Positions 1-64,000 of a DNA stretch of 64,000 nt are shown here, one piece after another. The DNA is taken from positions 1,926,024-1,990,023 of the forward strand of contig OZ244044.1 of assembly GCA_965215275.1 (NCBI GenBank), given 5' to 3'. The stretch is from Thermodesulfobacteriota bacterium. Its GTDB lineage: Bacteria > Desulfobacterota_D > UBA1144 > Nemesobacterales > JAJCZQ01. Numbering within the stretch: the stretch's first letter is position 1; each line of letters begins with the position of its first letter. A model generated the notes under the pieces. That model was not told the origin of the DNA. It worked only from the letters and a program-made list of their open reading frames with translations, and made no database searches. Both the position numbers and the translations under genes were made by a program.

Positions 1-1
1 G

Positions 2-1840
2 TTCAAGAGGAAGGATTTTATTGAGGTAGGAGGTTTTGAGGATGGTATGGTGGGACACGAGGGTACATTTTTGTGTTTTAGAATGGTTGAGTTCTATGGA
101 TATGACAAGGATTCTTTTCTTTATGATCCGGAATTAGTTTTATTTCACAATTATTATGATGACTTAACACATCTTTCATTAAAGTTAGAGAAAATTGATG
201 ATTTATTTCATATATTGAGTCTGAAGTATCCACTTATACAAAGTTTTCGTAAGTATTATAAAGATATTGAATATAAATTAATGTTAAAGTTCACCGTAGT
301 AATTACCTCGTACAACAAAGGGAAATGGCTGAAGCAGGCAATTAACTCGGTTCTTAGCCAAACGTTGCAGGATGTGCAACTTATAGTAGTTGATGATCGC
401 TCGGACGAACCTGAGACGATCAAGGTTCTGGATGAGATATCAAAAGATGTTCATGTAATAAGACTGGATAAGAACAGAGGACTTTCAGCAGCTCGTAATG
501 AAGGAATAAAGAATGCAGATTCTGAATATATATGTTGTCTTGACGGAGATGATTATTTGGAACCGACCTATTTAGAGAAAGCAAGGAATGTGTTTGAAAA
601 CTATAAAGATGTCGGGATAGTGGTTCCCTTTTATAATGATTTTGGAGATATTACTGGCAAGCAGAGTCATAGCAAAGGCAATATGAGTTTAGTCAGAATA
701 TTAACACAGAATTATATAGGAGTAGGAACATCTTGCTTCAGACAAGAAGCATCCGTTAAAGTGGGGATGTATGATGAAGGATTGGAGAGCCATGAAGATT
801 GGGAGCACTGGATAAACATAGCTAAAGATGGATGGAAGATAAAAGTAATACCGGAATACTTAGTGAATATCAGAAGGCACGGACATTCATTACATTTGAG
901 TAGTATTGGTAAGGCAGATACCTATTATGCTTATATTATAAATAAGCACAGAAAGTTATATGAAAAACACTGGGTTGAGGTCTTAGCCGCAAAACATCTG
1001 TATATTGAAAATTTGAGAGTCTGGCATAGAAAAGTGAAGGCCCAACATAAAGATTTAGAAGTTAAACATAAAGATTTAGAAGTTAAACATAAAGATTTAG
1101 AAGTTAAACATAAAGATTTAGAAGTTAAACATAAAGATTTAGAAGTTAAACATAAAGATTTAGAAGTTAAACATAAAGATTTAGAAGTTAAACATAAAGA
1201 TTTAGAAGTTAAACATAAAGATTTAGAAGTTAAACATAAAGATTTAGAAGTTAAACATAAAGATTTAGAAGTTAAACATAAAGATTTAGAAGTTAAACAT
1301 AAAGATTTAGAAGTTAAACATAAAGATTTAGAAGTTAAACATAAAGATTTAGAAGTTAAACATAAAGATTTAGAAGTTAAACATAAAGATTTAGAAGTTA
1401 AACATAAAGATTTAGAAGTTAAACATAAAGATTTAGAAGTTAAACATAAAGATTTAGAAGTTAAACATAAAGATTTAGAAGTTAAACATAAAGATTTAGA
1501 AGTTAAACATAAAGATTTAGAAGTTAAACATAAAGATTTAGAAGTTAAACATAAAGATTTAGAAGTTAAACATAAAGATTTAGAAGTTAAACATAAAGAT
1601 TTAGAAGTTAAACATAAAGATTTAGAAGTTAAACATAAAGATTTAGAAGTTAAACATAAAGATTTAGAAGTTAAACATAAAGATTTAGAAGTTAAACATA
1701 AAGATTTAGAAGTTAAACATAAAAGATTACAAAGTTTCTTGTTATTACGGATTATGTCTTGGGTATGGTCTAACGTATTCAAAAAATTGCTCCCTAATGG
1801 TCTGCAGAAGTTAATATACAAATTATTGTTTGGTTATTGA
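2..1840 (+). CDS. Two-domain GT2 glycosyltransferase with 32-heptad coiled-coil tail (5'-truncated by window edge)
   Basis: Frame open from base 2 (FKRKDFIEVGGFEDG, same as the first domain of 40337..42217). GT-A motifs VVITSYN, VVDD, LDGDD, EDWEHW. HKDLEVK x32, then amphipathic C-terminus. Confidence 0.9.
   Translation, partial: FKRKDFIEVGGFEDGMVGHEGTFLCFRMVEFYGYDKDSFLYDPELVLFHNYYDDLTHLSLKLEKIDDLFHILSLKYPLIQSFRKYYKDIEYKLMLKFTVVITSYNKGKWLKQAINSVLSQTLQDVQLIVVDDRSDEPETIKVLDEISKDVHVIRLDKNRGLSAARNEGIKNADSEYICCLDGDDYLEPTYLEKARNVFENYKDVGIVVPFYNDFGDITGKQSHSKGNMSLVRILTQNYIGVGTSCFRQEASVKVGMYDEGLESHEDWEHWINIAKDGWKIKVIPEYLVNIRRHGHSLHLSSIGKADTYYAYIINKHRKLYEKHWVEVLAAKHLYIENLRVWHRKVKAQHKDLEVKHKDLEVKHKDLEVKHKDLEVKHKDLEVKHKDLEVKHKDLEVKHKDLEVKHKDLEVKHKDLEVKHKDLEVKHKDLEVKHKDLEVKHKDLEVKHKDLEVKHKDLEVKHKDLEVKHKDLEVKHKDLEVKHKDLEVKHKDLEVKHKDLEVKHKDLEVKHKDLEVKHKDLEVKHKDLEVKHKDLEVKHKDLEVKHKDLEVKHKDLEVKHKDLEVKHKDLEVKHKRLQSFLLLRIMSWVWSNVFKKLLPNGLQKLIYKLLFGY
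1046..1717 (+). repeat. Perfect 21-bp in-frame tandem repeat CATAAAGATTTAGAAGTTAAA x32
   Basis: Read directly: 672 bp / 21 = 32 identical units. Confidence 0.97.
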
Positions 1841-1879
1841 TGACTATTGCCTTATAAAGGACTAATTTATCCGTTTGCT

Positions 1880-2947
1880 GAAAGGTTATGGGGTAAAGAT
1901 GAGAAGAACAGGTTTTGTCCTCGCTGGGGAAGTGTGAGAACGGTAAGAGATAAACATGCAATGCCGTATAGATGTAAGGATTGCAGAAAAAGGTTTAGTG
2001 TGTCAGACAGGGGACTATATTAGAACAAAGCAAATTATCGCTCCATATTTGGTTTATGTCTGTTTACTTATTAACAACCAATCTTAAAGGAGTTTCAAGT
2101 TTGAAATTTTCAAGGGATTTAGAAGTAACGCAAAAGACAGCTTGGTTTTTAGTGCCCAGTATAAGAAAAGCGTTTGAAGAGCAGTCGGATAATCATTTAC
2201 TGTCTCAAATAGAGATGGATGAGACCTATGTAGGTGGATTATCAAAGAACAAACATGCCAGCAAGAAGACAGAAGGGACACAAGGTAGAAGTACTAAGAC
2301 TAAGTCTGCAGTAGTAGGAATTAAGTCAAGGGTAGATAAGAAAGTTAAAGCAAAGGTAACAGAAACTGTTGAGAAGTAAGAACTACAGAGTATGATAAAA
2401 GAGACAGTTAGAGATGAATCAACGGTTTATACAGATGAGAATTCAGGATATAGCGAACTGAATAAGAGAGGATATGATCACGAGACAGTTGATCATAGCG
2501 TGGGAGAGTATATATTAAAGGTTGAGCACATACCAAAGGGATAGAGAGTTTCTGGTCTATGTTCAAAAGGGGATATAATTGCAACATATCACTATATGAA
2601 TAAGAAACACTTGCAACACTACATTGATGAGTACGCGGGCAGCCACAATAACAGACTATTATCCACTATGGATCAGATCGCAAAGGTCATAAAAGGATTG
2701 GTCAGGTAAGCGTCTTAGATACGAGGAATTAATTAGATGAATGTATATCTTAAGTGAGAGAGGGGATAAATGGGAAGAAAACCAAAATTAATACAGCCTA
2801 TTAAAGTTTCTATGGAAGAGAAGAGAGAGTGGATGCTATATTTGCTAAACAAAAGGCTATTATCAAGGCAAGAAGACTTAAAAACAAATTAAAAGTTAAT
2901 GATAACAGGTAGTTAGATCTTTTTGGTTAATTAAGTATATAATTCCC
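1880..2947 (+). mobile_element. Degenerate IS1595-family element (subtype B), left end missing
   Basis: Frameshifted transposase pieces (CPRWGS..YRCKDC, KGVSS, EMDETYVGG, HLQHYIDEYAGSHN) similar to 54789..55726. Right TIR TATATAATTCCC ends at 2947. Confidence 0.85.
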
Positions 2948-4118
2948 TTTTATAATGCTCAATTGCGATTTTGTTTAATTTATGTAAGTCATGGTTTTTC
3001 TCTATCTTTTTTCTTGCGTTTCTTGAGAGTTTTTCTCTTAAACAAGGGTTGTCAATTAATTTTTGCAATGCTTCTGATAGTTCGTTAATGCTTTTTTCCT
3101 GCACGAGCAGTCCTGTGACGTTGTTTTCTACAAGTTCAGGGATTCCACTGTGGAAAGTTGATAACACGGGCAATCCCGTAGCCATTGCCTCCATTAAAAC
3201 AACTGGTATTCCTTCCATATCATCATTCTCAGCAGTTACTGAAGGCAGAATAAATATATCTGAGGAATATAAGTGGTCTCTGATTTTATTTTTTGCTACT
3301 GCACCGATTAATCTTACTTTGTTATTTAGCTTATTCTCCTGGATTAGATTATTGAGAGCAGTGTACTGATCGTAATTAGTGTGTACAGGACTGCCCCCAA
3401 TGATTTCATAAACGATATTTTTATCTGGATTTTTATTCAGATAACTTTTAAATGCAAGAATGCTGTAATAAAATCCTTTCTTTTCAACTAATCTTCCAAT
3501 ACTTAGTAATTTTGTGGGTTTTTTATCAGGGTTTTTATATTTGAAATAATTTAAATCTATACCCATCTTATGGACTTTTATTTTTGATTCTGGAAATCCT
3601 AAACTGACTAATTTTGATTTCCAATACTTACAGACCGGCAAAAACAGGTCGCCATTATTCATTAAATCCGCATATACCCCCCCCCTATACTTAAGAAATG
3701 CGCTAATATCATAGCCGTGAAAAGAGGTTATGATTTTACCGTTGAAAAATTTTAATTGTTTTAATTTAGAAACTAAACGTCCAAGTGTACCGAAGTGGCA
3801 GTGAATAATATCTGGACGTTTAGCTAATAGATAGATTAATAGAGAAACTTCCTCGGGCGAAATCTTTATTCTAAAATGTTCAGGATAAAACCTGATTTTA
3901 TTTATTAGTAAAGAAGCGATTCTATCAGAAATGTGTTTATCAAGATAATCCACTATGTTTATCACATTCTCAAATTCGTCATGTTTTGTGTATACATCTA
4001 AATGTTTTAACGATAGGACTCTTATATTAATATTTGAATTTAACAGGGATACAATTTGGTTTAATATGAAACTTTGAGATATCTCTGGAAATCTATCTAC
4101 CAAGAATAGTATTTTCAC
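2931..4118 (-). CDS. GT4 (GT-B) glycosyltransferase, WcaL-like
   Basis: HCHFG, GRLVEKKG, EGIPVVLMEAMA motifs. Internal G9 tract. Last codons lie inside the IS TIR. Confidence 0.9.
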   Translation of the reverse strand: MKILFLVDRFPEISQSFILNQIVSLLNSNINIRVLSLKHLDVYTKHDEFENVINIVDYLDKHISDRIASLLINKIRFYPEHFRIKISPEEVSLLIYLLAKRPDIIHCHFGTLGRLVSKLKQLKFFNGKIITSFHGYDISAFLKYRGGVYADLMNNGDLFLPVCKYWKSKLVSLGFPESKIKVHKMGIDLNYFKYKNPDKKPTKLLSIGRLVEKKGFYYSILAFKSYLNKNPDKNIVYEIIGGSPVHTNYDQYTALNNLIQENKLNNKVRLIGAVAKNKIRDHLYSSDIFILPSVTAENDDMEGIPVVLMEAMATGLPVLSTFHSGIPELVENNVTGLLVQEKSINELSEALQKLIDNPCLREKLSRNARKKIEKNHDLHKLNKIAIEHYKRELYT

Positions 4119-4378
4119 TGATGGTTTAAAGGATAATTTAACAATGTTTATGTATAATTAAGATGTGTTTCTATAATTACCTAAATTTAAAAGGTGATAA
4201 TATATACAAGAAAGTTAACAAAATAGCAATAGCGAAGAATCTAAAAAATGGTTTTGCTTTAATATGTTGTTTATAAGAATACATCTAATGTTTTATGACG
4301 AAAACAATAAAGAAGAATAAAATATAGTTTGTCAACTAAATATAGATAATTTTTGTGAATTAAAGGTAATTCCAGTTA

Positions 4379-4870
4379 ATGAAAACAAGATATTTTGTTT
4401 CAAGAGCACTGTTGCTTTGTTTGCTTATTGTTCCTGTCATTTTAATCCATGGTCCTTACCGTATTGAACCTTATCCTGCGGTGATTTTGCCAAGAGGAGG
4501 TCATCCAGGCAAATATTTGGGTAGTGAGTTTAGAGTTCAGCGTGAGTTTAGACTTTATATATTAAAGAAAAATGCAGAGGTGAAAGTTGATTATATACAG
4601 TTTTTTAGACCTATGTCTCGTTATGCAAAGTATATAATGAAAAATAATTTTGGATTAGGTAAGGAGGGGGGGGGTAAATTCCACGGACTCTCGGCAACAA
4701 CCAGGAGGGAAGGGATAAAATGGATAAAACATCGTTTAAATAAACTAACTGGTTTGGATAAAGAAGTGATTAAAGGATTAAAATACGAGCAGTGCAGATT
4801 AGAAATATATTATGACCCGGAACGGCCAAATAAAGAAAGATGTTATATTAAAAGTGTAATACTTTTTTAG
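4379..4870 (+). CDS. Small membrane-anchored protein (HTTM partner), copy 1
   Basis: N-terminal hydrophobic helix then EPYPAVILP. Directly upstream of the HTTM gene; paralogs at 11593..12089 and 48841..49320. In-frame G9. Confidence 0.8.
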   Translation: MKTRYFVSRALLLCLLIVPVILIHGPYRIEPYPAVILPRGGHPGKYLGSEFRVQREFRLYILKKNAEVKVDYIQFFRPMSRYAKYIMKNNFGLGKEGGGKFHGLSATTRREGIKWIKHRLNKLTGLDKEVIKGLKYEQCRLEIYYDPERPNKERCYIKSVILF

Positions 4871-4884
4871 TTTATAAGTGAGTT

Positions 4885-6060
4885 ATGTCTATTAAAACTG
4901 TATTTAAAGTATTGCTCTATTTGGAAAACAGGCTGCATGATGTTGCCTATATGGACGCGAGATCATTATCCATATTCAGGATTATTTTTGCGTCATTTTG
5001 GTTGTTTTTTTTCAAACCGCCAAAATATTCATGGATATCAGAATACCCAGATATATTCTATAATCCACCTGTCTTATCAATAGCTGCTCTGTTCAGCAAA
5101 TTTCCACCAGATGCTTTTTTTCAAGTAGTGGACTTTTTATTACCTCTGCTTTTTATACTCCTACTTTTTGGTTACAAGACAAGATACGTTTCATTGGTTC
5201 TGTCTTTATTAATTATTATCTGCGACTCTTTTCATTACTCGTTTGGCAAAATTGACCACATGCTTCATCTACCGGTAATTATGCTTTTCCTGATGACCTT
5301 TTCCGACTGGGGAAGATATTACTCAATTGATTCCTATAACAGGACTAGAAAGAAGTTTAGCAAAAAAAGAAATTACGTATTGTCATTGATAGCTCTATGT
5401 ATATGCTTTGGTTTTTTTACCGCGGGTGTTCCAAAACATACATGGTTTGATCTTGATCTATCAACTCAAGCTGTACGAAGGTGGTTAAATGACACATATT
5501 ATATTAAAAAAACAGATAGATATCTCGTTGGCTATTTTGTAGAGTTAACAAACAATTTGTTTTGGGAATTAATTGACAGCCTAGCATTTTTATTTGAAAT
5601 AATATTTATTACCGCTTGTTTTACAAACAGAAAGATATTTAGAGCCTATCTTTGTCTTGCTGTGTTCTTTCACCTTTCTAACTATTTGATGCTCAATATA
5701 GCTTTCTCTCATACCGTTTTGGCATATGGTGCATTTGTTGACTGGAGAAGTATCATCCTTGCAAATAAAGATTGTAAAGGTTCTCATGCCTATTGTGATT
5801 TTATAAAGCGGCTTTCTTTAATGTTTCTTGGTATGGTCCTATTACTTGTGATGGCTTTGAGTTTGCTGGGAATTAAATACCAAAGTTTAATATCTGATAA
5901 ACACCTATTTATACTTTTGACCGGTTCTATTATTGCTGTTTGTTACCTTCTGTCTATTTTTTTATCACGGTTTGTATTCAAGTTGTATAAAAAGGATACA
6001 AAACTGATTCATAATAGAAATGCTACACTGCTAATAATCTTATTGTTTTCACTCTTTTAG
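4885..6060 (+). CDS. HTTM-domain-like polytopic membrane protein, copy 1
   Basis: LSIFRI, LFGYKTR, FGKIDH, YSIDS, FFH..N motifs typical of HTTM / VKGC-like / SdpB-like proteins. Confidence 0.75.
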   Translation: MSIKTVFKVLLYLENRLHDVAYMDARSLSIFRIIFASFWLFFFKPPKYSWISEYPDIFYNPPVLSIAALFSKFPPDAFFQVVDFLLPLLFILLLFGYKTRYVSLVLSLLIIICDSFHYSFGKIDHMLHLPVIMLFLMTFSDWGRYYSIDSYNRTRKKFSKKRNYVLSLIALCICFGFFTAGVPKHTWFDLDLSTQAVRRWLNDTYYIKKTDRYLVGYFVELTNNLFWELIDSLAFLFEIIFITACFTNRKIFRAYLCLAVFFHLSNYLMLNIAFSHTVLAYGAFVDWRSIILANKDCKGSHAYCDFIKRLSLMFLGMVLLLVMALSLLGIKYQSLISDKHLFILLTGSIIAVCYLLSIFLSRFVFKLYKKDTKLIHNRNATLLIILLFSLF

Positions 6061-6197
6061 TACTACCATTATTAAAATAATAATATGGTTTTTGGTGAAC
6101 CTCTTGACCCTATCAAGATTGTGATTGACTATAACAAATATCTTTTTATCATTTTTCGTTAGCTGGTTTATCTGTAGCGCATTTTTATCACGAAAAG

Positions 6198-6270
6198 ATT
6201 GATTATCACTGAAAAACCTAACCTTACGGTCATACCGGAAGAATATTTCTTCACAGATGTGTTCTGAAAT
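6198..6270 (-). pseudogene. Fragment of Wzt/KpsT-type polysaccharide ABC exporter ATPase
   Basis: Minus strand reads FQNTSVKKYSSGMTVRLGFSVIIN, the Wzt-type signature YSSGMxxRLxF. Confidence 0.65.
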
Positions 6271-6418
6271 TTATTTTCCCTTGGGTGAAAATAATTCTAT
6301 GTTTCTGGAGCAAGCTACAATTCCAAAATTGTTCTTTAAAGTCAAGTAAGTTATGTTGAGGCAGTTGGAAGACTCCTTTGCATATAGAGATAAGGAGTTG
6401 GGATTATCTGATTCAGGG

Positions 6419-7345
6419 CTATATTCCTAACCTCCACCCAGATTTGACCCTGTGTCCTCTTAAAAAATCCTCCGTCTTTATTTTTCTCCCTCCTTCAATT
6501 TGAATCTCTAATAAGTTCAATGATTTTTCTCCAGTACCAATCCTTAAAGTTCCGGGATTAGACCGTAGTATCTCTCCTGGCTTACCGCTGTCGTTGCTTA
6601 CGGATGCTTTGAATATTTTCAAAATTTTATTATTTAGGGTTGTAAAAGATCCAGGCCAAGGCTGCGTTCCTCTAATTAAATTATTGATCTCTTCGGCTTT
6701 TTTCTCCCAGTTGATCTTCCCCACATCCTTTTTAATTATTGGTGCATAGGTAGCGTCGACGTCGTTTTGTCTTATAGGTGTTAGTTCATTTTGTTCTAAT
6801 TTGTCTATTGTTTCCATCAACAGGGTTGCTCCATATTCTGCTAACTTTTGACTTAACTCTATTGATGTTTCCTCTTCCTTTATTTCAACTTTTGTTTTTG
6901 CAAGTATATCTCCTGTGTCCATGCCTTCGTCCATAAGCATTATGGTGACGCCCGTTTTTTTTTCTCCGTTTATTATCGCCCAGTTTATAGGTGCTGCACC
7001 TCTGTATTTTGGCAATAGGGACGCGTGTACGTTAATACATCCATATCTGGGGAGTTTCAGTATATCCAGCGGTAGTATTTTCCCGTATGCAGTTACACAT
7101 ATCAGGTCGGGATTAATGTCGCTGATCTGCCTGTAAAATTCATCCGTTTTTATTTTTTCAGGCTGCAGGAGTGGAATTGCCATTTCTTTGGCCAAGGACT
7201 TTACCGGCGAAGAGGTTATTTTTCTACCTCTTCCCTTGGGTTTATCAGGTTGACATACAATACCAACAATTTCGTTCCGTGAGTTTATCAGTTTCTTCAA
7301 GCACGGTACTGCAAATTCTGGAGTTCCCATGAAAATTATCTTCAT
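6419..7345 (-). CDS. fmt: Methionyl-tRNA formyltransferase, copy A
   Basis: MKIIFMGTPEFAV, INVHASLLPKYRGAAPI. Confidence 0.97.
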   Translation of the reverse strand: MKIIFMGTPEFAVPCLKKLINSRNEIVGIVCQPDKPKGRGRKITSSPVKSLAKEMAIPLLQPEKIKTDEFYRQISDINPDLICVTAYGKILPLDILKLPRYGCINVHASLLPKYRGAAPINWAIINGEKKTGVTIMLMDEGMDTGDILAKTKVEIKEEETSIELSQKLAEYGATLLMETIDKLEQNELTPIRQNDVDATYAPIIKKDVGKINWEKKAEEINNLIRGTQPWPGSFTTLNNKILKIFKASVSNDSGKPGEILRSNPGTLRIGTGEKSLNLLEIQIEGGRKIKTEDFLRGHRVKSGWRLGI

Positions 7346-7421
7346 AGTTAGTGTAGTCTGAACAAATTAAGTACTATGGTTATGATAAATCGTTGGTCTT
7401 GCCTGTCAAATATTACTTTAG

Positions 7422-7438
7422 TGCTTAATTTATAGGCA
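7422..7438. promoter_or_regulatory. Putative NtrC-type enhancer site
   Basis: TGC-N11-GCA (TGCTTAATTTATAGGCA) about 100 bp upstream of the sigma54 promoter of amt; conserved in copy B. Confidence 0.5.
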
Positions 7439-7534
7439 TTCTTTAGTAAGTTTGTCTTTCTCGGTTTTAGATTTATAAAAATTCTGCTTTCTTTTCAATA
7501 TGTTACACCCATTTTACTATTTTGTTTATCGATT

Positions 7535-7550
7535 TGGCATTCAAGTTGCA
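7535..7550 (+). promoter_or_regulatory. Sigma54 (-24/-12) promoter of amt-porin operon
   Basis: TGGCAT-TCAAG-TTGCA matches TGGCAC-N5-TTGC. Confidence 0.8.
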
Positions 7551-7592
7551 ATTAATAACGGCATAAATTCAAGCAGTGGAGGATTGTAAGAG

Positions 7593-8929
7593 ATGAAAAG
7601 TCTTATTTTATCAGTTCCAAAATCACCTTATATGCGCTTATTACTCATTCCAGTTATAACTACTTTTTTCTTATAGGGGTGAAGGTTTATGCGCAAGAGG
7701 ATGGACCAACGGCAGAGCATGCGTTGTTTGTTGCAAATAACGTGTGGATGCTCGTCGCAACTTTTCTGGTGTTTATTATGCACCTTGGATTTGCAACTTT
7801 AGAATCGGGGCTTACAAGATCCAAGAACACAATAAATATCCTGTTTAAAAACACGTTTATTATCTCAATGGGAATTATTATGTACGCAATCTGCGGATTT
7901 AACCTTATGTACCCCGGGGATTTCTCAATTGGGCAGTTTTTTGGATTTGCAGGACCTTGGATATCCGCACCACTTGGCGCAGATGGACTTATTGCTTACG
8001 CAGACGGTGGATATACTTACTGGACGGACTTTATATTTCAAGCAATGTTTGCCGCAACTGCCGCGACCATAGTATCTGGTGCGGTTGCAGAAAGGGTAAA
8101 GCTCAGCAGTTTCCTAATCTTTGCAACGGTCTTTGTGGCCCTCGTTTACCCGATTGCAGGTTCATGGAAGTGGGGTGGGGGTTGGTTGGACCAAATGGGT
8201 TTTTATGATTTTGCAGGTTCGACCCTTGTGCATAGCGTAGGTGGATGGGCAGCCTTGGTATGTGCTTACATACTTGGTCCTAGAATAGGTAAATATACTT
8301 CATCAGGAATGAAGTTAATACCTGGTCATTCTATGCCGCTTCCGGCAATAGGAGTATTTTTACTATGGGTTGGCTGGTATGGATTTAATGGTGGTTCGGT
8401 GCTTTCTGCGGAGCCAGAACTTATATCGTTGGTATTTGTTACCACAACGCTTGCTGCTTGTGCAGGAGTAGTAGGAGCAATGATACTTTCCTGGATGATG
8501 AACAAAAAGCCTGACCTGTCCCTTACTTTGAATGGTGCTCTTGCAGGTCTTGTAGGTATTACTGCTGGGGCTGACGTTATGACACCAGGTAGTGCTACTT
8601 TAATAGGATTGATAGCTGGATTTATAGTAGTGGTATCCGTAATGTTCTTTGATAAAATTAGAATCGACGACCCAGTCGGAGCAATTTCCGTTCATCTTGT
8701 ATGTGGAATCTGGGGAACCTTGGCGGTGGGTTTGTTCAGTACCAATCCTGAACATAGCTTTTTTGTGCAGTTTATAGGAGTGGTTGCCTATGGGATCTTC
8801 ACCATTCTCTGTTCGTTTGTAATATTCATGATAATTAAAGCTGTTATGGGAGTGAGAGTAAGTCGGGAAGAGGAGATCACGGGTTTGGATCTTGCGGAGC
8901 ATGGTATGGAAGCCTATCCGGACTTTTAG
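7593..8929 (+). CDS. amt: Ammonium transporter, copy A (1-nt deletion in leader; longest ORF from 7679)
   Basis: DFAGSTLVH, GWYGFNGGS, DDPVGAISVH. One C missing near 7660 versus copy B frameshifts the N-terminal leader. Confidence 0.93.
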
Positions 8930-9008
8930 TTTGGTAAAAGGTATTTAGATAATGATTATAGGAAAGATGGAGATAGAAATGAAAAAAATTTTAGAAAAGG
9001 AGGGTAAA

Positions 9009-10118
9009 ATGAGAAAAATATTTTTACCTGTTTTATTAGCTGCTTTAATGCTTACCGTAATTCCAAGGCAAGCAGAAGCAGGTCACAGTATGTTAGATGT
9101 ATTAAAGGAAATTAATGTTGGTTTTTCTGTTGATACAACATATCAGTATATGTTTGATAGAGACATTGGAGAAGGCGATATTAAGGAAAGAGGTCTTTAT
9201 CCGGAACACAACGATTTTTCCATAGATGCATTTACCGTTTCAATTGAAAAAACTCCAACTATGGAAGGAGAGATTAAAGACCTAGTTGGTTTTCGAGCAG
9301 ACATACTTTTTGGTGAACAGGCTGAACGCCTTGGTTTTGGCTTCGATACTGACAACGAGGGTGCCGCCGATGGTGCCGTCAGTCCTTATCAAGCTTATAT
9401 AAATCTACTTGTTCCAACCGAAGCAAGCAGTTTTAACGTTTATGCCGGGCAGTTCACTACCTTGGCCGGTTGGGAACTTATAGAGGCAAAGGATAACACT
9501 AATATAACCAGGTCACTGCTCTTTTATAGGATACCTTTTGCACACTCTGGTATTCGTACCACGTTCAGTTCAGGACTAATTGATTTTGCTTTGGGCTTGA
9601 GCAATGACTGGGATGCGGTTGACGATGAAAATGATGGAAAAACATTCGAATCTCAAATTGCTATAAATCTTCCTGATGATGGTTGGTTAGGGGTTACAGG
9701 ATACTTTGGAAATACTGGGGAGGAACCCACTGATGAACTTAGAAGCCTCATTACCGTTGTTGGTAGTATGACCTTTATGGAGAAAATTACCCTCGTTGGG
9801 GATTTTGAGTACACATGGGACGACATAAGCGGAGACCGCTGGGGTTTTGCTGGTTACGCGACCTTTGCTCTTTCAGACCCTGTGACTGTTTCTTTAAGAG
9901 GTGAATACATTGATGATAGTGAAAGGACCGGAGAAGGGGAAAATGTGGAACTTTATGAATTTACCTCCACTTTCATTTTTAAACTTTTTCCCAGTGATAC
10001 TGGGAACACTGAGGCAAGACTTGAATACAGATATGATAAGGCAGATGGTGTTGATGGCTATTTTGAAGGAGACGATTCACAGCATGGTGTTGCCATTCAA
10101 CTTTTGTACTGGATATAA
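9009..10118 (+). CDS. Outer-membrane beta-barrel porin, copy A
   Basis: Signal peptide, alternating beta strands, LRGEY and RLEYRYD motifs, aromatic C-terminus. Follows amt. Start chosen after a GGAGG RBS. Confidence 0.8.
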   Translation: MRKIFLPVLLAALMLTVIPRQAEAGHSMLDVLKEINVGFSVDTTYQYMFDRDIGEGDIKERGLYPEHNDFSIDAFTVSIEKTPTMEGEIKDLVGFRADILFGEQAERLGFGFDTDNEGAADGAVSPYQAYINLLVPTEASSFNVYAGQFTTLAGWELIEAKDNTNITRSLLFYRIPFAHSGIRTTFSSGLIDFALGLSNDWDAVDDENDGKTFESQIAINLPDDGWLGVTGYFGNTGEEPTDELRSLITVVGSMTFMEKITLVGDFEYTWDDISGDRWGFAGYATFALSDPVTVSLRGEYIDDSERTGEGENVELYEFTSTFIFKLFPSDTGNTEARLEYRYDKADGVDGYFEGDDSQHGVAIQLLYWI

Positions 10119-10212
10119 AAAGCCGAAGAGAAAAAGATAAAAACACTTAGTTTCGTAGGATAGTTACTTAACTCTCATCTCTCAATACCTCCGTTTCTAA
10201 AGTGTTTATTAC

Positions 10213-10253
10213 GCGGGACCTGTTATTACTTCTTATTTCAGGTCCCGCTTTTT
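10213..10253. terminator. Hairpin with T-run between convergent porin and HTTM genes
   Basis: GCGGGACCTG...CAGGTCCCGC-TTTTT. Confidence 0.75.
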
Positions 10254-10450
10254 ATTTTGGGGATATATAAAGATTATTTGGCAAATAAATTATCTCTACC
10301 GTTCTTGGTGCAGTATCACTTTTCACTTCCTTTTGATTTTCAATGTTATTAGTGCTAATGGAACTCATGCTTAGCTGTTCAACCTGATACAAATACAAAT
10401 TTGTTGAAAAACCATTTTTGTTCACTAAATCCACAATTTTGATAGTTTCC

Positions 10451-11578
10451 CTATGGATCAGGTTTTGTATCCTTTTTATGATTTGAATACAATCCATGAT
10501 ATAAAATAGACAGAAGGTAACAAACAGCAATAATAGAACCGGTCAAAAGTATAAATAGGGGTTTATTGGATATTAAACTTTTGTATTTAATTCCCAGCAA
10601 ACCCAAAGTCATCACAAGTAATAGGACCACACCAAGAAACATTAAAGAAAGCCGCTTTCTAAAATCACAAGAGACATGATAATCTTTACAATCTTTATTT
10701 GCAGGGATGATATTCCTCCAATCAACAAATGCACCATATACCAAAATGGTATTGTGGAAACCTATGTTGAGCATCAAATAGTTAGAAAGGTGAAAGAAGA
10801 CAGCAAGACAAAGATAAACTCTAAATATCTTTCTGTTTGTAAAACAAGCAGCAATAAATAGTATTTCAAATAAAAATGCGAAACTGTCAATTAATTCCCA
10901 GAATAAATTGCTCGTTAACTCTACAAAATAGCCAGTGAGATATTTATCTGTTTTCTTAATATAATATGCTGTATTTAACCAACCTCGCACGGCTTGGGTT
11001 GATAGATCAAGATCAAGCCATTTATATTTTCCAATACCCGCGGCAAAAAAAGCAAAGCATATACATAAAGCCATCAGTGACAACCCGTAATTTCTTTTTT
11101 TACTGAACTTCTTTTTAATTCCGTTATACGAATCAATTGAGTAATACTTTCCCCAGTCGGAAAAGGTCATCAGGAAAAGCATAATTACCGGTAGATGACG
11201 ACCGTGGTCAATCTTGCCGAACGAGTACTGAAAAGAGTCGCATATAATAATAAGCAAAGACAGGGTCAATGAAACGTATCTTGTCTTGTAACCAAAGAGC
11301 AGGAGTATAAAAAGCAGAGGTAATAAAAATTCCACTACTTGAAAAAAAGCATCTGGTGGAAACTTGCTGAACAGAGCAGCTATTGATAAGACCGGTGGAT
11401 TATAGAATATATCTGGGGATTGTGATATCCATGAATATCTTGGCGGTCTGAAAACGAACAACCAAAGTGACGCAAAAATAATCCTGAATATGGATAATGA
11501 TCTTGTGTCCATATAGGCAACGTCATGCAGCCTTTTTTCCAAATAGGTCAATACTTTGAATACAGGTTTAATAGACAT
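10451..11578 (-). CDS. HTTM-domain-like membrane protein, copy 2
   Basis: Close paralog of 4885..6060. Confidence 0.75.
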   Translation of the reverse strand: MSIKPVFKVLTYLEKRLHDVAYMDTRSLSIFRIIFASLWLFVFRPPRYSWISQSPDIFYNPPVLSIAALFSKFPPDAFFQVVEFLLPLLFILLLFGYKTRYVSLTLSLLIIICDSFQYSFGKIDHGRHLPVIMLFLMTFSDWGKYYSIDSYNGIKKKFSKKRNYGLSLMALCICFAFFAAGIGKYKWLDLDLSTQAVRGWLNTAYYIKKTDKYLTGYFVELTSNLFWELIDSFAFLFEILFIAACFTNRKIFRVYLCLAVFFHLSNYLMLNIGFHNTILVYGAFVDWRNIIPANKDCKDYHVSCDFRKRLSLMFLGVVLLLVMTLGLLGIKYKSLISNKPLFILLTGSIIAVCYLLSILYHGLYSNHKKDTKPDP

Positions 11579-11592
11579 AACTTACTTATAAA

Positions 11593-12089
11593 TTAGAAGA
11601 GTATTACACTTTTAGTCTTACATTTTTCTTTATTTGACCGTTTCGCATCATAATATATTTTTAAATAGCACTTCTCGTACCTTAATCCTTTAATTGCTTC
11701 TTTGTCCACACCAGTTAGCTTATTCAGACGATCTTTTATCCAGTTTACTCCATCCCTCCTGGTTGTTGCCGAGAGTCCGTGGGACCTACCCCCCCCTCCT
11801 TACCTAATCCAAAATTATTTCTCATTACCATCATTCCATAGTAAGGACGAATAGGTTTAAAAAACTTTATGTAATTAACTTTCACCTCTGCATTTTCCTT
11901 TAACATATAGAGTCTAAACTCACGCTGAATTCTAAACTCACTACCCAAATGTTTGCCTGGTGAACGACCGCTTCCTGGAAGGATCACCGCGGGATAAGGT
12001 TCAAGACGGTAAGGACCATGGAGTAAAATAACAGGAACAACAAGTAAACAAAACAACAGCGCTCTTGAAATAAAATATCTTGTTTTCAT
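11593..12089 (-). pseudogene. HTTM partner copy 2, frameshifted at G8 tract (possible phase-OFF)
   Basis: Adding one G at 11789..11796 restores a full-length protein ending KTKSVILF, like the G9 copy 1. Confidence 0.8.
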
Positions 12090-12218
12090 TAGAACTTTAA
12101 CGATAAATAAAAACTTGGATATAGTCAAAATATTCTGTTAATACTAAAAAATTACTCTCTTGAAACAGCGACTTATCTTGATAAAATTAAAATTCTTTTT
12201 ATTATTTATTATCAATCT

Positions 12219-12294
<76 letters not shown>

Positions 12295-12415
12295 TACCAC
12301 TCTTTTACTATATAATCATTGTTATTATGACGTGACCTGATATATAATATTATCAGTATAGCAATACGGTGTAGTTTTAAGGCAGTTGTGTAAATATTGA
12401 TCTGGGAGGTCATAT

Positions 12416-12829
12416 ATGAGATTTTCTGAATACCTTAAAGATAAAAGAAAACAGAATAACATTACTCAGGAAAATTTGGCACGCAGTCTCAATGTTTCAA
12501 GTGTGTTTATCCATCAACTTGAAACTGGAAAGGTCGATGCACCGTCTTATGAAAGATGTAAGCAGCTTTCTCTTATTTTAAAGGCTGATACCGAAGAGTT
12601 ATGGAATGTGGCTCAAAGAGAGAGATTTAAAAGGTTTATAGAGAAACAGGGAATAGACGAGACCAACCTTGAGTTATTGAGCAGAGAAGAAAAGTTGATA
12701 ATTAAACTTCACAGAAATCTTGATAGTGACATGAAAAAAGATTTCAGTGGTATGATCTTTATGCTGCTGCGTCATTCCCAGAGCGAGGAGCTAAAGAAAG
12801 TTTTAGATGAATTTATGAAATGCGCATAA
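12416..12829 (+). CDS. XRE-family HTH transcriptional regulator
   Basis: TQENLARSLNVSSVFIHQLETG helix-turn-helix. Confidence 0.85.
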   Translation: MRFSEYLKDKRKQNNITQENLARSLNVSSVFIHQLETGKVDAPSYERCKQLSLILKADTEELWNVAQRERFKRFIEKQGIDETNLELLSREEKLIIKLHRNLDSDMKKDFSGMIFMLLRHSQSEELKKVLDEFMKCA

Positions 12830-13611
12830 AAGGAAAAATTGAGTTAGTTGGGAAGATATTTCTGGTTGAGTTCATCATTTTGATGCTCATAGGTGTAGTG
12901 TTTTATTTTCAGTTTTCAAACGCAAGAGAGGAGTTTATAAGTAAGACAAGATCCGTTGCCGAAACTATAGGAGATCAGGCAAGCACCTATTTTTCTGATA
13001 TAAGCAAACATACCGGTATAGAAAAAAATGCTACAAGTGATGAGTTTTTTCTTTTTCTTGATGAAAGACTTGGAAGGGAGAAATTATTTCATGTATTGGA
13101 CATTTCCCCTGAATTTTTTAGCGTTGTATTCAAAAAAGATGTGGATAGAGGTTTCGTTAGGGGTTATTTCAACAAGGATTTTTATCCGGACGCAGGATAT
13201 TCAGTGCAAAAAAAAGAAGGTTTAATTTCCGTTACGGTTCCGTTTATAACGCGTGAGCAATCCGAACCATTTGGTCTTGTAAAGATAAGTTCCGATAATA
13301 TGACAATTCTAAAGCAGGTTTTTTCGGATAATTTTCTGCTTTATGTTGCAATGTTGATTTTATTCAATAATCAGGCTTACATTTTTTATTTGTTTACACG
13401 CAAAAAGAAGGAAGAGGTCCTGGTCGATAAAGGTTATTTGAAAGAGCATTCCATAGGAGCATTGAAAATTATGCACAGGGTCCTTGGAGAGATTATTGAA
13501 GATCATTCCGGCAGCAGTGACAAGGTTAGCTCAACACAGCCAAAGGTGGAGGAGTCGGTAAAAAACGTTATTTCAATTTCTAAAGTAGCTTTGAGAAAAG
13601 AAAAACAATGA
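12820..13611 (+). CDS. Hypothetical membrane protein
   Basis: Two hydrophobic helices flanking a soluble domain; overlaps both neighbours. Confidence 0.65.
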   Translation: MRIKGKIELVGKIFLVEFIILMLIGVVFYFQFSNAREEFISKTRSVAETIGDQASTYFSDISKHTGIEKNATSDEFFLFLDERLGREKLFHVLDISPEFFSVVFKKDVDRGFVRGYFNKDFYPDAGYSVQKKEGLISVTVPFITREQSEPFGLVKISSDNMTILKQVFSDNFLLYVAMLILFNNQAYIFYLFTRKKKEEVLVDKGYLKEHSIGALKIMHRVLGEIIEDHSGSSDKVSSTQPKVEESVKNVISISKVALRKEKQ

Positions 13612-13967
13612 AGACACCAGTCGTATTATTATTATTATTTGCTCTGACAGTGTTGGGCTGTGATGGCAGTGTGGAAAGGTCCGTTATACTGGATGGTCCA
13701 ATAATGGAAACTGTTACTGAAACTGGTGAACTTGAATATAATGGTGCTTTGATAAATGTTTCTGATAAATCCGTTTCATCTGTTCTTGTAGTTATTATTC
13801 TGAAAGATGAAGATGGTGAAGTTATTGAGATAAAATCAATTGGCACTGATGATGAATTTGAATCTACAAACCTGATGCCGGGGGAAAGTGTATTTTTTAC
13901 ACTTAGTTTTGATGTAAATCCTGATATGGTTATTGCTAAAGAAGTAGAGATTTATTATGATGAATAG
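13608..13967 (+). CDS. Lipoprotein, FxLYD-like domain
   Basis: Lipobox VLGC; acidic beta-rich domain with NLMPGESVFF. Confidence 0.65.
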   Translation: MKTPVVLLLLFALTVLGCDGSVERSVILDGPIMETVTETGELEYNGALINVSDKSVSSVLVVIILKDEDGEVIEIKSIGTDDEFESTNLMPGESVFFTLSFDVNPDMVIAKEVEIYYDE

Positions 13968-14209
13968 TAATTTTATAGAGTGATTTGTGGCTTGTTAACT
14001 CTACTATTTTCAGTCCTTTGTTTCTCACGAATAATTATGTAATGGTCTCCTTTCAGACTAATTGAAAGAATTCAATTTAGGTTCGATATTATTTAAGGGT
14101 CGTGATCTGAAGCAGCAAAGCAGGACTGTCCTGATTGATATTTCTAGGTTTATTTTACTGTATAAAGAGAATTAGAAAAACTGGTAAAATGGGGATGAAT
14201 TGATACTTT

Positions 14210-14392
14210 TTAATCCTTTGATGGAATTAAATGAACTATTATAGACACCGTTGCTGCTATCATTGCAACAATCCCCAAGAGTTTGAAATAATTGTTCCAG
14301 TCAATTGATATTTGAAGCAGCATACCAATGGATACTAATGAAAAGATAATCAATACTATAAACAGACTGCCGATTATATTTGTTTTTAACAT
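14210..14392 (-). CDS. Small two-helix membrane protein
   Basis: Two hydrophobic stretches; GGAG upstream. Confidence 0.5.
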   Translation of the reverse strand: MLKTNIIGSLFIVLIIFSLVSIGMLLQISIDWNNYFKLLGIVAMIAATVSIIVHLIPSKD

Positions 14393-14631
14393 ATTAACTC
14401 CGAAGTGTTTAATTGTTGAAAAACTATTCTATCTTGATGTTGTATATTATTCAACTATTAAATTTCAGACGCTGTAAGTTTTTCTTAAGCTGATCACACA
14501 AAGATTTTTAGGGTGGAATATCTGTCATTTCAGTTTTGGGATTTATTACAATATGGTTGTACGGAATTAAATAAAATCATATGTGATATTAGGATGAAAG
14601 AACAAGTGGATCAAAGGTCAGAGGTGCCGTT

Positions 14632-16326
14632 TTGAAAAAAAAGAGATTAACAAACTCAAAAAAGCCTTTTAAAGGTGCAATAGACAGGGTTATAGGAGAA
14701 GTACAAAAAAAACAGGGCAAATATTTTATCTCTTCGAGAGTAGATGAGATCCAAAACATTAGGGTACAAGATATTCAAAAGTTAAATTTGAAAAAACATA
14801 CTCTTGTTGGTTTAAAGATTAATACTGAAAGTGGTGAGATAAAAATTGACAAGGTCTTTGGGAAATCACAAAAGATCGAAGTAGAGAAAGAGGCAATTGT
14901 TTTTAAATACAATATTTCCGATAAGTTTTCCAGAAAAGTAACCAAAGAAGCAGAAAAACTTTCCGGGGAATTAAGTTCAGAAGATATAGTAAGCAGAATT
15001 GATCTGAGAAAGAAGTTGTTTTTTACGATAGACGGTGATGATGCGAGGGATTTTGACGACGCCGTGTGTATTAATAAGGTAAGAAACGGGTACAAGCTTT
15101 TTGTGTCAATTGCAGATGTGTCCGCTTATGTTCCTCATGGTTCATCTATAGACCGCGAAGCATTGAAAAGAGCCAACAGCGTTTATCTGCCGGGCAAGGT
15201 ATATCCTATGCTCCCCGAGACTTTGTCCAATAATATATGCAGTTTGGTCCCCAAAGAAGACCGTTTGACCAAGACTGTTGAAATAAATTTTTATTCCGAT
15301 GGATCGGTTAATAATTACCGAATATATAACAGCGTTATTAACAGCAAGGCGCGGTTAACTTACAGCAGGGTTTCTGATCTATTAAGCGGCAAGGCAGAGT
15401 TAAGGTATGAGGAAAAAAATATAGTAAGAGCTTTAAATCTTATGAATGAACTTTATAAGAAACTGAAGAGGAAAAGAATGGATGCTGGTGAGTTGGATTT
15501 TGATTTTCCTGAACCGGAACTTGTCAGGGATAGAAATGGAAAAGTCATTAACGTTAAAAAATCTGAACGAAGTACTGCACACGGATTAATAGAGGAGTTT
15601 ATGATCGCGGCAAACAACGTTGTTGCTGGGTTTATTTTAGATAACAAAGTAGCATCTATATACAGGACTCACGAAGATCCTGATCCGGCTTCCGTGTATG
15701 AGTTAAGACAGGATTTGGATGAGATGGGGTATAAAATGAAAGCAGGGAAAAAGATCAGCCCGCAAGACGTCCAGAAAGTTATGCTTGAAACTAATAAAAG
15801 ACCAGATGGAAATGTAGTGAACATGCTGATACTTAAATCTCTCAAGAAAGCGGAGTACTCTACAAAAGAAATAGGACATTTTGGATTAGCTCTTAGTCGA
15901 TATACACATTTTACTTCTCCTATAAGACGTTACGCTGATCTGATAGTTCACAGGATAACAGAATCTTTGATTAACAATAATGGCTATAAAATTGATAAAT
16001 GGCAGTTAGATGAAATAAGTTCGCATTGTAGTAAAACAGAAAGAACATCTGACGAAATAGAAAGGGAATTACTTGACCTAGAAAGAGCAGGCCTTATGGG
16101 GGATAAGATCGGTAAGGTGTATGAGGGAAAAATCATCAGTATTATGCCGTTTGGAATGTTCGTTGAACTTAATCCAATATATGTTGAAGGTTTTGTACAT
16201 AAATCTGATATGAGGATGATCGGTAATAACGGGAAGAGGCGATGGTTTGTCGTTGGGCAGAAAGTAAAAGTGAAGGTGAAAGAAGCAGATATTGCAAGGA
16301 GAAGGGTCAGATTTTCTCTTGTTTAG
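14632..16326 (+). CDS. rnr: Ribonuclease R family exoribonuclease
   Basis: TIDGDDARDFDDA, YTHFTSPIRRYADL, C-terminal S1 domain. Confidence 0.88.
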   Translation: MKKKRLTNSKKPFKGAIDRVIGEVQKKQGKYFISSRVDEIQNIRVQDIQKLNLKKHTLVGLKINTESGEIKIDKVFGKSQKIEVEKEAIVFKYNISDKFSRKVTKEAEKLSGELSSEDIVSRIDLRKKLFFTIDGDDARDFDDAVCINKVRNGYKLFVSIADVSAYVPHGSSIDREALKRANSVYLPGKVYPMLPETLSNNICSLVPKEDRLTKTVEINFYSDGSVNNYRIYNSVINSKARLTYSRVSDLLSGKAELRYEEKNIVRALNLMNELYKKLKRKRMDAGELDFDFPEPELVRDRNGKVINVKKSERSTAHGLIEEFMIAANNVVAGFILDNKVASIYRTHEDPDPASVYELRQDLDEMGYKMKAGKKISPQDVQKVMLETNKRPDGNVVNMLILKSLKKAEYSTKEIGHFGLALSRYTHFTSPIRRYADLIVHRITESLINNNGYKIDKWQLDEISSHCSKTERTSDEIERELLDLERAGLMGDKIGKVYEGKIISIMPFGMFVELNPIYVEGFVHKSDMRMIGNNGKRRWFVVGQKVKVKVKEADIARRRVRFSLV

Positions 16327-16471
16327 ATGACAGTATTTATGTCTGTCAATATTGTGTTATCTGATAATTTGCTGTAAATGGCATTGATCTTATTACCTTA
16401 ATAAATTCATTTTATATTTATTAAGGTAATAGTATTTTTATCAAGAGAGTTAAAGTGAAAGTACTACAAAT

Positions 16472-16562
16472 TGGCGGAGGGAGTGGGATTCGAACCCACG
16501 AGACTCTAAAAGAGCCTACTGGTTTTCGAGACCAGCGCCTTCGTCCTCTCGGCCATCCCTCC
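16472..16562 (-). tRNA. tRNA-Ser(CGA)
   Basis: Cloverleaf with long variable arm, anticodon CGA, CCA encoded. Confidence 0.95.
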
Positions 16563-16658
16563 TTGGGGTTACTAAAACTAAATTACCAATTTAACCCCCT
16601 ATAAGCAATTATGGTTATAATTTGAAAGTTAAGTCTTTTACGTGTAGAGGTTTAATTT

Positions 16659-19169
16659 GTGATAGAGAAGTTGTTTTCACAAGATATTATTGAAGCAATA
16701 AGGTCAGAAATTTCAGCATCTCTGGGTAATGAAGTTTTTTTTGTTGGGGACTTTGACAGTAGTGGTTTGTGTTCAGAAATTGAGGTTTTAGCACGAGGAA
16801 ATGAATTTTCTGTTCCAGCAATCATTGACTCTGCCAGATCCGGGCAAATTGTTTTACATAACCATCCTTCCGGTAACTTAACACCATCTGAACAAGACGT
16901 TTATCTTGCTTCTATATTTGGCAACAACGGAGTAGGTTTTGCCATAGTTGACAATGAAGTGAGCGATGTTTACGTGGTAGTTGAACCGTTCAGAGAAAAA
17001 AAGAATCTGAAAATAGATTTAAACGAGGCAAAAGGCTACTTAATTCCGGATGGTCCTATATCTGACCTGTTGGGAAATAATTATGAATTCAGAGAGGAAC
17101 AGATACTTGTTTTAAACCGGGTCTTGTCATCATTTAACAATAACAGCATTGAACTTATAGAAGCCGGTACCGGAACTGGAAAAACTTTTTCATACTTGAT
17201 TCCATCGATCTTGTGGGCACTGAAAAACAATGAAAGGGTTGTGGTCTCCACAAACACAATTAATCTGCAAGAGCAACTTATTCATAAGGATATTCCTCTT
17301 ATGGCTAAGGTAATTCCGGAAAAATTCAGATATTCACTGGTTAAAGGTATGAAGAATTATGTATGTTTGCTTAGAGCAGAGACTTTAGCTGATAATCAGA
17401 TGGATATTTTTGAGGACGGTCACATAACTGAAATTAACGACTTGATAAACTGGTCAAGAACAACGGACCAAGGTTCTTTATCTGACTTGAATTTTACTCC
17501 AAACGAAGATGTGTGGGATAAGATCTCTGCTGAAAGCGATAGTTGTATAAGAACGAAATGCCCTTATTATTCACGATGTTTTTTCTTTAAAGATAGAAGA
17601 GAAATTGCTGCGTCTCAGCTGGTTGTGGTTAACCATCATATGTTTTTTTCCGATCTTGCAATAAAAATAGCAACCCAGGACAATCAATTTGGGATTCTAC
17701 CATCTTACCGAAGGGTTATATTTGATGAGGCTCACAATATTGTTGATGTTGCTACTTCTCATTTTAGCTCACGCATCTCAAAATACGGATTGATGCGAGC
17801 TATAAGAAGACTTAAAAGCAAAAATAAGAAAGGAGAGGTCAAGGGTCTTATTTATTACTGTACTTCAGTATCAGCAAAACTTTCTCGAAAACAAAAACAT
17901 GAGGACATTAACTTGTTGAAAATACTTTCCAAAACCGAAGAAGTATTTTCTCCCAGAGTTGATCAAGTTGAAATTCTTGTAGACGAAACGTTCGACCTGC
18001 TTGGAGAATTTGCCACTTTTGCCAATGATTCTGCGAGTCAAAGTGTAAATAATTTTAACATCAGAATTACAAAAGATCTGATAAATACGCAGCAGTGGGC
18101 GATGGCAAAGTTAAAATTCAATGATTTAAAAAAATATATAAGGGGCTTAATTGATGAAATTAAAAAATTAGTTTCATTATTTGAAAAGGATGAAGATGAG
18201 GACTTTGTGTTGAATATTCTTGTGGAGTTTAGAAGTATAGTCTATAAACTGGAGTATTACGCCGAGGTCGTGGATGAATTTTTCTCAGAGAATGATGATT
18301 TGAAAGTCAGGTGGATTGAAATTAAAGAAAGAAATAAGAATATCTCTTATTCAATCGGTATCTCGCCAATTGATGTTTCTGATTATTTGCAGGAGAATAT
18401 GTATAAGAATCTTGACTCAGCAGTCATAACTTCTGCTACTTTGGCTATTGATAAAAACTTTGAGTTTAGTAAAGAGCAGATGGGTTTACAAGAATTAGAC
18501 GAGGTGAATGAGGTTCTTGTAGAGTCCCCTTTCAACTTTAAAGAGCAGGTGACATTATGTATTCCAATAGACGTTCCCGGACATGAAGACAAAAATTATG
18601 CTCAAAAGATGTCACTGTATCTAAAAGAACTTTTTTTACTTACTAATGGTAATGCATTGATTCTCTTTACATCTTATAAGATGCTGAACACAGTCTATTC
18701 AGCTATTAAACAAGAGTTCTTGGACGGTATAAATTTATTGGTTCAGGGAATGGAACCGCGAAACCAGTTGATAGGTAGATTTAAGCGAACTAAAAACTCC
18801 GTTCTTTTTGCCACGGATAGTTTCTGGGAAGGAATTGATGTGCCTGGTGACTCTCTCAGGCTTTTAGTTATTATGAAATTGCCTTTTAAAGTGCCAACTG
18901 ATCCAATCTTTGCAGCAAAGAGTGAATACCTTGAATCTCAGAACATTAACCCATTTTTGGAATATTCCGTCCCTCTTGCCGTAATAAAGTTCAAGCAGGG
19001 ATTTGGAAGATTAATAAGGTCAAAGAAAGAAAAAGGAGTGGCAGTTGTATTGGATAAAAGAGTGGTAACGAAACACTACGGAAAATATTTTATAAATTCT
19101 TTACCTGATTGTAACGTTATACGTGGAAAATTTAGAGGTTTGCTGGGGAAAATAGAGGAATTTTTATGA
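16659..19169 (+). CDS. DinG/YoaA-family helicase with N-terminal JAB-like domain
   Basis: EAGTGTGKT, DEAH, Fe-S cysteines, QGFGRLIR; N-terminal HNHPSG..PS..D. Confidence 0.88.
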   Translation: MIEKLFSQDIIEAIRSEISASLGNEVFFVGDFDSSGLCSEIEVLARGNEFSVPAIIDSARSGQIVLHNHPSGNLTPSEQDVYLASIFGNNGVGFAIVDNEVSDVYVVVEPFREKKNLKIDLNEAKGYLIPDGPISDLLGNNYEFREEQILVLNRVLSSFNNNSIELIEAGTGTGKTFSYLIPSILWALKNNERVVVSTNTINLQEQLIHKDIPLMAKVIPEKFRYSLVKGMKNYVCLLRAETLADNQMDIFEDGHITEINDLINWSRTTDQGSLSDLNFTPNEDVWDKISAESDSCIRTKCPYYSRCFFFKDRREIAASQLVVVNHHMFFSDLAIKIATQDNQFGILPSYRRVIFDEAHNIVDVATSHFSSRISKYGLMRAIRRLKSKNKKGEVKGLIYYCTSVSAKLSRKQKHEDINLLKILSKTEEVFSPRVDQVEILVDETFDLLGEFATFANDSASQSVNNFNIRITKDLINTQQWAMAKLKFNDLKKYIRGLIDEIKKLVSLFEKDEDEDFVLNILVEFRSIVYKLEYYAEVVDEFFSENDDLKVRWIEIKERNKNISYSIGISPIDVSDYLQENMYKNLDSAVITSATLAIDKNFEFSKEQMGLQELDEVNEVLVESPFNFKEQVTLCIPIDVPGHEDKNYAQKMSLYLKELFLLTNGNALILFTSYKMLNTVYSAIKQEFLDGINLLVQGMEPRNQLIGRFKRTKNSVLFATDSFWEGIDVPGDSLRLLVIMKLPFKVPTDPIFAAKSEYLESQNINPFLEYSVPLAVIKFKQGFGRLIRSKKEKGVAVVLDKRVVTKHYGKYFINSLPDCNVIRGKFRGLLGKIEEFL

Positions 19170-19206
19170 TTTTTATATTAATTGTGTAATTATATAAATT
19201 ATTTTA

Positions 19207-19274
19207 TTGACATTGATTGTTGATTGACTATTATAATCTTTCCCTTATTTATAGGGAATTTACTGATCTTTGAA
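19207..19274 (+). promoter_or_regulatory. 16S promoter and boxA-like leader
   Basis: TTGACA, TATTAT/TATAAT, hairpin, TGATCTTTGAAAA. Confidence 0.7.
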
Positions 19275-19338
19275 AATTAAATAGCAGCAAGAAGCGAGTT
19301 AAGGGTAAATTCCAATAATTTTTTAAATTATTTTTCAA

Positions 19339-20872
<1,534 letters not shown>

Positions 20873-20950
20873 TTAACGGAGAATTGACCTGAGACTTCCT
20901 TCTTTGCTGTTATTTATTTAAATTTGGTGTTCTCAATAGCAAGTTTATCA

Positions 20951-21024
<74 letters not shown>

Positions 21025-21041
21025 CTGAAGTTTATATGTGA

Positions 21042-21117
21042 GGGGGTGTAGCTCAGCTGGGAGAGCGCCTGCTTTGCAAGCAGAAGGTCAGCGGTTCGAT
21101 CCCGCTCACCTCCACCA
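21042..21117 (+). tRNA. tRNA-Ala(TGC)
   Basis: Cloverleaf in ITS; CCA encoded. Confidence 0.96.
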
Positions 21118-21266
21118 ATTCATTACCAAAGATATTATTTTCCACAAGACCATTTTCAGCCATATTCTGAAACTATGTTTCCATATTGTTCAAAGTAATG
21201 GTCGCTCCGGATTTATCTTGTTGGATTTTATCAGTTTTTCTTTTTCAGATATTTGAGTTTATTATA

Positions 21267-21337
21267 TTGACATTGAGTTGTAAGTTGATTATTATAAAAA
21301 TCCCCTTGGTTTTATAAGGGGTTTTGATCTTTGACAA
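21267..21337 (+). promoter_or_regulatory. Second rRNA-type promoter + boxA directly upstream of 23S
   Basis: TTGACA-17-TATTAT, hairpin, TGATCTTTGACAA; paralogous to the 16S leader. Confidence 0.7.
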
Positions 21338-21411
21338 TTGAATACAATGCTGAGTAATTAAACGTGCCATTATGTATTGCAAAAAGGCGAGTTTGAGGAT
21401 TTTTATACCTC

Positions 21412-24344
<2,933 letters not shown>

Positions 24345-24508
24345 GGGGTTTAAAAATTCTCAATCTGATGGCCGTTAGTTCTCAGTGTTGTATTCATTAT
24401 TGTGTTTTTCTAATTCAAAAATCTTTCTTATTGACCTAATTTATTGTCTTTTTACCAATATTATAGTAAAACAATTAATGAATTTTACTTGTGGGAGGAA
24501 TTATCCTA

Positions 24509-25852
24509 ATGAAAAAACTAAACTCTTTAATCGTATTAGTCCTGATTTTAGTGTGCTTTTCTTTGTTTTACACTGGCTGTGATGACGATAATGAGTGTGG
24601 TGATTCTTTCTGCATAGGAATTGTTTTACCTGAAACGGGACCTTCTGCGTCAGGTTTTCCGACTATGAAGGCAGCTATTGATCTTGCAGTGTCAGATATT
24701 AATGCAGCCGGAGGGAACATCAAGGTCTTTTTTGGGGATAGTAAGGGTGTCCCTAGTGAAGCTGACAAAATTGCAGAGGAATTTTTAAATATTGGAGTTC
24801 ATGGAATTGTTGGTGCTTGGTCTTCTGCAGTTTCTCTTGGTATGATCGATCGAGTGACCGGAAACGAAGTAGTTATGATATCGCCTTCAAATACATCCCC
24901 CAGTTTAACTGAATATAATGAGGGTTTTTTAGCGAGAAGGGATGTTCAATACCCCTATTACTACAGAACCACTCCTTCGGATGTTTTTCAGGGACCATTA
25001 ATGGTAAGTACTATAGCTGCTGATGTTCCTGCTGACCCAGTTGACATAGCACTTATCTATCGTAATGACAATTGGGGAGAAAGACTATCGGCAGAGATAG
25101 AAAAGTCGATTGAATCTACCACTTCGGCTTTTGGTGCCAGAACTGTTAATTTATCAAAAGTATCTTATGATCCTGATCCTAACAACTTAGATACTGCAAC
25201 CATAATCTCAGATATTGAGAGTATTGTTGATACCAATACAGACGTCATAATTCTTCTCGTTTTTGATGAGGGCAGTGAAATACTGAGAGAGATGATAAAA
25301 TCAACTGCAATCCAAGATCCAGGCACTGTCAAATACTATCTGGGAGATGGTTATACGCATACAGATATAGATGATAGAGTGAGTGACGGAGATGCTAACT
25401 TAATGGGGAAAACTAGTGGTATTAAGGCCATCCGCGCAACCGCGGATCAGTGTAGATTTCCGGAGTTTCAAACAGCTTTGCAAAGAATTAATCCAGAACT
25501 GATAGACTTTGCGTTCACCAGTGAAGTTTATGACGCTTTAGTGCTTCTTGCATTGGCTTCCTTGTCTGCGGGTAGTAATGAACCTACAGAATATGTTTCT
25601 GAAATGATTAAAGTTTCCAAAGATGGAATGTCTTGTACTACTTACAGAGAATGTGCTGAACTTCTGACTGATGGTGATAACGCCAATGACGACATTGATT
25701 ACAATGGGATTTCAGGTATGATAGGGTTTGATGAGAATGGAGATATATCCAGTGCGTTCTATGCTATTTTAGAGTATGACGGCAGCGGCATTGGAAATCG
25801 TAGTGTGGTTAATAGAGATGGCACTCCTGTAGGATCTTGTCCTCAAAATTAG
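24509..25852 (+). CDS. LivJ-like ABC substrate-binding lipoprotein, paralog 1
   Basis: Lipobox TGC; ISPSNTSP, YYRTTPSD, YNGISG motifs. ATG after GGAGG. Confidence 0.85.
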   Translation: MKKLNSLIVLVLILVCFSLFYTGCDDDNECGDSFCIGIVLPETGPSASGFPTMKAAIDLAVSDINAAGGNIKVFFGDSKGVPSEADKIAEEFLNIGVHGIVGAWSSAVSLGMIDRVTGNEVVMISPSNTSPSLTEYNEGFLARRDVQYPYYYRTTPSDVFQGPLMVSTIAADVPADPVDIALIYRNDNWGERLSAEIEKSIESTTSAFGARTVNLSKVSYDPDPNNLDTATIISDIESIVDTNTDVIILLVFDEGSEILREMIKSTAIQDPGTVKYYLGDGYTHTDIDDRVSDGDANLMGKTSGIKAIRATADQCRFPEFQTALQRINPELIDFAFTSEVYDALVLLALASLSAGSNEPTEYVSEMIKVSKDGMSCTTYRECAELLTDGDNANDDIDYNGISGMIGFDENGDISSAFYAILEYDGSGIGNRSVVNRDGTPVGSCPQN

Positions 25853-26021
25853 ATTATATTATAGCTGTTATATATTTTTTGGGAATTATAAATACTCATT
25901 TTATTTTGGCTAATATATATATTTTTTTCTGTAATTCTTGAAAAAGCTGAAAATTAGAAAGATAAAGTGTATGACAAGGCAAGGTGATTTATCCAAATAT
26001 GACAACAAAGTCAATGAATGT

Positions 26022-26175
26022 AATGTTCTAAATCGTACTACATTTTGTAAAGATAACCTTGAGGTATTAAAAGTTATAATTCCGATTGCGTTTATTTTAT
26101 TTATCTTAACCCACCTTTTAATAAAAAATGTTTCCTCCATCTATAGATAATAGTGCAGAAGGAGCAATTTTTAAG
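26022..26175 (+). pseudogene. N-terminal remnant of N4/N6 DNA methyltransferase fused to GT2 start
   Basis: Across frameshifts reads NRTTFCKDNLEVLK-NSDCVYFIYLNPPFNKK-MFPPSIDNSAEGAIFK (DPPF-type motif IV region). Confidence 0.65.
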
Positions 26176-27051
26176 TTTGCCGTAGTAATTACCTCATACA
26201 ATAAAGGGAAATGGTTAAAGGAGGCAATTAACTCGGTTCTTAGCCAAACTTTGCAGGACGTGCAACTTATAGTAGTTGATGATTGCTCGGATGACCCTGA
26301 AACAATTAAGGTTCTGAACCAGATTTCAAAGGATGTTCATGTAATAAGACTGGATAAGAACAGAGGAGTTTCAGCAGCTCGTAATGAAGGAATAAAGAAT
26401 GCAGATTCTGAATATATATGTTGTCTTGATGGAGATGATTATTTAGAGCCAACCTATTTAGAGAAAGCAAGGAACATGTTTGAAAACTATAAAGATGTTG
26501 GGATAGTGGCTTCTTTTTTTAATGAATTTGGAGATATTACTAACAAGTGTAGTTATAGTGTGGGTGATACAAGTTTAGTTAGGATGTTAACACGGCCTTA
26601 TATAGTATCGGCATCTTGTTTCAGGCGAAAGGCATCCGTTAAAGTAGGTATGTATGATGAAAATTTGGTGACTCATGACGATTGGGAGCACTGGATAAAT
26701 ATAGCTAAAGATGGATGGAAGATAAAAGTAATACCTGAATATTTAACAAACCGTAGAAGACACGGGCATTCAAAGTCTTTGAATAATGCCAGTAAGGCAG
26801 ATGTTTGTTATTCCTATATGATAAATAAGCACAGAAAGTCATATGAAAAACATTGGGTTGAGGTCGTAACCGCAAAACATCGGTATACTAGTGGGTGGAT
26901 GGTAGAACATAAAAGATTAAGGCTCCAACATAAAAGGTTACAAAGTTTTCTGTTATTACGGATTATGTCTTGGGTATGGTTTAAGGTACTCAAGAGATTT
27001 CTCCCTAAAGGTCTGCAGAAGTTAATATACAGATTATTGTTTGGTGATTGA
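26128..27051 (+). CDS. GT2 glycosyltransferase paralog with about 2 degenerate heptads and amphipathic anchor
   Basis: Paralog of 2..1840; tail EHKRLRLQHKRLQSFLLLRIMSW. Confidence 0.9.
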   Translation: MFPPSIDNSAEGAIFKFAVVITSYNKGKWLKEAINSVLSQTLQDVQLIVVDDCSDDPETIKVLNQISKDVHVIRLDKNRGVSAARNEGIKNADSEYICCLDGDDYLEPTYLEKARNMFENYKDVGIVASFFNEFGDITNKCSYSVGDTSLVRMLTRPYIVSASCFRRKASVKVGMYDENLVTHDDWEHWINIAKDGWKIKVIPEYLTNRRRHGHSKSLNNASKADVCYSYMINKHRKSYEKHWVEVVTAKHRYTSGWMVEHKRLRLQHKRLQSFLLLRIMSWVWFKVLKRFLPKGLQKLIYRLLFGD

Positions 27052-27130
27052 TGATAACTACTCTATAACAGACTAAATTATCTGTTTGTATTTGTTAGAT
27101 ATTGAGTAAGGTAAGTTTCCTTATTGTTAC

Positions 27131-27647
27131 ATGGTCTGCAAAGTAAAATTTGGTTTGATATACGATTCAGTTTACCTGAACCCAAACTTATGGGAACTAT
27201 ATACTTTAGTAACCAAAACACTTAATAGACAAGTTAAAATATGGTATGACTTCATATATCAAAAAGAGCAATTTACAGATATGTATAATTTCTGTTTAGA
27301 AGAAAGAATAAGATCTTATAAAGTAAGGTAAGAAGAGTGTCAGTAAAAATTTCCAATATGCTGAAAAACCAGAAGTTAGCAAGACATATTACAGATCAGA
27401 GATGGGGAAGAACTAAAATTCAGTTGTGAAATACAAGGTTGAGAGCACTGGTCGTCAGTTTATTGAAGTTCCAGTTCCATATACATCACAAACCTTTTCA
27501 GCATGTGATTTTGTTGATAGAAGAAACAGAAAAAGAGTAGTGTTTATGTGTCTGTCTTGTGGTCATACGGACCACGCTGACACTTGCAATAGTGAAAAAC
27601 TATGTCGGGTGGAAAAACCAAACTTGAGTTCCCAATACAAGTTGTAA
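27131..27647 (+). pseudogene. tnpB: IS200/IS605 TnpB remnant
   Basis: MYNFCLEER piece, then LARHITDQRWG, YTSQT, MCLSCGHTDHAD zinc-ribbon pieces; stops and an internal deletion. Confidence 0.75.
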
Positions 27648-27864
27648 ATGTTATAAAATCAAAAGAGAACGGGGAATTAAGAGGGACTCTGCTTGCAGAA
27701 CAGTATGTTTAGTATTTGGTTACTACAGTGTATAGTTTCATAACCCCATTTTTGCTTGAATACTAGTTAGTAAATGTAGCAGGTTCTTATTAGACAACCA
27801 GCGTTATCGTATTGACTTAAAATAGTTTTTCTGCTTAAGTACTGTAAAAAGTGGAGTTCAATTA

Positions 27865-29262
27865 GTGAACAATTTAAAATTCTTAATCTTTTCTATCTTA
27901 TTTTTAGTGTGTTTTTCGTTATTACATCTTGGTTGTGATGACGATGATGAGTGTGGTAATTCTTTTTGTGTGGGAGCTATTTTCCCCGAAACTGGTGATG
28001 CAGCTAACGCGGGACCAATTCTGAAAGCAGGGTTACAACTGGCTATGTCAGATGTGAATGATGCCGGTGGCAACATTAAGATTATCTTTAGGGATAGTGC
28101 AGGTGTCCCGGAAACAGCTGATGTCGCGGCTGAGGAACTTTTAGACATGGGGGTTCATGGCATAGTGGGAGCTTATGCCTCAGGGGTTTCTCAAGGGTTT
28201 ATTCGTAGGGTAACCAGAGATAATAGAGTGGTTATGATATCTCCTTCCAATACTTCGCCTAGTTTTACTGAGTACAATGAAGGTTTTCTGGATGTTTTTC
28301 AAGAGGAAGATTTTCCATATTACTACAGGACTGCTTCTTCGGATGTTCATAGGGTAAGGTTAATGATAGACCGAATAAAAACTGAACTGTCATCAGTAGA
28401 CCCAATCAAAATAGCTATGGTCTACAGAACTGATGATTGGGGAACGCGACTGTCAAAGCTGATAGAGAATACTATTGAAAGGGATGCAAAGTTAAAATTG
28501 ATTGGTACAGTATCATATTCTCGTGAGCAAGCCATTGCTATAACCAGTGGAGCGAATTCTATTACTGCCGTCGATACTATTATTACTGAGGTTAATGCTA
28601 TTGAAGATGAAGACAGTAATAGTATTACATCGGCAGATGCCATACTTCTTATTACTTTTGACGAGGGAACTAATATCCTGAAGGGTATGATAGACTCAGG
28701 CAGTATTCCAAATCCTGACATGGTTCGTTACTATATGGGACTGTATATATCTCGTTCAATTCTGGCTGAAGGAGTGTGTGGTAGTAGTGGCAGTAATGGC
28801 AGTAATACAATGTGTTCTGATATTAACGGTATTGAAGCTTTTACACTAACTTCAAACCCAAGTAAAAGGATGGCATTTGAACAACGACTTAGAGAAAGGA
28901 ATTCCTCAGATCTGCCAGATGTTTTGAATTTTGCTTCTGAAACTTATGATGCAGTAATTCTTCTTGCATTGGCATCTCTGTCCGCTGATAGTAATGAACC
29001 TACAGAATATGTTTCTAAAATGATAGATATTTCTAAAGATGGAAAGATTTGCAGTAATTATAGTGAATGTAGAATGCTTTTAATGAATAATGATAATATT
29101 GACTACAATGGGATTTCTGGAGATATAGACTTTGATGGACTTGGAGATATAACTAAGTCATTTTATGATATCGTTACGTATACGTCGACCGATGAAACGC
29201 GCAGTACATATTCTCTCACGGTAGACGAAAATGGAGATTCAAGTTTTGCGGTTGTTCCATAA
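27865..29262 (+). CDS. LivJ-like ABC substrate-binding lipoprotein, paralog 2
   Basis: Lipobox LGC; clear paralog of 24509..25852. Confidence 0.85.
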   Translation: MNNLKFLIFSILFLVCFSLLHLGCDDDDECGNSFCVGAIFPETGDAANAGPILKAGLQLAMSDVNDAGGNIKIIFRDSAGVPETADVAAEELLDMGVHGIVGAYASGVSQGFIRRVTRDNRVVMISPSNTSPSFTEYNEGFLDVFQEEDFPYYYRTASSDVHRVRLMIDRIKTELSSVDPIKIAMVYRTDDWGTRLSKLIENTIERDAKLKLIGTVSYSREQAIAITSGANSITAVDTIITEVNAIEDEDSNSITSADAILLITFDEGTNILKGMIDSGSIPNPDMVRYYMGLYISRSILAEGVCGSSGSNGSNTMCSDINGIEAFTLTSNPSKRMAFEQRLRERNSSDLPDVLNFASETYDAVILLALASLSADSNEPTEYVSKMIDISKDGKICSNYSECRMLLMNNDNIDYNGISGDIDFDGLGDITKSFYDIVTYTSTDETRSTYSLTVDENGDSSFAVVP

Positions 29263-29351
29263 ATATCTTGTGTTTAGTTCTGCATTTGGAAATCCACTTT
29301 ACATATTAAGCGTTCTTCGAATGAATTTTTGCGTAGATTTTAGCAAATTCT

Positions 29352-29924
29352 GTGATAAATATGAAAAGATGTCAGTGGTGTTTGGGAAATGATATGTACG
29401 TGGATTACCATGATGAGGAATGGGGAGTTCCGGTATTTGATGATCGAAAGCAGTTTGAGTTTTTAGTTTTAGAATCTGCCCAGGCAGGGCTGAGCTGGCT
29501 TACTATATTGAAAAAAAGAGAAAATTTCAGAAAGGCTTATGATGATTTTAGTGTGGAAAAAGTAGCAGGTTTTAAAGATAAAAAGATTGAAGAGCTATTG
29601 CTGAATCCCGGAATTATCAGAAACAGGAAAAAAATAGAAGCATCTGTCAATAATGCAAAAAAGTTTTTAGATATTCAGGAAAGTTTCGGTAGCTTCTGCA
29701 ACTATATTTGGGATTTTGTAGATGGTGTGCCGTTGGTAAACGAGTGGCAGGACATAGATGATATACCTGCAACAACCAAACTCTCTGATATGATTGCAAA
29801 AGATTTAAAGCAAAAGGGTTTTAAATTTTTAGGATCAACTATATTGTATGCTCATCTCCAAGCAGTTGGCGTTGTAAATGATCACGTTGTTGACTGCTTC
29901 AGATATGAAGAGGTTCAGCGTTAA
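29352..29924 (+). CDS. tag: DNA-3-methyladenine glycosylase I
   Basis: RCQW, YHDEEWG, LESAQAGLSW, NDHVVDC. Confidence 0.95.
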   Translation: MINMKRCQWCLGNDMYVDYHDEEWGVPVFDDRKQFEFLVLESAQAGLSWLTILKKRENFRKAYDDFSVEKVAGFKDKKIEELLLNPGIIRNRKKIEASVNNAKKFLDIQESFGSFCNYIWDFVDGVPLVNEWQDIDDIPATTKLSDMIAKDLKQKGFKFLGSTILYAHLQAVGVVNDHVVDCFRYEEVQR

Positions 29925-31312
29925 TCCGGAAAGACCTTACCAGGATTTAAAATATTGTTGGGATCGAAAATTCTTTTTATTTTTTTCATAATGTTAATTT
30001 CTTCGGCCGTTCTTGTGTACTTAAGGTAAGGCTTTTTGACCAGACCAACGCCGTGCTCCGCCGATATGCTTCCTCTGTATTTTTTTACCACCTTGAATAA
30101 TTTTGTGTTAGCCTTTTTACAAATTTCTAAAAATTCCCGTTCGTTATAATCTTTCGGTTTTAAAATATTTATATGTATATTTCCATCTCCTATGTGTCCA
30201 AAGAGAACTGTACAAAAATCCGTATATTCTCTTTGTAAAATTTTCTCTATATCCTTTATGAATTTAGGTATATATGATGTTTTTACGGAGACATCATTTT
30301 TATACGTTACAAATTCTGATATTGCCTCGGTGATATTTTCGCGTAGGTTCCATAAACTTATACTCTGTGAATCGGTCTGACTTATTATTGCCTGTCCTAT
30401 TAAATCATTTTCAACGGCATCTTGATAGATTTTATGAATTTTTTCTAGGTCACGATCTGTTGATACTTCTATGTCTATTATCAGGTAGTAGCGATATTCG
30501 TTATTTATGGGAAAACCCTTTTTGTTCTTACGATTTATGTGCTGGACTGAATTTGCCGAGAAAAATTCAAACGCGTTAATTTTGACCTTTTGTCTAAATA
30601 AACTGAGAATGCTAACTGAATTGCTTATATCATTTATTCCAATCAGCATCACGGAGGACCTGAGAGGTCTCTGGATTAACTGCAAGGTAGCTTCCACTAC
30701 AAAACCCAATGTACCTTCGCTGCCGACTATAAGGTCTTTTAAATTATATCCCGTGGCATTTTTAGTTAGCCCCTTGTTTAGATTCAGTACTTCTCCTGCT
30801 CCAGTTACTATTTTTAATCCTTTTACCCAATTTTTTGTAGAACCGTATCTTATAACATGAATTCCCCCGGCGTTTGTTGCAATGTTTCCTCCTATCTGGC
30901 TTGATCCCTTGGACGCAAGGTCAATCGGATAATAAAGCTCTTTTTTTTCAGCGAATTTCTGTACCTCTTGTGTTGTAACTCCGGCCTCCACGTCTACTGT
31001 CTGATCAACTTCATTAAATGAGAGAATCGTGTTCATTCTTTCAAGTGAAACGACCAGTTCCTTGTTTAATGCCAAGGCACCAGCACTTAATCCCGTTCTC
31101 CCTCCTGAAGGTGTTAAAGGAAGTTTATTCTTGTTAGCAAAGATGACTATTTTTCTTATGTCTTCAACTGTTTGAGGAAATGCTATTGCAAGTGGGTCAG
31201 GGGTGGAATTTCTTGTCCAGTCAGTTCCATACAGTTCAAGATATTCCCTCTCGGTTGTGATTTTACAGTTTACTGTTTCCCGTAATCTTGAAATAAGGGA
31301 TAAGTTATCCAT
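29921..31312 (-). CDS. FAD-linked oxidase (D-2-hydroxyacid dehydrogenase / GlcD family)
   Basis: GGNIATNAGG, GSEGTLG, GHIGDGNIH, SAEHGVG, LNPGK. Confidence 0.9.
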   Translation of the reverse strand: MDNLSLISRLRETVNCKITTEREYLELYGTDWTRNSTPDPLAIAFPQTVEDIRKIVIFANKNKLPLTPSGGRTGLSAGALALNKELVVSLERMNTILSFNEVDQTVDVEAGVTTQEVQKFAEKKELYYPIDLASKGSSQIGGNIATNAGGIHVIRYGSTKNWVKGLKIVTGAGEVLNLNKGLTKNATGYNLKDLIVGSEGTLGFVVEATLQLIQRPLRSSVMLIGINDISNSVSILSLFRQKVKINAFEFFSANSVQHINRKNKKGFPINNEYRYYLIIDIEVSTDRDLEKIHKIYQDAVENDLIGQAIISQTDSQSISLWNLRENITEAISEFVTYKNDVSVKTSYIPKFIKDIEKILQREYTDFCTVLFGHIGDGNIHINILKPKDYNEREFLEICKKANTKLFKVVKKYRGSISAEHGVGLVKKPYLKYTRTAEEINIMKKIKRIFDPNNILNPGKVFPD

Positions 31313-31325
31313 ATACTGTTTTTAC

Positions 31326-31958
31326 TTAAGCAGTCTCAAACACTTTTAAGAGGTAACTGCCGCTTTTTCTTGTTATGCTAATAATTTTTTCAATATCATC
31401 ACCTGATATGTCTTTTTCTATATGTCTGACCGTTTTTTTGATCGCCTGAGAATGTCCTGGGTCTTCCTTTGCATGTACCTCTATGAACTTTGAGGGAAAA
31501 TCAAGAGGTTTACCCTTGGGAAAAAGAATTCCCGAAACGTTTTCAAAAAGGTAGGAATGTCCAAGTATGCCCAGAGGGTAATTATCGGCATGTTTCTGGA
31601 GAAAGTTATCATATTCATCCACAATTTGTTTGTTGTTCAGTTCAAACTCTTTCTCTCCAAGATCGGAGAGGTCCTTTAATGCGATTTCAGCATGTCCAAG
31701 TTCTCCCTTTGCGCATAGATGAAATCTTTTGCTCATATATGGATTACAAGAGGCAGTTTTCTGGCTTGCCTTTTTTACGGCTTTATGGCTTAAATGTTCA
31801 ATAATATAAAATGTTTTGAGGAACTTGCGATAAACGTCTGATGAAATACTTCCATTCTGTAACTTTTTAACTTCAGGTTTACTCTCAACAGTTTTTAAAT
31901 AGCTTTCAACTTCTTTATCTAATCTTTGTTCAAGTCTGCTCATTTTAAACCTCACCAA
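31326..31958 (-). CDS. Heme-oxygenase-like diiron redox enzyme
   Basis: ELGH, YLFE, H-x3-D-x2-H (HAKEDPGH). Confidence 0.65.
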   Translation of the reverse strand: MVRFKMSRLEQRLDKEVESYLKTVESKPEVKKLQNGSISSDVYRKFLKTFYIIEHLSHKAVKKASQKTASCNPYMSKRFHLCAKGELGHAEIALKDLSDLGEKEFELNNKQIVDEYDNFLQKHADNYPLGILGHSYLFENVSGILFPKGKPLDFPSKFIEVHAKEDPGHSQAIKKTVRHIEKDISGDDIEKIISITRKSGSYLLKVFETA

Positions 31959-32497
31959 CTCTAATGTATAAGATCATACTATTATATTAGTTTGGTTCAT
32001 CTCTGTAAATGATTTGATAGACCCGGTTTGTAGGAAAGCTGTTTGGATCGAGGATGAAGAGTGGAATAATTTCTTATATCAGTATAATCAGGTATTTTGG
32101 AATTGGATTGCCCAATCAGGTAGTCTTTAGATCCAGATTAGCCGTTGCCTGGAATTAGTTTTATGAAAACGAACCACAATATCATAATAGGTGATTCGAG
32201 GGAATATAGAACCCATTGAAGATTCATCGGTTCATCTTGATAATTACTTTCCCACCGTATTGGCAACTCAAGGATTATAGAAGTGTTAAAAGAAATTAAA
32301 AAAAGTATGGTGGCAAGATTTTTATTTTTTTCAACGAAAAGCAGAAAGCAGGAAATCATACACGATGCTGAAGTGATGGATCATTTAAACAACAAAGTAA
32401 AGCGGTTGAAAAATGAATGATACTTTTACTGTCTGTAAATATTCCTGCTGATTCTTTAATGTTCTTTAGTATAATATCATAGATTTTTATGCGGTTT

Positions 32498-32571
32498 GCG
32501 CCCGTAGCTCAACTGGACAGAGCGTGTGACTACGGATCACAAGGTTGGGGGTTCGACTCCCTCCGGGCGTG
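32498..32571 (+). tRNA. tRNA-Arg(ACG)
   Basis: Cloverleaf, anticodon ACG. Confidence 0.95.
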
Positions 32572-32600
32572 CTTTACGACTTGAACTAACAGTTGCAACC

Positions 32601-33434
32601 TCAATATTCCAAAATATCAAGTTTTGGTTTTTTATCTATCAGCCCTTTGCCGTAAGCTCTGCTGAACAAATGTTCTAATGCAGCAACTCCTTTTTCGCCT
32701 AATTTTACCGTAAGGTCGTTCACGTACATTAAGACAAACTGTTCCGCAACCTCGTTTGCCATGCCTCTTCCGAATTCAAGAGCGTACTCAAGGGCTTCCT
32801 GTTTGTTGTTAAGTGCAAATTCTATACTTTCATAGTGAACCCGGAGAGCTTCTTTCTGAAGTGATTCCTCAATATCTCTGCGAATAACGTTCAGGCCAAG
32901 AGGTAAGGGTAGCGATGTATCATCTGCCCAGAGTTCTCCAAGGTCCAATAACTTCTCCAATCCTGAATCTTTGTACGTCAGCTGTCCTTCATGTATCAGC
33001 AGTCCCGCGTCCACGTTATTGCTTTTTACTTCATCAATTATTTTATCAAATGGGACTTCTACCGGAACAAATCCTTCAACATAAAGCGTAAGGAGCAGAT
33101 ATGCCGTTGTCAGTTTTCCTGGCACAGCGATCTTCTTACCTTTAAGTTCGTTTGTGTTCTTATTTGCAACAACAATAGGACCATATCCATTGCCCATGCT
33201 GGCACCACATGACATAATTCTGTAATGGTCCTGAACTTTCAGATAACCATGTGCCGAAATGGCGGTGGTTTCCAGTTCGCTGTTAAGAGCTCTTTTGTTT
33301 AATGACTGGATATCTTCAATTACGTGCTCAAAATCAATTAAATCAGATGTAATTTTTCCCTTTGCCATACCATAGAACATAAAGGCATCGTCTGCATCAG
33401 GACTGTGTCCTAGGCGCATTAATATCTTGCTCAT
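32601..33434 (-). CDS. mqnD: 1,4-dihydroxy-6-naphthoate synthase (futalosine pathway)
   Basis: GHSPDADDAFMF, GYGP, LIHEGQLTY, PLPLG, MYVN. Confidence 0.9.
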   Translation of the reverse strand: MSKILMRLGHSPDADDAFMFYGMAKGKITSDLIDFEHVIEDIQSLNKRALNSELETTAISAHGYLKVQDHYRIMSCGASMGNGYGPIVVANKNTNELKGKKIAVPGKLTTAYLLLTLYVEGFVPVEVPFDKIIDEVKSNNVDAGLLIHEGQLTYKDSGLEKLLDLGELWADDTSLPLPLGLNVIRRDIEESLQKEALRVHYESIEFALNNKQEALEYALEFGRGMANEVAEQFVLMYVNDLTVKLGEKGVAALEHLFSRAYGKGLIDKKPKLDILEY

Positions 33435-33452
33435 CTATTTTTCTCCTTGGAA

Positions 33453-34250
33453 CTAATTTTTGTAAAGATCCAGCTTATTGAAATTTGTCTCAATACCGAT
33501 CTTGTTCAGACATTGTGCAAATTCTGATATTCCCCTGATTTCCTCTTTATTCAGATCATAGCCTATTCTGTTTTTTATATAGTTGATGCAGAACTCTTTA
33601 CTAATACCAACCCTCTCGGACTCCTTTTCACATATCTCTTCAATAAAATTGACACCTTCCTTCTTGGATATGATCAAGTTATTCAACTGATCACCCAGTT
33701 TTATTCCATCGTTCACTGCTAATAGGGCATAGACGAAAGGCAGTCCGGTAAAGTTAGTCCACATATCACCTAAATCGTAGATCTTATATCTGTTTTTTGT
33801 TGTATACAGAAACTTCAATCCTGTATCTCCGATCAACATTCCCGAGTCTACGTCGGCAAAGAAATTTTCATCGTAGCTTCTTGTTGTAAATTCAACATCC
33901 ATGTTCAGAAAAATTTTGAATAAAACCCTTATCAGACCTGCGGAACTTAGCGAGTATCTATCCAGAGCCACTGATCTTATATCTTTTAACTCTTTATTAG
34001 AGACCAATATAACACTGTCAACTTTTCCAAAAGATGAAATTGATACATCGGGTATCACTTTACACCCTCCACGTGTCAGGAGTTCAATGACTGGAACAAT
34101 CCCCATATCTATCTTTTTTTCCCGGAGCAGTTTGGAAAGAACATTGGGCGGATAGCTGACAATTTCAATAGATGAGTTAATATGACCATTCTTCAATAAA
34201 TGGAACAAGGGCTTTGAATTTAAGAATGGAACATCACCTAACTTAATCAA
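33453..34250 (-). CDS. mqnA: Chorismate dehydratase (futalosine pathway)
   Basis: FLNSKPL, VDSV, LIGD, DLGDMW..TGLPFVYA; adjacent to mqnD. Confidence 0.88.
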   Translation of the reverse strand: MIKLGDVPFLNSKPLFHLLKNGHINSSIEIVSYPPNVLSKLLREKKIDMGIVPVIELLTRGGCKVIPDVSISSFGKVDSVILVSNKELKDIRSVALDRYSLSSAGLIRVLFKIFLNMDVEFTTRSYDENFFADVDSGMLIGDTGLKFLYTTKNRYKIYDLGDMWTNFTGLPFVYALLAVNDGIKLGDQLNNLIISKKEGVNFIEEICEKESERVGISKEFCINYIKNRIGYDLNKEEIRGISEFAQCLNKIGIETNFNKLDLYKN

Positions 34251-34294
34251 TATATGCTCCTTTGAACTAGTACTATCAAGGGGTGTTCAGACTT

Positions 34295-35332
34295 TTAGTT
34301 AACTTCCCGTTTGCTTGAAGAAAATATTTGGTTGTGGAGATTGATTGCATAAAAGTCGGTCATACCGGCAATGAAGTCACAAACTTCTCTTTCAAGTTTT
34401 TCACCTTCGATCCGATGCTGTCCATAAGTTTTCTGGAAAATCTCTTCATTCTCGCAAAAATAAGAATAAAGTTCTTTTATAATCTTTACTGCTTCATCAA
34501 ACTCTTGTTTTACCTTAGAGTTTAAATAAACGGACTGAAAGAGATAGCTCTTCAATCCATCTATTGTGTTTTTAAGTTCTTTGCCTATTGTGACCTTTTT
34601 TTCATTCAGTCGTATTGTTTCATAAATTATTTCAGAAACCATCTTGTTAACTCTTTCCGAACTTGTTTTCCCCAACACATTTATATATTCACTGGGAACA
34701 TCGCCTGAGGTAATGACCCCTGACCTTATGGCATCATCAAGATCGTGGTTGGCATACGCGAGCAGATCCGATATTCGGACGACCTGACCTTCCATCGTTT
34801 CAGGTACGCAGTTTGGATCGTTTATCGGTCCCTTGCCTTTTGAATGTTTGGCAATTCCATCTATAACTTCATGAGTAAGGTTAAGCCCCTCTCCGTATTT
34901 TTCCAACAACTCAACAACTCTGACACTTTGTTCCACATGCTTAAAGCCACCTGGATGTATTTCATTTAAGACTTGTTCCCCTACGTGTCCAAAAGGGGTG
35001 TGACCAAGGTCATGTCCGAGGGCTATAGCCTCAGTTAAATCCTCGTTGAGCCTTAAACCCCTTGATATAGTCCTTGCGATCTGCGATACCTCTATAACAT
35101 GAGTTAATCGTGTTCGGTAATGATCATTGTTTAAATAAGGAAACACCTGGGTTTTATGTTTCATTCTTCTGAAAGACTTGCTGTGGATTATTCTGTCCCT
35201 ATCGCGCTGAAAAGGTGTCCTTATATCACACTGCTTTTCTTCTATACATCTTCCTTTTGAATCGGAACTTAGACAGGCAAAAGGAGACAGTATCTGTTTT
35301 TCTACTTCTTGGTACTGTTCTCTTATTTTCAT
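34295..35332 (-). CDS. dgt: dGTP triphosphohydrolase (HD family)
   Basis: FQRDRDRI, RTRLTH, GHDLGHTPFGH, IAGMTD. Confidence 0.92.
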   Translation of the reverse strand: MKIREQYQEVEKQILSPFACLSSDSKGRCIEEKQCDIRTPFQRDRDRIIHSKSFRRMKHKTQVFPYLNNDHYRTRLTHVIEVSQIARTISRGLRLNEDLTEAIALGHDLGHTPFGHVGEQVLNEIHPGGFKHVEQSVRVVELLEKYGEGLNLTHEVIDGIAKHSKGKGPINDPNCVPETMEGQVVRISDLLAYANHDLDDAIRSGVITSGDVPSEYINVLGKTSSERVNKMVSEIIYETIRLNEKKVTIGKELKNTIDGLKSYLFQSVYLNSKVKQEFDEAVKIIKELYSYFCENEEIFQKTYGQHRIEGEKLEREVCDFIAGMTDFYAINLHNQIFSSSKREVN

Positions 35333-35341
35333 GGAATTGTT

Positions 35342-36103
35342 TTAAATCCTCATTAATATACCTTGTGAGTTGAGGGTTCTCTTTACCTCCGAAATAGTGA
35401 ATTCTCCATAGTGAAATATTGATGCACAAAGGACTGCGTCTGCCTTGCCGTAGTTGATCGCATCTATCATATGTTCAATTTTGCCCGCTCCACCGGATGC
35501 AATTAACGGTACGTTCACGGTTTTGGATACCATCCTTGTAAGTTCTATATCATATCCGTCTTTGGTGCCATCTTTATCCATACTTGTCAAAAGTATTTCT
35601 CCTGCACCTAGATTTTCTATTTTTTTTGCCCATTCAACTGCATCTATGCCCGTTGGAGTTCTGCCTCCGTGTGTGTAAACCTCCCATGTATCTTTTCCGT
35701 TAGAACGGGCGTCAATTGCAGCAACTATGCATTGACTTCCAAATTTATCAGATGCTTCCTTAATGAACTGAGGGTTTTTGACCGCAGCGGTATTTATGGC
35801 AACTTTATCTGCACCAGCCAGAAGTAAGTTCCTGACATCATCAATGGTTCTTACTCCTCCACCCACCGTTAATGGAACGAACACCTTGCTGGCAGACTTT
35901 TTGACAACTTCTATCATGTTATCTCTGTTTTCATAGGATGCAGTAATATCTAAGAAGGTAATCTCGTCAGCTCCTTCCTCGCTGTATTTTTTTGCAACTT
36001 CCACCGGGTCCCCGGCATCGCGGAGATTTAGGAACTGCACTCCTTTGACCACTCTTCCATCTTTAACGTCCAAACAAGGGATAATTCTCTTTGAAATCAT
36101 CAA
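35342..36103 (-). CDS. hisF: Imidazole glycerol phosphate synthase subunit
   Basis: [23 protein letters not shown]. Confidence 0.97.
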
Positions 36104-36822
36104 CCGTACCTTTCAATAGCGGATTTAAGATCAATTGAGCCTGAATAGATGGACCTGCCAAGTATAACACCGTGTAGGCCCGAAGAGTTTAAATCAGACA
36201 GTTTTTGCAGGTCGTTCATTGATGCAATGCCTCCGGACGCAATGACCGGGCTTGTGCATATATCAATGAATTTTTTAACTGGTTGCAGATTGATGCCTTC
36301 CATTGTCCCGTCTTTATCAACATTTGTATTTATAAACATACATACACCAAAACCTTCCAGTTTATTAACAGTTTCTTCCACGCTGTCGTCAATGACCTCT
36401 TTCCAACCTCTTATAGCAATTTTTTCGTTTTTTGTATCAATGCCTACGGCTATCTTTCCCGGATGCCTTTCACATGCCTTTTTAATGAACTGATCATCAG
36501 TGAAGGCTTTTGTTCCTATTATAACTCTTTTAACTCCGGCCGATATGTATCTATCGATTGTTTCAATTTCTCTTATTCCACCACCAACCTGTATAGATGA
36601 ATCTAAATGCTGCAATATATCGCTGATGGTCTCAAAATTTTCAGGTGTTCCTTTAAATGCTCCATTAAGGTCAACCAAATGTATCCACTTTGCCCCGCAG
36701 GCTTCCCATTCTCTGGCGGTTTGCACCGGATCTGTGGAAAACACGGTTTCGGTTCCTTCCTCACCTTTGAGTAATCTAACACATTTTCCATCCTTTAAAT
36801 CAATTGCGGGAATAATTTCCAT
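36100..36822 (-). CDS. hisA: ProFAR isomerase
   Basis: [26 protein letters not shown]. Confidence 0.96.
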
Positions 36823-37494
36823 GAAGGGTTTTTGATAAAATGTCAGAATTTAGAGATGCAAAATAATATACTGGAAAATTTTGTTATAAAAAGTGGATAT
36901 TAAAGCAGAAAAGAGAAAGTATAATACCACCAAATGTTTTATGCTCAGAGTATTTTCTCAAGAGTGATTTGATGTAACAGTAGGGGTTTGGTAAATCATC
37001 AGTCAGAAAATGGTCTGGAGAGCATGGAATACAATTCCCCAGCGAAACTTAAGGGTCGGTGATTTACTGAGTTTTATATATCAAATACGACCAAACTACC
37101 GGGTTCAATTTGTCTGGAATTTTTATTATAAGACCAGTTGGGGTATTTTGTTTAACTTTTTATAACCACTATTTTTCCAATCTTAACTACGGGAATTTTT
37201 AATAGTTTGTTATATGGTATCATAAGCATTTTTGAACTCCGGTATAACTCCTTCAACCTATTGTTTCTCTTTCTTCATAAACACTTATGATATAAATTTT
37301 TCAATGGTCTTAGTTTTGCGTTCTTGATTGTTTTTTATATAAACATATAATAAAATCATCTTCTAACGAAGGAGATATAGAGTTAGATTTTGTGGAGGCG
37401 GGAATTACATTAATGACTTTTGAAAAACTTAATAAGTAGTGGGTAGTTATAGATTTGCGGGATAAAAGTGAAGAGCAGTATCTTTTCTCACACT

Positions 37495-37668
37495 AAATTA
37501 AAAGTAGATGAACCTAAAGGTTATAAAATGACTCGGGCAGAAACGCTTGAGTTTTTATTGGGTCAATATAGAAGCAAAATTAGGATTGCAACCGTCAATT
37601 TGATGACCCCACATATCTTAAACTATATCATATAAGTTAAGAGTAATCGTTATCAATAACCAAAAAAT
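37495..37668 (+). repeat. Diverged direct repeat of about 173 bp (partner 40180..40352), ending in a GT2 3'-end remnant
   Basis: AAATTAAAAGTAGATGAACCTAAAGG...TCAATAACCAAA in both copies. Confidence 0.85.
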
Positions 37669-38731
37669 GGGAATTATATATTAACACAATACACAATTAA
37701 AACATTGATAATTATAGTTGACTCATCTGGCTGAAATACCAGGTAAGATTTGCAATATGTGGTGTTAGGCAAATATCAAGCGTTATCTTTACGGTAAGAA
37801 TTCCAAAACTGGTTGCTAAACAGACCTCCATATGTATATTATTAGTTTTAAAATCTAACATCTGGTCCTTTATGAAAGAGATAGCAAGCAAACAGAAATG
37901 GATCAGGGTTGAGAAGTTACATAAACTGACCGAGCGGTGAATTTATCCTTTATTTGAACGTCTGCAAAGATCCAGTTGAAGTCCTGAGGTATGAATGATG
38001 AAAAACGTATTTGAGGTTGACAGTATTTATAAGACATTTTCAAATAAGAACAATAAGGTAGAAGCTTTAAAGGGAGTAACCCTTAATATACGCGATGGTG
38101 AAACGCTCGGTATAAAGGGAAGATCAGGGTCCGGCAAAAGCACCTTACTGCATATACTGGGGACTTTAGAGAAGCCAACGGAGGGCAGGGTCTTATTCGA
38201 TGGGGTAGACGTCTTTAAGCATGACGACAAGAGCCTGTCACGTATCAGGAACGAGAAGATAGGGTTCGTATTTCAGTTCCCCTATCTCCTTCCGGACCTA
38301 AATGCCTTGGAAAATGTTATGTTACACTGTTTGGCGAACGGAATGGAAAATAAAACAGCAAAGGAAACGGCCTTGGCCGCGCTGGAAAGAGTTGGTTTAG
38401 CAAACAAATCAAGCCATAAGCCAGGTGAACTGTCAGGTGGTGAGCAGCAAAGAGTTGCAATTGCAAGGTCTGTTGTTCTAGGTCCGAAGGCAGTGCTTGC
38501 AGATGAACCGGCGGGTAAACTGGACCTGAAAACAGGGATGAGCATAGTCGACCTCTTTTTGGGATTGAACGAGGAAAAAGGCATTACATTTGTGATCGCC
38601 CACGATTCTAGGATAATTGATAGATTGAGCAGAAAGGCAATACTGTCGGATGGGAAAATAGTCGATGTTAACTAAAATTTATAGTGTTATTGAATTTTTT
38701 CTCGCTTTTGTCACTAAAGCATATAATTCCC
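37669..38731. mobile_element. Putative non-autonomous cassette bounded by IS1595-type TIRs, carrying lolE end, lolD and the next gene start
   Basis: GGGAATTATATA at 37669 and CATATAATTCCC ending 38731; KDPVEVLRYE* at 37966..37998. Confidence 0.55.
37995..38675 (+). CDS. lolD: LolD-like ABC ATPase (motifs partly eroded)
   Basis: GRSGSGKST, LSGGEQQRVAIAR, DEPAGKLD, AHD; preceded by a LolC/E-type C-terminus. Confidence 0.75.
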   Translation: MMKNVFEVDSIYKTFSNKNNKVEALKGVTLNIRDGETLGIKGRSGSGKSTLLHILGTLEKPTEGRVLFDGVDVFKHDDKSLSRIRNEKIGFVFQFPYLLPDLNALENVMLHCLANGMENKTAKETALAALERVGLANKSSHKPGELSGGEQQRVAIARSVVLGPKAVLADEPAGKLDLKTGMSIVDLFLGLNEEKGITFVIAHDSRIIDRLSRKAILSDGKIVDVN

Positions 38732-39722
38732 GATTAAATACCTTACCAGAACCAAAGGATGCAAAAGGATATTTTGAACGCGGAAACGACTTTTTGAACA
38801 AAGGAGAAATCCTAAAAGCCATTAATGATCTAGATGAGGCAGTCCATCTCAATCCACAATTTGGAAGAGCTTACTATAACAGAGGACTTGCCAAAAATAA
38901 ACTTGGGCAATATAAGAAAGCGGTCGAGGACTTTGATAAAGCAATAGGGACCAATCCCCTCCCCCCCCCCATCAAGATACAGAACTTTACTATCATAGAG
39001 GGCTTGCCAAAAACGAGCTTGGAAAATACAAGGAAGCAATTAAGGATTTTGACAAAGCAATAGGGATTAGGCCGCAAGAGGCAATATTCTACCATGACAG
39101 AGGGTTTGCCAAAAAAGCACTTGGTCAACACAAGGAAGCAATTAAGGAGTTTGACAAAGTAATAGAGGTCTATCCGCAATTAATAGTAAATTATTATGCC
39201 AGAGGAATTTCCAAAAAAGCACTTGGTCAACACAAGGAAGCAATTAAGGAGTTTGACAAAGTAATAGAGGTCTATCCGCAATTAATAGTAAATTATTATG
39301 CCAGAGGAATTTCCAAAAAAGCACTTGGTCAACACAAGGAAGCAATCAAAGACTTTGGCAAGGTCATAGAGATCAATCCGAAATTCACAATAGACTACTA
39401 TCATAGAGGGCGTGCCAAATACAAACTTGGTCAATACAAGGAAGCAATTAAAGACTTTGATAAAGCAATAGAGAAAAATCCACAATTCGCAAGATACTAC
39501 TGTCATAGAGGGCGTGCCAAATATAAACTTGGTCAATACAAGGAAGCAATTAAAGATCTTGACAAAGCAATAGAGAAAAATCCACGATTAACAGAAACAT
39601 ACAATAACAGAGGGCTTGCCAAATATAAACTTGGGCAATACAGAGAAGCGACCCATGACTTTTACCGTTATATGAGGAAGCGATTATCCGACTGCTCGTC
39701 AAATGCTTTTTTTATTCTATGA
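38665..39722 (+). pseudogene. Multi-TPR protein frameshifted at a C10 tract, 3' end running into an IS remnant
   Basis: TPR repeats (YYNRGLAK..LG.Y..A..DFDKAI) continue in another frame after 38961..38970 to a stop at 39720..39722. Confidence 0.8.
39109..39346 (+). repeat. Exact 102-bp (one TPR) tandem duplication, about 2.3 units
   Basis: Identical units start at 39109, 39211 and 39313. Confidence 0.9.
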
Positions 39723-40179
39723 CCCAAGAACCAAGCTGTTTTCTGAGTAACTCCTAAATCCCTTCTCAATTTATAACTGGATACTCCTTTAAGATCAGTA
39801 TTCAGTAAGTAAACAGCCATTAGCCATTTATGAAGGGATATCCTGCTTTCAGCTAATAAAGTGTTGGTTCTTATAATGAAATATATTTATCACAATTTTT
39901 ATTTACATCTATATGGCATTGCTGGATATTTTGATCTTGAAGTCCTGATGCTTCCACAACGGGGACAGTGTCTGTCCTCTCTTCCTTTACCTCATAATCT
40001 TTCTGCAAAATTATCATGAACTGATCCCTCATCTGGAAACTTCTTAAAAAACTCATACAAACTAACTTTATTCTCTTGTACCATATCCTTTTTTCTCCTG
40101 ATATTTATCTTATGGTACTATTTTACCACTTTTTACTTGATAAATTAACTCATTTTCGGTACTTAAGTATATTATACCC
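39672..40179 (-). mobile_element. Truncated IS1595 subtype B (left end + 5' transposase pseudogene)
   Basis: TIR GGGTATAATATACTTAAGTACC; MVQENKVSLYEFFKKFPDE, HCPRCGS, KGVSS, LGHRIKKAF. Confidence 0.85.
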
Positions 40180-40336
40180 AAATTAAAAGTAGATGAACCT
40201 AAAGGTCGTATAATGACTCGTGCGGAAATACTTGAACTTTTATTGGGTCAATATAGGAACAAATGTAAGGTTGCAACCTTACATTTGATGACCCACATAT
40301 CTTAAATTATATCATATCAGTTAAGAGCAATCGTCA

Positions 40337-42217
40337 TCAATAGCCAAACAATAATTTGTATATTAACTTCTGCAGACCTTTATGTTGAGTTTCTAAATCT
40401 TTATGTTGAGTTTCTAAATCTTTATGTTGAGTTTCTAAATCTTTATGTTGAGTTTCTAAATCTTTATGTTGAGTTTCTAAATCTTTATGTTGAGTTTCTA
40501 AATCTTTATGTTGAGTTTCTAAATCTTTATGTTGAGTTTCTAAATCTTTATGTTGAGTTTCTAAATCTTTATGTTGAGTTTCTAAATCTTTATGTTGAGT
40601 TTCTAAATCTTTATGTTGAGCCTGCCATCTTCTCCTTTGGATTATAGTACTAACAAGTTTCAGGTGTTTTGCAGCTATGACCTTCACCCAATGTTTTTCG
40701 TATAACTTTCTGTGCTTATTTATTATATAGGAACAACGAACATCTGCCATATTAACATTACTAGCATACAGTGAATGTTCGTGTCTTCTAATATTAACTA
40801 AATATTCATGTATTACTCTTATCTTCCATCCATCTTTAGCTATATTTATCCAGTGTTCCCAATCTTCATGAGACTTCAAATTTTCATCATACATACCCAC
40901 TTTAACGGATGCTTCTCGTCTGAAACAAGATGTCGCTAATATATAATCATGTGTTAACATTCTAACTAAACTCGTATCACCTATGCTATTACTAGATTTG
41001 CCAGTAATATCTCCAAATGTATTAAAAAAAGAAGCCACTATTCCGACATTTTTATAGTTTTCAAACACATTTCTTGCTTTCTCTAGATAGGTCGGTTCTA
41101 AATAATCATCTCCATCAAGACAACATATATATTCAGAATCTGCATTCTTTATTCCTTCATTACGAGCTGCTGAAAGTCCTCTGTTTTTATCCAGTCTTAT
41201 TATGTGAACATTGTTTGAAATCTGGTTCAGAACCTTAATTGTTTCTGGTTCGTCCGAGCAATCATCAACTACTATAAGTTGCACATCTTGCAGCGTTTGA
41301 CTGAGAACCGAGTTAATTGCCTCCTTCAGCCATCTCCCTTTGTTGTAAGAGGTAATTACTACGGTGAACTTTATATATTCAATATCTTTATAATACTTAC
41401 GAAAACTTTGTATAAGTGGATACTTCAGAGTCAATATATGAAATAAATACTTATACCTCTCTACTTTTAACGAAAGATGTGTTAAATCATCATAATAATC
41501 GTGAAATAAAACTAAATCCGGATCATAAAGAAAAGAATCCTTGTCATATCCATAAAACTCAACCATTCTAAAACACAGAAATATGCCTTCGTGTCCCATC
41601 AGACCATCCTCAAAACCTCCCACCTCAATAAAATCCTTCCTCTTGAACATTGAGATACCTTCAGTATTTATATAGCAAGGAATAACCTTATCTCCTAGAT
41701 CATAATGTTCCGATCCAACTCTAATAAAACCGGTACGGATTTGTTTTACCTTACCCCTAATTGCCACTAATTTATGGTCATTTATCAGAACTTGAACCTT
41801 ATCAAAAGCTATGTTCACATCTTCAAGGTAACCATCGGCATCAACAAAAAAAATAACGGGTGCATTACAATATAAACTCCCTATGTTCCTTCCCGTTCCA
41901 CCTCCCACGTTTTTATTCATAACAATATGCTTTAGGGAATAGGACCGTAACCTTTCTTTAGCAGGTTCGGATAGACCATTATCAACAACTACTATTTCAT
42001 ACGACCGTGATTTGGCACATGTGATAGAATTCAATGCTTTGAACAATAACTCATTTTCATTATGAGCAACCAGTAAAAAACTTATCCGGGGATTTTGGAT
42101 ACCTTGCAAATTATATGAATTGACCTCTTCTATACGATCACTATACTTTTCTATTGAAACCGGAGGCTTTTTACTCTCTAACTTTAAATTGAAATAATCC
42201 TTGAGGTTATTTTGCAT
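40337..42217 (-). CDS. Two-domain GT2 glycosyltransferase with 11-heptad tail and shortened anchor
   Basis: Two GT-A domains (VVDNG/FVDAD and VVDD/LDGDD); HKDLETQ x11. Confidence 0.9.
   Translation of the reverse strand: MQNNLKDYFNLKLESKKPPVSIEKYSDRIEEVNSYNLQGIQNPRISFLLVAHNENELLFKALNSITCAKSRSYEIVVVDNGLSEPAKERLRSYSLKHIVMNKNVGGGTGRNIGSLYCNAPVIFFVDADGYLEDVNIAFDKVQVLINDHKLVAIRGKVKQIRTGFIRVGSEHYDLGDKVIPCYINTEGISMFKRKDFIEVGGFEDGLMGHEGIFLCFRMVEFYGYDKDSFLYDPDLVLFHDYYDDLTHLSLKVERYKYLFHILTLKYPLIQSFRKYYKDIEYIKFTVVITSYNKGRWLKEAINSVLSQTLQDVQLIVVDDCSDEPETIKVLNQISNNVHIIRLDKNRGLSAARNEGIKNADSEYICCLDGDDYLEPTYLEKARNVFENYKNVGIVASFFNTFGDITGKSSNSIGDTSLVRMLTHDYILATSCFRREASVKVGMYDENLKSHEDWEHWINIAKDGWKIRVIHEYLVNIRRHEHSLYASNVNMADVRCSYIINKHRKLYEKHWVKVIAAKHLKLVSTIIQRRRWQAQHKDLETQHKDLETQHKDLETQHKDLETQHKDLETQHKDLETQHKDLETQHKDLETQHKDLETQHKDLETQHKDLETQHKGLQKLIYKLLFGY
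40385..40615 (-). repeat. 21-bp tandem repeat CATAAAGATTTAGAAACTCAA x11
   Basis: Counted directly. Confidence 0.95.
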
Positions 42218-42524
42218 TTTAACAGTGCCGTAACGGTATTGACAAAAACAGGCCAACAACCTACACAAGAAATAAAACAATACAGATAACTAAATATAAA
42301 TAAAGGGAAACTATATACATTATAACTATTAATGTCATCCTTACTAATATACTAATCGTTACGGTAATAAGATATAGATTCAGTAAGGTATATTACATGG
42401 ATAAAAACTAACATTACTCCGTCTGGAGTTTGCCGTTTTTCCTATCTGTTGTTCAAAGTAATTATTCACTTCCGCCTATACTATAAATTAGGATTATTTC
42501 TTTTAATAACAATATTAACTTTTT

Positions 42525-43035
42525 GGGATAATATATACCCTGTATTAATTCCTCCGTCCTGAATATCTTACTTAGTCCTCTTATTGTGTATTACTCACTA
42601 AGCATATTTCTCAACTCATCTTGAATCCATCCATGTAAAATTTTGATTTTTCCATTAGAGCAAGACCTTTTTTAGCTACATACATATGGTATGACTTATA
42701 CATAGTGGAAATATCTTTGGTTTTCTACCAATTAAACTCTTTCATATTTAATGAACAACGGACACTGTTCAATAAGGCTTTTGAAAGCATTGGTGGAATT
42801 GCTTTACAAACTTGTAGATTCTTTTTATAGTTCTTATACTACAACAATGACCACGAGATTTTTCATCTTTCTATAACAAACTTTCAATGTGTTTTCTGAC
42901 TGATTTCTTTATCAGGAAACATCTCCATAAACTCAAACATATCAATCTTTCCATTCTTTCTCATAATAGTTATATTATTTGATGAAGTTTATCTATTTTT
43001 GATTGATATTCTTATTTACAAAATATATAATCCCC
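42525..43035 (-). mobile_element. Internally deleted IS1595 derivative with passenger C5-methyltransferase fragment
   Basis: TIR-like ends GGGATAATATATA and TATATAATCCCC. Minus strand MRKNGKIDMFEFMEMFPDKE..GHCCS (transposase N-terminus) joined to LQVCKAIPPMLSKAL (Dcm motif X-like). Confidence 0.6.
43003..43031 (+). promoter_or_regulatory. Outward sigma70 promoter in IS end
   Basis: TTGATA-17-TATAAT, 11 bp before the GT2 ATG. Confidence 0.55.
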
Positions 43036-43042
43036 ATATTTT

Positions 43043-43954
43043 ATGTTAGATCTTAAAGAATATAACGGTTCAAATTCAAACAAACTATCTTACGGGTTTA
43101 AGTTCACCGTAGTAATTACTTCTTACAACCAAGGAAAATGGCTGAAGGAGGCAATTAACTCGGTTCTCAGTCAAACGTTGCAGGATGTGCAATTGATAGT
43201 AGTTGATGATTGCTCGGACGATCCTGAGACGATCAAGGTTCTGGATGAGATTTCAAAGGATGTTCATGTAATAAGACAGGATAAGAACAGAGGAGTTTCA
43301 TCAGCTCGTAATGAAGGAATAAGGAACGCAGATTCTGAATATATATGTTGTCTTGATGGGGATGATTATTTAGAACCGATCTATTTAGAGAAAGCAAGGA
43401 ACGTGTTTGAAAACTATAAAAATGTCGGAATAGTGGCTTCTTTTTTAAAATTCTTTGGAAAGTTTACTTCAACATGGAAAATGAAAGAAGATGATATGAG
43501 TTTAGTTAAAATGCTATGTAGTGATCGTCTACCTTCATTATCTTGCTTCAGACGAGAGGCATCCGTTAAAGTGGGGATGTATGATGACAATTTGAAGTCT
43601 CATGAAGATTGGGAGCACTGGATAAACATAACTAAAGATGGATGGAAGATAAAAGTAATACCTGAATATTTAATTAACCATAGACTACATGAAGGTTCAA
43701 AGTATGAGAATAACATCAAAGAGGTAAATGTTTATTGTTCTTATATTATAAATAAGCACAAAAAGTTGTATGAAAAACATTGGGTTGAGATCCTTGTTGA
43801 AAAAAATGTTCAATGTAGTAATTATCATATTCAAGTCAGAAAGTTTAAAAGTTTTCCGTTATTTCAGACTACCTCTTGGATATTAAAAACTTCTGAAAAA
43901 TTTATCCCTCAAAGTTTGTCGAAGAAGGTATTAAAATATATTAGTCCGTTTTGA
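43043..43954 (+). CDS. GT2 glycosyltransferase paralog without heptad repeats
   Basis: Same N-terminal GT module; divergent acceptor half and tail. Confidence 0.9.
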   Translation: MLDLKEYNGSNSNKLSYGFKFTVVITSYNQGKWLKEAINSVLSQTLQDVQLIVVDDCSDDPETIKVLDEISKDVHVIRQDKNRGVSSARNEGIRNADSEYICCLDGDDYLEPIYLEKARNVFENYKNVGIVASFLKFFGKFTSTWKMKEDDMSLVKMLCSDRLPSLSCFRREASVKVGMYDDNLKSHEDWEHWINITKDGWKIKVIPEYLINHRLHEGSKYENNIKEVNVYCSYIINKHKKLYEKHWVEILVEKNVQCSNYHIQVRKFKSFPLFQTTSWILKTSEKFIPQSLSKKVLKYISPF

Positions 43955-44624
43955 TTATTTAATGCTTGATTACGATTCTATCCATTCTTATATGGATGAG
44001 ATACCAATAAGATACATCTCTCCATAAAAGTACTGTTTAATTCTTCAAATAAAGTGTTTACATTGATACTTGGGATTGGTTTTTATGTAGTATCCACCAT
44101 AAAATAGAGAATTGGTATCCGCACAATATTGAAAATTTGGTTTAAGATTCACACAAGAAATCAATATTTTTCCAAAAACCCTTTAGCTATAAACACTTCT
44201 CTACCAAAGCCATAACACTTATTAGAATCAAATTCACCTTTATCTCTAATTAATAGTTTTTATGTCTAGGTAGCCAGTTATACCCTCTGGGAATTATATA
44301 CTTTAATAAACAAACGGAATATCATTTCAATCCCTAACTGCTCTGTTTTTTATAATCATACTCAATTATTTCTTTCTTCAATGTTTCTAAATTAAAGCCT
44401 ATAAATCACTCATCAACCCGCTTATGTGTCTTGTGTATATTTCCCCGTCTCTCTGTAATTCTCTTTCAACACTTTATACACTAATTTATCGGAACATAAT
44501 AGGTCAAATGCAGATTGAATTCTTCTTTTCTGGGTTTGATGATATACCACCTTAAACCAAGTCTGTAATTTACGATTTTCAGAATTAGCTACTATATAAA
44601 TGTATTTCTTATCTACATAGGATT

Positions 44625-44705
44625 TACCTATTGGTGGATCAAGGTAAATCAGGTCTATACATTCAGAGTTTATACCCTGCATTACTTCAAGGTTATCATT
44701 ACAAA
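44625..44705 (-). pseudogene. N4/N6 DNA methyltransferase N-terminal fragment
   Basis: CNDNLEVMQGINSECIDLIYLDPP, abutting the IS end. Confidence 0.7.
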
Positions 44706-44737
44706 GGGAATTATATACAATAGTGACGAAGCCTGGA

Positions 44738-44926
44738 TTATTTCCTGTTTTTTGAACGTTCAGCAATGTGTTTCTTTACATCCTTCTTTTTAACATTAAC
44801 AGGCTGGAGGATAGCTTTTGCTAACTTTTGCGGAGTTGTATCAATAGCAAACGGATGCTCTTTCTCTTCTTCTGTTGGTTCATAACTGTCTGGTAAGATC
44901 TCTATTGTTTTTTTCTTGTTCGTCAT
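44738..44926 (-). CDS. Small IS1595 accessory ORF
   Basis: Downstream of the transposase within the TIRs; conserved in all three subtype A copies. Confidence 0.6.
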   Translation of the reverse strand: MTNKKKTIEILPDSYEPTEEEKEHPFAIDTTPQKLAKAILQPVNVKKKDVKKHIAERSKNRK

Positions 44927-44983
44927 TGTAAGTTTCTTTTATTTCTTTTTGGTCTGTTTTTTTATCCTGTAACATTATTTATC

Positions 44984-45925
44984 TTACCTTGTAAGTTCTT
45001 TATAAGGCAAGGTCTTTCCATACATTGCCCTTGCTATTATTCCCATCTGATCTTCCGTGTCCAGTCTTCTTATATTATGCCTCCCCGAAAACTCATTTAC
45101 ATAACGACTTAAATGCTTTTTACTCATTCTGTGGAACGTCCCGTTATATCCTCTCTTTAACATTGCCCGGAACGATCCTACTCCGTTTACACGTGCCTGC
45201 TCTTTAACGTACTCCCTTACACTATGATTCACGCTCTCATGCTCATAAGGCAACCCTGTATAGCTTTTATGATCATCGGTATATGTTTTTACTCCACTAC
45301 CTGCGTTCTTAACTGTAAAACCCTGTATTTCCTCTTTACTATGTTCTGCTATAAGTTGGGCTATTACCCTGTTTGTCTCTCTGTTCTTCATTCCTACAAC
45401 AATGGACTTCCCACCACACCCTCGTGTATGACTACGCTTGTCGTTATGCTTATTTCTCTCTTTTCCACCTGTAAACGTCTCATCTGCCTCCACTGAACCT
45501 GTAAATACTTTCAGTTCTTCTCTGTTCCATGCCTCTCTGATCCGATGCGATAAATGCCATGCTGACCTCTGCGTAATATCCAGATCTCTATGCAGCTTCA
45601 TACTTGATACTCCCTTTAATGACGTGGCAAATAGATATATTGCCACTGCCCAAGCCTGATACTTGATATCAGAAGACTGCATAACGGTCCTGCTCCTTAC
45701 ACTGAACCATTTTGAACATCCTTTTTCCCTGCACCTGTACGGCATCGTCTTATGACCAGTCCCTGTCTGAACGTTTCTTGTCCCACAATACGGACATACG
45801 GGTTCCTTTCCCCACCTCCGTTTTACAAACCACTCCTCTGCAGCAGCATCGTCAGGGAATTTCCTGAATAACTCAACTAACGATATCCCTTTCCTGTATG
45901 ATTTCCCAGGTGCTTTCTTTGACAT
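44984..45925 (-). CDS. IS1595-family transposase
   Basis: CPYCG..YRC zinc ribbon, KGVSS, EADET, YTDD, YVNEFSGRHN. Confidence 0.93.
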   Translation of the reverse strand: MSKKAPGKSYRKGISLVELFRKFPDDAAAEEWFVKRRWGKEPVCPYCGTRNVQTGTGHKTMPYRCREKGCSKWFSVRSRTVMQSSDIKYQAWAVAIYLFATSLKGVSSMKLHRDLDITQRSAWHLSHRIREAWNREELKVFTGSVEADETFTGGKERNKHNDKRSHTRGCGGKSIVVGMKNRETNRVIAQLIAEHSKEEIQGFTVKNAGSGVKTYTDDHKSYTGLPYEHESVNHSVREYVKEQARVNGVGSFRAMLKRGYNGTFHRMSKKHLSRYVNEFSGRHNIRRLDTEDQMGIIARAMYGKTLPYKELTR

Positions 45926-46091
45926 ATAACTTCCTCCAATTATTTAACTTTCTTACCTGTAATACTGACAGATCTATAGCTTTGTCAACTGTTTATTTGG
46001 AGACTTCGTCACTATTGTATATAATTCTCAAAAGTTATAATTACGATTGCATTGATTTTATTATCTTAAACCACCTTTTAATAAAAAGAAA

Positions 46092-47266
46092 ATGTTGACT
46101 CCACCTATATATAGTAGTGCAGAAGGAGCAATTTTTAAGTTCACCGTAGTAATTACCTCCTACAATAAGGGGAAATGGCTAAAAGAGGCAATTAACTCGG
46201 TTATTAGTCAAACGTTGCAGGATGTGCAACTTATAGTAGTTGATGATTGCTCGGACGACCCTCATACGATTAAAATTCTGGGTCAGATTTCAAAGGATGT
46301 TAACTTAATAAGACTTGATAAAAACAGAGGAGTTTCAGTAGCTCGTAATGAAGGAATAAGGAACGCGGATTCTGAATATATATGTTGTCTTGACGGAGAT
46401 GATTATTTGGAACAAACCTATCTAGAAAAAGCAAGGAATGTGTTTGAAAACTATAAAAATGTTGGGATAGTGGTTCCTTTTTATAACGATTTTGAATATA
46501 TTACTGGCAAACAGAGCCATAGCAAAGGCAATACGAGTTTAGTCAGGATATTAACACAGAATTATATAGTAGGAACATCTTGTTTCAGACGAGAAGCATC
46601 CGTTAAAGTTGGGATGTATGATGAAAAATTGAATATTAGTGAAGATTGGGAGCACTGGATAAACATAGCTAAAGATGGATGGAGGATAAAAGTAATACCG
46701 GAATATTTAGTTAATATTAGAAGACACGAACATTCACTGTATGCTAGTAATGTTAATATGGCAGATGTTCGTTGTTCCTATATAATAAATAAGCACAGAA
46801 AGTTATACGAAAAACATTGGGTGAAGGTCATAGCTGCAAAACACCTGAAACTTGTTAGTACTATAATCCAAAGGAGAAGATGGCAGGCTCAACATAAAGA
46901 TTTAGAAACTCAACATAAAGATTTAGAAACTCAACATAAAGATTTAGAAACTCAACATAAAGATTTAGAAACTCAACATAAAGATTTAGAAACTCAACAT
47001 AAAGATTTAGAAACTCAACATAAAGATTTAGAAACTCAACATAAAGATTTAGAAACTCAACATAAAGATTTAGAAACTCAACATAAAGATTTAGAAACTC
47101 AACATAAAGATTTAGAAACTCAACATAAAGATTTAGAAAACATAAAGATTTAGAAAGTTTTCTGTTATTCAGGATTATGTCTTGGGTATGGTTTAACGTG
47201 TTCAAGAGATTTCTCCCTGAAGGTCTTCAGAAGTTAATATACAAATTATTGTTTGGTTATCGATGA
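46092..47266 (+). pseudogene. GT2 paralog with 11 full heptads; a 4-nt deletion in the 12th unit detaches the anchor (ORF stops at 47153)
   Basis: The out-of-frame continuation HKDLESFLLFRIMSWVWFNVFKRFLPEGLQKLIYKLLFGYR* is intact. Confidence 0.85.
46893..47155 (+). repeat. 21-bp tandem repeat CATAAAGATTTAGAAACTCAA x11 plus a 17-nt unit and a partial unit
   Basis: Counted directly. Confidence 0.95.
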
Positions 47267-47504
47267 CTATTACTCCATAACGGACTGATTTATCCGTTCG
47301 TACAGGTTATATCTGTCAAATACTTGCTTTAGCTGAATATCGTTTTGCTTTCTGTTCATGTTTATACGGCGCAGAGTGTCGGGTGTTTTACTATTATTTT
47401 GGGAATTATATACAATAGTGACGAAGTCTCCAAATAAACAGTTGACAAAGCTATAGATCTGTCAGTATTACAGGTAAGAAAGTTAAATAATTGGAGGAAG
47501 TTAT

Positions 47505-48446
47505 ATGTCAAAGAAAGCACCTGGGAAATCATACAGGAAAGGGATATCGTTAGTTGAGTTATTCAGGAAATTCCCTGACGATGCTGCTGCAGAGGAGTGG
47601 TTTGTAAAACGGAGGTGGGGAAAGGAACCCGTATGTCCGTATTGTGGGACAAGAAACGTTCAGACAGGGACTGGTCATAAGACGATGCCGTACAGGTGCA
47701 GGGAAAAAGGATGTTCAAAATGGTTCAGTGTAAGGAGCAGGACCGTTATGCAGTCTTCTGATATCAAGTATCAGGCTTGGGCAGTGGCAATATATCTATT
47801 TGCCACGTCATTAAAGGGAGTATCAAGTATGAAACTGCATAGAGATCTGGACATTACGCAGAGATCAGCATGGCATTTATCGCATCGGATCAGAGAGGCA
47901 TGGAACAGAGAAGAACTGCAAGTGTTTACAGGTTCAGTGGAGGCAGATGAGACGTTTACAGGTGGAAAAGAGAGAAACAAGCATAACGACAGGCGTAGTC
48001 ATACACGAGGGCCTGGAGGGAAGTCCATTGTTGCAGGAATGAAGAACAGAGAGACAAACAGAGTAATAGCACAACCGGTTTCTGAACGTAGTAAAGAGGA
48101 AATACAGGGTTTTATAGTAAAGAACGTAGGTAGTGGAGTAAAAACATATACCGATGATCATAAAAGCTATACAGGGTTGCCTTATGAGCATGAGAGCGTG
48201 AATCATAGTGTAAGAGAGTACGTTAAAGAGCAGGCACATGTAAACGGAGCGGGATCATTCTGGGCAATGTTAAAAAGAGGATATACCGGGACGTTCCACA
48301 GAATGAGTAAAAAGCATTTAAATCGTTATGTAAATGAGTTTTCGGGCAGGCATAATATAAGAAGACTGGACACGGAAGATCAGATGGGAACAACAGCAAG
48401 GGCAATGTATGGAAAGACCTTGCCTTATAAAGGACTGACAAGGTAA
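47505..48446 (+). CDS. IS1595-family transposase
   Basis: Same motifs as copy 1. Confidence 0.93.
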   Translation: MSKKAPGKSYRKGISLVELFRKFPDDAAAEEWFVKRRWGKEPVCPYCGTRNVQTGTGHKTMPYRCREKGCSKWFSVRSRTVMQSSDIKYQAWAVAIYLFATSLKGVSSMKLHRDLDITQRSAWHLSHRIREAWNREELQVFTGSVEADETFTGGKERNKHNDRRSHTRGPGGKSIVAGMKNRETNRVIAQPVSERSKEEIQGFIVKNVGSGVKTYTDDHKSYTGLPYEHESVNHSVREYVKEQAHVNGAGSFWAMLKRGYTGTFHRMSKKHLNRYVNEFSGRHNIRRLDTEDQMGTTARAMYGKTLPYKGLTR

Positions 48447-48498
48447 GATGAATAACGTTATACGATAAAAAACAGACCAAAAAACAAAGAAACTTGCA

Positions 48499-48714
48499 AT
48501 GACGAACAGGAAAAAAACAATAGAGATCTTACCAGGGAGTTATGAACCAACAGAAGAAGAGAAAGAGGATTCGTTTTCTATTGATACAACTCCGCAAAAG
48601 TCAGCAAAAGCTATACTCCAACCTGTCAACGTTAAAAAGAAGGATGTAAAGAAACACATTACTGAACGTTCAAAAAACAGGAAATGCTCCAGGCTTCGTC
48701 ACTATTGTATATAA
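48499..48714 (+). CDS. Small IS1595 accessory ORF
   Basis: Paralog of 44738..44926. Confidence 0.55.
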   Translation: MTNRKKTIEILPGSYEPTEEEKEDSFSIDTTPQKSAKAILQPVNVKKKDVKKHITERSKNRKCSRLRHYCI

Positions 48715-48840
48715 TTCCCATAAATAATAAAAAGGATTTTAATTTTATCAAGATAAGTCGCTGTTTCAAGAGAGTAAATTTTCAACATTAACAGAATATC
48801 TTGACTATCATCCAAGTTTTTATTTATATTTGTAATCTTA

Positions 48841-49320
48841 ATGAAAAAAAGATACTTTGTCTCAAGAGCACTGTTGCTTTGTTTGCTTATTGTTCCTTTT
48901 ATTTTAAAAAAAGGTCCCTTACGTCTTGAACCTTATCCCGCTGTAATCCTTCCAGGAGGAGGTCCTCCAAGCAAGAATTTGATTGGTAGTGATTTTAGAA
49001 TTCACAGTGAGTTGAGACTTTATATATTAATGGAGAATGCAGAGGTAAAAATTGATTACAAACGGTTTTTTAGACCTATTGGGTTTGCAAAGCATATAAT
49101 GAAAAATGATTTTGGATTAGGTAATACCCCCCCCCTCAAAGACTCGGCAACTAGGAGGGAAGGAATTAAATGGATAAAAGGTCGTCTTAATAAACTAATG
49201 GGTATAGATGAAGAAGAGATTAAGGGATTAAAATACGAGAAGTGCAGATTAACAGTATATTATGATGCAAAACGGTCAAATAAAGAAAAATGTAAGACTG
49301 AAAGTGTAATACTTTTTTAG
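48841..49320 (+). CDS. HTTM partner, copy 3
   Basis: Paralog of 4379..4870; C9 tract in place of G9. Confidence 0.8.
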   Translation: MKKRYFVSRALLLCLLIVPFILKKGPLRLEPYPAVILPGGGPPSKNLIGSDFRIHSELRLYILMENAEVKIDYKRFFRPIGFAKHIMKNDFGLGNTPPLKDSATRREGIKWIKGRLNKLMGIDEEEIKGLKYEKCRLTVYYDAKRSNKEKCKTESVILF

Positions 49321-49334
49321 TTTATAAGGGTATT

Positions 49335-50456
49335 ATGTCTGTTAAACCCGTATTCAAAGTATTGACCTATTTGGAAAAAAGGCTGCATGAAGTTGCCTAT
49401 ATGGACGCAAGATCATTATCCATATTCAGGATTATTTTTGCGTCATTTTGGTTGTTTTTTTTTAAACCGCCTGGATATTCACGGATATCGCAATTCCCCG
49501 ATATATTCTATAATCCACCTATCTTATCAATAGCCGCTCTGTTCAGTAAATTTCCGCCAGATGCTTTTTTTCAAGTAGTGGAATTTTTATTACCTCTGCT
49601 TTTCATACTCTTGCTATTTGGTTACAAGACAAGATACGTTTCATTGATCCTGTCTTTGCTTATTATTATCTGCGACTCTTTTCTTTACTCGTTCGGCAGC
49701 ATCCGTCACACGCGTCATCTAACGGTAATTATGCTTTTTCTGATGACCTTTTCCGACTGGGGAAGGTATTACTCAATTGATTCGTATAACGGTATTAGAA
49801 AGAAGTTCAGTAAAAAAAGAAATTACGGATTGTCATTGATAGCTCTATGTATATGCTTTGGTTTTTTTACCGCGGGTTTTGTAAAATATACATGGTTTGA
49901 TCTTGACCTGTCAACTCAATCTGCGCGAAGGTGGTTAAATAACACATACTATATTCACAAAAGCGACAAATATCTCGTTGGCTATTTTATAGAGTTAAAG
50001 AACAGTTTATTCTGGGAATTAATTGACAGCCTCGGATTTCTATTTGAAATAATATTTATTACCGCTTGTTTTACAAACAGAAAGATATTTAGAGTTTATC
50101 TTTGTCTTGCTGTTTTCTTTCATCTTTCTAACTATTTGATGCTCAACATAGCTTTCTATAAGACCGTTTTGGTATATGGTGCATTTGTTGATTGGAGGAA
50201 AATCATCCCTGCAAATAAAGATTGTAAAGGTTCTCATGCCTCTTGTGTTTTTAGAAAGCGGCTTTTTTTAATGTTTCTTGGTGTGGTCCTGTTACTTGTG
50301 ATGACTTTGAGTTTGCTGGGAATTAAATACACAAGTTTAATATCTGATAAAAGATTATTTATACTCTTGACCGGTTCTATTATTGCTGTTTGTTACCTTC
50401 TGTCTATTTTATATCATGGATTGTATTCAAATCATAAAAAAGGATACAAAACCTGA
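49335..50456 (+). CDS. HTTM-domain-like membrane protein, copy 3
   Basis: Paralog of copies 1 and 2. Confidence 0.75.
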   Translation: MSVKPVFKVLTYLEKRLHEVAYMDARSLSIFRIIFASFWLFFFKPPGYSRISQFPDIFYNPPILSIAALFSKFPPDAFFQVVEFLLPLLFILLLFGYKTRYVSLILSLLIIICDSFLYSFGSIRHTRHLTVIMLFLMTFSDWGRYYSIDSYNGIRKKFSKKRNYGLSLIALCICFGFFTAGFVKYTWFDLDLSTQSARRWLNNTYYIHKSDKYLVGYFIELKNSLFWELIDSLGFLFEIIFITACFTNRKIFRVYLCLAVFFHLSNYLMLNIAFYKTVLVYGAFVDWRKIIPANKDCKGSHASCVFRKRLFLMFLGVVLLLVMTLSLLGIKYTSLISDKRLFILLTGSIIAVCYLLSILYHGLYSNHKKGYKT

Positions 50457-50665
50457 TCCATAGGGAAACTATCAAAATTGCGGATTTAGTGAACAAAAAT
50501 GGTTTTTCAACAAGTTTGTATTTTATCGGGTGGGACAGCTAAACATGAAGTCCATTAGCACTAATAACATTGAAAATCAAAAGGAAATGGAAGTGAAAAA
50601 GGATGCTGTACCAAGAACGGTAAAGATAATTTGTTTACCAAATAATCTTTATAAATCCCAAAAAT

Positions 50666-50708
50666 AAAAAGCGGGACCTGAAATAAGGAGTATAATAACA
50701 GGTCCCGC
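50666..50708. terminator. Hairpin terminator (copy B)
   Basis: AAAAA-GCGGGACCTG...CAGGTCCCGC. Confidence 0.72.
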
Positions 50709-50802
50709 GTAATAAACACTTTAGAAACGGAGGTATTGAGAGATGAGAGTTAAGTAATTATCCTACGAAACCAAGTGTTTTTATCTTTTTCTATTCGTCT
50801 TT

Positions 50803-51900
50803 TTATATCCAGTACAAAAGCTGAATGGCAACACCATGCTGTGAATTATCTCCTCCAAAATAGGTTTCAACACCGTCTGCCTTATCATATCTGTATTCAA
50901 CTCTTGCCTCAGTGTTCCCAGTATCACTGGGAAAAAGTTTAAAAATGAAAGTGGAGGTAAATTCGTAAAGTTCCACATTTTCTCCTTCTCCGGTCCTTTC
51001 ACTATCATCAACGTATTCACCTCTTAAAGAAACAGTCACAGGGTCTGAAAGAGCAAAGGTCGCGTAACCAGCAACACCCCAGCGGTCTCCGCTTATGTCG
51101 TCCCATGTATACTCAAAATCCCCAACGAGGGTAATTTTCTCCATAAAGGTCATACTACCAACAACGGTAATGAGGCTTCTAAGTTCATCATTGGGTTCCT
51201 CCCCAGTGTTTCCAAAGTATCCTGTAACCCCTAACCAACCATCATCAGGAAGATTTATAGCAATTTGAGATTCGAATGTTTTTCCATCATTTTCATCGTC
51301 AACCGCATCCCAGTCATTGCTCAAGCCCAAAGCGAAGTCAATTAGTCCTGAACTGAATGTGGTACGAATACCAGAGTGTGCAAAAGGTATCCTATAAAAG
51401 AGCAATGACCTGGTTATATTAGTGTTATCCTTTGCCTCTATAAGTTCCCAACCGGCCAAGGTAGTGAACTGCCCGGCATAAACGTTAAAACTACTTGCTT
51501 CGGTTGGAACAAGTAGATTTATATAAGCTTGATAAGGACTGACGGCACCATCATTTTCACTACTGAAACCAAAACCAAGGCGTTCAGCCTGCTCACCAAA
51601 AAGTATGTCTGCTCGAAAACCAACTAGGTCTTTAATCTCTCCTTCCATAGTTGGAGTTTTTTCAATTGAAACGGTAAACGCATCTATAGAAAAATCGTTG
51701 TGTTCCGGATAAAGACCTCTTTCATCAATAGGGCCTTCTACAACATCTCTATCAAACATATACTGATATGTTGTATCAACAGAAAAACCAACATTAATTT
51801 CCTTTAACACATCTAACATACTTTGACCTGCTTCTGCTTGCCTTGGAATTACGGTAAGCATTAAAGCAGTTAATAAAATAGGTAAAAATATTTTTCTCAT
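50803..51900 (-). CDS. Outer-membrane porin, copy B
   Basis: Near-identical to 9009..10118 except for three patches. Confidence 0.8.
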   Translation of the reverse strand: MRKIFLPILLTALMLTVIPRQAEAGQSMLDVLKEINVGFSVDTTYQYMFDRDVVEGPIDERGLYPEHNDFSIDAFTVSIEKTPTMEGEIKDLVGFRADILFGEQAERLGFGFSSENDGAVSPYQAYINLLVPTEASSFNVYAGQFTTLAGWELIEAKDNTNITRSLLFYRIPFAHSGIRTTFSSGLIDFALGLSNDWDAVDDENDGKTFESQIAINLPDDGWLGVTGYFGNTGEEPNDELRSLITVVGSMTFMEKITLVGDFEYTWDDISGDRWGVAGYATFALSDPVTVSLRGEYVDDSERTGEGENVELYEFTSTFIFKLFPSDTGNTEARVEYRYDKADGVETYFGGDNSQHGVAIQLLYWI

Positions 51901-51985
51901 TTTACCCTCCTTCTCTAAAATTTTTTTCATTTCTATCTCCATCTTTCCTATAATCATCATCTAAATATCTTTTACCAAACACAAG

Positions 51986-53323
51986 TTAAAAGTCCGGATA
52001 GGCTTCCATACCATGCTCCGCAAGATCCAAACCCGTGATCTCCTCTTCCCGACTTACTCTCACTCCCATAACAGCTTTAATTATCATGAATATTACAAAC
52101 GAACAGATAATGGTGAAGATCCCATAGGCAACCACTCCTATAAACTGCACAAAAAAGCTATGTTCAGGATTGGTACTGAATAAACCTACCGCCAAGGTTC
52201 CCCAGATTCCACATACAAGATGAACGGAAATTGCTCCGACTGGATCGTCAATTCTAATTTTATCAAAGAACATTACAGATACCACTACTATAAATCCAGC
52301 TATCAACCCTATTAAAGTAGCACTACCTGGTGTCATAACGTCAGCCCCAGCAGTAATACCTACAAGACCTGCAAGAGCACCATTCAAAGTAAGGGACAGG
52401 TCAGGCTTTTTGTTCATCATCCAGGAAAGTATCATTGCTCCTACTACTCCTGCACAAGCAGCAAGTGTTGTGGTAACAAATACCAACGATATAAGTTCTG
52501 GCTCCGCAGAAAGCACCGAACCACCATTAAATCCATACCAGCCAACCCATAGTAAAAATACTCCTATTGCCGGAAGCGGCATAGAATGACCAGGTATTAA
52601 CTTCATTCCTGATGAAGTATATTTACCTATTCTAGGACCAAGTATGTAAGCACATACCAAGGCTGCCCATCCACCTACGCTATGCACAAGGGTTGAACCT
52701 GCAAAATCATAAAAACCCATTTGGTTCAACCAACCCCCACCCCACTTCCATGAACCTGCAATCGGGTAAACGAGGGCCACAAAGACCGTTGCAAAGATTA
52801 GAAAACTGCTAAGCTTTACCCTTTCTGCAACCGCACCAGATACTATGGTCGCGGCAGTTGCGGCAAACATTGCTTGAAATATAAAGTCCGTCCAGTAAGT
52901 ATATCCACCATCTGCATAAGCAATAAGTCCATCCGCGCCAAGTGGTGCGGATATCCAAGGTCCTGCAAATCCAAAAAACTGCCCAATTGAAAAATCCCCG
53001 GGGTACATAAGGTTAAATCCGCAGATTGCGTACATAATAATCCCCATTGAGATAATAAACGTGTTTTTAAACAGGATATTTATTGTGTTCTTGGATCTTG
53101 TAAGACCTGATTCTAAAGTTGCAAATCCAAGGTGCATAATAAACACCAGAAAAGTTGCGACGAGCATCCACACGTTATTTGCAACAAACAACGCATGTTC
53201 TGTTGTTGGTCCATCCTCTTGCGCATAAACCTTCACCCCTATAAGAAAAAAGTAGGTTATAACTGGAATGAGCAATAAGCGCATATAAGGTGATTTTGGA
53301 ACTGATAAAATAAAACTTTTCAT
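51986..53323 (-). CDS. amt: Ammonium transporter, copy B (intact leader)
   Basis: Amt motifs as in copy A; full N-terminal leader. Confidence 0.95.
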   Translation of the reverse strand: MKSFILSVPKSPYMRLLLIPVITYFFLIGVKVYAQEDGPTTEHALFVANNVWMLVATFLVFIMHLGFATLESGLTRSKNTINILFKNTFIISMGIIMYAICGFNLMYPGDFSIGQFFGFAGPWISAPLGADGLIAYADGGYTYWTDFIFQAMFAATAATIVSGAVAERVKLSSFLIFATVFVALVYPIAGSWKWGGGWLNQMGFYDFAGSTLVHSVGGWAALVCAYILGPRIGKYTSSGMKLIPGHSMPLPAIGVFLLWVGWYGFNGGSVLSAEPELISLVFVTTTLAACAGVVGAMILSWMMNKKPDLSLTLNGALAGLVGITAGADVMTPGSATLIGLIAGFIVVVSVMFFDKIRIDDPVGAISVHLVCGIWGTLAVGLFSTNPEHSFFVQFIGVVAYGIFTIICSFVIFMIIKAVMGVRVSREEEITGLDLAEHGMEAYPDF

Positions 53324-53365
53324 CTCTTATAATCCTCCACTGCTTGAATTTATGCAGTTATTAAT

Positions 53366-53381
53366 TGCAACTTGGATGCCA
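53366..53381 (-). promoter_or_regulatory. Sigma54 promoter (copy B)
   Basis: TGGCAT-CCAAG-TTGCA on the minus strand. Confidence 0.8.
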
Positions 53382-53570
53382 AATCGATAAACAAAATAGT
53401 AAAACAGGTGTAACATATTGAAAATAAAGCAGAATTTTTATAAATCTAAAACCGAGAAAGACAAACTCACCAAAGAATGCCTATAAATTAAGCACTAAAG
53501 TAATATTTGACAGGCAAGACCAACGATTTATCATAACCATAATACTTAATTTGTTCAGACTACACTAATT

Positions 53571-54503
53571 ATGAAGATAATTTTCATGGGAACTCCAGAA
53601 TTTGCAGTACCGTGCTTGAAGAAACTGATAAACTCACGGAACGAAATTGTTGGTATTGTATGTCAACCTGATAAACCTAAGGGAAGAGGTAGAAAAATTA
53701 CATTTTCGCCGGTAAAGTCCTTGGCCAAAGAAATGGCAATTCCACTCCTGCAGCCTGAAAAAATAAAAACGGATGAATTTTACAGACAGATCAGCAACAT
53801 TAATCCCGACCTGATATGTGTAACTGCATACGGAAAAATACTACCGCTTGATATACTGAAACTCCCCAGATATGGCTGTATTAATGTACACGCGTCCCTA
53901 TTGCCAAAATACAGAGGTGCAGCACCTATAAACTGGGCAATAATAAACGGAGAAAAGAAAACGGGCGTCACTATAATACTTATGGACGAAGGTATGGACA
54001 CAGGAGATATACTTGCAAGAGAAAAAGTTGAAATAAAGGAAGAGGAAACATCAATAGAGTTAAGTCAAAAATTAGCAGAGTATGGAGCAACCCTGTTGAT
54101 GGAAACAATAGACAGATTAGAACAAAATGAACTAACGCCTACAAGACAAAACGACGCCGACGCTACCTATGCACCAATAATTAAAAAGGATATGGGCAAT
54201 ATCAATTGGGAGAAAAAAGCTGAAGAAATCAATAATTTAATTAGAGGAACGCAGTCTTGGCCTGGATCTTTTACAAATCTAAATAATAAAACTTTGAAAA
54301 TATTCAAAGCATCCGTAAGCAACGACAGCGGCAAGCCGGGAGAGGTACTACGGTCTAATCCCGGAACTTTAAGGATTGGCACTGGAGAAAAATCATTGAA
54401 CCTATTAGAGGTTCAAATTGAAGGAGGGAGGAGAATAAGGACGGAGGATTTTTTAAGAGGATACAGAGTTAAACTTAAACCTGGGTGGAAGTTGGGCATA
54501 TAG
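53571..54503 (+). CDS. fmt: Methionyl-tRNA formyltransferase, copy B
   Basis: Same motifs as copy A. Confidence 0.97.
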   Translation: MKIIFMGTPEFAVPCLKKLINSRNEIVGIVCQPDKPKGRGRKITFSPVKSLAKEMAIPLLQPEKIKTDEFYRQISNINPDLICVTAYGKILPLDILKLPRYGCINVHASLLPKYRGAAPINWAIINGEKKTGVTIILMDEGMDTGDILAREKVEIKEEETSIELSQKLAEYGATLLMETIDRLEQNELTPTRQNDADATYAPIIKKDMGNINWEKKAEEINNLIRGTQSWPGSFTNLNNKTLKIFKASVSNDSGKPGEVLRSNPGTLRIGTGEKSLNLLEVQIEGGRRIRTEDFLRGYRVKLKPGWKLGI

Positions 54504-54584
54504 TCCTGCAGCAGATAATCCCAACTCCTTATCTCTATATGTATTGGAAATTATATGTTTTTCAGCAGTGTAGCCTTTCTATAA

Positions 54585-55825
54585 GGGGATTATATAGTTA
54601 AGTACCGAAGATAATATAACTATTCAGATTTATTAGATTTTTTACTTTTTGTTTTTTCATTGATATTTTTTTGTTTCTGTTTCTGAATAAATTGAGGATC
54701 AAGAGATAAAACTGCTCTTGTTATTTCCTCTAAAGTCCCTGGTATATGAGGAATTATCTTTTGTTTTTTACCTGCTGATCTTGCCATTTTAACTTATCAG
54801 TTCTTTGTATTTTAGACGCTTTCCTGACAATCCTTTTATTACTTTTTCAATCTGATCCATTGTTGGTAATGGTCGGATATTATGTCTGCCTGCATATTCA
54901 TCTACATATCTTTGTAAGTGCTTCTTACTCATCTTGTGATACATTCCCATGAACCCTCTTTTAAGCATAGACCAGAAACTTTCCATCCCGTTGGTATGGG
55001 CTTGACCTTTTATATACTCTCCTGCACTATGATTTACCCTCTCGTGCTTATATCCCTTCTTATTCAACCCGCTATATCCCAAATTCTCATCTGTATAGAT
55101 CGTTGATCCATCTCTAACTGTTTCTTTTATCATACTTTGTAACTCTTCTCTTTTTACAGTTTCTGTTACCTTTGCTTTTACTTTCTTATCTACCCTTGAC
55201 TTAATACCTACTACCGCAGATTTAGTCTTAGTGCTTCTACCCTGTGTCCCCTTTGCCTTCTTACTTGCATGTTTGTTCCTTTCCAGTCCACCAACACGGG
55301 TCTCTTCCATCTCTGCTGGAGACAGTAAAGGATCTTCAGACTGCTCTTCAAACGCCTTTCTTATTCTGTGTCCTAAATACCAGGCTGTCGTTTGCGTTAC
55401 TCCTATATCCCTCCCCAGTTTACAACTCGATACTCCTTTCAGATCAGTATTCAGCAAGTAAATTGCCATTAGCCATTTATGAAGGGATATCCTGCTCTCG
55501 GATAATAGTGTGTTGGTTCTTATACTGAAATGCTTATCACAATCTTTACATCTGTATCGCATTGTCGGATGTTTTGATCTTGATGTCCTTACGCTTCCAC
55601 AACGGGGACAGTGTCTGTTCTCTCCTCCTTTTCCCCATAATGTCCTTTCAAACCACTCTCTTGCTGATACCTCGTCTGGAAACTTCTTAAAAAATCATAC
55701 AAACTAACTTTTTTCTCTCGTACCATACTCTTTCCTCTCCTGCATATTTCTTTATCTTATATACTCTTTTAACATCTTTTAATTGATAAATTTACTCATT
55801 TCCGGTACTTAACTATATTGTTCCC
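54585..55825 (-). mobile_element. IS1595-family element subtype B, full length, transposase frameshifted near 5' end
   Basis: TIRs GGGGATTATATAGTTAAGTACCG / CGGTACTTAACTATATTGTTCCC; transposase 54789..55726; small ORF 54620..54787. Confidence 0.9.
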
Positions 55826-55984
55826 TTAAATTATCTGAAAGTTTTTGTGTGAGACCCGAGTTGGACTGTTACCTTGCTGCCATATTAAATCATGAGGGAT
55901 TCATATAGTTTCATCAAGCAATCTTTATAGTTCTTTTATCTGGACATGGCTGGCGGATACTGAAAGACTTGAACACGATAATGT

Positions 55985-56737
55985 TTAGAAATCATAATTG
56001 AATATTTCCAGATCCAGTGCATATTTTTTAGCAACCATTTTGCGCAGTTCGTCATCGTAATAGTTCTGGTAGGGGTCGTGTTTGCTTGCATTTAGTGTTT
56101 CTGGCTTAATATCATCAGATAGCGAAATCCGTTCTTTTACATAGGAAAAGTCCTGTTCGAAGTTCTCAAGGCGTCCGATGAAATCCAGCGTCTCCAGGTC
56201 CAGCAAACGATGCTGGGGTGAAAAGTGAGGGTCACAATGCTCGTCTGGTATTTGGGTTACGAAGTGTACAAAATCACTGAAAGACATTTTCTTGAAGCCT
56301 ACCAAATTCCCATATCCTTTTACAAAGTTTCTATCTTCACGGTTAGACAATGCCGGTTTATAAACTTTGTTTATGTAACAGGAAAGCAGTCTGTCATACG
56401 GATTTCTAACAAACGTGAAGTGGAAATAATCTTTATATCTAGCGGACCTGTGTTCAGGTCGAAATATTCTGGGCATAATCGTTCTGTGAAGGGAGGGGTT
56501 TTGCTTAATTTCATCTAATGTAATCTTAATTTCGTCTATTGTAATAATAAAGGATATGATAGTTGTAGATGCAACTTTAGGGATTGTATAATAGATGAAT
56601 TTATGTTTGTGAGAAATGAATATGAATGTTGGACGAGAAGCATATTTTGTTATTGTAAAAGACTTTTTCTCACTCTTTTTGGCTTGAGAATACCCCCCCC
56701 CTCGTAATATTTTGTACAATGCTTTAATTATTTTCAT
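55985..56737 (-). CDS. Carbohydrate sulfotransferase (Sulfotransfer_2 family)
   Basis: IPKVASTT and FVRNPYDRLLS PAPS-binding motifs, HFSPQ; G9 at codons 13-16. Confidence 0.88.
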   Translation of the reverse strand: MKIIKALYKILRGGGYSQAKKSEKKSFTITKYASRPTFIFISHKHKFIYYTIPKVASTTIISFIITIDEIKITLDEIKQNPSLHRTIMPRIFRPEHRSARYKDYFHFTFVRNPYDRLLSCYINKVYKPALSNREDRNFVKGYGNLVGFKKMSFSDFVHFVTQIPDEHCDPHFSPQHRLLDLETLDFIGRLENFEQDFSYVKERISLSDDIKPETLNASKHDPYQNYYDDELRKMVAKKYALDLEIFNYDF

Positions 56738-56914
56738 TCTGTATTTTCAAGTTATCATAAAGTTTGGGAATAACATAACTTTAGTAAACAATATATTATT
56801 TATCTTTGTTTTTTAACTCTTGAATTCTGTTATAATCAGGTTGTAAAAGAGCTATTGATAACTCCTCTATGGTTGCTGGTATGTGTTGTATAAAGCTATT
56901 TTTATAAATTTTAT

Positions 56915-58234
56915 GGGAATTATATACAATAGTGACGAAGTCTCCAAATAAACAGTTGACAAAGCTATAGATCTGTCAGTATTACAGGTAAGAAAGTTAA
57001 ATAATTGGAGGAAGTTATATGTCAAAGAAAGCACCTGGGAAATCATACAGGAAAGGGATATCGTTAGTTGAGTTATTCAGGAAATTCCCTGACGATGCTG
57101 CTGCAGAGGAGTGGTTTGTAAAACGGAGGTGGGGAAAGGAACCCGTATGTCCGTATTGTGGGACAAGAAACGTTCAGACAGGGACTGGTCATAAGACGAT
57201 GCCGTACAGGTGCAGGGAAAAAGGATGTTCAAAATGGTTCAGTGTAAGGAGCAGGACCGTTATGCAGTCTTCTGATATCAAGTATCAGGCTTGGGCAGTG
57301 GCAATATATCTATTTGCCACGTCATTAAAGGGAGTATCAAGTATGAAACTGCATAGAGATCTGGACATTACGCAGAGATCAGCATGGCATTTATCGCATC
57401 GGATCAGAGAGGCATGGAACAGAGAAGAACTGCAAGTGTTTACAGGTTCAGTGGAGGCAGATGAGACGTTTACAGGTGGAAAAGAGAGAAACAAGCATAA
57501 CGACAGGCGTAGTCATACACGAGGGCCTGGAGGGAAGTCCATTGTTGCAGGAATGAAGAACAGAGAGACAAACAGAGTAATAGCACAACCGGTTTCTGAA
57601 CGTAGTAAAGAGGAAATACAGGGTTTTATAGTAAAGAACGTAGGTAGTGGAGTAAAAACATATACCGATGATCATAAAAGCTATACAGGGTTGCCTTATG
57701 AGCATGAGAGCGTGAATCATAGTGTAAGAGAGTACGTTAAAGAGCAGGCACATGTAAACGGAGCGGGATCATTCTGGGCAATGTTAAAAAGAGGATATAC
57801 CGGGACGTTCCACAGAATGAGTAAAAAGCATTTAAATCGTTATGTAAATGAGTTTTCGGGCAGGCATAATATAAGAAGACTGGATACGGAAGATCAGATG
57901 GGAACAACAGCAAGGGCAATGTATGGAAAGACCTTGCCTTATAAAGGACTGACAAGGTAAGATGAATAACGTTATACGATAAAAAACAGACCAAAAAACA
58001 AAGAAACTTGCAATGACGAACAGGAAAAAAACAATAGAGATCTTACCAGGGAGTTATGAACCAACAGAAGAAGAGAAAGAGGATTCGTTTTCTATTGATA
58101 CAACTCCGCAAAAGTCAGCAAAAGCTATACTCCAACCTGTCAACGTTAAAAAGAAGGATGTAAAGAAACACATTACTGAACGTTCAAAAAACAGGAAATG
58201 CTCCAGGCTTCGTCACTATTGTATATAATTTCCC
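56915..58234 (+). mobile_element. IS1595-family element subtype A, copy 3 (near-identical to copy 2)
   Basis: Same TIRs; transposase protein identical to copy 2; small ORF 58013..58228. Confidence 0.95.
57019..57960 (+). CDS. IS1595-family transposase
   Basis: Identical translation to 47505..48446. Confidence 0.93.
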   Translation: MSKKAPGKSYRKGISLVELFRKFPDDAAAEEWFVKRRWGKEPVCPYCGTRNVQTGTGHKTMPYRCREKGCSKWFSVRSRTVMQSSDIKYQAWAVAIYLFATSLKGVSSMKLHRDLDITQRSAWHLSHRIREAWNREELQVFTGSVEADETFTGGKERNKHNDRRSHTRGPGGKSIVAGMKNRETNRVIAQPVSERSKEEIQGFIVKNVGSGVKTYTDDHKSYTGLPYEHESVNHSVREYVKEQAHVNGAGSFWAMLKRGYTGTFHRMSKKHLNRYVNEFSGRHNIRRLDTEDQMGTTARAMYGKTLPYKGLTR

Positions 58235-58257
58235 CATAGTTCCCTAATTTACTTCTT

Positions 58258-59172
58258 ATGATAACAGTAGTAATCTGCACCTATAACAGAAGAAGTTATT
58301 TAAAGAAGGCAATGGACAGTATTGTCAACCAAGCCTTTGCCCCTGACCTGTATGAACTGATTATAGTTGATAACAACTCTACCGATGGAACAAAAGAGTT
58401 TGTTTTAAACAATTACAGTCACTCAAGAGTAAAGGTAAGGTATTTACATGAACCAAACCAGGGGCTTTCACATTGTCGGAATACGGGTCTTCGGAACGCA
58501 ACATTTGAATATATAGCATATATTGATGATGATGGGATTGCCTACCCTGACTGGCTTGAAAACATGGCAAAAGGGATAAAAGACCAGAATGAGAAATTTG
58601 CAGGAATAACAGGTGCGATATTCCCTATATGGGAAATCCCACGACCAAGGTGGCTTTTAGATAGATTTACTATGCCTTACTCAATATATCACCCTGACAA
58701 AAGGACTGTTATTGGTTACGGTTATGTTTTTGGCGTAAACATGGTATGGAAAAAAAGTCTTTTAATAGAATGTGGTGGATTTAATACAAAATTAGGAAGA
58801 GTAAAAAATAAGCTGATATCAGGAGAAGAAAGTTTTACTGCTGAGAGAATAAAAAATAAAGGATATGAATTCATATACGACCCGAAGATGAGAATAAAAC
58901 ACCATATTCACAAATCTAGAATAAATATAATATGGTTAATCAATAGATATTTTTGGAAAGGTTATTCATTGACCGCAATAGAAAATATAAAAACAAAAAA
59001 AAGCATTTCAGTAAAGTTCAGACAATCGTTTAAGGAGATTAAAAAAGCACTTTATAATCTTGGGTCAGTTCCTAAATCCATTATATTTGAACCAAGGTAT
59101 TATTTTTTGATTAAAATAGTTGACGCTGTAGATTCATTAGGAAAACTCTATGCTTTATTAATAATAAAGTAA
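58258..59172 (+). CDS. GT2 glycosyltransferase (separate subfamily)
   Basis: VICTYNR, VDNNSTD, YIDDD, GFNTKLGR..SGEE. Confidence 0.9.
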   Translation: MITVVICTYNRRSYLKKAMDSIVNQAFAPDLYELIIVDNNSTDGTKEFVLNNYSHSRVKVRYLHEPNQGLSHCRNTGLRNATFEYIAYIDDDGIAYPDWLENMAKGIKDQNEKFAGITGAIFPIWEIPRPRWLLDRFTMPYSIYHPDKRTVIGYGYVFGVNMVWKKSLLIECGGFNTKLGRVKNKLISGEESFTAERIKNKGYEFIYDPKMRIKHHIHKSRINIIWLINRYFWKGYSLTAIENIKTKKSISVKFRQSFKEIKKALYNLGSVPKSIIFEPRYYFLIKIVDAVDSLGKLYALLIIK

Positions 59173-59966
59173 CCTTTCGTTTTTTCCAGTCAGTAAAAAT
59201 ATATCTACAGGCTTTGGTTTTATTACCTAATTCATTAAGAATAAAGTTGTTAACTTATACAAAAAACTAATTAAATACTTTAGTATCTACGCCCACTCAA
59301 AGTGTTTTTTAATATGGTTTTAACCAATAAGGCAATAGAAATACCTTCTCCCTCAATCCATTACCAGCCTGACTTCTGTTCCTTCATGTTGTAAAGGACT
59401 TCCAGCAGTGTTGTTTATATCATCGGTCATTAAAACCCGATAAAAATATACTTTGGCTGTCAAGAGAGCATAAAAATAAAAAATTTGGCAGTCATCCATT
59501 AAGACTATCCTTGGAAATATATTGAACTTCCAGAAAAGAGGTATTACAATACGTTTTACCAAGTATATTGGTCCTTACACGAAAATTATTCCAATCCTGG
59601 AACTTTATCCCAGTGTCATAATCATCCCTGATTACATTATCTGCTCAAGATACAGAAATATGGTCAAAAAGAGTAAAAACTAACTTATACAATATAATTA
59701 CTGGAAACTTAGTTTAATGACGTACGTTCTCGTACCATCTTTCGGCAATGGCAGGTCTCTGTTTACCGGGCAGAAAGTAGTTAACATAAGCATTACAGGT
59801 AGGGTTTTGATTTTTCCCATTTCCCCTTTTACTGTTTTTGAATTATATTAAGTGTTTGAAATGCTTCAGATGCCATTACATACTTGACTTTTACCAATAC
59901 AAATTCTGTACATTATGTCAAATATTGATGATTATAAGGTCAATTGACCGGACTTTTTATTTAATT

Positions 59967-61475
59967 ATGGCAAATCAGATATTAATAAACAGAACTTTCA
60001 GTGAAACAAGGGTTGCTTTAATTGAAGACAAGGTCCTTGCTGAGATACACGTTGAGCAAGGTATTAACCCGCAGACCACAGGCAATGTTTACAAAGGCAA
60101 GGTCAAAAAGGTCGTCCATAGTATGAAGTCGGCTTTTATTGATATCGGATGTGGAAGGTCGGGTTTTATTTCCCTTGAGGATATTCCAGTGAAATATTTT
60201 GGAGAATACATTAACGAAGATGAGAACTCCAAGATGCAGACTGTAGGTAGTATTGATTATCAGGAACTTACGGAAGGACAGAGCGTTATTGTTCAGGTTA
60301 TAAAACAGCCCGTCGGTACAAAGGGACCAAAGCTGACTTCATATATTTCAATTCCGGGGAAATTCCTGATATTGATAGTAGCCGTCAACGTTCTTGGGGT
60401 TTCCAATAAAATAACCGATGAAAGGGAAAGGGACAGGCTTGTTAAAATTATGCAGGCTCATAAGCAGAAAAACATTGGTTTTGTTATGCGTACATTTTCG
60501 GAAGGGGTTTCCGAAGATATAATAGCTAAAGAGATAAAAGATCTCACAAGTATATGGAAGGGAATGCTGAGGTCATACAAAAACAGAAAGAAACCAGCCC
60601 TTTTATATAAAACCCCGGACTTGATCATCAGGACCGCAAGGGATTTAGTAAACAGGGACACGAACAGGGTAGTGGTTGACTCGACGGAGACCGAGACCTT
60701 GATAAAGACTTACCTTGCCAGTAACCATCATGGGAAGAAAACAAAAGTCGTTTTGCATAAGGGAAATATTCCGCTTTTTGAAAAATACAGGATAGAGAGC
60801 GAGATTGAAAACATATACAAAAAGAAGGTCACATTGAAATCAGGAGGTTTTCTGATAATAGAAGAGACCGAAGGACTAACCGTAATTGACGTTAATACAG
60901 GTAAGTACACGAGTTGTCCGGACCAGGAAAGAAGCCTTGTTAAGCTGAACACGGAGGCGGCGAAGGAAGCGGCAAGACAGATCAGGCTCAGGAACCTGGT
61001 GGGAATTATCGTGATCGATTTCATCAACATGAAAAAGAAAAAGTCGCAAAACGATTTATACGAGGCCTTTAGACTTGCATTGAGCAAAGATAAAGCAAGG
61101 TTGGCAGTTCAGTATATGTCCGAGTTTTCAGTTGTTCAGTTAACTCGTCAGAGAACAAGGGAAAGCATACTTAATACCCTTGCCGGTAGCTGCATGAACT
61201 GCAATGGTACCGGTAAGGTCAAATCAGTCCAGACAATAAGCTATGAAATTATCAGAAGGATAGAGTCATCCCTGGGTAGATCAAGATTAAGCAGTATTAC
61301 GATTGAAGCCAGCGAGAATGTGATCAATTATATATTTGGACCGGAAAGGGACAATCTGTCGGATATGGAGAGCAAGGCGAATATTGATATTGATTTTGCC
61401 ATTAATAACTGTCTGAAAAATGGTTACAATCTGCAAGTTCAAAAATACCAGAATAAAAAGCAGGATAAAGGGTAA
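59967..61475 (+). CDS. rng: Ribonuclease G (Rne/Rng family)
   Basis: ETRVAL, S1 domain, IDVNTG, IVIDFINM, CxxC. Confidence 0.9.
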   Translation: MANQILINRTFSETRVALIEDKVLAEIHVEQGINPQTTGNVYKGKVKKVVHSMKSAFIDIGCGRSGFISLEDIPVKYFGEYINEDENSKMQTVGSIDYQELTEGQSVIVQVIKQPVGTKGPKLTSYISIPGKFLILIVAVNVLGVSNKITDERERDRLVKIMQAHKQKNIGFVMRTFSEGVSEDIIAKEIKDLTSIWKGMLRSYKNRKKPALLYKTPDLIIRTARDLVNRDTNRVVVDSTETETLIKTYLASNHHGKKTKVVLHKGNIPLFEKYRIESEIENIYKKKVTLKSGGFLIIEETEGLTVIDVNTGKYTSCPDQERSLVKLNTEAAKEAARQIRLRNLVGIIVIDFINMKKKKSQNDLYEAFRLALSKDKARLAVQYMSEFSVVQLTRQRTRESILNTLAGSCMNCNGTGKVKSVQTISYEIIRRIESSLGRSRLSSITIEASENVINYIFGPERDNLSDMESKANIDIDFAINNCLKNGYNLQVQKYQNKKQDKG

Positions 61476-61655
61476 AAACAGGGTCAAAGCTACTTAGATC
61501 AGAGGAAGTAATGAAAAAATATTTTATATGGCTATCAGTAATGGTTTTTCTTTCTACAGATGTTTTCTGTATTCTGGGAGAAAGATAAGACCTTGATTTA
61601 AAAATTGGGAAAAATCCCAAAGTCGAAGAAAATTGTTAACTATAATGGTGTAAAC

Positions 61656-62081
61656 ATGAACTCGTATGAAGATGGAAGCCTTTATCATATAGCCATAGCG
61701 GTAAGGGACATTGGCCGTGCAGAAAAAGTGTTTAAAGACGCCATTGGTTTAAGAATTACCCATAAAGAAGAGATACCTGAACAAGGTGTTCGTGCCGTAA
61801 TGCTTCAACCTGCAAGAGGCGATGGCACTGCAATTGAACTCATTGAACCACTGAAAGAAGACTCTCCGATAACTAATTTTTTGAATAAAAGAGGGGAGGG
61901 TATCCACCATATATGTTTTTATGTTGATGATCTGGAAGCCAGGCTGGATGAACTGAAGAGCAAGGGCGTAAAACTTATAGACGAGAAACCGAGGGTAGGG
62001 GCATACAACGTTAAGGTTGCTTTTATTCATCCATCCTCTATGAATGGTGTGTTGGTAGAGTTAGCTGAAAAACCTAAATAG
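61656..62081 (+). CDS. mce: Methylmalonyl-CoA epimerase
   Basis: HIAIAV, IELIEP, GEGIHHI, AFIHP, GVLVEL. Confidence 0.88.
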   Translation: MNSYEDGSLYHIAIAVRDIGRAEKVFKDAIGLRITHKEEIPEQGVRAVMLQPARGDGTAIELIEPLKEDSPITNFLNKRGEGIHHICFYVDDLEARLDELKSKGVKLIDEKPRVGAYNVKVAFIHPSSMNGVLVELAEKPK

Positions 62082-62114
62082 CCGTGCCTGAATTTATCTT
62101 GTTTATTAATTGTC

Positions 62115-62348
62115 CTAATCGTCAGATTTTTTAGGGGCTGAGAAACCTTCGAGTTTGGTTTCAGTTGTTTTTTCACTGTCTTCACGTTCGGGTGAGGATT
62201 CTGTTTCATCGTCCTTCAGTGATCTTCTGAATCCCTTAATACCTTTGCCGAGAGAAGAACCGATCTCACCTAATCTGCTGGGACCAAAGATTAAGAGAAG
62301 GATTACTAAAATTATTATTAATTCTACTATGCCAAAAGAACCAAACAT
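62115..62348 (-). CDS. tatA: Twin-arginine translocase subunit TatA/E
   Basis: Transmembrane helix, FGP hinge, LGKGIKGFR. Confidence 0.92.
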   Translation of the reverse strand: MFGSFGIVELIIILVILLLIFGPSRLGEIGSSLGKGIKGFRRSLKDDETESSPEREDSEKTTETKLEGFSAPKKSDD

Positions 62349-62442
62349 TTTTCACCTGCTTAATTAAAAGGTAACAACAAAGATAACCATTGTCAATTAT
62401 AAGAAGTAAAAGTATGTAGAAGTCAGTCTAAGAGATGGCCGT

Positions 62443-64000
62443 ATCTACAACAGTAGAAATTGTTAGGCCATCTTAGACGTGGGGTATCATGCTTAAAAAA
62501 GGTAGCATCTACAACAGTAGAAATTGTTAGGCCATCTTAGACGTTTACGCTTATCTCGTCCAGATTATATCTACAACAGTAGAAATTGTTAGGCCATCTT
62601 AGACTTAATAGCTGTATCAGTGCGACCATCATATCTACAACAGTAGAAATTGTTAGGCCATCTTAGACATGAAATTATATATGAATTCAAATGCATATCT
62701 ACAACAGTAGAAATTGTTAGGCCATCTTAGACATAATTAAGTTACTACATATAATACAGAAATCTACAACAGTAGAAATTGTTAGGCCATCTTAGACAAA
62801 GGCTGAAGCAGTTAAGGCAGCTAAAGCATCTACAACAGTAGAAATTGTTAGGCCATCTTAGACTTTATAACTGTATTAAGTGACTATTCTATCTATCTAC
62901 AACAGTAGAAATTGTTAGGCCATCTTAGACTGCCATAGTTATACCCTGCAATCAACTATCTACAACAGTAGAAATTGTTAGGCCATCTTAGACAAAACAA
63001 GCCTATTATGCTGATAAAACAGGATCTACAACAGTAGAAATTGTTAGGCCATCTTAGACTCAAGGAATTATAAAAAGGTCTGCGAGACTATCTACAACAG
63101 TAGAAATTGTTAGGCCATCTTAGACTAAAATTAGGACTATCTGCATTATCTAATCTACAACAGTAGAAATTGTTAGGCCATCTTAGACAGATATGAAGTT
63201 GTGGGAAATTCATTATTGATCTACAACAGTAGAAATTGTTAGGCCATCTTAGACTCAAAGGCGGAGTATAAGCGAAATACAATCTACAACAGTAGAAATT
63301 GTTAGGCCATCTTAGACTCAAGGAATTATAAAAAGGTCTGCGAGACTATCTACAACAGTAGAAATTGTTAGGCCATCTTAGACAGATATGAAGTTGTGGG
63401 AAATTCATTATTGATCTACAACAGTAGAAATTGTTAGGCCATCTTAGACTTGTAAAAGAGTACAAAGGCTTTCTTTCATCTACAACAGTAGAAATTGTTA
63501 GGCCATCTTAGACCAGATACAGAATCTTAAGCATTTAGTAATCTACAACAGTAGAAATTGTTAGGCCATCTTAGACTTCAAATTATGTATAGAAAAGCGT
63601 CCATATCTACAACAGTAGAAATTGTTAGGCCATCTTAGACATTATTGGATATGGATAATAGATAACAAATCTACAACAGTAGAAATTGTTAGGCCATCTT
63701 AGACTTCCATCTGTACTTTCAAATACATATTCCAAATCTACAACAGTAGAAATTGTTAGGCCATCTTAGACGGATAAGTCAGAAGGTAAGGATTTAAGAG
63801 ATCTACAACAGTAGAAATTGTTAGGCCATCTTAGACATAATTGAGGAGGTAGCAAAATGAGTGTAGATCTACAACAGTAGAAATTGTTAGGCCATCTTAG
63901 ACTGGGATCTGTAAAGAGAGGTAATTTTACAATCTACAACAGTAGAAATTGTTAGGCCATCTTAGACACAGCAAAGCGCCCACTCCAAGCGCAGCTATAT
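62443..64000 (-). CRISPR. Type V-A (Cas12a-type) CRISPR array, 24 identical 36-nt repeats visible, probably continuing past the window
   Basis: Repeat (minus strand) GTCTAAGATGGCCTAACAATTTCTACTGTTGTAGAT ends in the Cas12a handle AATTTCTACTGTTGTAGAT; spacers 26-31 nt. Confidence 0.97.

Follow-up and report, generated by a model that had tools for sequence, protein, structure and literature searches.

A candidate cis clamp on the extraneous crRNA of the last, intact repeat in a type V-A CRISPR array

When the terminal repeat of a type V-A array is intact, its extraneous crRNA is functional; of 14 native V-A terminal repeats, 11 are mutated (Liao et al. 2019, PMC6610086). Leader-repeat hairpins, described for type VI (Migur et al. 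2026, PMC13187072) and for type II-A (Liao et al. 2022, cited by Migur et al.), pair the leader in cis with the first repeat, disrupt the internal hairpin of this repeat and are widespread in the subtype. In type II-C, intergenic sequence forms a helix with the would-be guide and so sequesters it (Feussner et al. 2025, PMC12080349). Cas12a matures its crRNA without a tracrRNA; it melts weak guide hairpins, but its targeting suffers from strong ones (PMC7102956). Its processing is reduced by structure close to the cut site, and four AT-rich nucleotides can rescue it (PMC8478413); the same paper defines the separator as the excised part of the repeat, and the term is used here in this sense. Hairpins can also arise and persist through template switching (PMC8794818, PMC7202029).

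The array analysed here lies at the end of a 64,000-nt stretch of DNA (the window). The genome of the window, G000, is a single contig that is broken within the array, so that 24 full repeats are found at the contig end, 64 at the contig start (C1) and one is split by the break. The parts of the locus are as follows.

62443 to 64000, minus strand: 3' part of the array with 24 full repeats in the window, from the repeat search
C1:40 to 4184 of G000, minus strand: rest of the array with 64 repeats, from the repeat search
C1:4350 to 13524 of G000, minus strand: leader, cas2, cas1, cas4, the Cas12a3-like gene and cas12a, in that order past the 64 repeats, from profile and structure matches
62368 to 62396, minus strand: predicted sigma-70 promoter of tatA, with TTGACA at 62391-62396, a spacing of 17 nt and TACCTT at 62368-62373
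62115 to 62348, minus strand: tatA/E, the downstream neighbour (TIGR01411, 64.8 bits, cut-off 53.9)

The Cas12a of the locus has 1,265 amino acids, scores 1134 bits with TIGR04330 (cut-off 300) and contains RuvC and processing-region motifs. The cas4, cas1 and cas2 genes match TIGR04328 and TIGR04329 above the cut-off as well as TIGR01573, and are adjoined by a leader and by 36-nt repeats with a 3' handle. By its cas12a gene, and equally by its cas4-cas1-cas2 genes, leader and repeats, the locus is a type V-A CRISPR-Cas system. A further protein of 1,177 amino acids has no Pfam or NCBIfam match; among solved structures it matches only Cas12a3 chains (E 1.6e-70 and 1.5e-62), and it carries RuvC-type motifs. 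We take the motifs of both proteins to have the meaning generally given to them, and on the structure matches the second protein is called Cas12a3-like. The two putative nucleases are encoded back to back (L001:2393-9725, corresponding to C1:6192-13524 of G000, minus strand) beside a common array that has no fewer than 89 repeats. Three of its spacers are present twice, two of these pairs within the window at 63061-63414, which suggests that the array was locally duplicated or that the assembly slipped.

Since the array runs across the contig break, with the leader and the cas genes at its other end, the sequence past the last repeat in the window is the 3' trailer, and the transcript sense assumed in an earlier note on this DNA is correct. 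Being followed by the trailer, the last repeat has no spacer of its own and would yield an extraneous crRNA. The CRISPR island sits between trxB and tatA, and the tatA promoter motif begins 46 nt past the terminal handle, 29 nt separating the anti-separator described below from the −35 box. This predicted promoter scores below the threshold of the consensus scanner; its motif, TTGACA-17-TAnnnT, is present in five of five genomes of the family. Elsewhere in the window, two identical 313-aa transposase-like ORFs are found at 47505-48446 and 57019-57960, and a related 257-aa ORF at 54789-55562 on the other strand; all three are putatively IS1595-like.

The end of the array is composed of the following elements.

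62443 to 62478, minus strand: terminal intact 36-nt V-A repeat, from its sequence and the comparison of repeats
62462 to 62478, minus strand: separator of this repeat, 17 nt, of which positions 1-13 (62466-62478) form the clamp
62443 to 62461, minus strand: handle of this repeat, 19 nt, with a predicted stem probability of 0.95 within the clamp
62426 to 62440, minus strand: anti-separator, recognised by its complementarity, with an orthologue in the related genome G002 and missing from a contig of sequencing run X9
62404 to 62422, minus strand: putative decayed second handle, read from the alignment with G002, with the core TTCTAC at 62416-62421

The terminal repeat is identical to the 23 other copies in the window and thus, as the earlier note had stated, not degenerate. 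Two nucleotides further on (62441-62442) begins the anti-separator, 15 nt in which repeat positions 1-13 recur in inverted orientation with two nucleotides inserted. Its described pairing with the first 13 nt of the repeat was likewise borne out, all 13 pairs being Watson-Crick pairs around a 2-nt bulge of ambiguous register. The anti-separator covers positions 3-17 of the would-be extraneous guide. The nearby UCUACA, which had been thought able to pair with the handle, did so with a probability of 0.0 in the fold prediction. It is more plausibly what is left of a second handle, with 8 of 19 positions still identical in the collinear alignment and 9 of 19 in the best ungapped one.

The RNA was folded, a check that the earlier note had asked for. 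The 67 nt from 62412 to 62478 gave a predicted fold of −21.9 kcal/mol with a z-score of −5.25, and none of 200 shuffled sequences folded as well. When the 17-nt separator was paired with the 30 nt that follow its repeat, the terminal unit reached −20.4 kcal/mol, whereas the best of this array's 87 internal units reached −11.6. Only one of 60,000 random 30-mers of the genome paired as well as the trailer, and none of 1,448 internal repeat-spacer units of other V-A arrays reached −15. These controls confirm that the complementarity of the trailer to the last repeat is real and far beyond chance.

Four transcript contexts were folded. In all of them the handle stem stayed folded (0.94-0.95) within a large internal loop, and guide positions 3-6 and 14-17 had an unpaired probability of at most 0.01. 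The predicted cost of opening repeat positions 14-21 together with guide positions 1-20 was 16.3 kcal/mol at the terminal unit, as compared to a mean of 4.8 and a maximum of 9.8 kcal/mol over the 87 internal units. With the handle folded and the guide this costly to open, the clamp would therefore act on the guide and not on the handle. The 4 nt ahead of the processing site are mostly open in the predicted clamp, so a block of the guide, with the cut-off separator staying on, is no less likely than one of cleavage.

We give a probability of about 0.5 to the reading that the trailer acts in cis as a clamp, specific to this lineage, and inactivates the extraneous crRNA of the last repeat. It is our best reading of the trailer, and it retains the cis silencing proposed in the earlier note; the predicted route is burial of the guide, while the handle is not unfolded. 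If the array transcript reaches the trailer, the anti-separator would pair with the separator of the last repeat in the cell. Since the handle should still fold, Cas12a or the Cas12a3-like nuclease may bind. The helix would start 4 nt before the processing site and cover the guide, where it could slow processing and loading. Alternatively, the 17-nt separator could be cut off and remain on the guide as a duplex of −20 kcal/mol, leaving an inert complex.

In the short context, the anti-separator paired with the terminal separator at a probability of 0.99, in the longer ones at 0.45-0.62; the remaining pairing there probably goes to upstream separators. Such divided pairing would also suit a short trans-acting anti-repeat RNA, similar to a tracrRNA or scoutRNA, which the earlier note had offered as an alternative. 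The consensus scan revealed no promoter-like site positioned to transcribe the anti-separator alone, and only the 29 nt mentioned above remain ahead of the −35 box of tatA. Rfam gave no match apart from a chance snoRNA hit (E 0.88). The pairing partner is the separator, the part of the repeat that is discarded on processing, and such an element is absent at the 78 other array ends described below. We therefore consider a trans-acting RNA very improbable.

The guide that follows the last handle is antisense to every separator of the array. It could therefore direct the Cas12a3-like nuclease, or Cas12a, to its own pre-crRNA in a feedback or tripwire circuit that fires, for example, when blocked Cas12a processing lets the precursor accumulate; the cis clamp would be the safety catch of this circuit. 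Guide positions 1-24 form predicted duplexes of down to −26.5 kcal/mol with the spacer end and separator of their own array transcript, and a Cas12a3-like protein that contains RuvC motifs is encoded at the locus. On its 3' side, the paired separator is followed by the A-rich bases UAACAAUU, and a purine-rich flank is preferred by Cas12a3 (PMC12851939). Against this stand the 2-nt bulge, the mismatches at guide positions 1 and 2 and the distal part that differs between spacers. Activation would be toxic, and the arrangement does not recur. No DNA target with a PAM was found either, as TTV with a 10-nt seed occurs at 0 sites. We regard self-direction as improbable. A guide that targets the own DNA or represses a promoter was considered separately and rejected: besides the trailer itself, no site has up to three mismatches over 20 nt, and TTV with an 8-nt seed occurs at two sites.

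The V-A handle pattern was found in 2 of the 101 genomes of the order, G000 and G002, which belong to the same family and to different genera. In G002, directly upstream of the tatA promoter, a single full repeat precedes an anti-separator, from which 2 nt separate it, and then a second handle. With a single gap, the two trailers can be aligned as far as the promoter, and the second handle of G002, with 16 of 19 identities, occupies the position of the decayed one in G000. Of the 13 pairs, 11 hold in G002. Breaks without compensation affect pairs 1 and 9, whereas pair 11 differs on both sides, being G-C in G000 and A-U in G002. The bulge is kept in both copies, with 2 nt in G000 and 1 nt in G002, and in both genomes the end of the anti-separator lies 16-17 nt from the handle. 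The G002 trailer pairs with its own separator at −12.5, which 0.9% of random 30-mers also reach, and with the G000 separator better, at −19.2. We looked for cas12a, a Cas12a3-like gene and a V-A cas1 in G002 and found none, and no leader was recognisable upstream of this relic. At the trxB-tatA site of G002 (L278:12741-15515) lie two handle remnants and the terminal unit, together with a phage Mu F-like gene that has a PBECR3-like region. The same site is empty in G001, which is of the same genus as G000, and is occupied by a different gene in G003 and G004.

According to the alignment with G002, the ancestral array end would have consisted of a repeat, an inverted separator and a spacerless handle. 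The trailer probably goes back to a template switch, the last spacer having been replaced by the resulting inversion. During replication, a template switch would have put an inverted separator in place of the last spacer and of the next repeat's separator. This would have left a repeat, an anti-separator and a second handle, which later decayed. An origin as a self-derived spacer was also considered and is not favoured: no clean TTTV PAM precedes the matching antisense stretch of a repeat, and its first 2 nt mismatch.

The terminal unit of G002 is much better preserved than the two handle remnants upstream of it, and a run of seven U starts 3 nt after its stem. With no V-A cas genes found there, this preservation might point to a Cas-independent transcription barrier, or a protector of the 3' end, between the array and the tatA promoter. 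The stem of G000 is followed by no U-tract, and it belongs to a 53-nt structure with a large internal loop, unlike the short GC-rich stem and U-tract of an intrinsic terminator, of which none was called on the minus strand from 61900 to 62700. Moreover, tatA has its own promoter motif regardless of the island, in all five genomes of the family. The earlier suggestion that transcription is terminated before tatA is not supported in G000. The stem is also missing from the X9 contig described below. We regard a barrier or 3'-end protector as improbable.

Other V-A array ends were surveyed for similar trailers. The input consisted of 121 of 122 loci from the genome collection, a sample out of about 1,700 stretches with a V-A handle (one locus, with a single handle, was left out because it duplicated the relic unit), and of 90 loci from three lineage searches, in which 58 of 423 genomes had a handle. 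An array end required at least three exact handles and 120 unmasked nt downstream, and duplicates were merged. This resulted in 78 V-A array ends, 26 finishing on an intact handle, some of which may be truncated arrays, and 52 on a degenerate repeat. The clamp was found at 0 of the 26 and at 0 of the 52. Pairing at the intact ends reached −10.4 at best and was on average no different from that of internal units (mean −4.7 as against −4.9; Mann-Whitney p 0.70), and the degenerate ends reached −12.1 at best. Since a third of the surveyed arrays end intact without a clamp, an intact last repeat does not need one.

Metagenomes were scanned specifically for repeats of the GTCTAA type that have the matching hexamer 4-14 nt past the handle, and the three matches were all internal spacers; from the chance rate of 2 in 1,467 units, we roughly infer that about 2,000 such repeats were scanned. 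Among viral contigs, 109 loci had a handle and no scored unit contained a clamp; the best solitary viral or genomic unit reached −12.8. The search for similar trailers that the earlier note had suggested thus gave none at 78 unrelated V-A ends and a single orthologue in the same family, and one close relative is without it. The clamp is rare, having been found in two genomes of one family, and would be an accessory solution and not a rule of type V-A.

Some other loci were noted on the way. Another Cas12a3-like gene, with 31-36% identity, is present in G104 (C101; L285, L286), where one array (L149) ends in an intact handle without a clamp (−7.4). Two viral contigs (L082:301-361 and L107:301-359) have two perfect V-A handles 21-23 nt apart with the separator absent, and represent handle-only mini-arrays. 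About 250 viral stretches contain a V-A handle, mostly a single one, and these viral handles are candidates for solitary-repeat anti-CRISPR RNAs or phage mini-arrays. At L152:330-640, a degenerate two-repeat mini-array lies immediately upstream of an apparent cas12a start; it presumably resembles the regulatory crRNA-like elements. Six scattered loci on one chromosome (L156, L161, L244, L245, L246 and L261) have one or two V-A handles each.

The fourfold degenerate sites of trxB are near saturation between G000 and G002, with 49 of 126 identical (39%). Linker and anti-separator together show 14 identities over 17 nt in G000 and 16 nt in G002. For the other intergenic parts, the counts are 12 of 17 in the separator, 16 identities in the next 29 nt and 12 of 17 in the promoter spacer. 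The whole intergenic stretch therefore lies above the neutral level, with the anti-separator highest. In G000, 13 of 13 clamp pairs are kept, as opposed to 8-9 of 19 identities in the handle remnant that we infer to be of equal age (Fisher p 0.0006-0.0014, the sites not being independent of each other). Selection against the second handle, or correction of the stem by template switching, would explain this contrast equally.

A close relative was found in sequencing run X9, the only one of four aligned runs that covered the trailer (X5, X6 and X8 had no coverage there). Its contig of 8,426 nt, at a depth of 10, can be aligned to 61700-62478, where it is about 94% identical and shows 42 substitutions and 27 gap letters. 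It is without 26 nt from 62416 (62416-62441), and the entire anti-separator and the core of the second handle are thus gone; it runs on into a different last spacer. Of the 42 substitutions, 36 were located; the other six are probably no more than 30 nt from either end of the alignment, and the terminal repeat of X9 may therefore differ. With G002 as the outgroup, this state of a single contig at a depth of 10 is most simply read as a deletion, and the clamp appears to be dispensable in a close relative.

The main rival reading is a neutral relic, a template-switch inversion at the old array end that rounds of quasi-palindrome correction have kept matched to the adjacent repeat. It would have no selected role, and any effect on the extraneous crRNA would be incidental. 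A repeat, an inverted separator and a spacerless second handle are the expected product of switching out and switching back, and template switching can both make and maintain hairpins (PMC8794818, PMC7202029). The structure does not recur at 78 other ends and was lost in X9. Its retention in G002, where none of the three cas genes was found, needs no Cas protein. Correction should erase bulges, yet G000 and G002 each retain one. The constant distance of 16-17 nt to the handle also speaks against a relic, as does the fact that the anti-separator outlasted both the near-saturation of neutral sites and the decay of the adjacent handle. We consider a relic possible, if on balance somewhat doubtful.

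Taken together, the cis clamp is supported by pairing beyond chance, the high cost of opening the guide, the retention of the unit across two genera and the covariation of pair 11. The functional extraneous crRNA of intact terminal repeats (PMC6610086) and the impairment of Cas12a by structure at the cut site or by strong guide folds (PMC8478413, PMC7102956) also speak for it. Against it count the absence of recurrence, the loss in X9 and the two uncompensated broken pairs in G002. In addition, only one change affects both sides of the stem, and template switching can make and keep pairs without selection. In the predicted fold, moreover, the handle is undisrupted and the 4 nt before the cut site are mostly open. 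The rescue of processing by short AT-rich linkers (PMC8478413) and the melting of weak guide hairpins by Cas12a (PMC7102956) weigh on the same side.

If the clamp works as predicted, it would be an additional route to silence the extraneous crRNA, for which we found no description in type V-A in the literature searched. The discarded separator would be reused as a lock for the guide while the repeat remains perfect, and it would show that a single template-switch event can create such a lock. A junk guide may cost more here, because the array also feeds the RNA-triggered Cas12a3-like nuclease. The clamp would also suggest 15 nt as a cap in synthetic Cas12a arrays, where an off-target guide otherwise comes from the last repeat. 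Its reach is limited: it is present in two genomes, a close relative has lost it, and the concept itself is not new, being established in types II and VI.

The anti-repeats of tracrRNAs and scoutRNAs pair with the part of the repeat that is retained in the mature crRNA. The trailer, in contrast, pairs with the excised separator and showed neither a promoter-like site of its own nor an Rfam scaffold in consensus scans. Engineered clamps on the handle (PMC7968991) have a different geometry. The mutated terminal repeats of Cas12a arrays (PMC6610086) concern the same problem in the same subtype, and the putative second handle appears to have decayed in a like manner; here, however, the last full repeat carries no mutation, and it is pairing that is proposed to block it. 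With template-switch inversions (PMC8794818, PMC7202029) the trailer shares a short inverted copy that replaces the sequence between direct repeats and forms an imperfect hairpin. This likeness concerns the mutational origin and not a function, and it fits a clamp and a relic alike. With the leader-repeat hairpins of types II-A and VI (PMC13187072) it shares that an array flank pairs in cis with a spacerless repeat. There the partners are leader and first repeat, whereas here they are the trailer and the separator of the last one; the handle stem is predicted to stay folded with the guide buried, and the clamp is found in one family and at 0 of 78 other V-A ends. It works like these hairpins and is no member of the group, being at the wrong end, leaving the handle intact and not being widespread. 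The guide-sequestering hairpins of type II-C (PMC12080349) share the would-be guide locked in a helix, as predicted here, with intergenic sequence as the partner in place of repeat positions 1-13 at the 3' end of a tracrRNA-free V-A array. Of the systems compared, these hairpins are the closest in effect.
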